This document shows, one piece after another, positions 1 to 13,495 of a DNA stretch of 13,495 bases. Source of the DNA: a virus (Duplodnaviria; Heunggongvirae; Uroviricota; Caudoviricetes). The translations under genes and the position numbers were made by a program. How positions within the stretch are numbered: the stretch's first letter is position 1; each line of letters opens with the position of its first letter. A model generated the notes under the pieces. The model ran no database searches. It was not told the origin of the DNA and saw only the letters and a program-made list of their open reading frames with translations. The stretch spans positions 1 to 13,495 of the IMG/VR virus record IMGVR_UViG_3300028991_000009; one strand, 5' to 3'.

Positions 1-1988
1 CTGTCTTCTCCGCTTCCGCTGGTCAGGCGCAGACTGAAGCGCACGCCCTTCACCACCCGCGGCGTGTCCCATTTCGCCAGCGCCAGATACTGGCCGTCAG
101 CGGCGCTCACCTCCACCGTAAGGTGCTGCACTGCCGGTGGGATGACGCTGTTCAGGGTGCCTGACTGCGGCTCAAAGCTGGCCCCGTTATCCACGATGGC
201 TTCTTTTTCCGGCACATGCTGCACTGCCGTGATGGCAAAGGTGCCGTCCGTGTTTTCCCGGATGGAGACACAGCGGAACAGGCGACGACGCAGTGACGGC
301 AGGGAGAGTCCCCACACACCGTATGTCTCCACACCATCCGGCAGGGTACTGACCTGTATCCGGTCCGGCGCGGGGTGTGCAGTGATGACCACGCTCACCG
401 GCTTACCGCTGCCGTTAATCAGGTTCACCGTCGAAGTACCTGTCTCCGGCAGGCTCACCTCACGGTCCAGTGTCAGGGTGCGGCTGGCGGCATCAATGGA
501 CAGGATGCGTCCGCCGGTCATGGTCCCGGCATAGTCGTTATCACAGATTTCAATAATGTCACCGGGTGTGTGACGCAGCCCCTGTGACCCGAGCGTGAAA
601 TCCACCGTCTGCGTTTCCAGCAGTTCGGTCTTTATCACCCACAGCCCGGCACGGTGGGCCTGACCGCGACTGGTGCAGCCGAACGCATCCATCTTCAGCA
701 GGTTGCGCCCGTAGCGCAGTATGGCGTCCGGGTCTTCCACCAGTTCCGTGGAGGTCTGCCAGCCGTTCTGCGGGTCGGTGTAATTCACCTCCACCGCCGT
801 GTGACGGTCCTTCAGGGCACTGAAGCTGTAGCGGAACCCCACGCCGTTATCATCCACCACCACATCGCTGTTGGTGTACGGCCACACCACATCCGACGGG
901 CGGTCCTGAACGAACGTCAGCGTCTGGCCGTTCCATACCGGCATACAGCGCATCGCCGAGCAGAAATCACTGAGGACGTCCCACGCCTTACGCTGTTGTG
1001 ACAGGTACGCATTAAAGGTCATCCGCGGCTCTGTGCCCCCGAAACCATCCGGGACCATCTGGTCGCAGTACTGCCCGATGGCATACAGCGCCCATTTGTC
1101 CACATCCGCCGCCCCCAGGCGTTTTCCCATTCCGTAACGCGGATGAGTCAGCATGTCCCACAGGCACCAGGCCGGGTTGTTGCTGTATGCCGGTTTCAGG
1201 CTGCCGTCCCAGATGCCGCTGTAAGTGCGTTTTTCCGGGTCATAGTTTGACGGCACCTGGATGATGCGACCGCGGATATGGTAGTTCACCGTCATCTGCT
1301 GACCGCCAAACTGCTCCGCATCCACCTGCAGGCCCACAATCGCCGTGTTCGGGTAGCACTGTTTCACATCGATGATTTCGGTGTATGACGACCACAGCGT
1401 TCTGTTCTGCAGCTGGTCCGTGGTGCTGTCCGCCGTCTCCCGGACCATCCGGATGTTAAAGGGGCGGGGAGGCAGATTATCCAGAATCACCGACGCCAGA
1501 AACTGCGAGGTGGTCTTGCCGTTAATGGTGACATCCTTTTCCGTCACCCAGTTACCGTTACGCTGTAACTGAATCAGCAGCCGGACAGAAGCCGGATTAC
1601 GGTCACCCTCTGACGTGGTCTGCACCAGTGACTGCACCCCGAAGGTGACCCGCAGGCGGTCAATGTTCGCGGACGTAATGGTGCGCGTCACCGGCTTTGC
1701 CTTCGTCACTTCCACGCCCAGTGCGGTTTCAGCTCCGGAGGACTCAAAGCCTTCGGGTGGTGTCTGCTCCTGCTCCCCGGCGCGCCAGACCGCGGTCACA
1801 CCGTGTATCACGGGATTACCGTCCGTGTCCGTCAGCGGGGTTTTGTTCACCAGAATACTCTGCAGTCCCTTCACCGGACCTTCAATCGGCCCTTCACCAA
1901 TGGCGTCAATCACGCTCATCATCTGCGTGGACTTAAGATTGTCCTTTGCCTCAACCGGCGTGTGCGCCTTGCCGCCACCTTTGCCCAC
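1..1988 (-). CDS. J: Tail tip host-specificity protein J (central tail fibre), N-terminal part; the ORF runs off the window start
   Basis: Hand translation from the GTG at 1988..1986 gives VGKGGGKAHTPVEAKDNLKSTQMMSVIDAIGEGPIEGPVKGLQ, matching the N-terminus of lambda gpJ as I recall it. SD-like AAGGGGGA lies 5-6 nt upstream. The nearest in-frame upstream stop is at 2066..2064 and there is no in-frame ATG between. No competing minus-strand ORF is listed between 338 and 1988, consistent with one long frame leaving the window. Position after I fits lambda order. Confidence 0.85.
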   Translation of the reverse strand, partial: MGKGGGKAHTPVEAKDNLKSTQMMSVIDAIGEGPIEGPVKGLQSILVNKTPLTDTDGNPVIHGVTAVWRAGEQEQTPPEGFESSGAETALGVEVTKAKPVTRTITSANIDRLRVTFGVQSLVQTTSEGDRNPASVRLLIQLQRNGNWVTEKDVTINGKTTSQFLASVILDNLPPRPFNIRMVRETADSTTDQLQNRTLWSSYTEIIDVKQCYPNTAIVGLQVDAEQFGGQQMTVNYHIRGRIIQVPSNYDPEKRTYSGIWDGSLKPAYSNNPAWCLWDMLTHPRYGMGKRLGAADVDKWALYAIGQYCDQMVPDGFGGTEPRMTFNAYLSQQRKAWDVLSDFCSAMRCMPVWNGQTLTFVQDRPSDVVWPYTNSDVVVDDNGVGFRYSFSALKDRHTAVEVNYTDPQNGWQTSTELVEDPDAILRYGRNLLKMDAFGCTSRGQAHRAGLWVIKTELLETQTVDFTLGSQGLRHTPGDIIEICDNDYAGTMTGGRILSIDAASRTLTLDREVSLPETGTSTVNLINGSGKPVSVVITAHPAPDRIQVSTLPDGVETYGVWGLSLPSLRRRLFRCVSIRENTDGTFAITAVQHVPEKEAIVDNGASFEPQSGTLNSVIPPAVQHLTVEVSAADGQYLALAKWDTPRVVKGVRFSLRLTSGSGED

Positions 1989-2029
1989 GGAATCCCCCTT
2001 CACTGTCCGCTGCCGGACACTGTTGATGT

Positions 2030-2061
2030 ACAAAAACAACAGGCACCCCGGAGAGTGCCTG
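2030..2061 (-). terminator. Hairpin plus U-rich tract (intrinsic-terminator-like) about 40 nt upstream of the J start
   Basis: Plus strand caggcac(2040-2046) / 8-nt loop / gtgcctg(2055-2061). On the minus strand the stem is followed by TTGTTTTTGT (2030-2039). Confidence 0.4.
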
Positions 2062-2099
2062 CATCATGACGGAATAAAAATTCTGAATATCTTCACATT

Positions 2100-2127
2100 T
2101 TCACAAACAGCCTGTGGCGCTTATAAT
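2100..2127 (+). promoter_or_regulatory. Near-consensus sigma70-type promoter on the plus strand (antisense to the tail operon)
   Basis: -35 TTCACA (2100-2105, 5/6 match to TTGACA), 16-bp spacer, -10 TATAAT (2122-2127, 6/6). Predicted start about 2133-2136. Confidence 0.4.
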
Positions 2128-2132
2128 TTCAC

Positions 2133-2232
2133 CGCGCTAATGTTTTTTTGCCCGAGTAACAGAAACAAAAATAACTCCTTAACGTTAATCTTTGTCTGTC
2201 CCCGCAGCTCCGCAACTCTGCGGGATTTTTTT
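2133..2232 (+). ncRNA. Candidate small RNA of about 100 nt between I and J, defined by the plus-strand promoter and the plus-strand intrinsic terminator
   Basis: The promoter at 2100-2127 and terminator at 2202-2232 are correctly ordered and spaced on the same strand. The only ATG after the predicted start (2140) has no SD and belongs to a long antisense frame, so a coding function is unlikely. The I-J spacer here is 250 nt versus about 60 nt in lambda as I recall. Confidence 0.3.
2202..2232 (+). terminator. Rho-independent terminator, plus-strand orientation
   Basis: cccgcag(2202-2208) / 9-nt loop / ctgcggg(2218-2224) followed by seven T (2226-2232). On the minus strand the stem is preceded, not followed, by the A/T run, so it is oriented for plus-strand transcripts. 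Confidence 0.55.
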
Positions 2233-2238
2233 ATGCTT

Positions 2239-2919
2239 TTACCCCTGCCGCCCGATAACCACCACCTTCCCGCCAGCGCCTTCATCACGGGTGCTGACGT
2301 CCTGGGATATTCGCCGGGAGCCAACCAGCATTTCACCGTAAGGCACCGGCATCGGGTTCCCCTGGGCAATCATGTTATCCAGCGAGGAAAAGTACGTGTT
2401 CTGTCTGCCGTTATCCGTGCTTTTGTACTCCGGTACTTTAGCCTTCGGCTCAAGCATCTGAGCCACACCACCCAGAATCATGCTGGCCCCCAGTGAAAAC
2501 AGCATCGTGGTGGCAGAAAAACCACCGGCTGCCAGGGCTGAACCCCATAACGCCATTGATGCCCCGGCCGTGAAGAACGACCCCACGATGGCCGCCGCCC
2601 CCAGCACAATCTGCAGTCCGCCCTTTCCGGCTCCGGCCAGTCGCGGCACAATGTGGATGACCGTTCCCTCACCCAGTTGTTCGTGAAGACGGGCGTACAC
2701 CGCCTCCGGTGCCGTGTCCTCACCGCGAATACGTATCTGGTACCAGCCTTCGTTCATCTGACGGCGGAATCCCGGCATCTGCATCGACAGGGCGCGAATG
2801 GCTTCCGCTGCCGTGTTCACATACAGGCTGAGGCGGCGGCCAAATCGTTGTAAATCCCCGTGAAGGCAGATGCGTGCCAGTGGCGGTGACGCCAGACAGA
2901 ATGCGTTCGTCGTTGCCAT
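2239..2919 (-). CDS. I: Tail tip assembly protein I
   Basis: 226-aa ORF. N-terminus MATTNAFCLASPPLARICLHGDLQRFGRRL and the C-terminal region NTYFSSLDNM..GEMLVGSR..DEGAGG match lambda gpI as recalled. Its 5' end overlaps the K 3' end by 103 nt (2817-2919), as in lambda. Confidence 0.9.
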   Translation of the reverse strand: MATTNAFCLASPPLARICLHGDLQRFGRRLSLYVNTAAEAIRALSMQMPGFRRQMNEGWYQIRIRGEDTAPEAVYARLHEQLGEGTVIHIVPRLAGAGKGGLQIVLGAAAIVGSFFTAGASMALWGSALAAGGFSATTMLFSLGASMILGGVAQMLEPKAKVPEYKSTDNGRQNTYFSSLDNMIAQGNPMPVPYGEMLVGSRRISQDVSTRDEGAGGKVVVIGRQG

Positions 2920-3560
2920 TTTTCGGAATACCTCTCCCGTTTACTCAGTTGTTCAGGCAGATGGTGAAGCAGTTCACCGTTGCCGCAGTAAATGGCGGCA
3001 TGATTGGCCACCGATGCGCCAAAGCAGCACAGCAGGATATCGCCCGCCTGTGCAGAGGACAGGGGCACCCGGTAAAAGCCCGTTGCCTCCATATTGTCCA
3101 GGTACAGGTTCTGACCGTTGCGCCACCACTCATCCTCACGGTGAAAATCCGGCATCTCAATCCCCGCCAGATGGTATGCATCCCGGAACAGGGTGTAACA
3201 GTCCGTCACCCCGTGCTCAAAGCGCCGTCCGGTCAGGTGCGGCACACAGCGGAATTTGTGAATGTCACCCCGGCAGACCAGCCACCAGGGCAGTGCGCTT
3301 TTTATCTGCAGTCGCCGGTCTGCCTCGCTCAGCCAGGGCAGACCACCGGGATGACTGTGGACCAGTGCCACAATCTCCCCCTGCATCTCTGCCCGCAGCC
3401 AGTCTTCCGGTGCAATACGAAAATACGCCTCCGGCTCTGCAGAGATATTCACACAAGGGATATAGCGCTCCCCCTCCGGCGTTCTCACCACAAAGCCGCA
3501 CGACTCCGCAGGCGCACACCGCCGGGCATGCGCCAGAATCGCTGATTCTGTCTGTGTCAT
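2817..3560 (-). CDS. K: Tail tip assembly protein K (JAB/MPN metalloprotease-like domain plus NlpC/P60-like domain)
   Basis: 247-aa ORF starting 5 nt after the L stop. It contains an exact JAMM motif HSHPGGLPWLSEAD (H-x-H-x7-S-x2-D) and an NlpC/P60-like Cys context GVTDCYTLF. Start is uncertain because there is no clear SD; an internal start is possible. Confidence 0.85.
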   Translation of the reverse strand: MTQTESAILAHARRCAPAESCGFVVRTPEGERYIPCVNISAEPEAYFRIAPEDWLRAEMQGEIVALVHSHPGGLPWLSEADRRLQIKSALPWWLVCRGDIHKFRCVPHLTGRRFEHGVTDCYTLFRDAYHLAGIEMPDFHREDEWWRNGQNLYLDNMEATGFYRVPLSSAQAGDILLCCFGASVANHAAIYCGNGELLHHLPEQLSKRERYSEKWQRRTHSVWRHRHWHASAFTGIYNDLAAASACM

Positions 3561-3565
3561 TGGAT

Positions 3566-4264
3566 TTACTGCGAAAGTTTATTAATGGAAAGGAAACCGC
3601 CGAAATTAGCCACCATGCCGCGCAGCTCACACCCGCGCAGACACTTGCTGCATCTGTCCTTACGGATATCCGTGGTGGGGTTATCGAACTCATCCGCCAC
3701 CGCAGGACCGTTATACCCGCATTCATCGCCCCGGTAATCCCACATACAGGTGTTCGCCAGCATGATGCGACCAGGAAACAGCGCCCCGTCCGTCTCGGTC
3801 GGTGTCGCCAGCACAAACGAGGCCGTCATGGCCGTCAGCTCTGACATCTGCTCCACCACCCAGCGGTCGGTCAGCTCCTGCTCCGGGTCTGCCTCAGGAT
3901 TGCCTGCCACAAAGTTCACCGCATCCAGAAAACGCGCATACACCCGACGGCGGACCACCGTGGCCCCCACCAGACTCTGCAGGTCCTCCGCCATACCGGT
4001 GACAAGACCGAACAGATTGGACACCGTCAGCGACGGTCTGGCACTGCTGCCCTTCCCGTTCATCTCAAAACCGCTGCCGTCAATCGGGTATGCCTCATAC
4101 GTCCGCCCCTGCCAGGTGACCGGCTCCCCTTTTTCATTCAGCTCGTTGCAGAAAAAATACCGCTCACCGCCCTGCACCGTCAGGTCAATTTCCCAGAGCA
4201 CCACCCGCGGTGACTGTTCTGATTTCACCGACTCGTTCAGACTTTCTTCGTGGATCTCCTGCAT
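3566..4264 (-). CDS. L: Minor tail protein L
   Basis: 232 aa, the same length as lambda gpL, with near-colinear similarity (MQ.I..E.LNE....EQS..VVLWEIDLT..GGERYFFCNE.NEKGEPVTWQGR ... GNFGGFLSINKLSQ). Confidence 0.95.
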   Translation of the reverse strand: MQEIHEESLNESVKSEQSPRVVLWEIDLTVQGGERYFFCNELNEKGEPVTWQGRTYEAYPIDGSGFEMNGKGSSARPSLTVSNLFGLVTGMAEDLQSLVGATVVRRRVYARFLDAVNFVAGNPEADPEQELTDRWVVEQMSELTAMTASFVLATPTETDGALFPGRIMLANTCMWDYRGDECGYNGPAVADEFDNPTTDIRKDRCSKCLRGCELRGMVANFGGFLSINKLSQ

Positions 4265-4276
4265 AAACTTCCACTC

Positions 4277-4301
4277 ATAAAAAAGGGGCGCAATGCGCCC
4301 C
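4277..4301 (-). terminator. Rho-independent terminator closing the porin insertion, 13 nt upstream of the L start
   Basis: Minus strand GGGGCGC / ATT / GCGCCCC (4285-4301) followed by TTTTTTAT (4277-4284). The plus-strand orientation lacks a T tract. Confidence 0.7.
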
Positions 4302-4384
4302 GAACAAAAAAGTTCAATTAAAAATCGAAAGCAATGAAGGTAATAAAATGAAAATTAAATCGGCTAATTGCCGATTGCAGTGAC

Positions 4385-4438
4385 CGGTGAAAACTATACT
4401 TTCACCGCTACAGACCATCTGTGAGGGCAGATGGTCTG
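4385..4438 (-). other. Two adjacent stable hairpins in the porin 3' UTR
   Basis: Perfect 11-bp inverted repeat cagaccatctg(4411-4421) / 6-nt loop / cagatggtctg(4428-4438), and an 8-bp stem cggtgaaa(4385-4392) / 7-nt loop / tttcaccg(4400-4407). Neither is followed by a U tract on the minus strand. Confidence 0.5.
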
Positions 4439-4462
4439 TATTTGTTCACTCACCAGTTATCA

Positions 4463-5599
4463 TCAGAACTGATAAGTCATACCAACGGCAACGATATTAT
4501 CCGTTGCAACACCTGCATCCTGGGTAAACTGACTTTCATCAATCAGATTGATTTTATAATCAACATAGGTGGACATATTTTTATTGAAATAATATGTTGC
4601 ACCCACATCAATATATTTAACCAGATCCTGATTGCCATAGTTTTTACCACCGACAATGACATCCTGAGCACGAGACTGCAGGAACGCCAGAGATGGACGC
4701 AGACCGAAATCAAACTGATACTGTAATACCGCTTCAAAGTTCTGGGCTTTATCTGCCACCCCTTTGTCGCCAAAGGTCGTCATATTCTGAGTCTCAGAAT
4801 ATATTGTCGCCAGATAAATGTTGTTGGCATCATATTTAAGCCCGGTGCCCCACATCTCAGCGTGTTTACCTTTTGCAACACTGCCGGAATCAACAACTGT
4901 TTGAGTACCGTTTACTGTTTGCGTACCATTCAGGCCTTTCACCTGATTGTTGGTACGGTCCGCGTTAGTATATGCAGCCACGATACCAAAACCTTCATAT
5001 TCATAACTGGCAGAGAAACCATAACCATCGCCATTAGCTTCCTGAAGGTCATCACGTTCATTTTTGCCCTGATACTGAGCAGCAAAATTCAGGCCATCAA
5101 CAAGTCCAAAGAAATCAGTATTACGGTAAGTCGCCACACCAGAAGTACGGGCAGTCATGAAGTTATCAGTCTGGGTCCAGACATCACCACCAAACTCTGG
5201 TAATACGTCGGTATAAGCACCAACATCATACGCAATACCATAGTTACGACCATAATCAATGCTGCCAAAGTCACCGAACTTCAGACCAGCAAACGCCAGA
5301 CGGGTCTTATTACCCGCAGCACCGTCTGATTCAGTTTTATTACCAGAGAACTGATATTCCCACTGACCAAAACCGGTCAGTTGATCATTAATCTGAGTTT
5401 CACCTTTAAAGCCCAGACGCGCATATGTCTGATCACCATCATTTCCCTTATCGCTTGAGAAATAATGCAGTGCGGTTACTCGTCCATACAAATCAAGTTT
5501 ATTGCCATCTTTATTGTAAACTTCTGCAGCCTGTGCCCCGGCTGCAAAAATCACAGCCGCAGCCACGGCTGAAAGTGCCACTGTCATTTTTTTCATCAT
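4463..5599 (-). CDS. General diffusion porin of the OmpC/OmpF superfamily, closest to phage-type NmpC/Lc/OmpD porins
   Basis: 378 aa. Signal peptide [24 protein letters not shown] followed by [15 protein letters not shown]. Conserved porin blocks [96 protein letters not shown], and the C-terminal YQF beta-barrel signature. SD AAGGA lies 5 nt upstream of the ATG. The gene is markedly more AT-rich than the flanking tail genes. Confidence 0.95.
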
Positions 5600-5801
5600 T
5601 TGTTCCTTATTTTAATTGAACTATTCATGAATTGGGCTGTCATGAACGCCAGTTAAAATATTTTACTACAAATTCTGAATTCAACTCATTAAATGCAACA
5701 AAATGTAAATAAAAGAGCGATTTCGCACTTTTTGTTAAGACAACAAAAAATAATTTTGCACGAAACAATAAAGATTAATTTATAATACAATTCCTGGAAA
5801 T
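5600..5801 (-). promoter_or_regulatory. AT-rich upstream region of the porin gene with a putative promoter and an OmpR-box-like element
   Basis: A 202-bp AT-rich spacer between the M stop and the porin start. Minus-strand TTTACATTTTGTTGCATTT (5709..5691) resembles OmpR binding sites of ompC/ompF (TTTACATTTTGAAACAT-type, from memory). A candidate -10 TAAAAT lies at 5665..5660 with a weak -35. Confidence 0.4.
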
Positions 5802-6143
5802 CTATGAGATTACCTGCTCAATCGTGCAACTGAAATCACTGTACCGGGCGTTATCCGTAACACTCCACTCCCGGCACACCACCCTGACCGTCCGGTTATG
5901 TTTCGGGGGCTTCCACAAAAAAGCCCGGTAACCACCATGCCATGACAGAAACGCGGACAGTGCCTCCCGCTCAGCATCCGTTGTCACCCGAAAAACCACC
6001 TGAAAGGTCTTCAGTTGCGCATTCAGTCCTGCCGGACGACGCTGCTGATAACCGTCGCCAAACTTCACCGTCATCACCGACGGTTTCTCCGTCACCTGCA
6101 TCCCTTCCCGGGGACACCAGTGAAGGGTCTTAATCTCATCCAC
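5802..6143 (-). CDS. M: Minor tail protein M
   Basis: 113 aa. Motifs FGDGYQQRRPAGLNAQLKT and FLWKPP match lambda gpM (109 aa) as recalled. Its start overlaps the tape-measure stop by 8 nt. Confidence 0.9.
   Translation of the reverse strand: MDEIKTLHWCPREGMQVTEKPSVMTVKFGDGYQQRRPAGLNAQLKTFQVVFRVTTDAEREALSAFLSWHGGYRAFLWKPPKHNRTVRVVCREWSVTDNARYSDFSCTIEQVIS

Positions 6144-13495: not shown

What the first reader, a model, noticed from the sequence alone, without database searches (positions are those of the whole stretch)
1989..2238. Enlarged I-J spacer carrying an antisense promoter-terminator cassette: candidate prophage sRNA
The I-J spacer is 250 nt here versus about 60 nt in lambda as I recall. 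On the plus strand, opposite to all the genes, it holds a near-consensus promoter (TTCACA-16-TATAAT) and about 70 nt downstream a strong intrinsic terminator (7-bp GC stem plus seven T), predicting a non-coding transcript of about 100 nt. A separate minus-strand hairpin with a U tract sits just upstream of J. Pathogenic E. coli prophages are known to encode Hfq-dependent regulatory and anti-sRNAs; I cannot tell from sequence whether this is one of them.
Basis: seen in the sequence. Interest (0 to 1): 0.7.

Follow-up and report, generated by a model that had tools for sequence, protein, structure and literature searches.

The report
Prophage PasB-family small RNA gene

Summary
The I-J spacer is 250 nt (1989-2238), against 60 nt in lambda. 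Its plus strand carries the best sigma-70 match in the window (TTCACA-16-TATAAT, 2100-2127) and an intrinsic terminator (2201-2232). A conserved hairpin with a U tract lies on the late strand just before J.

The cassette is homologous to the I-J spacer of prophage PP6 of EPEC E2348/69. PasB was mapped there, antisense to the tail genes. PasB is an 83-nt RNA confirmed by Northern blot, depends on Hfq for stability, and has 37 RIL-seq partners.

A covariance model built from 25 relatives, without the window, hits 2134-2233(+) at 89 bits (E 6e-16).

The window copy is a rare allele. It is 81% identical to PasB. A 6-nt insertion lengthens an A-R-N tract to seven triplets, and 4 nt are deleted beside the conserved core. 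A word-28 BLAST search, as used for the published PasB census, does not find it.

Most likely it is a moron-borne, trans-acting, Hfq-dependent sRNA expressed in the lysogen.

Unresolved:
- its targets;
- the true 5' end (2134 predicted, 2149 by homology);
- the role of a nearly invariant block upstream of the -35 (2064-2101).

Known kind, moderate-to-low interest.

The parts
1989..2238 (.). I-J intergenic spacer, 250 nt
   Evidence: J starts with GTG at 1988 and the I stop is at 2239-2241. Lambda has 60 nt here.
2030..2062 (-). Late-strand GC-rich hairpin (2062-2039) with a U tract (2038-2030) just upstream of J. It is the ancestral intercistronic element and not part of the sRNA.
   Evidence: z = -3.5. 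The stem is conserved and the loop varies across 14 variants, with one compensatory C-G to U-A change. Unrelated hairpins followed by a T run occupy the same place in lambda and in the 342-nt spacer type.
2064..2101 (+). Nearly invariant block upstream of the -35: TCATGACGGAATAAAAATTCTGAATATCTTCACATTTT. It is A/T-rich like an UP element and contains a CRP-like TCTGA-N6-TCACA at 2082-2097. Function unknown.
   Evidence: Among spacers collected through the I protein alone, it is the most conserved part, more so than the RNA body. The CRP-like match is not significant by itself.
2100..2127 (+). Promoter P1: -35 TTCACA (2100-2105), 16-nt spacer, -10 TATAAT (2122-2127). Predicted start near G2134.
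   Evidence: 11 of 12, best in the window. A2123 is invariant and T2127 invariant or nearly so across relatives. The same promoter is present in E2348/69.
2138..2143 (+). Possible alternative -10 TAATGT (P2), which would start transcription at about G2150. Speculative.
   Evidence: T2138 and A2139 are invariant and T2143 is about 90% conserved. The EPEC PasB 5' end maps to 2149. No good -35 is present (read from the sequence).
2134..2232 (+). Predicted primary transcript of the PasB-family sRNA, 99 nt
   Evidence: The CM built from 25 relatives hits 2134-2233 at 89.2 bits, E 5.8e-16.
2149..2232 (+). Equivalent of the 83-nt PasB mapped in EPEC E2348/69 (84 nt here)
   Evidence: PMC8550237 Table S6 gives the coordinates. 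Alignments give 72 of 89 columns identical. blastn with word size 11 gives E 5e-19.
2155..2175 (+). Seven consecutive A-R-N triplets (AGU AAC AGA AAC AAA AAU AAC), a candidate site for the distal face of Hfq. A 6-nt insertion relative to PasB lengthens it.
   Evidence: E2348/69 has 5 triplets and 50 other variants have 2-5. None of 5000 shuffles reaches 6.
2173..2192 (+). Conserved single-stranded core, AACUCCUU (2173-2180) and GUUAAUCUU (2184-2192). This is the candidate seed; CUCCUU is complementary to a Shine-Dalgarno sequence.
   Evidence: Conservation. Zhu et al. place the PasB seed just upstream of the terminator.
2201..2232 (+). Rho-independent terminator: a 7-bp stem, a 10-nt loop, then A and U7. 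It ends 6 nt from the I stop codon.
   Evidence: Five variants carry a different hairpin but keep the T run on this strand.

Best explanation
The spacer carries a moron, that is, an extra transcription unit with its own promoter and terminator. It sits between the stop codon of tail gene I and the hairpin that precedes J in lambda-like phages, and it points against the late operon.

Its product is a member of the PasB family of prophage sRNAs. The RNA would be 84-99 nt long. It has an unstructured A-rich 5' half with seven A-R-N triplets, a conserved single-stranded core (AACUCCUU...GUUAAUCUU) and a terminator hairpin with a U7 tail.

Inferred mechanism:
- Host RNA polymerase transcribes it in the lysogen while the tail genes are silent.
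- Hfq binds the U tail and the A-R-N tract and stabilises the RNA.
- The conserved core pairs with ribosome-binding regions or coding regions of host and prophage mRNAs in trans.
- When the prophage is induced, strong Q-antiterminated late transcription runs head-on through the cassette. This would probably shut it off and produce a fully complementary RNA.

Shown here: homology, synteny and the conserved promoter and terminator anatomy. Shown by others, for the E2348/69 allele only: expression, Hfq dependence and trans partners. Inferred: that this allele behaves the same way, which region is the seed, and what happens on induction.
For: - The spacer aligns at 89% with the I-J spacer of E2348/69 prophage PP6.
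- PasB lies in that spacer at NC_011601 1466343..1466261, between I (ends 1466255) and J (starts 1466496) and antisense to both.
- The reverse complement of the PasB Northern probe is the terminator of the cassette.
- A CM built without the window scores it at 89.2 bits, E 5.8e-16, over the full length. The next hit scores 13 bits.
- A promoter plus terminator at this spacing arises in 0 of 300 shuffles.
- The key -10 positions, the terminator stem and the T run are conserved in 50 or more distinct variants. Some variants carry a replacement hairpin that still has a plus-strand T run.
- Indels between alleles (+6, -4, -1) and the absence of any conserved ORF on either strand argue against coding.
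- Published data for PasB: Northern band of the predicted size; log2 change in the hfq deletion of -6.8 and -2.4; 37 RIL-seq partners, 30 of them CDS or 5'UTR; second RNA in at least 98.7% of chimeras. Its read count is 482-1082, against 4.8 and 15 for the flanking I and J genes.
- Lambda-type I genes always have the 60-nt spacer with only the hairpin, which supports insertion of a cassette.
Against: - There are no expression data for this allele or its host.
- It is only 81% identical to PasB over the RNA. The 4-nt deletion touches the region proposed as the seed, so its targets may differ or function may be lost.
- The EPEC 5' end maps 15 nt downstream of the start predicted from TATAAT, so the promoter assignment is not settled.
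- PasB itself has no demonstrated regulatory effect on any target. The published evidence is interaction data only.
- The terminator stem shows no true covariation, being nearly invariant.
Confidence: 0.82

Rival explanations
1. The RNA acts mainly in cis. It is perfectly complementary to the I-J intercistronic part of the late tail mRNA. It would pair with that mRNA, or its promoter would collide with late transcription, and so modulate J expression or mRNA processing, for instance through RNase III cleavage of the duplex.
For: Complementarity follows from the gene's position. The RNA body and terminator stay directly next to the I stop codon in all 77 spacers of this I lineage, even where a sodC gene has replaced the promoter region. 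That pattern would fit a position-dependent role.
Against: In EPEC the RNA is abundant while the tail genes are nearly silent. It has 37 trans partners on Hfq. It does not overlap the J ribosome-binding site, which lies more than 130 nt away. Linkage to I could simply reflect co-inheritance within one mosaic block.
Confidence: 0.12
2. The cassette is transcriptional punctuation or a decaying remnant. The hairpins would be terminators or mRNA-stabilising elements for the late operon and neighbouring morons, the promoter match would be fortuitous in A/T-rich DNA, and no functional RNA would be made from this allele.
For: The late-strand hairpin before J is ancestral and is present without any cassette in lambda. 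Some relatives, the sodC type, lack the TATAAT promoter yet keep the body and terminator.
Against: An 11/12 promoter followed by a terminator arises in 0 of 300 shuffles. The key -10 positions and a 38-nt upstream block are nearly invariant. The homologous allele is transcribed in EPEC. The plus-strand T run is kept even when the hairpin is replaced.
Confidence: 0.05
3. The spacer encodes a small protein, either on the plus strand from ATG 2140 or on the late strand after the AAGGAG at 2180-2175.
For: An SD-like AAGGAG followed by a TTG start gives a 15-codon late-strand ORF. Some phage records annotate hypothetical proteins in this spacer.
Against: The late-strand ORF varies from 7 to 41 codons, with shifting frames and start codons, among relatives. 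The plus-strand frame runs through the terminator without a stop, and the -4 and -1 indels break it.
Confidence: 0.02

Closest known systems
PasB sRNA of EPEC O127:H6 E2348/69, prophage PP6 (Pearl Mizrahi et al. 2021, PMC8550237; Zhu, Shabalina & Storz 2026, bioRxiv 10.64898/2026.05.13.724894)
   Same: It occupies the same I-J spacer in the same antisense orientation. It has the same promoter (TTCACA-16-TATAAT), the same upstream block, the same terminator stem and U7 tail, and the same core AACUCCUU. Identity is 89% over the spacer and 81% over the RNA.
   Different: - A 6-nt insertion raises the A-R-N triplets from 5 to 7.
- 4 nt are deleted next to GUUAAUCUU.
- C27 of PasB is A here, which matches the PasB-2 difference at position 27 described by Zhu et al.
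- The terminator loop differs.
- It shares no 28-nt exact word with PasB, so the published word-28 census would not list it.
- An identical spacer occurs in only 1 of 5426 complete E. coli genomes.
AgvB and AsxR anti-sRNAs of EHEC prophages (Tree et al. 2014, PMC4104026; Rfam RF02702, RF02703)
   Same: They are Hfq-binding sRNAs carried as non-coding morons in lambdoid prophages of pathogenic E. coli.
   Different: They are 51-60 nt long, lie downstream of PR' in the Q-stx-lysis region, and work by mimicking targets of GcvB and FnrS. Rfam finds no match in the window, and the location differs.
Protein-coding morons of lambdoid phages (Juhala et al. 2000 concept), including the sodC gene found at this same junction
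   Same: It is an autonomous promoter-to-terminator unit placed between two late genes that are adjacent in lambda.
   Different: The product is an RNA. In 27 of 77 related loci a Cu/Zn superoxide dismutase gene sits on the same strand in place of the sRNA promoter.
Class II Hfq-dependent sRNAs such as ChiX and MgrR (from general knowledge)
   Same: It combines an A-R-N repeat tract with a U-rich terminator tail, and the EPEC homologue depends strongly on Hfq.
   Different: Binding to the distal face of Hfq has not been tested for any PasB allele.

Membership tests
PasB sRNA family | Sequence homology to the 83-nt PasB of E2348/69 | tested here: met
   blastn with word size 11 covers 77 nt at 84.4%, E 5e-19. 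Global alignment gives 72 of 89 columns identical. A CM built from 25 relatives without the window scores 89.2 bits, E 5.8e-16.
PasB sRNA family | Located in the spacer between tail genes I and J, antisense to them, with the terminator next to the I stop | tested here: met
PasB sRNA family | [quoted passage not shown] | tested here: met
   A 7-bp stem followed by U7 at 2201-2232.
PasB sRNA family | Recovered by the published census criterion (blastn word size 28, query coverage above 75%) | tested here: not met
   Word size 28 gives no hit; the longest shared word is 23 nt. This is a limit of that search method, not evidence against homology. 36 of 50 distinct relatives also fail it.
PasB sRNA family | [quoted passage not shown] | not testable with these tools
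   Shown only for the E2348/69 allele.
Hfq-binding sRNA module (Ishikawa et al. 2012, Otaka et al. 2011, as cited in PMC4104026) | Terminator hairpin preceded by a U-rich stretch and followed by a long U tail | tested here: met
   AAUCUUUGUCUGU precedes the stem and U7 follows it.
Class II Hfq sRNA | A-R-N repeats for the distal face of Hfq | tested here: met
   Seven consecutive triplets at 2155-2175. None of 5000 shuffles reaches 6. Binding itself was not tested.
AgvB/AsxR anti-sRNAs and other curated Rfam sRNA families | Match to the Rfam covariance model | tested here: not met
   No match reaches the gathering threshold anywhere in the window. In 1900-2350 the best match has E 0.2 and comes from an unrelated family on the opposite strand.
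Phage moron | Own promoter and terminator, inserted between genes that are adjacent in a related phage | tested here: met
CRP-activated promoter | A TGTGA-N6-TCACA site centred at -41.5 or -61.5 from the start site | tested here: inconclusive
   One site with one mismatch lies at 2082-2097, against a chance expectation of 0.57 per window. Its centre is at -44.5 from start 2134 and -60.5 from start 2150. The site is invariant among relatives.

The most novel reading that the evidence does not exclude
The I-J spacer RNA may be a much wider allelic series than the published PasB catalogue. At least six body types share one nearly invariant promoter-upstream block, one core and one terminator, but differ in A-R-N tract length and in the sequence flanking the seed. 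Each prophage would then bring its own target set under one common host signal. The 38-nt block with its CRP-like site would fit cAMP-CRP control from a second start at about 2150. That agrees with PasB being higher in LB than in glucose-rich DMEM. The window allele, with the longest A-R-N tract, could be an especially strong competitor for Hfq.
Probability: 0.2. Interest if true: 0.5.

Novelty: new member of a known kind. Interest (0 to 1): 0.3.

Why it matters
It places a named, experimentally supported sRNA family on a stretch that genome annotation leaves blank; none of the records examined annotates an RNA gene there. It also shows that the published PasB census, which required a 28-nt exact word, misses most alleles of this spacer RNA: 36 of the 50 distinct variants collected here, including this one. 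About 30% of complete E. coli genomes carry a related spacer (1647 of 5426). The function of PasB is still unknown, so natural alleles that differ in the A-R-N tract and beside the seed are ready-made material for finding its targets. The invariant upstream block points to a regulator worth identifying.

Tried and rejected
- Rfam at gathering threshold over the whole window, and at E up to 10 over 1900-2350: nothing relevant. The element is therefore not AgvB, AsxR, Esr41, DicF or any other curated family.
- Full-text searches for the terminator sequence and for an sRNA between tail genes: no papers.
- The supplements of Tree et al. 2014 contain no matching sequence and no entry annotated to a tail gene, so I could not link the element to any EcOnc RNA.
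- Pattern scan of one genome per species (GTDB): one hit, a 460-bp contig in a Parendozoicomonas assembly, probably contamination. It gave no useful information on taxonomic breadth.
- Late-strand micro-ORF after AAGGAG: not conserved.
- Late-strand Hfq-bound RNA ending at the hairpin before J: no I-J intergenic entry appears in the EPEC RIL-seq tables as held.
- Weak second CM hit at 9840-9929, which suggested the sRNA might pair with the RBS of the 137-aa lipoprotein gene. The duplex energy of -22.8 kcal/mol lies within background (mean -17.6, sd 5.0), so I treat it as chance.
- CRP site: a single match is not significant by itself, so I keep it only as a hypothesis.
- The list of PasB RIL-seq targets could not be extracted. 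The table is about 400,000 characters and look-ups were limited.

Full report
**1. The observation**

All genes in the window read on the minus strand and form a lambdoid head-tail module. Searches give Lambda_tail_I for 2239-2919 and Phage_tail_T for 9919-10200.

- J begins with GTG at 1988 behind an AGGGGG Shine-Dalgarno sequence. It stays open for the 662 codons that lie in the window.
- I ends with its stop at 2239-2241.
- Lambda has 60 nt at this junction. All 80 viral contigs retrieved with the lambda I protein have 59 or 60 nt.
- The plus-strand promoter TTCACA-16-TATAAT (2100-2127) matches 11 of 12 positions and is the best promoter-like site in the 13.5-kb window.
- The terminator is a 7-bp stem, CCCGCAG 2201-2207 with CTGCGGG 2218-2224, followed by A and seven T.
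- In 300 dinucleotide-preserving shuffles of the window, a promoter of 11/12 or better appeared in 6.7%. A promoter followed by a strict terminator within 40-200 nt never appeared.
- The late-strand hairpin 2062-2039 with its U tract is also real. Its folding z-score is -3.5.

**2. What it is**

Rfam gives nothing. BLAST shows that the spacer is common. Related sequence occurs in 1647 of 5426 complete E. coli genomes, though only one (strain UTAK-6) is identical. It also occurs in 147 phage records, many of them Stx-converting. None of the records I examined annotates an RNA gene there.

The literature search led to PasB. It is one of five "pathogenicity-associated" sRNAs found by Hfq RIL-seq in EPEC E2348/69 (PMC8550237).

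- Table S6 of that paper places PasB at NC_011601 1466343..1466261 on the minus strand, 83 nt long, with Northern probe AATCCCGCAGTGATCGCGGAGCT.
- In that genome the tail assembly gene I ends at 1466255 and gpJ starts at 1466496, both on the plus strand. PasB therefore lies in the I-J spacer, antisense to the tail genes, with its terminator next to the I stop. This is the arrangement in the window.
- The two spacers align at 89% identity. They share the upstream block, the TTCACA-16-TATAAT promoter, the core and the terminator.
- The 5' end reported for PasB corresponds to window position 2149.
- Zhu et al. describe a PasB versus PasB-2 difference at position 27. That position falls on the C/A polymorphism in CUCCUU(C/A)AC, which confirms the register.

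For a formal test I aligned 25 distinct relatives without the window and built a covariance model. It hits 2134-2233(+) over its full length at 89.2 bits, E 5.8e-16. The next hit scores 13 bits.

**3. How the window copy differs**

- Over the RNA it is 81% identical to PasB, 72 of 89 aligned columns.
- A 6-nt insertion extends a run of A-R-N triplets from five to seven: AGU AAC AGA AAC AAA AAU AAC, 2155-2175. Fifty other variants have two to five, and none of 5000 shuffles reaches six.
- Four nucleotides are missing just 3' of GUUAAUCUU, and the terminator loop differs.
- The longest exact word shared with PasB is 23 nt. The word-28 blastn used for the published bacterial census returns no hit, whereas word size 11 gives E 5e-19.
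- Of 50 distinct variants of this spacer RNA collected here, 36 share no 28-nt word with PasB. The family is broader than the catalogue of 1,158 hits.

**4. Anatomy and conservation**

I collected spacers in two ways. One used a conserved 24-nt pattern and returned 119 viral contigs. The other, free of bias towards spacer content, used the I protein and returned 80 loci.

Among the 77 loci in the second set where both I and J could be located:
- 48 have spacers of 234-260 nt of the PasB type.
- 2 have 342 nt, with the same cassette but a different hairpin before J.
- 27 have 851-852 nt. In these a Cu/Zn superoxide dismutase gene (sodC) with its own terminator lies on the sRNA strand in place of the TATAAT promoter, while the RNA body and terminator remain.

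Conservation in both sets ranks as follows:
- The 38-nt block 2064-2101 upstream of the -35 is nearly invariant.
- The stem of the late-strand hairpin is conserved.
- In the -10 box, A2123 is invariant and T2127 invariant or nearly so.
- The core AACUCCUU and GUUAAUCUU is conserved.
- The terminator stem and T run are conserved.
- The 5' half of the RNA is variable.

The terminator stem shows no covariation because it hardly varies. Five variants carry a different hairpin that still ends in a plus-strand T run. That supports termination on this strand.

The late-strand hairpin is not part of the cassette. Lambda has an unrelated hairpin followed by a T run at the same place, and so does the 342-nt type. 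The cassette therefore looks like an insertion of about 190 nt between the I stop and this ancestral hairpin, that is, a non-coding moron.

**5. Coding potential**

- The indels between alleles (+6, -4, -1) are not all multiples of three.
- The plus-strand frame from ATG 2140 runs through the terminator without a stop.
- A late-strand micro-ORF behind the AAGGAG that is the complement of CUCCUU varies from 7 to 41 codons, with shifting frames.

I reject coding.

**6. How it probably works**

The experimental evidence all comes from the E2348/69 allele:
- A Northern band of the predicted size.
- A strong drop without Hfq, log2 change -6.8 and -2.4.
- 37 distinct RIL-seq partners, 30 of them CDS or 5'UTR.
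- Second position in at least 98.7% of chimeras, which is typical of sRNAs.
- More chimeric fragments under the non-activating (LB) condition than the activating (DMEM) one, 1820 against 258.
- Read counts of 482-1082, against 4.8 and 15 for the neighbouring I and J genes.

By homology I infer the following for the window RNA. It is made in the lysogen and is bound by Hfq through its U7 tail and U-rich pre-terminator stretch. Hfq may also bind its A-R-N tract, which would give it a class II-like architecture. It would pair in trans through the conserved single-stranded core. CUCCUU is complementary to a Shine-Dalgarno sequence, and Zhu et al. place the seed just upstream of the terminator. No regulatory outcome has been shown for any PasB target. 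A cis-antisense effect on the late I-J mRNA is possible but untested.

**7. Open points**

(a) The 5' end.
- P1 predicts a start at about G2134, giving 99 nt. The EPEC 5' end maps to 2149, giving 84 nt.
- Either the primary transcript is trimmed, or a second promoter is used. That promoter would have -10 TAATGT (2138-2143), with T2138 and A2139 invariant and T2143 about 90% conserved, and would start at about G2150.
- The sodC-type spacers keep homology from just upstream of this second -10 but lack TATAAT.

(b) The invariant upstream block.
- It is A/T-rich like an UP element and contains TCTGA-N6-TCACA (2082-2097). This is the only CRP-like site in the window with at most one mismatch.
- The chance expectation is 0.57 per window, so the match alone proves nothing.
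- Its centre lies at -44.5 from 2134, a poor position for CRP, and at -60.5 from 2150, close to the class I position.
- CRP control would agree with higher PasB levels in LB than in glucose-rich DMEM. Spot 42, which cAMP-CRP represses, shows the opposite pattern in the same data.
- This is a hypothesis only.

**8. Verdict**

The element is a divergent, rare allele of a known prophage sRNA family, so it is not new in kind. Its practical value lies in annotation, in showing that the published census is incomplete, and in offering natural variants for functional work on an sRNA whose targets and role are still unknown.

Noticed in passing
window 4463-5599 (-), flanks 4265-4462 and 5600-5801: A 378-aa porin gene sits between tail genes M and L (Pfam Porin_1, E 1e-143; annotated ompC in related prophages). 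A strong terminator on the same strand lies at 4301-4285, and a 14-bp plus-strand hairpin lies at 4409-4440. It is a protein-coding moron in the same tail operon.
   Followed up: partly
window 9442-9855 (-), hairpin 9400-9424: A 137-aa ORF lies between tail genes T and H. It has a lipoprotein-type signal (MKKLMPLIFSAVFFLTGC), no Pfam match, and a hairpin (AAAACCTGCCAAAGCAGGTTTTATT) after it. It is probably another moron.
   Followed up: partly
L175, L186, L190 and 24 other loci of L128-L207; I-J spacer of 851-852 nt: In 27 of 77 related prophages the I-J junction carries a Cu/Zn superoxide dismutase gene (sodC) on the sRNA strand with its own terminator. A PasB-like body and terminator follow it, but the TATAAT promoter is absent. 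Whether that RNA is still made, by read-through or from the second -10, is unknown.
   Followed up: partly
L203, L205; I-J spacer of 342 nt: These loci have the same sRNA cassette, but homology begins only at ATAAAAATTCTGAA. A different, bidirectional-looking hairpin (AAACCCCGGTATC...GATACCGGGGTTT) replaces the usual one before J. This marks the left edge of the mobile cassette.
   Followed up: no
window 2134-2175: The U7 run at 2143-2149 in the predicted 5' leader could pair with the A-rich A-R-N tract. The fold of the 98-nt E2348/69 form predicts this pairing. Trimming to the 83-84-nt form would free the tract.
   Followed up: no
L126 (NZ_FWPT01000051.1, 460 bp): The only hit to the conserved 24-nt spacer motif among one-genome-per-species representatives is a 460-bp contig in a Parendozoicomonas haliclonae assembly. 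It is most likely E. coli prophage contamination.
   Followed up: no
L001 8514-12000 (E. coli UTAK-6, NZ_CP157151): The only complete genome with a spacer identical to the window has its gpJ annotated as frameshifted. The match to the window covers only 1-4264, at 94.8% overall, so the 100%-identical spacer sits in more diverged flanks. That genome has no porin gene between M and L, and its tape-measure gene is shorter.
   Followed up: partly
window 2011-2032: A second inverted repeat (CACTGTCCG-CTGC-CGGACACTG) lies between the conserved hairpin and the J Shine-Dalgarno sequence. E2348/69 has an 8-nt deletion here, so it is not conserved.
   Followed up: no

What the first reader, a model, noticed from the sequence alone, without database searches (positions are those of the whole stretch)
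4265..5801. Porin gene inserted between tail genes M and L as a self-contained cargo cassette
M and L are adjacent in lambda; here a 1.5-kb AT-rich block separates them. It carries an intact NmpC/Lc/OmpD-type porin gene with its own SD, a 200-bp AT-rich upstream region and a canonical intrinsic terminator just before L. Known phage porins (lc of PA-2, nmpC of DLP12) sit, as far as I recall, next to the Q antiterminator and lysis genes, so a porin inside the tail assembly operon is an unusual placement. A prophage porin can remodel the outer membrane of the lysogen, giving lysogenic conversion or exclusion of phages that use OmpC/OmpF.
Basis: partly seen in the sequence, partly recalled or inferred. 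Interest (0 to 1): 0.8.

Follow-up and report, generated by a model that had tools for sequence, protein, structure and literature searches.

The report
Prophage porin cassette with anti-porin RNA
A dormant virus in E. coli carries, between two of its tail genes, an intact outer-membrane pore gene followed by a conserved folded RNA that looks able to shut down the bacterium's own pore genes; this is a known phage trick (Lc/IpeX) found in a new place and form.

Summary
A 1,537-bp block at 4265-5801 has 41% G+C against 58% in the flanks. It separates tail genes M and L, which abut or overlap in about 1,200 of 5,426 complete E. coli genomes and in all 150 matching deposited phages. The block holds an intact general porin, most likely 377 aa starting at 5596, and ends in a strong terminator 13 nt before L.

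It is not unique. About 50-90 complete E. coli genomes, 29 IMG/VR contigs and one Citrobacter carry the same cassette at the same junctions. These porins form their own clade: 81-99% identical to each other and about 71% to Lc/NmpC. Every member examined sits between M and L. Every Lc/NmpC-type gene examined sits between Q and the holin.

It is a conserved structured RNA with three hairpins showing compensatory changes. A covariance model links it to the IpeX region downstream of lc/nmpC. It carries an invariant MicF-like motif that can form 14 contiguous pairs with the ompF ribosome-binding site and also pairs with ompC.

Best reading: a moron that swaps porins. Expression and regulation are inferred, not shown. 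I found no published description.

The parts
5802..6143 (-). Minor tail protein M (113 aa). Its last residues and stop codon are supplied by the cassette junction.
   Evidence: Pfam PF05939 2.4e-33. Junction compared with phage 1717.
5597..5801 (-). AT-rich upstream region (G+C 0.26) with blocks conserved across alleles. SD AAGGA at 5608-5604. Candidate -10 TAAAAT at 5665-5660. OmpR-C1-like box TTTACATTTTG at 5709-5699.
   Evidence: Alignments A2 and A9. Composition. The box is a 12-nt exact match to the K-12 ompC upstream region, but 132 of 1000 shuffles score as high. The consensus scan found no sigma-70 promoter on this strand.
4463..5596 (-). Porin CDS, 377 aa (378 aa if started at 5599). 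Signal peptide 5528-5596, mature N-terminus AEVYNK, PEFGGD motif in L3, C-terminal YQF.
   Evidence: dN/dS 0.06-0.10. AlphaFold2 model with 16 strands, pLDDT 68.
4865..4957 (-). Hypervariable loop between strands 9 and 10 (L5, residues 214-244). Its length differs by up to 30 aa among alleles. The window allele has a tandem [12 protein letters not shown].
   Evidence: Alignments A1 and A7. Strand map from the model.
4265..4462 (-). 3'UTR: a conserved structured RNA of the IpeX kind (hairpins 1-3, single-stranded seed, terminator).
   Evidence: Single-sequence fold z = -7.2. Across 7 alleles, 97.3% of cells are paired and 10 pairs show compensatory change, against 4.7 +/- 1.4 in shuffles (0/500). 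JC distance is 0.16-0.34 against dS 0.5-1.35. CM R1 hits the lc/nmpC 3' regions.
4409..4441 (-). Hairpin 1 (13-14 bp), starting about 20 nt after the stop codon.
   Evidence: I3. 4 pairs with compensatory change within the clade, 10 across clades.
4385..4407 (-). Hairpin 2 (10 bp).
   Evidence: 4 compensatory pairs within the clade, 7 across clades.
4358..4376 (-). Hairpin 3 (7 bp). Some alleles carry a 13-nt insertion in its loop.
4334..4347 (-). MicF-like seed UUUAUUACCUUCAU, unpaired. The core TTATTACCTT (4346-4337) is invariant in all 21 cassette loci checked.
   Evidence: 14 contiguous pairs with the K-12 ompF SD region AUGAGGGUAAUAAA. The 32-nt segment against TIRs gives ompC -21.5 (z -5.75) and ompF -23.2 (z -4.2), with no signal for its own TIR. 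The seed aligns to K-12 MicF.
4279..4301 (-). Intrinsic terminator (7 G-C pairs, loop ATT, U6), 13 nt upstream of the L start.
   Evidence: Invariant stem in 7 alleles.
4308..4346 (.). One arm of an imperfect 39-nt inverted repeat whose partner is the cassette's own 5'UTR/start region (5587-5625). It is evidence that the 3'UTR arose as an inverted copy of a porin 5' end.
   Evidence: the repeat finder I1, 72% complementary. The antisense of the 3'UTR aligns to the 5' ends of ompC, ompF and an OmpD-like gene, 0/500 shuffles as high.
3566..4264 (-). Minor tail protein L (232 aa), with its own SD-like GGAAG after the terminator.

Best explanation
This is a moron: a self-contained cargo cassette fixed in the M/L junction of a lambdoid (HK97-type tail) prophage. 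It has two working parts.

(1) A general diffusion porin of a phage-borne lineage. This lineage is sister to Lc/NmpC and has hypervariable surface loops L5 and L6.

(2) A 198-nt structured 3'UTR of the IpeX kind. Its invariant single-stranded MicF-like motif is antisense to the ribosome-binding regions of the host ompF and ompC mRNAs, but not to the cassette's own.

Proposed action. In the lysogen the cassette is transcribed from its own AT-rich, probably activator-dependent upstream region and stops at its terminator. The new porin is inserted into the outer membrane. The 3'UTR, either as part of the mRNA or as a processed fragment, represses translation of OmpF and OmpC. The cell surface is thus switched to the phage's porin allele. 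That would change sensitivity to porin-dependent phages and colicins, antigenicity and permeability. During lytic growth, Q-modified RNA polymerase reads through the terminator to express L, K, I and J.

Shown here: the anatomy, the recurrence, purifying selection on both the protein and the UTR, the RNA structure, the link to the IpeX region, and the complementarity.

Inferred: promoter activity, expression in lysogens, repression of ompF/ompC, and any phenotype.
For: Cassette anatomy and foreign composition.

Same junctions and homologous non-coding flanks in alleles whose CDS is only 80-85% identical at the nucleotide level.

Strict lineage-to-slot association:
- Every porin of the clade at 81% identity or more that I examined lies between M and L. 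These are L001-L003, L005, L086-L093, L096-L101, L105-L107, and 29 of 29 IMG/VR loci. They include lambda-type tail modules and Citrobacter farmeri.
- All 51 IMG/VR porins at 72% identity lack M and L and lie beside Q and/or the holin, 46 of them with both.

Functional constraint:
- dN/dS is 0.06-0.10 at dS 0.5-1.35.
- The 3'UTR diverges 3-4 times more slowly than synonymous sites.

RNA structure:
- Single-sequence fold z = -7.2.
- 10 compensatory pairs, 0/500 shuffles as high; slid controls pair at 35-47% against 97%.

Link to IpeX:
- A covariance model built only from M-L cassettes hits, end to end and immediately after the stop codon, PA-2 lc, K-12 nmpC and 51 of 51 other Q-S porins. Scores are 34-45 bits, E 1e-6 to 1e-4.
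- Across both clades, 22 of 38 pairs show compensatory change.
- IpeX is reported to repress ompC and ompF translation (PMC5069750; PMC7177473; PMC8065619).

Seed:
- The core is invariant in all 21 cassette loci and occurs only 3 other times in 1.3 Mb.
- It forms 14 contiguous pairs with the ompF SD. Of the 8 non-self sites of this kind in 2.56 Mb, 5 are ompF-type porin TIRs.
- Duplex z-scores are -5.75 (ompC) and -4.2 (ompF). The cassette's own, L and M TIRs show no signal.
- The seed aligns with the ompF-binding region of K-12 MicF.
Against: - There is no expression data of any kind.
- The consensus scan finds no sigma-70 promoter on the - strand upstream of the gene.
- The OmpR-box match is not significant against shuffles, 132/1000.
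- When the whole UTR is scanned rather than the conserved segment, the best duplex with ompC or ompF is reached by 5 of 100 shuffles.
- 1 of 53 control gene starts pairs as well as ompF and ompC.
- A sequence-only profile (nhmmer) does not connect the UTR to the lc/nmpC 3' region. The link rests on structure plus the terminator, and the model's E-values are rough.
- As I recall the original IpeX paper (not held), it found no obvious complementarity to ompC.
- Another part of the 3'UTR is also complementary to the cassette's own 5'UTR, so escape of its own mRNA from repression is not certain.
- The receptor of this phage is unknown: the J C-terminus is 49% identical to lambda J and 98% to that of BP-4795. 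A self-exclusion benefit therefore cannot be argued.
Confidence: 0.6

Rival explanations
1. The cassette only adds a porin. The 3'UTR is a cis element: stop-codon-proximal stabilising hairpins plus a terminator that insulates L-K-I-J from the porin promoter. It has no trans effect on host porins, and the MicF-like motif is a fossil of the inverted duplication that created the UTR.
For: - The antisense of the UTR resembles porin 5' ends in general, including its own, so complementarity could be inherited rather than selected.
- The whole-UTR duplex test is only marginal, 5/100.
- One control TIR pairs as strongly.
Against: - A fossil should decay. Instead the 10-nt core is invariant in alleles whose synonymous sites are near saturation, while the adjacent spacer varies.
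- The complementary stretch lies in the predicted unpaired region next to a terminator with a U-tail, the usual layout of Hfq-dependent sRNAs.
- The structurally related IpeX region is reported to act in trans (PMC5069750).
Confidence: 0.27
2. The porin serves the lytic cycle rather than the lysogen. Because it is co-directional with the tail operon, it is made late from the Q-antiterminated transcript. It could, for example, alter the envelope before lysis or act as a decoy in debris or vesicles.
For: Unlike lc/nmpC, which lie antisense to late transcription, this cassette has the same orientation as M and L, so it must be transcribed late.
Against: - It has a strong conserved terminator and a 200-bp conserved AT-rich upstream region of its own. 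Neither is needed for a gene expressed only by read-through.
- No tail or lysis function is known for a 16-strand porin.
- The hypervariable surface loops point to long exposure on living cells.
Confidence: 0.08
3. A silent passenger or decaying relic with no function, or an assembly artefact.
For: No expression data. No consensus promoter.
Against: - The ORF is intact in every copy seen.
- The exact 377-aa protein is indexed in 127 blocks of public assemblies.
- The cassette is present in complete genomes from several continents.
- dN/dS is 0.06-0.10.
Confidence: 0.03
4. The conserved motif is the ribosome-binding site of a small ORF on the opposite (+) strand: GAAGGTAATAAAATG, ORF 4349-4384, MKIKSANCRLQ*.
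For: On the + strand the motif reads as a near-perfect SD plus ATG.
Against: - The ATG is absent in the L003, L105 and L096 alleles, which read ...AAGGTAATAACAGAAAG....
- A 13-nt loop insertion would change the peptide.
- The hairpins show compensatory, RNA-type changes.
Confidence: 0.02

Closest known systems
lc porin plus IpeX of phage PA-2, and nmpC plus IpeX of cryptic prophage DLP12
   Same: - A phage-borne general porin with the same type of signal peptide, 71% aa identity.
- It is followed by a roughly 150-200-nt structured untranslated region ending in a GGGGCG-type terminator.
- My covariance model recognises that region end to end.
- IpeX is reported to repress ompC and ompF (PMC5069750, PMC8065619).
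   Different: - Location and orientation: between tail genes M and L, co-directional with late transcription, rather than between Q and the holin on the opposite strand.
- A separate porin clade, with a gap between 81% and about 76% identity.
- The upstream regions are not alignable, apart from a short stretch next to the SD.
- The UTRs are not alignable by sequence alone.
- The seed is longer, lies about 40 nt further from the terminator, and matches ompF contiguously.
MicF sRNA (divergent from ompC in enterobacterial chromosomes)
   Same: - The seed UAAUUUUCAUUUUAUUACCUUCAUU aligns with K-12 MicF UAACUUUAUUUAUUACCGUCAUU.
- It shares an exact 14-mer with a MicF-like gene of Serratia fonticola.
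- It pairs with the same ompF SD region.
- It is genetically linked to a porin gene whose expression it would accompany.
   Different: - It is not a free-standing gene but the 3'UTR of the porin mRNA, on the same strand.
- Rfam gives no MicF hit even at E <= 1.
- It has three extra hairpins.
- It is also complementary to ompC.
Morons of lambdoid phages (Juhala et al. 2000, cited in PMC4104026): lambda lom and bor, HK97 gp15
   Same: An extra gene between two late genes that are adjacent in relatives, with a different base composition and its own terminator. It may carry its own promoter (general definition in PMC8065619).
   Different: - I did not find the M/L junction described as a moron site.
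- The cargo is a protein gene plus a regulatory RNA, not a single small gene.
Chromosomal OmpC/OmpF/PhoE/OmpD porins
   Same: Full-length Porin_1. 59% identity to K-12 OmpC. Best PDB relatives are OmpK37, OmpC and PhoE at about 1e-130.
   Different: - It is not at any chromosomal porin locus.
- No relative above 72% identity was found among the kept best matches in one genome per species for 185,579 species.
- RefSeq's name 'porin OmpC' is a family label, not orthology.

Membership tests
Enterobacterial general porin (Pfam Porin_1; OmpC/OmpF/PhoE family) | Full-length match to the family profile above the curated cut-off | tested here: met
   PF00267 479 bits over profile positions 1-337 of 337. 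NCBIfam OmpC subfamily 510.7 bits against a cut-off of 484.
Enterobacterial general porin (Pfam Porin_1; OmpC/OmpF/PhoE family) | Signal peptide, PEFGGD constriction-loop motif, C-terminal aromatic residue, 16-strand barrel | tested here: met
   The sequence reads MKKMTV...[15 protein letters not shown] and ...TYQF. The AF2 model has 16 strands but only moderate confidence, pLDDT 68 and pTM 0.67.
Enterobacterial general porin (Pfam Porin_1; OmpC/OmpF/PhoE family) | Forms a trimeric diffusion channel in the outer membrane | not testable with these tools
   Needs outer-membrane preparation or electrophysiology.
Moron (Juhala et al. 2000) | Lies between two genes that are adjacent in related phages | tested here: met
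   M-L is uninterrupted in 150 of 150 matching phage records and in 1,200 of 5,426 E. coli genomes.
Moron (Juhala et al. 2000) | Base composition different from the surrounding genome | tested here: met
   G+C 0.41 against 0.58.
Moron (Juhala et al. 2000) | Own intrinsic terminator | tested here: met
   A stem of 7 G-C pairs plus U6 at 4301-4279, invariant in 7 alleles.
Moron (Juhala et al. 2000) | Own promoter, expressed from the repressed prophage | tested here: inconclusive
   The upstream region is AT-rich with conserved blocks. No consensus promoter was found, and the OmpR-like box is not significant. Expression cannot be tested here.
Lc/NmpC phage porin with IpeX | Porin of the Lc/NmpC clade | tested here: not met
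   71% identity to Lc. It belongs to a separate clade (81-99% identical internally), with a clear gap in two databases.
Lc/NmpC phage porin with IpeX | Located between antiterminator Q and the lysis genes | tested here: not met
   Located between M and L. 0 of 29 IMG/VR members of the clade have Q or a holin nearby, while all 51 Lc-type loci have Q and/or the holin and none has M or L.
Lc/NmpC phage porin with IpeX | 3' untranslated RNA homologous to IpeX | tested here: met
   CM R1 gives 34-45 bits, full length, at the homologous position in K-12 nmpC, PA-2 lc and 51 of 51 other loci. Across the two clades, 22 of 38 pairs are compensatory. Caveats: nhmmer is negative, hairpin 3 is not aligned in the Lc clade, the E-values are rough, and Rfam has no IpeX family to test against.
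Lc/NmpC phage porin with IpeX | The RNA lowers OmpC and OmpF synthesis | not testable with these tools
   Only predicted pairing is available.
MicF (Rfam RF00033) | Match to the curated covariance model | tested here: not met
   No Rfam hit in 4265-4462 at E <= 1.
MicF (Rfam RF00033) | Antisense seed for the ompF translation-initiation region | tested here: met
   14 contiguous pairs with the ompF SD. The seed aligns to K-12 MicF.

The most novel reading that the evidence does not exclude
The cassette is a complete, portable porin-replacement device. One transcript would deliver a new, antigenically variable porin and, through a MicF-like seed in its IpeX-type 3'UTR, silence the host's ompF and ompC by direct base pairing, while its own diverged ribosome-binding site escapes. 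The UTR arose by inverted duplication of a porin 5' end. That would give a concrete evolutionary route for anti-porin RNAs of the IpeX and MicF kind, and would also supply the base-pairing mechanism for IpeX that was missing.
Probability: 0.35. Interest if true: 0.7.

Novelty: new variant of a known kind. Interest (0 to 1): 0.55.

Why it matters
Porins are the entry point for many phages, colicins and antibiotics, and they are major antigens. A prophage module that both installs a variable porin and turns off OmpF and OmpC would change all of these properties in one step, and it moves horizontally.

The cassette is present in roughly 1-2% of complete E. coli genomes, including many STEC and clinical isolates. 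Automatic annotation calls it 'OmpC', which could mislead porin typing and resistance studies.

The strict pairing of two porin lineages with two different moron slots is a clean case for studying how phage cargo sites are chosen and kept.

The predicted seed-target pairing also makes the unresolved mechanism of IpeX directly testable with reporter fusions and compensatory mutations.

Tried and rejected
- **OmpR box.** TTTACATTTTG upstream is a 12-nt exact match to the K-12 ompC upstream region and is nearly invariant across alleles (one differs by 2 nt). The local alignment is reached by 132 of 1000 shuffles, so it stays a lead only.
- **Upstream homology with lc.** There is none beyond a short stretch next to the SD.
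- **Sequence-profile homology of the 3'UTR with the lc/nmpC 3' region.** The nhmmer profile gave only the terminator, E = 2.4. The link appeared only with a structure-aware model.
- **Rfam.** It gave nothing in the cassette, the IpeX region or the Serratia micF-like locus.
- **Co-evolving pairing between the cassette's 5'UTR and 3'UTR (mRNA circularisation).** Cognate pairs average -15.9 and non-cognate pairs -15.2 kcal/mol, so there is no support.
- **Opposite-strand mini-ORF.** It is not conserved.
- **Receptor inference from J.** The C-terminus is 98% identical to that of BP-4795 and some Stx phages, 88% to phages 4A7 and ev017, and 49% to lambda. The receptor is unknown, so no self-exclusion argument can be made.
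- **Source of the cassette in a chromosome.** No species-representative genome among the kept best matches has a relative above 72% identity.
- **EAEC 042 'distinct porin' Ec042-2121 (PMC2808357).** I considered it and did not pursue it. By its position it is more likely YedS (my inference, untested).
- **PADLOC.** No hit for the porin or the neighbouring lipoprotein.
- **Literature.** Five searches found no description of a porin between M and L. The original IpeX paper is not held.
Full report
**1. The observation**

The window is the late region of a lambdoid prophage read on the - strand. It runs through head-tail connector genes, an HK97-type major tail protein, G/T, the tape measure H (6136-9411), M (5802-6143), L (3566-4264), K, I and the start of J.

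Between M and L lie 1,537 bp (4265-5801) with 41% G+C, against 58% for the rest of the window.

The block contains one long ORF, 4463-5599. It is a complete general porin:
- Pfam Porin_1 1e-143 over the whole profile;
- NCBIfam OmpC subfamily above its cut-off;
- best solved relatives OmpK37, OmpC, PhoE and OmpF at about 1e-120 to 1e-132.

The likelier start is the second ATG at 5596, giving 377 aa. It is the only ATG in the other alleles. It lies 7 nt after AAGGA. It is the start used by RefSeq and other gene callers.

A hairpin of seven G-C pairs plus U6 at 4301-4279 ends 13 nt before the ATG of L.

In Stx phage 1717 the M stop and the L start overlap. Here M ends in three different residues with a new stop, and L has its own SD-like sequence.

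**2. How common it is, and where**

None of the 150 deposited phage records that match M and L has anything between them.

Among 5,426 complete E. coli genomes:
- 1,200 have this M-L pair uninterrupted.
- 48 have at least 80% of the insert, and 112 have some match.
- An evenly spaced listing shows that most of the partial matches are further alleles of the same cassette. Two of these were checked and are M-porin-L. The weakest matches are Lc-type genes beside Q.
- My estimate is roughly 90 genomes, about 1.7%.

The exact 377-aa protein is indexed in 127 blocks of public assemblies. All eight places shown have M-porin-L.

In a 5.8-billion-protein collection the relatives at 81% identity or more are almost all from E. 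coli, with one from Citrobacter farmeri. The next tier, at about 72%, is Lc/NmpC.

Among the kept best matches in one genome per species for 185,579 species, nothing exceeds 72%.

In IMG/VR:
- 29 loci carry porins 84-99% identical. All have L about 200 nt downstream, and 28 have M about 205-285 nt upstream. The one without M starts at the porin.
- 51 loci carry porins at 72%. All lack M and L and lie beside Q and/or the holin on the opposite strand.

The same slot is used in true lambda-type tail modules with gpU/V/G/T/H-like neighbours (L098, L101).

In L101, decayed fragments of an L 5' end and of an HK97-type M 3' end lie between its own M and the cassette. This is a scar showing that the cassette moved between tail lineages together with its flanks.

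So there are two porin lineages, each tied strictly to one slot.

**3. The cassette is old and under selection**

The non-coding flanks on both sides are homologous, and the junctions are the same, in alleles whose coding sequences are only 80-85% identical.

Pairwise dN/dS between alleles is 0.06-0.10, with dS 0.5-1.35.

Amino-acid differences and length changes of up to 30 residues concentrate in one loop, and a second indel site lies 30-40 residues later. On a moderate-confidence AlphaFold2 model (pLDDT 68, 16 strands) these are the loops between strands 9/10 and 11/12. By the usual porin topology those are extracellular L5 and L6 (the topology assignment is from established porin structures). 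The window allele carries a tandem NGTQTV duplication in L5 that the closest cluster representative lacks.

**4. The 3' untranslated region**

The 198 nt between the stop codon and L diverge 3-4 times more slowly than synonymous sites: Jukes-Cantor 0.16-0.34 against dS 0.5-1.35.

The region folds far better than shuffles, z = -7.2.

Seven alleles support three hairpins plus the terminator:
- 97.3% of cells are paired.
- 10 pairs show compensatory change, against 4.7 +/- 1.4 in shuffles (0 of 500 as high).
- Slid controls pair at 35-47%.

Between hairpin 3 and the terminator lies an unpaired stretch. Its core TTATTACCTT (4346-4337) is invariant in all 21 cassette loci checked and occurs only three other times in 1.3 Mb.

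A covariance model built only from these cassettes gives full-length hits that begin about 16 nt after the stop codon of PA-2 lc, K-12 nmpC and every one of 51 other Q-S porins (34-45 bits, E 1e-6 to 1e-4). Apart from reverse-strand hits on the cassette's own palindromic hairpin, nothing else in the 0.5 Mb of IMG/VR loci scored.

Across both clades, 22 of 38 pairs show compensatory change. That alignment is fitted to the model, so the count leans towards the structure.

The matched region downstream of nmpC/lc is where IpeX is encoded. IpeX is the prophage sRNA reported to repress ompC and ompF translation (PMC5069750, PMC7177473, PMC8065619). The placement of IpeX in the nmpC/lc 3'UTR is from my memory of Castillo-Keller et al. 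2006, which is not held.

Sequence-only search does not find this relationship, and Rfam has no family for either RNA.

**5. What the unpaired motif matches**

UUUAUUACCUUCAU can form 14 contiguous pairs (13 Watson-Crick and one G-U) with AUGAGGGUAAUAAA, the Shine-Dalgarno region of K-12 ompF.

In 2.56 Mb of fetched loci, counting both strands, there are only eight such sites outside the cassettes themselves. Five are the initiation regions of ompF-type porin genes of E. coli, Enterobacter and Pantoea.

For the conserved 32-nt segment, duplex energies are:
- -21.5 kcal/mol with the ompC initiation region (z = -5.75, 0/1000 shuffles);
- -23.2 kcal/mol with ompF (z = -4.2, 1/1000);
- no signal for the cassette's own, L or M initiation regions.

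The values hold across the seven alleles.

The evidence is not overwhelming. Scanning the whole UTR gives p of about 0.05 for each target. One of 53 control gene starts pairs as well.

The model also aligns the seed to the ompF-binding part of K-12 MicF, at 18.5 bits. A MicF-like gene of Serratia fonticola shares an exact 14-mer with it.

The antisense of the whole UTR is significantly similar to the 5' ends of ompC, ompF and an OmpD-like gene (0/500 shuffles) and, less so, to the cassette's own 5' end. The repeat finder reports a 39-nt imperfect inverted repeat between the UTR and the cassette's own start region.

I infer that the UTR began as an inverted copy of a porin 5' end.

**6. The upstream region**

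It is 202 bp long with 26% G+C and has several blocks conserved across seven alleles. The consensus scan found no sigma-70 promoter on this strand.

A TAAAAT at 5665-5660 could serve as a -10 element. The conserved TTTACATTTTG box 24 nt upstream of it is identical to part of the K-12 ompC regulatory region. From memory, that part is OmpR site C1. The match is not significant against shuffles.

Independent expression in the lysogen therefore remains an inference from the moron-like architecture.

**7. Comparison with what is known**

By function and architecture the cassette works like the lc-IpeX module of PA-2 and DLP12: a phage porin followed by an RNA that lowers the host porins.

It is not a member of that module as defined by porin clade or genomic position. 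Both were tested and not met.

It meets the structural definition of a moron, except that promoter activity is unproven.

Its seed works like MicF, but the RNA fails the Rfam MicF model.

I found no paper describing a porin between M and L. RefSeq labels it 'porin OmpC' automatically.

I class it as a new variant of a known kind. Interest is moderate. The placement alone is a modest surprise. The conserved RNA with a directly testable seed-target prediction is the more valuable part.

Noticed in passing
window 9442-9855 (- strand): A second AT-rich insert (G+C 0.44) lies between tail genes T and H. It encodes a 137-aa protein with a lipoprotein signal (…FLTGC). It matches PHROG 6823 (unknown function) and has no Pfam, NCBIfam or PADLOC hit. 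It is present in L005 and L086-L093 and absent from L001-L003. This is the slot where HK97 carries its gp15 moron (from memory).
   Followed up: partly
L086 3788-6100: In one assembly with the identical porin, an IS66-family element (three ORFs) sits between the 137-aa ORF and the tape-measure gene.
   Followed up: no
L002 6233-8245; L107 1-1745: Some relatives carry a four-gene block between L and K: P22-type antirepressor, YlcI/YnfO, an Arc-family repressor and a ClpP-like protease. The L/K junction is thus another cargo site in this tail operon.
   Followed up: no
L101 4663-4800: Between the lambda-type M and the cassette lie a decayed copy of the first ~75 nt of L (stop at codon 6) and ~55 nt of an HK97-type M 3' end. 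This is a recombination scar showing that the cassette was imported with its flanks.
   Followed up: partly
window 4865-4957 (- strand): Loop L5 of the window allele has a perfect tandem duplication, [12 protein letters not shown]. The 98%-identical cluster representative P0001 (371 aa) has a single copy.
   Followed up: partly
L072 about 5560-5650 (- strand), Serratia fonticola: A micF-like gene lies upstream of an ompC-like porin: a TATAAT -10, then GCTATCATCATTATTTTCATTATTACCTTCATT..., then a terminator. Rfam does not report it at the gathering threshold. It shares an exact 14-mer with the window's 3'UTR seed.
   Followed up: partly
window 4308-4346 and 5587-5625: A 39-nt imperfect inverted repeat (72% complementary) joins the porin 3'UTR to its own 5'UTR/start region and includes a perfect 13-mer, AGTTCAATTAAAA. 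Cognate and non-cognate allele pairs pair equally well, so co-evolving 5'-3' pairing is not supported. It may be only a trace of the UTR's origin.
   Followed up: yes
window 4349-4384 (+ strand): An 11-codon ORF (MKIKSANCRLQ*) lies behind a near-perfect SD on the strand opposite the 3'UTR. Its ATG is missing in other alleles, so it is probably the mirror image of the antisense seed and not a gene.
   Followed up: yes
L003 2649-2789; L005 1176-1316; L088 15209-15349: Several relatives carry a hok/gef toxin gene just downstream of J, where others carry an Ail/Lom-family gene. This is variable cargo at the J-stf junction.
   Followed up: no

What the first reader, a model, noticed from the sequence alone, without database searches (positions are those of the whole stretch)
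4265..4462. Long structured 3' UTR after the porin gene: possible IpeX-like regulatory RNA
Between the porin stop and the terminator lie about 190 nt with two strong hairpins without U tracts (11-bp perfect stem at 4411-4438; 8-bp stem at 4385-4407), then a canonical terminator. In DLP12 and PA-2 the region 3' of nmpC/lc gives rise to IpeX, an RNA that represses host OmpC/OmpF. This 3' UTR is the positional analogue and could yield a processed 3'-derived sRNA.
Basis: partly seen in the sequence, partly recalled or inferred. Interest (0 to 1): 0.6.

Follow-up and report, generated by a model that had tools for sequence, protein, structure and literature searches.

The report
IpeX-like antisense RNA behind prophage porin
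The stretch after a prophage-borne porin gene is a conserved, folded RNA tail whose exposed part mirrors the translation start signals of the host's main porin genes (ompC, ompF); it most likely silences them when the phage porin is made, and it is a diverged relative of the known IpeX RNA.

Summary
A 60-nt unpaired A/U-rich stretch and a canonical terminator follow. The fold is far better than chance (z -6.6), and seven base pairs show compensatory changes across 12 alleles.

The cassette is an AT-rich moron inserted between lambda-like tail genes M and L. It occurs in 111 of 5426 complete E. coli genomes.

The unpaired stretch is an antisense copy of a porin translation-initiation region. 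It pairs 14 bp with the ompF Shine-Dalgarno region, through the same core as MicF. It pairs 23 bp with ompC -14..+13. In all eight 3'UTRs tested (five M-L alleles, IpeX of E. coli and E. albertii, P1-like phage JL22), ompC or ompF ranks first among 83-89 real start regions. The core, an invariant linker and the terminator are conserved well above synonymous sites.

Direct similarity to DLP12 IpeX is undetectable. Homology is supported only through JL22.

Verdict: a new member of the IpeX kind, probably repressing host OmpC/OmpF by plain antisense pairing. Expression, processing and repression are untested.

The parts
5600..5801 (-). Promoter and 5'UTR region of the moron, about 35% GC. It holds an OmpR-box-like ATTTACATTTTG at 5699-5710.
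   Evidence: GC falls to 0.35-0.40 here, against 0.55-0.62 in the tail genes. The 12 nt are identical to the start of the ompC C1 OmpR box, which was found in the K-12 ompC upstream region. The region is conserved in the other alleles.
4463..5599 (-). Porin gene of the phage NmpC/Lc type. The likely start is the second ATG at 5596.
   Evidence: Pfam Porin_1, E 1e-143. Identity is 70-72% to Lc and ev243, 69% to the JL22 porin, 59% to OmpC and 58% to OmpF.
4265..4462 (-). The whole 3'UTR, the IpeX-like element.
   Evidence: Fold z = -6.6. The family is present in 111 of 5426 E. coli genomes, and lies between porin and tail gene L in every locus examined.
4409..4440 (-). Hairpin H1: 13-bp stem with loop CCCUCA at 4422-4427.
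   Evidence: Perfect inverted repeat. Three pairs carry compensatory changes. The loop is CCCUCA or CCCUUA in all alleles, and also in H2 of IpeX and of JL22. It is complementary to the GAGGG Shine-Dalgarno of ompC and ompF, which the phage porins lack.
4385..4407 (-). Hairpin H2, 9 bp.
   Evidence: Three pairs carry compensatory changes and 100% of cells pair.
4377..4385 (-). Invariant unpaired linker GGUCACUGC. It is a possible second seed resembling that of RybB.
   Evidence: The linker columns are 8/8 identical in every allele pair, while porin third codon positions are only 54-74% identical. It is unpaired in the MFE structure. CACUGC matches the start of the CRCUGCUUUU seed shared by RybB, MicV and VrrA. 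Complements of 8 bp or more occur in ompF, ompC, ompA and nmpC, that is 4 of 4 OMP genes, against 4 of 78 other genes.
4358..4376 (-). Hairpin H3, 7 bp here. It is longer, with an inner stem, in other alleles.
   Evidence: One pair carries a compensatory change. The apical segment is inverted between alleles L003 and L052.
4327..4360 (-). Unpaired antisense core. Positions 4334-4347 (UUUAUUACCUUCAU) pair with ompF -16..-3. Positions 4335-4360 pair with ompC -14..+13.
   Evidence: The weak MicF hit (Rfam RF00033, 26.6 bits, E 0.087) spans 4276-4362. The core is 79-94% identical between alleles and unpaired in the MFE structure.
4311..4323 (-). Distal unpaired stretch UUUUAAUUGAACU, complementary to the porin's own 5'UTR at 5610-5622.
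   Evidence: (repeat I1). The helix is kept in other alleles, with one A-U to U-A exchange and with G.U pairs. A helix of this length is not significant on its own: 5-9% of shuffles reach it.
4279..4301 (-). Rho-independent terminator: a 7-bp all-G/C stem plus U6. It is a likely Hfq-binding 3' end and the end of the moron.
   Evidence: The stem is invariant in the 12 alleles.
3566..4264 (-). Tail gene L, the downstream flank.
   Evidence: Pfam Phage_tail_L, E 6e-92.
5802..6143 (-). Tail gene M, the upstream flank.
   Evidence: Pfam Phage_min_tail, E 2e-33.

Best explanation
The 198 nt after the porin gene form the regulatory 3' end of a self-contained moron. The moron has its own OmpR-type promoter, the porin gene, this 3'UTR and a terminator. 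It sits between tail genes M and L of a lambda-like prophage.

In a lysogen the porin mRNA ends at the terminator (about 4279). Its 3' part has three hairpins, then about 60 unpaired A/U-rich nucleotides, then a G/C terminator hairpin with a U-tail. That is a typical Hfq-binding layout.

The unpaired part is an antisense copy of a porin translation-initiation region. It base-pairs with the Shine-Dalgarno and start-codon regions of the host ompC and ompF mRNAs. This would block ribosome binding and probably trigger mRNA decay. Host porins would go down while the phage porin, whose own ribosome-binding site differs (AAGGA rather than GAGGG), goes up.

The RNA could act as part of the full mRNA, or as a fragment of about 85-190 nt released by RNase E.

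The likely payoff is a changed cell surface: exclusion of phages and colicins that use OmpC or OmpF, with permeability retained.

Shown here: the structure, its covariation, conservation above neutral, complementarity and its specificity, and the relationship to IpeX through intermediates.

Inferred: transcription from the moron promoter, processing, Hfq dependence, repression, and the benefit to the lysogen.
For: 1. Context. The cassette is a moron: Porin_1 lies between Phage_min_tail and Phage_tail_L. GC is 35-46% against 55-62% in the flanks. The arrangement is the same in every related locus examined.

2. Structure. The fold has z = -6.6. 99.8% of cells pair, and 7 pairs carry compensatory changes.

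3. Selection. Between alleles whose porin third codon positions are only 54-74% identical, the antisense core is 79-94% identical. The linker is 100% identical and the terminator 88-100%. The distal stretch (43-80%) looks close to neutral.

4. Complementarity.
- With ompF: 14 contiguous bp at -16..-3. Cofolding extends this to 20 bp over -16..+8, with ddG -16.3. MicF on ompF gives -19.2 over -16..+9 by the same method.
- With ompC: 23 bp over -14..+13, duplex energy -21.5 kcal/mol. No shuffle of 120 matches it (z -4.5). The L004/L005-type alleles reach -27.3 (z -6.1).

5. Specificity. Among 83-89 real E. coli start regions, ompC ranks first for the window allele, the L003 type, the L004 type, IpeX and E. 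albertii IpeX. ompF ranks first for the L002 type and for JL22. The MicF control ranks ompF first.

6. Origin. The reverse complement of the 3'UTR aligns with porin 5' regions above all 300 shuffles for L002-ompF, L005-ompC, IpeX-ompC, JL22-ompF and window-own.

7. Targets. The target sites are essentially invariant in E. coli. The ompC start region is at least 99% identical in 5367 of the 5371 genomes with a match. The ompF region is at least 99% identical in 5082 of 5421.

8. Kinship. [quoted passage not shown]
Against: - There are no expression, processing or Hfq-binding data for this locus.
- The window allele's fit to ompF is only modestly better than chance: 2 of 120 shuffles match it, and it ranks 7th of 89 by duplex energy alone.
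- Cofolding that includes intramolecular structure is noisy. It gives ompA -13.5 and rmf -11.8, close to ompC at -12.4.
- The complementarity could be a decaying relic of an inverted duplication of a porin 5' end.
- The element also matches its own mRNA's 5'UTR. Self-regulation therefore cannot be separated from host targeting.
- Direct similarity of this allele to IpeX is absent.
- A review states that IpeX's action on ompC does not rest on complementarity alone.
Confidence: 0.6

Rival explanations
1. The 3'UTR is only a structural 3' end. On this view the hairpins protect the porin mRNA from 3' exonucleases. The terminator insulates the tail genes from the moron promoter. The complementarity to porin start regions is a functionless relic of an old inverted duplication.
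For: Strong hairpins and a strong terminator are present. Morons typically carry their own terminator (general knowledge of phage morons). The antisense similarity looks like a duplicated porin 5' end, including a residual SD-ATG on the + strand.
Against: The unpaired core and the linker are conserved well above synonymous sites, while the neighbouring distal stretch is not. Three diverged lineages (IpeX, JL22, the M-L family) all keep ompC or ompF as the best-matching start region. The window and L002 alleles do so through a shifted pairing register. A relic would not keep this.
Confidence: 0.2
2. The 3'UTR acts mainly on its own mRNA. The stretch at 4311-4323 would pair with the 5'UTR at 5610-5622, just upstream of the ribosome-binding site. 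That would set the phage porin's own translation or stability, as a feedback loop or by closing the mRNA into a circle.
For: A 13-bp Watson-Crick helix exists in the window allele. A helix at the same place is kept in the L005 type, with one A-U to U-A exchange and two G.U pairs. It is kept in the L002 type by a shifted extension, and partly in the L003 type with an A-U to G-C exchange. The own start region ranks second or third among 89.
Against: Helices of 13 bp arise in 5-9% of dinucleotide shuffles of these U/A-rich sequences. This part of the 3'UTR is the least conserved. IpeX and JL22 have no such match; their longest helix is 8 bp. This idea is compatible with the main explanation and does not replace it.
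Confidence: 0.1
3. The element is an independent micF-like gene. It would have its own promoter inside the 3'UTR and make an RNA of about 85 nt, running from about 4362 to 4279.
For: Rfam MicF aligns end to end over 4276-4362. The core UUUAUUACCnUCAU is shared.
Against: The score is 26.6 bits against a gathering score of 79. No sigma-70-like promoter was found on the minus strand inside the 3'UTR. The location and neighbours differ from micF, which lies upstream of ompC and diverges from it. The shared core is explained by the shared target.
Confidence: 0.06
4. The functional strand is the + strand. Its transcript would look like a porin leader, with SD GAAGG, ATG and a stop after 11 codons. 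It would act as a decoy for MicF, MicC or RybB, or would encode a micro-peptide.
For: The + strand at 4308-4375 reads like a porin start region. H1 followed by TTTGTT looks like a terminator on the + strand.
Against: No promoter-like site on the + strand lies upstream of it; the nearest are at 4570 and 4777, downstream. The G.U pairs in the hairpins (for example 33/58 and 39/52) fit the minus-strand RNA and would be A.C mismatches on the other strand. The terminator works only on the minus strand.
Confidence: 0.03

Closest known systems
IpeX (3'UTR of nmpC in prophage DLP12 and of lc in phage PA-2)
   Same: - It lies between the stop codon of a phage NmpC/Lc-type porin gene and its Rho-independent terminator.
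- It has several hairpins, then an unpaired A/U-rich stretch, then a GGGGCG terminator.
- One hairpin has the loop CCCUCA.
- The unpaired stretch is antisense to the ompC/ompF start regions. IpeX pairs 15 contiguous bp with ompC -21..-7 and 10 bp with the ompF Shine-Dalgarno.
- The porins are 70-72% identical.
- It is linked to the M-L family through JL22.
   Different: - There is no direct sequence similarity to this allele: z 0.1, and 13.6 bits with the internal-only model.
- The window and L002 alleles pair with ompC in a different register, -14..+13 rather than about -36..-5.
- They have a longer anti-ompF core, 14 bp against 10.
- They carry an extra hairpin H3 and the invariant linker GGUCACUGC.
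- They lack IpeX's first hairpin.
- The 3'UTR is longer, about 184 nt from stop to U-tract.
- The cassette sits in the tail operon between M and L, not between Q and the lysis genes.
MicF (Rfam RF00033), the chromosomal antisense RNA of ompF
   Same: The anti-ompF core is shared: UUUAUUACCUUCAU here, UUUAUUACCGUCAU in MicF. The predicted footprint on ompF is the same, -16..+8 against -16..+9. The seed lies 5' of a terminator hairpin. JL22 shares 12 of 12 nt, UUAUUUAUUACC, with MicF.
   Different: The element scores far below the family threshold, 26.6 against 79 bits. It is embedded in an mRNA 3'UTR rather than being a separate gene upstream of ompC. It also matches ompC. The resemblance probably reflects the shared target.
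RybB and the sigmaE-dependent sRNA seed CRCUGCUUUU
   Same: The invariant unpaired linker contains CACUGC. It is complementary to the GCAGUGGC motif present in ompC (-49), ompF (-43) and ompA (+25).
   Different: Only 6-7 nt are shared. The rest of RybB is unrelated. The motif lies between two hairpins, not at a 5' end. This is an idea, not a finding.
3'UTR-derived Hfq-dependent sRNAs cut from mRNAs (for example CpxQ, SroC, MalH)
   Same: The candidate regulator shares the terminator of its parent mRNA. It has no promoter of its own. It has a conserved unpaired seed upstream of the terminator.
   Different: Those are chromosomal and mostly target unrelated genes. Here the parent gene and the targets are paralogues, so the cassette would swap one porin for another. 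Processing is not shown.
Phage morons (a promoter-gene-terminator unit inserted in a late operon)
   Same: The cassette is AT-rich, with its own promoter region and terminator, between two adjacent tail genes.
   Different: Classic morons are described as protein-coding cargo. Here the non-coding 3' end appears to carry a second function.

Membership tests
IpeX-like phage porin 3'UTR RNA | Lies between the stop codon of a phage-borne NmpC/Lc-type porin gene and its Rho-independent terminator, on the same strand. | tested here: met
   The porin is 70-72% identical to Lc and ev243. The terminator is at 4285-4301.
IpeX-like phage porin 3'UTR RNA | Direct sequence or structure similarity to DLP12/PA-2 IpeX. 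| tested here: not met
   BLAST matches only the coding part of PA-2 and the other phage records returned. The internal-only model R2 gives 13.6 bits, E about 2. Local alignment gives z 0.1. The 43.9 bits from model R1 come largely from the shared CDS end and the terminator.
IpeX-like phage porin 3'UTR RNA | Homology through intermediates. | tested here: met
   R2 hits the JL22 3'UTR at 34.5 bits, E about 1e-4. JL22 versus the L005 type gives z 4.5, 0 of 500 shuffles. JL22 versus IpeX gives z 17.7. L005 versus E. albertii IpeX gives z 4.1.
IpeX-like phage porin 3'UTR RNA | Represses OmpC and OmpF after transcription. | not testable with these tools
   Only predicted pairing is available: ompC -21.5 kcal/mol (0 of 120 shuffles) and ompF 14 bp.
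IpeX-like phage porin 3'UTR RNA | Made as part of the porin transcript and processed. | not testable with these tools
   No internal promoter was found, which is consistent but not proof.
MicF (RF00033) | Reaches the Rfam gathering score. | tested here: not met
   26.6 bits against 79, E 0.087. There was no hit at the gathering threshold.
MicF (RF00033) | Separate gene upstream of ompC, transcribed divergently from it. | tested here: not met
   The element lies in a prophage porin 3'UTR. The K-12 micF position is shown.
Hfq-dependent 3'UTR-derived sRNA | Rho-independent terminator with a U-tail, preceded by a conserved unpaired seed. | tested here: met
Hfq-dependent 3'UTR-derived sRNA | Stable processed species that binds Hfq. 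| not testable with these tools
   This needs a Northern blot, RIL-seq or CLASH.
Phage moron | Extra gene with its own promoter and terminator between conserved neighbours, with deviant base composition. | tested here: met
   It lies between M and L. GC is 0.35-0.46 against 0.55-0.62. An OmpR-box-like element lies upstream. Promoter activity is not shown.

The most novel reading that the evidence does not exclude
The 3'UTR may be a composite 'porin-swap' RNA that carries several independent anti-OMP modules. These would be:
- a MicF-like anti-SD/AUG core;
- a RybB-like seed, the invariant linker GGUCACUGC, aimed at the GCAGUGGC motif of ompC, ompF and ompA;
- an anti-SD hairpin loop, CCCUCA.

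On this reading it arose by inverted duplication of a porin 5' end. The phage porin escapes because its ribosome-binding site differs, and perhaps because its 5'UTR pairs in cis with the distal 3'UTR. A prophage would then have copied the targeting logic of several host envelope sRNAs into one mRNA tail.
Probability: 0.2. Interest if true: 0.7.

Novelty: new member of a known kind. Interest (0 to 1): 0.5.

Why it matters
- It widens IpeX from a single sequence (DLP12/PA-2) into a diverse family. Members sit at three or more phage locations: Q-S of lambdoids, M-L of lambdoid tails, and a P1-like phage. The M-L form alone is present in about 2% of complete E. coli genomes, many of them STEC.
- It offers a simple, testable mechanism for a regulator whose action on ompC has been described as not explained by complementarity alone. 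Every lineage carries an antisense copy of the ompC/ompF start region, and IpeX itself has 15 contiguous bp against the ompC Shine-Dalgarno region.
- If this is right, lysogens carrying this moron exchange their major porins. That bears on phage and colicin susceptibility, antibiotic permeability and surface antigenicity.
- It is also a clear example of how an antisense regulator can be born, by inverted duplication of a target's 5' end.

Tried and rejected
- **Rfam at gathering thresholds:** nothing in the whole window. A control on DLP12 ipeX also gave nothing, so Rfam has no IpeX model and this negative says nothing.
- **MicF membership:** rejected, at 26.6 against 79 bits.
- **BLAST of porin plus 3'UTR against phage records:** only the coding part matches. 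A forced MAFFT alignment with ipeX was uninformative.
- **Full-length covariance model R1:** it gave 43.9 bits on IpeX. I discounted this because the model included the end of the homologous CDS and the terminator. The internal-only model R2 dropped IpeX to noise.
- **Internal sigma-70 promoter in the 3'UTR:** none found.
- **RNAduplex on full-length sequences:** it produced unrealistic long-loop duplexes. I replaced it with windowed duplexes, shuffles and a background of real start regions.
- **First shuffle script:** it timed out.
- **Cofolding as a specificity test:** too noisy to separate ompC from ompA or rmf.
- **5'UTR-3'UTR helix:** not significant by length alone.
- **Search for relatives outside Escherichia,** so as to test co-variation of seed and host target. 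The pattern scan of one genome per species found only E. albertii, E. coli, one MAG with the JL22 type and three chance hits. The test was therefore not possible. The viral contigs held only the same five or six alleles.
- **Original IpeX paper (J Bacteriol 2006):** it could not be read. What I say about IpeX rests on reviews and on my own sequence analysis.
- **Dispersed repeat element:** excluded, at 1-2 places per genome and always in the same context.

Full report
**What is there**

All genes in this part of the window run on the minus strand. The order is tape measure (6136-9411), tail protein M (5802-6143, Pfam Phage_min_tail), a 378-aa porin (4463-5599, Porin_1, E 1e-143), tail protein L (3566-4264, Phage_tail_L), then K and I. 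In phage lambda M and L are adjacent, so the porin is an insertion. Its GC content is 35-46% against 55-62% in the tail genes. About 100 nt upstream of the start lies ATTTACATTTTG, identical to the start of the ompC C1 OmpR box. The cassette ends with a strong terminator just before L. This is the anatomy of a phage moron.

**The observation**

The gap 4265-4462 holds the following features.
- H1: 13 perfect bp, arms 4428-4440 and 4409-4421, loop CCCUCA.
- H2: 4385-4407, 9 bp.
- H3: 4358-4376, 7 bp.
- About 60 unpaired A/U-rich nucleotides.
- The terminator GGGGCGC-AUU-GCGCCCC plus U6, at 4279-4301.

The RNA folds at -68.6 kcal/mol, against -42.5 +/- 4.0 for shuffles (z -6.6).

**Relatives and selection**

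The 3'UTR occurs in 111 of 5426 complete E. coli genomes at 73-99% identity. There are one or two copies per genome. In every locus examined the order is tape measure - M - porin - 3'UTR - L - K - I - J. IMG/VR contigs hold the same alleles.

Twelve distinct sequences were aligned. Across H1-H3 and the terminator, 99.8% of cells form standard pairs. Seven pairs changed on both sides, and only 6 of 500 shuffles reach that count. Slid controls give 36-45% pairing.

I then compared conservation with the porin's third codon positions, which are 54-74% identical between alleles.
- The unpaired core is 79-94% identical.
- The 8-nt linker between H2 and H3 is 100% identical.
- The terminator is 88-100% identical.
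- The distal unpaired part is 43-80% identical, close to neutral.

The nearest complete genome is 93.6% identical over 2.7 kb, but 98.4% over the 321-nt query centred on the 3'UTR. So both the structure and specific unpaired stretches are under purifying selection.

**What the unpaired stretch is**

An Rfam scan at permissive thresholds gave one suggestive hit. MicF aligned end to end at 4276-4362, at 26.6 bits with E 0.087, far below the gathering score of 79. The shared part is UUUAUUACCnUCAU, the segment of MicF that covers the ompF Shine-Dalgarno.

Direct comparison with K-12 sequences gave three results.
- With ompF: UUUAUUACCUUCAU (4334-4347) pairs 14 contiguous bp with ompF -16..-3.
- With ompC: AUUUAAUUUUCAUUUUAUUACCUUCA (4335-4360) pairs 23 bp, with one bulge and one mismatch, over ompC -14..+13. 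The duplex energy is -21.5 kcal/mol. MicF on ompF scores -22.2 by the same method.
- Repeat search: 4308-4346 is a 39-nt, 72% inverted repeat of the porin's own start region.

Read on the + strand, the region is a recognisable porin leader: GAAGGTAATAAAATGAAAATTAAA. The ompC leader reads GAGGGTTAATAACATGAAAGTTAAA. The reverse-complemented 3'UTRs align to porin 5' regions better than all 300 shuffles for L002-ompF, L005-ompC, IpeX-ompC, JL22-ompF and window-own. The element therefore looks like an inverted copy of a porin 5' end, now transcribed as antisense.

**Is the complementarity more than chance?**

- Dinucleotide shuffles of the unpaired stretch: for ompC, 0 of 120 match (z -4.5). The L004-type allele scores -27.3 (z -6.1). 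For ompF, 2 of 120 and 1 of 120 match.
- Against 89 real start regions (-40..+30) from two 50-kb pieces of MG1655 plus DLP12: ompC ranks first for the window allele, the L004 type and IpeX. ompF ranks first for the L002 type. The MicF control ranks ompF first.
- Against 83 start regions: JL22 ranks ompF first and ompC second. The L003 type ranks ompC first and ompF second. E. albertii IpeX ranks ompC first.
- The alleles differ in register. The window and L002 types cover the ompC SD plus AUG. The L003-L006 types and IpeX cover ompC -36..-5. The match is kept while the sequence moves.
- The targets are nearly invariant in E. coli. The ompC region is at least 99% identical in 5367 of the 5371 genomes with a match, and the ompF region in 5082 of 5421.
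- Weaker points: cofolding with intramolecular structure gives ompF -16.3 (20 bp, -16..+8; MicF-ompF -19.2 over -16..+9). But ompC gives only -12.4, with ompA -13.5 and rmf -11.8 close by.

**Relation to IpeX**

According to reviews, IpeX is the 167-nt RNA of the nmpC/lc 3'UTR. It is made as part of the porin transcript and represses OmpC and OmpF. Its ompC mechanism is described as not resting on complementarity alone.

The window porin is 70-72% identical to Lc and ev243. The DLP12 3'UTR has the same plan: three hairpins, an unpaired A/U-rich stretch, then a GGGGCG terminator.

Direct similarity, however, fails.
- BLAST finds none.
- A covariance model of the whole family scored IpeX at 43.9 bits. 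A model without the CDS end and the terminator scored it at 13.6 bits, which is noise.
- Local alignment of window against IpeX gives z 0.1.

The bridge is the porin 3'UTR of the P1-like phage JL22. It matches IpeX unmistakably (z 17.7). It also matches the M-L family: 34.5 bits, E about 1e-4, and z 4.5 against the L005 type. That match includes a distal segment that is not complementary to ompC or ompF, so convergence on the same target cannot explain it.

In the model's alignment, window H1 (loop CCCUCA) corresponds to H2 of JL22 and IpeX, which has the same loop. Window H2 corresponds to their H3. Window H3 plus the linker is an insertion.

I therefore file the element as a diverged member of the IpeX kind. 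The homology is transitive only.

**Mechanism proposed**

In the lysogen the moron promoter drives a porin mRNA that stops at 4279. Its 3' end exposes an antisense copy of the host porin start regions next to a terminator and U-tail of the type that binds Hfq. It may act in the full mRNA or after RNase E cleavage in the A/U-rich stretch. Pairing over the SD and AUG of ompC and ompF blocks initiation.

The phage porin's own ribosome-binding site (AAGGA) lacks the GAGGG shared by ompC and ompF. The core pairs with it over only 4 bp, so the phage porin should escape.

The result is replacement of host porins by the phage porin. By analogy with PA-2/Lc (my own knowledge), the benefit would be exclusion of phages and colicins that dock on OmpC or OmpF. 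During lytic growth, antiterminated late transcription would read through the terminator (general knowledge of lambda).

Structure, selection, complementarity and kinship are shown here. Transcription, processing, Hfq dependence, repression and benefit are inferred.

**Further leads**

- The invariant linker GGUCACUGC (4377-4385) contains CACUGC. This is the start of the CRCUGCUUUU seed shared by RybB, MicV and VrrA. Complements of 8 bp or more are present in ompF (two sites), ompC, ompA and nmpC, that is 4 of 4 OMP genes against 4 of 78 others. It may be a second seed.
- The loop CCCUCA/CCCUUA is conserved across all three lineages despite unrelated stems. It is complementary to the GAGGG Shine-Dalgarno of ompC and ompF.
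- The distal stretch 4311-4323 pairs 13 bp with the porin's own 5'UTR at 5610-5622. The helix persists in other alleles with one exchange on both sides. Such helices arise in 5-9% of shuffles.

**Distribution**

A pattern scan of one genome per species found the superfamily only in Escherichia: E. albertii, E. coli, and one MAG contig with the JL22 type. Co-variation of seed and target across genera could therefore not be tested.

**Verdict**

This is a real, selected, structured RNA element. It is most likely an IpeX-like antisense repressor of host OmpC and OmpF, with confidence 0.6. It is a new member of a known kind. It carries a mechanistic hint that also applies to IpeX itself. Interest is moderate, 0.5.

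Noticed in passing
L001:3409-3423 (DLP12 ipeX, minus strand): IpeX itself has 15 contiguous bp (AACCUUCUGUUAUAU) against ompC -21..-7. With UUACCCUUUAUU against AAAUAAAGG, the duplex reaches -24.9 kcal/mol. ompC is its top hit among 89 start regions. A review describes its action on ompC as not resting on complementarity alone.
   Followed up: partly
window 1988-2238 (minus strand): About 250 non-coding nt separate tail genes I (stop at 2239) and J (GTG at about 1987). My recollection is that these two genes are adjacent in lambda; this was not checked here. The gap holds a hairpin cccgcagagttgcggagctgcgggg and a terminator-like ggcactctccggggtgcc followed by tgttgttttt. Gaps of 340-490 nt are annotated at the same place in related prophages. 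This may be another small insert or RNA.
   Followed up: no
window 5699-5710 (minus strand): ATTTACATTTTG lies upstream of the porin and is identical to the start of the ompC C1 OmpR box. The region is conserved in other alleles. This suggests OmpR control of the moron.
   Followed up: partly
window 4311-4323 and 5610-5622: The distal 3'UTR and the porin's own 5'UTR can form a 13-bp Watson-Crick helix. It is kept in other alleles, with an A-U to U-A exchange, G.U pairs or a shifted extension. It is not significant by length alone, since 5-9% of shuffles reach it.
   Followed up: partly
window 4377-4385: The linker GGUCACUGC is invariant in all 12 alleles. It resembles the RybB/MicV/VrrA seed. 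Complements occur in ompC, ompF, ompA and nmpC.
   Followed up: partly
L003:2498-2697 versus L052:270-469: The apical segment of hairpin H3 is inverted between two otherwise near-identical alleles: ATATGCATGGCAATT against AATTGCCATGCATAT. This is a flip of the hairpin tip.
   Followed up: no
L096:930-2225 (phage JL22, Punavirus): A P1-like phage carries an NmpC-type porin with an IpeX-like 3'UTR. Its unpaired part shares 12 of 12 nt (UUAUUUAUUACC) with MicF and pairs 22 bp with ompF -15..+10. The cassette has therefore moved between unrelated phage types.
   Followed up: partly
window 4409-4440 (+ strand): Read on the + strand, H1 is followed by TTTGTT and scores as terminator-like. It could stop antisense transcription entering from the L side.
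   Followed up: no
window 4422-4427; IpeX and JL22 hairpin H2: The hairpin loop CCCUCA/CCCUUA is conserved in all three lineages although the stems are unrelated. It is complementary to the GAGGG Shine-Dalgarno of ompC and ompF. The phage porins' own start regions lack that motif.
   Followed up: partly

What the first reader, a model, noticed from the sequence alone, without database searches (positions are those of the whole stretch)
5660..5709. OmpR-box-like element upstream of the phage porin
The minus-strand sequence TTTACATTTTGTTGCATTT about 90 nt upstream of the porin ATG closely resembles the direct-repeat OmpR binding sites of ompC/ompF as I remember them, with a TAAAAT -10 candidate downstream. 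If real, the phage porin would be wired into the host EnvZ/OmpR osmoregulation circuit.
Basis: inference. Interest (0 to 1): 0.55.

Follow-up and report, generated by a model that had tools for sequence, protein, structure and literature searches.

The report
OmpR box upstream of prophage porin
A porin gene inserted among the tail genes of an E. coli-type lambdoid prophage is preceded by a conserved, near-consensus binding site for the host osmoregulator OmpR, much as already known for the phage porin gene nmpC, so this is a credible but unsurprising new example.

Summary
TTTACATTTTGTTGCATTTA (5709-5690, minus strand) matches the first 11 bases of the K-12 ompC C1 site and 15/17 bases of the published OmpR repeat consensus. 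It is the best OmpR-matrix hit in the window and is rare even in AT-rich shuffles.

The box occurs in all 36 related porin loci I collected (17 distinct upstream sequences, 5 lineages). Its second half-site varies only among forms seen in known OmpR sites (GTTGC, GTTAC, GAAAC, CTTAC).

The porin belongs to the NmpC/Lc phage lineage. It sits as a low-GC insert (a "moron") between tail genes M and L. nmpC is already a documented OmpR target, where OmpR represses.

Here the box lies 5 bp upstream of invariant hexamers TTGAAT-18-TATTTT. That would put it at about -60 to -41, the position of ompF F3 and ompC C3. I therefore favour OmpR-dependent activation from a single site. No start site is mapped, so nmpC-like repression remains a serious rival.

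In passing: the porin's 3' untranslated region carries a MicF/IpeX-like element complementary to the host ompC and ompF translation-start regions.

Verdict: new member of a known kind, moderate interest.

The parts
5690..5709 (-). Putative OmpR-binding site: two 10-bp direct-repeat half-sites, TTTACATTTT (5709-5700) and GTTGCATTTA (5699-5690)
   Evidence: Sequence. Identical to the first 11 bases of ompC C1. 15/17 to the published consensus. Matrix score 14.35 bits, top of the window. Present in all 17 distinct upstream sequences at 9.1-16.4 bits, with neighbouring 20-mers scoring negative.
5679..5684 (-). Candidate -35 hexamer TTGAAT, 5 bp downstream of the box (the same gap as between ompC C3 and its -35)
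   Evidence: 5/6 invariant across 5 lineages, while the 5-bp gap is 0/5 invariant and the spacer 5/18. The gap for ompC was read from the K-12 sequence. Assignment as a -35 is inference.
5655..5660 (-). Candidate -10 hexamer TATTTT, 18 bp after TTGAAT (16 bp in the most divergent relative, L121)
   Evidence: 6/6 invariant across 5 lineages. Spacer 18 in most and 16 in L121. Assignment as a -10 is inference; no start site is mapped.
5660..5665 (-).
   Evidence: Present. 4/6 invariant: TACAAT in the LZSFT34 lineage and TTAAAT in L121. No -35-like hexamer lies at 16-18 bp; the best is ATGAGT.
5649..5650 (-). Predicted transcription start (G residues 5-6 nt after TATTTT). A start at 5649 would place the box at -60 to -41.
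   Evidence: Inference from the hexamers. ompF F3 and ompC C3 occupy -60 to -41 when the Seo 2017 start-site distances are combined with the K-12 coordinates.
5724..5738 (-). Conserved upstream block TTAACAAAAAGTGCG (GTCTTnnCAnAAAGTGC across relatives), function unknown
   Evidence: AAAGTG is invariant in 5 lineages; the wider 5738-5721 segment is 9/18 invariant. No conserved -10 lies at promoter spacing downstream of it (and inspection of the alignment).
5610..5622 (-). 5' leader block AGTTCAATTAAAA, complementary to 4311-4323 in the 3' untranslated region
   Evidence: 13 contiguous pairs in the window. Two pairs are kept through changes on both sides in relatives (A-U to U-A; A-U to G-C). 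This implies the stretch is transcribed, so the start site lies upstream of 5622.
5604..5608 (-). Shine-Dalgarno AAGGA
   Evidence: Invariant in relatives.
4463..5596 (-). Porin gene (377 aa from the conserved ATG at 5596; the ORF list starts it at 5599)
   Evidence: ORF. Translation. 59% identity to K-12 OmpC. Signal peptide and about 71% identity place it with NmpC/Lc phage porins. Only the second ATG is conserved.
4276..4362 (-). MicF/IpeX-like element in the 3' untranslated region. Anti-Shine-Dalgarno core at 4332-4359, own-leader-complementary 13-mer at 4311-4323, intrinsic terminator at 4279-4301.
   Evidence: Rfam MicF match of 26.6 bits, below the gathering score of 79. Conserved in relatives. 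Duplex with the K-12 ompC start region -23.8 kcal/mol (1/1000 shuffles) and with ompF -18.9 (11/1000).
5802..6143 (-). Upstream flanking tail gene (gpM-like 'phage tail protein')
   Evidence: ORF. Annotation of the homologous E. coli locus.
3566..4264 (-). Downstream flanking tail gene (minor tail protein L)
   Evidence: ORF. Annotation of the homologous E. coli locus.

Best explanation
The 20-bp element at 5709-5690 is a single high-affinity OmpR-binding site of the ompC C1 / ompF F1 class. It belongs to the promoter of a porin gene inserted in the prophage tail module. It lies 5 bp upstream of a weak but conserved sigma-70 promoter (TTGAAT at 5684-5679, 18 bp spacer, TATTTT at 5660-5655, start near G5649). 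That is about -60 to -41, the position of the promoter-proximal sites F3 and C3. Phospho-OmpR bound there would recruit RNA polymerase. Expression of the phage porin in the lysogen would then depend on the host EnvZ/OmpR system. With only one strong site, it would need OmpR but probably respond little to osmolarity.

Shown: the sequence match, its statistical rarity, its conservation, its orientation, and the conservation of the hexamers. Inferred: OmpR binding itself, the promoter assignment, the start site, and activation rather than repression.
For: **The site**
- The match to C1 and to the published consensus is rare.
- The box is present in 36 loci, 17 distinct upstream sequences, 5 lineages, scoring 9.1-16.4 bits.
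- The second half-site changes only among forms found in known or ChIP-supported OmpR sites: GTTGC (compare F3b GTAGC), GTTAC (F1b), GAAAC (C1b, F2b), CTTAC (nmpC).
- Orientation matches C1-C3 and F1-F3.
- True OmpC and OmpF orthologues among 79 chromosomal porin loci carry the same motif upstream. The OmpD-type closest chromosomal relatives do not.

**The promoter**
- Five-lineage footprint: box half-site a 8/10 invariant, TTGAAy 5/6, TATTTT 6/6. The gap is 0/5, the spacer 5/18, and the overall figure 90/205.
- L121 has a 2-bp deletion in the spacer that keeps it at 16 bp.
- Box, 5 bp, then -35 is the same arrangement as ompC C3, 5 bp, then TTGGAT. F3 and C3 both end at -41.
- The default promoter scan finds no strong sigma-70 site in the intergenic region. 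This fits an activator-dependent promoter.
- In Seo 2017, dtpA is activated from an OmpR peak centred at -46.5. That is consistent with activation from a promoter-proximal position.
- The rival promoter ATGACA-17-TTCAAT is disfavoured. Its -10 drifts to TTCAGT and then TTCGGT, with compensating changes in the 3' element. That stretch is therefore constrained as RNA.

**Context and precedent**
- The insert has 26-46% GC against 55-65% in the tail genes, and its own terminator.
- nmpC is an established OmpR target.
Against: - No binding or expression data exist for this element, and OmpR is known for weak sequence specificity (PMC3945435).
- The start site is not mapped. A crude sigma-70 matrix ranks TTGAAT-18-TATTTT below other candidates.
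- The only experimentally studied homologue, nmpC, is repressed by OmpR, not activated.
- Canonical porin promoters use three tandem sites. Here the neighbouring 20-mers score negative.
- With C1 left out of the matrix, the box is only marginal against AT-rich shuffles (264/5000).
- In the window's own lineage the second half-site has G in place of the conserved A (GTTGC).
Confidence: 0.5

Rival explanations
1. OmpR binds the box but represses, as at nmpC. Transcription would start upstream of the box, for example near the conserved AAAGTGCG block at about 5724-5728, or come from further upstream. OmpR bound downstream of the start would block initiation or early elongation. The phage porin would then be turned down at high osmolarity or low pH.
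For: - nmpC, the closest characterised relative, is repressed by OmpR. Its ChIP-exo peak is centred +43 from the annotated start.
- The peak centre (-88 from the ATG) coincides with the phased half-sites GAAACCAAAA, CTTACATCTT and GAAATAATCA at -100 to -71.
- One MAFFT alignment places the nmpC start region (GATAGAAAAAAGTTCAG) opposite the window's conserved TTAACAAAAAGTGCG.
- From memory: NmpC was discovered in ompR/ompB porin-deficient strains, so that lineage does not need OmpR for expression.
Against: - Upstream of the box there is no hexamer of the TAnnnT form conserved at promoter spacing. Candidates are CAAAAA, CAGAAA and CATAAA, with no -35.
- nmpC lacks the TTGAAy-N16/18-TATTTT pair that is invariant downstream of the box here. 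The nmpC sequence after its box reads CATTGATTAGATGAATATTTATCGCGCAGTGACAT.
- The two upstream regions align convincingly only near the ribosome-binding site, so the layouts need not be the same.
Confidence: 0.25
2. The conserved element is functional but is not an OmpR site. It could be bound by another OmpR-family regulator such as CpxR (GTAAA-N5-GTAAA on the opposite strand). Or it could act as an A+T-rich UP-like element contacted by the RNA polymerase alpha subunit at -60 to -40.
For: - The reverse complement of the 2015C-type box reads GTAAC-AAAAT-GTAAA, 9/10 to the CpxR consensus (consensus from memory).
- CpxR is listed as a co-regulator of ompF and ompC (Seo 2017 supplement).
- The box would occupy the UP-element position if the proposed promoter is right.
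Against: - The second CpxR half-site is not conserved. It reads GCAAC, GTTTC or GTAAG in other lineages. The same variants all keep the OmpR-type nnnAC/GC pattern.
- The invariant C and G positions (TTTAC..G..(A/G)C) are not features of UP elements (consensus from memory).
Confidence: 0.12
3. Chance resemblance in AT-rich DNA that is conserved only because the loci are related. No regulatory role.
For: - The intergenic region is 74% A+T.
- OmpR motifs are A/T-rich and degenerate.
- With C1 left out, the matrix p-value is only about 0.05.
Against: - The five-lineage footprint shows the box half-site a 8/10 invariant next to segments with 0/5 and 2/11 invariant.
- The most divergent relative, L121, keeps two phased nTTAC half-sites although its flanks differ.
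- Consensus-level matches occur about once per megabase in comparable DNA, and that one is at an ompF gene.
Confidence: 0.05

Closest known systems
OmpR sites of E. coli ompC (C1-C3) and ompF (F1-F3)
   Same: - A 20-bp site made of two 10-bp direct repeats with (G/T)nnAC cores.
- First 11 bases identical to C1.
- Same orientation toward the gene.
- Same 5-bp gap to the proposed -35 as C3, and the same predicted -60 to -41 position as F3 and C3.
   Different: - One isolated site instead of three tandem sites; neighbouring 20-mers score negative.
- No distal F4-like site was identified.
- No divergent micF gene.
- A shorter leader (about 53 nt predicted, against roughly 80 and 110).
- The rest of the upstream region is not alignable with ompC.
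nmpC / lc porin genes of lambdoid phages (DLP12, PA-2), a documented OmpR target
   Same: - Same porin lineage: about 71% identity and a homologous signal peptide.
- Phage-borne and expressed as an accessory gene.
- OmpR-type phased half-sites upstream, under the OmpR ChIP-exo peak in K-12.
- Similar sequence around the ribosome-binding site (AATAGTTCAA).
- A 3' untranslated region carrying an anti-porin RNA (IpeX).
   Different: - nmpC/lc lies between Q and the lysis genes on the opposite strand. This gene lies between tail genes M and L on the same strand as them.
- nmpC is repressed by OmpR, with the site at +43 from its start. Here conserved promoter-like hexamers lie downstream of the box, and nmpC lacks them.
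- The 3' untranslated regions share no detectable sequence similarity.
dtpA (tppB) type OmpR-activated promoter
   Same: In Seo 2017 the dtpA OmpR peak is centred at -46.5 and acts positively. The upstream DNA contains GTAAC..ATTAC half-sites 10 bp apart. The window's predicted box centre is -50.5.
   Different: It is a chromosomal transporter gene, not a porin or a phage gene. That this class responds weakly to osmolarity is from my memory of Goh et al. 2004 and was not checked here.
MicF (RF00033) and IpeX anti-porin RNAs (for the 3' element noticed in passing)
   Same: - A U-rich, Shine-Dalgarno-complementary core (UUAUUACCUUCAUU, against MicF UUAUUACCGUCAUU) followed by a strong intrinsic terminator.
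- Complementary to the ompF and ompC translation-start regions.
- Like IpeX, it lies in the 3' untranslated region of a phage porin gene.
   Different: - It scores 26.6 bits against a gathering score of 79 for MicF, so it is not a family member.
- No similarity to the K-12 nmpC 3' region.
- It pairs better with ompC than MicF does: -23.8 against -14.1 kcal/mol.
- It also carries a 13-nt match to its own leader.

Membership tests
High-affinity OmpR-binding site (ompC C1 / ompF F1 class) | Two 10-bp direct-repeat half-sites with a (G/T)nnAC core and an A/T-rich remainder; match to the consensus GTTACATTTTGTTACAT | tested here: met
   TTTAC ATTTT / GTTGC ATTTA. 15/17 to the consensus in the window and 16/17 in the 2015C-3121 lineage. 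The second half has GC instead of AC in the window lineage, as in F3b.
High-affinity OmpR-binding site (ompC C1 / ompF F1 class) | Score above what AT-rich DNA gives by chance | tested here: met
   14.35 bits, 8/5000 shuffles of the intergenic region; ompF-only matrix 26/5000; marginal (264/5000) when C1 is left out. One comparable hit in 547 kb x 2 strands of enterobacterial DNA.
High-affinity OmpR-binding site (ompC C1 / ompF F1 class) | Conserved in orthologous promoters while the flanks diverge | tested here: met
   Present in 17/17 distinct upstream sequences. Five-lineage footprint.
High-affinity OmpR-binding site (ompC C1 / ompF F1 class) | Helical phasing and orientation relative to the promoter (sites at -100/-80/-60 to -41, reading toward the gene) | tested here: inconclusive
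   The orientation is correct. The box is at -60 to -41 only if TTGAAT-18-TATTTT is the promoter. No start site is mapped.
High-affinity OmpR-binding site (ompC C1 / ompF F1 class) | Binding of phospho-OmpR (footprint, gel shift, ChIP) | not testable with these tools
   No experimental data were found for this locus. ChIP-exo exists only for K-12, which lacks this insert.
Canonical osmoregulated porin promoter (ompC/ompF type) | Three contiguous 20-bp OmpR sites bound hierarchically | tested here: not met
   The 20-mers immediately upstream and downstream of the box score -17.0 and -6.8 bits in the window and are negative in all relatives.
nmpC/lc phage porin locus | Porin of the NmpC/Lc lineage | tested here: met
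   Signal peptide [15 protein letters not shown] against NmpC MKKLTVAISAVAAS. 71-72% identity to the porins of 42 lambdoid phage records.
nmpC/lc phage porin locus | Location between the Q antiterminator and the lysis genes, transcribed against them | tested here: not met
   Here the gene lies between tail genes M and L on the same strand. nmpC-type loci lie between Q and S.
nmpC/lc phage porin locus | Homologous regulatory region, with the OmpR site downstream of the start and CRP-dependent | tested here: inconclusive
   Only the roughly 45 bp before the ATG align convincingly. The boxes sit at -113 (window) and -90 (nmpC) from the ATG, and alignments disagree. No CRP half-site was apparent on reading the sequence upstream of the box; no scan was run.
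Phage moron (independently expressed insert in a late operon) | Insert between two conserved phage genes, with deviant composition and its own promoter and terminator | tested here: met
   GC is 26-46% against 55-65% in the flanks. There is a terminator at 4279-4301. Stx-phage tail modules match the flank but lack the porin. The promoter is inferred.
MicF RNA (Rfam RF00033), for the 3' element | Score at or above the gathering threshold of the covariance model | tested here: not met
   26.6 bits against 79.

The most novel reading that the evidence does not exclude
The insert is a self-contained porin-replacement cassette. A single OmpR site lets the host's own envelope sensor switch on the phage porin. 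The same transcript's 3' untranslated region releases a MicF/IpeX-like antisense RNA that silences the host ompC and ompF. That RNA also pairs with the cassette's own leader. Lysogens would thereby exchange their major porins, and with them the receptors for OmpC- and OmpF-dependent phages and colicins. This cassette type, placed inside the tail operon, would be a second lineage of phage porin module, with regulatory logic opposite to nmpC: OmpR-activated rather than OmpR-repressed.
Probability: 0.3. Interest if true: 0.65.

Novelty: new member of a known kind. Interest (0 to 1): 0.4.

Why it matters
If OmpR controls this gene, about 1.6% of complete E. coli genomes (89 of 5426), many from Shiga-toxin-producing strains by name, carry an extra major porin. 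Its expression would follow the host envelope-stress and osmolarity circuit. Porin make-up affects antibiotic entry, phage and colicin sensitivity, and surface antigenicity.

The principle is already established for nmpC/lc, so the finding extends a known theme rather than opening a new one. The possible switch from repression (nmpC) to activation (this lineage) would be a tidy example of regulatory rewiring of a horizontally moving gene. So would the accompanying anti-ompC/ompF element in the 3' untranslated region.

Tried and rejected
1. **Capture of ompC with its promoter.** Rejected. Only the box aligns with the ompC upstream region, and the protein is 59% identical to OmpC against about 71% to NmpC/Lc.
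2. **Inheritance of the box from OmpD-type chromosomal genes.** These are the closest chromosomal relatives, at 67-72%. Rejected, because none has the motif.
3. **Promoter ATGACA (5643-5638), 17 bp, TTCAAT (5620-5615).** It is top in a crude sigma-70 matrix. Rejected as the main promoter. Its -10 degrades to TTCAGT and TTCGGT in relatives with compensating changes in the 3' element. It would also leave the conserved pairing block 5622-5610 untranscribed.
4. **A promoter using the conserved TTnnCA at 5738-5733 as -35.** No conserved TAnnnT lies 16-19 bp downstream.
5. **The second-best matrix hit, TTTTCATTTTATTACCTTCA (4354-4335), as a second OmpR site.** It lies inside the MicF-like RNA element and is better explained by that.
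6. **CpxR and UP-element readings.** See the rival explanations.
7. **Similarity of the 3' region to IpeX.** None was found by blastn with word size 7.
8. **Literature searches** for a described prophage tail-module porin or phage-encoded porin. Nothing specific turned up.
9. **Coll et al. 1994 and Castillo-Keller et al. 2006.** Neither could be read. Statements about them rest on citing papers and on memory.
10. **The default promoter scan.** It found no site in 5600-5800.

Full report
**What is there.**
The window is the tail module of a lambdoid prophage read on the minus strand. It is 92-94% identical over its length to many E. coli prophages. In order it carries:
- the tape-measure gene (6136-9411);
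- a gpM-like tail gene (5802-6143);
- a porin gene (4463-5596/5599);
- gpL (3566-4264), then gpK and gpI.

The porin segment has 26-46% GC against 55-65% in the flanking tail genes. It ends in a strong intrinsic terminator just before gpL. Stx-phage tail modules match the flank but lack the porin. This is the classic layout of a phage "moron", an accessory gene with its own signals inserted in a late operon. The same insert occurs in 89 of 5426 complete E. coli genomes and in 29 IMG/VR viral contigs.

**Checking the observation.**
The minus strand reads TTTACATTTTGTTGCATTTA at 5709-5690 and TAAAAT at 5665-5660. K-12 ompC C1 is TTTACATTTTGAAACATCTA, so the first 11 bases and CAT are identical. 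The OmpR repeat consensus quoted by Seo et al. 2017 is GTTACATTTTGTTACAT (PMC5438342), and the box matches 15/17.

The box is the only match in the window to a C1-like pattern with up to 2 mismatches (0/200 shuffles). It is also the only match to the published consensus with up to 3 mismatches (5/200 shuffles).

I read the seven footprinted K-12 sites directly from the K-12 sequence. Their boundaries are from memory of Harlocker 1995 and Yoshida 2006, and all seven strings were verified present. A matrix from all seven scores the box 14.35 bits, the best hit in the window. Only 8 of 5000 shuffles of the 74% A+T intergenic region reach that score. An ompF-only matrix gives 13.24 bits (top hit, 26/5000). 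Leaving C1 out gives 10.4 bits (second, 264/5000), which is marginal.

In 547 kb of enterobacterial DNA around 79 chromosomal porin genes, scanned on both strands, the consensus with up to 2 mismatches occurs once. That hit is at the F1 position of an ompF-type gene.

**Which porin this is.**
The protein is 59% identical to K-12 OmpC. Its signal peptide ([15 protein letters not shown]...) and about 71% identity tie it to NmpC/Lc, the porins of DLP12, PA-2 and 42 sequenced lambdoid phages. In those phages the gene sits between Q and the lysis genes on the opposite strand. This gene is therefore a second, differently placed lineage of the phage porin family.

Its closest chromosomal relatives are OmpD-type genes (67-72%), and they lack the motif. 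True OmpC and OmpF orthologues carry it 160-196 nt before the ATG.

**Conservation.**
I collected 36 loci of the tail-module type. They give 17 distinct upstream sequences in five lineages. All have the box, scoring 9.1-16.4 bits, while the 20-mers on either side score negative. So this is one isolated site, not a three-site array.

The first half-site is nearly invariant. The second varies as GTTGC, GTTAC, GAAAC or CTTAC. Each of these occurs in a known or ChIP-supported OmpR half-site (F3b, F1b, C1b/F2b and nmpC respectively).

With one sequence per lineage, 90/205 intergenic positions are invariant overall. By segment:

| Segment | Invariant positions |
|---|---|
| Box half-site a | 8/10 |
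| 5-bp gap after the box | 0/5 |
| TTGAAy (5684-5679) | 5/6 |
| 18-bp spacer | 5/18 |
| TATTTT (5660-5655) | 6/6 |

TAAAAT is TACAAT in one lineage and TTAAAT in L121. L121 carries a 2-bp deletion in the spacer, which still leaves a legal 16 bp. Conserved hexamers separated by variable spacers are what a promoter with an upstream activator site looks like.

**Geometry.**
I combined the K-12 coordinates of the sites with the peak-to-start distances in the Seo 2017 supplement. The coordinate offset between genome versions was checked on ompF. On that basis F3 and C3 both span -60 to -41, and C3 is followed by 5 bp and then its -35.

In the window the box is followed by 5 bp (ATGAG), then TTGAAT, 18 bp, and TATTTT. 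A start at G5649 would put the box at -60 to -41.

A stronger-looking pair, ATGACA-17-TTCAAT, is unlikely to be the promoter. Its -10 drifts to TTCAGT and TTCGGT in relatives. Those changes are matched by changes in a complementary 13-mer in the 3' untranslated region. Two pairs are kept through changes on both sides (sequences). That stretch is therefore constrained as RNA, and the start site must lie upstream of 5622.

The default promoter scan finds nothing in the intergenic region. This fits a weak, activator-dependent promoter.

**What is already known.**
nmpC is an established member of the OmpR regulon. Seo 2017 confirmed the earlier report (Coll et al. 1994, which I could not read) with a ChIP-exo peak, and classed nmpC as repressed. 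Zhang et al. 2024 summarise PnmpC as activated by CRP and repressed by OmpR, IHF and MprA (PMC11677980).

Converted to current coordinates, the peak centre is 88 nt before the nmpC ATG. That falls on three phased half-sites, GAAACCAAAA CTTACATCTT GAAATAATCA, at -100 to -71, and +43 from the annotated start. These half-sites are nearly invariant in 51 nmpC-type viral contigs.

So a phage porin wired into EnvZ/OmpR is not a new idea. The differences here are:
- the box is closer to consensus;
- it sits upstream of conserved promoter-like hexamers that nmpC lacks;
- the two upstream regions align reliably only near the ribosome-binding site.

**Mechanism and rivals.**
I favour OmpR-dependent activation from a single promoter-proximal high-affinity site (confidence 0.5 for the whole statement). 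Seo 2017 lists dtpA as activated from an OmpR peak centred at -46.5. Single-site activation of the ompC promoter is something I recall from Maeda and Mizuno 1990 and did not check.

- **Main rival (0.25): nmpC-like repression from a start upstream of the box.** Its weakness is that no conserved -10/-35 pair lies there.
- **Another factor or a UP element (0.12).** CpxR would read GTAAA-N5-GTAAA on the other strand. The variants break the CpxR repeat but keep the OmpR pattern, and the invariant C and G positions do not suit a UP element.
- **Pure chance (0.05).** This is hard to reconcile with the footprint and the rarity figures.

Overall I put the chance that OmpR binds this element in vivo at about 0.75.

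**Seen in passing.**
The porin's 3' untranslated region (4462-4276) is conserved. It gives a weak, sub-threshold full-length match to MicF (26.6 bits against 79).

Its core, UUUAAUUUUCAUUUUAUUACCUUCAUUG, is complementary to the host translation-start regions:

| Target region | Duplex energy (kcal/mol) | Shuffles reaching it |
|---|---|---|
| K-12 ompC | -23.8 | 1/1000 |
| K-12 ompF | -18.9 | 11/1000 |
| The porin's own start region | -10.2 | not significant (592/1000) |

A separate 13-mer (4311-4323) pairs with the porin's own leader (5622-5610). This parallels IpeX, the anti-OmpC RNA made from the 3' end of the nmpC/lc transcript. The sequences are unrelated.

**Verdict.**
The -10 assignment is revised, and the direction of regulation is unresolved. 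It is a new member of a known kind, with moderate interest (0.4). The interest would rise if the cassette as a whole proves to swap host porins.

Noticed in passing
window 4276-4362 (minus strand): A MicF/IpeX-like element lies in the porin's 3' untranslated region. It has a conserved U-rich core (4332-4359) complementary to the Shine-Dalgarno-to-start regions of host ompC (-23.8 kcal/mol, 1/1000 shuffles) and ompF (-18.9, 11/1000), followed by a strong terminator (4279-4301). The Rfam MicF match is only 26.6 bits against a gathering score of 79. There is no similarity to the K-12 nmpC 3' region where IpeX lies.
   Followed up: partly
window 5610-5622 and 4311-4323 (minus strand): The leader sequence AGTTCAATTAAAA is perfectly complementary to UUUUAAUUGAACU in the 3' untranslated region. 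Relatives keep two of the 13 pairs through changes on both sides (A-U to U-A; A-U to G-C). This suggests 5'-3' pairing or self-regulation by the 3' element. The reverse complement of the 3' element looks like a diverged copy of a porin leader and start (AGTTCAATTAAAA...GAAGGTAATAAAATGAAAATTAAA).
   Followed up: partly
window 5594-5599: The ORF list starts the porin at ATG 5599, but only the next ATG (5596) is conserved in relatives, and PGAP uses it in E. coli genomes. The true start is probably 5596.
   Followed up: yes
window 5724-5738 (minus strand): The block GTCTTnnCAnAAAGTGC upstream of the OmpR box is conserved in all lineages (AAAGTG invariant) and has no assigned function. On the plus strand it reads GCACTTT..., loosely like a MarA/SoxS/Rob box (consensus from memory). 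It may also correspond to the nmpC start region.
   Followed up: partly
window 5626-5646 (minus strand): The conserved GTTCATGACA ... CATGAATAG contains two copies of the palindrome TCATGA 15 bp apart, inside the predicted 5' leader. Function unknown; possibly a small-RNA or protein target.
   Followed up: no
window 4358-4440 (minus strand): Three hairpins follow the porin stop codon (4409-4440, about 4385-4407, and 4358-4376). The first two show compensatory substitutions between lineages, for example ACAGACCATCTG...CAGATGGTCTGT against ACGGGCCGTCTG...CAGGCGGCCTGT. The third carries a 13-nt insertion in one lineage.
   Followed up: no
window 4265-5801; loci L001, L002, L085-L089, L094-L122: A porin gene is inserted between tail genes M and L. 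This is a different site and strand from the classic nmpC/lc position between Q and the lysis genes. It is present in 89 of 5426 complete E. coli genomes, many from Shiga-toxin-producing strains by name. In one lineage (L002) further genes (ClpP-like protease, Arc-family repressor, Ant) follow gpL. I found no paper describing this insert.
   Followed up: partly
L121 (IMG/VR UViG_2711768044_000001): This is the most divergent relative of the insert (85% protein identity). Its box is TTTACATTCTCTTACATTTT, its promoter spacer is 16 bp, and its leader carries a 6-nt insertion. It is useful as an outgroup for any future footprinting by comparison.
   Followed up: partly
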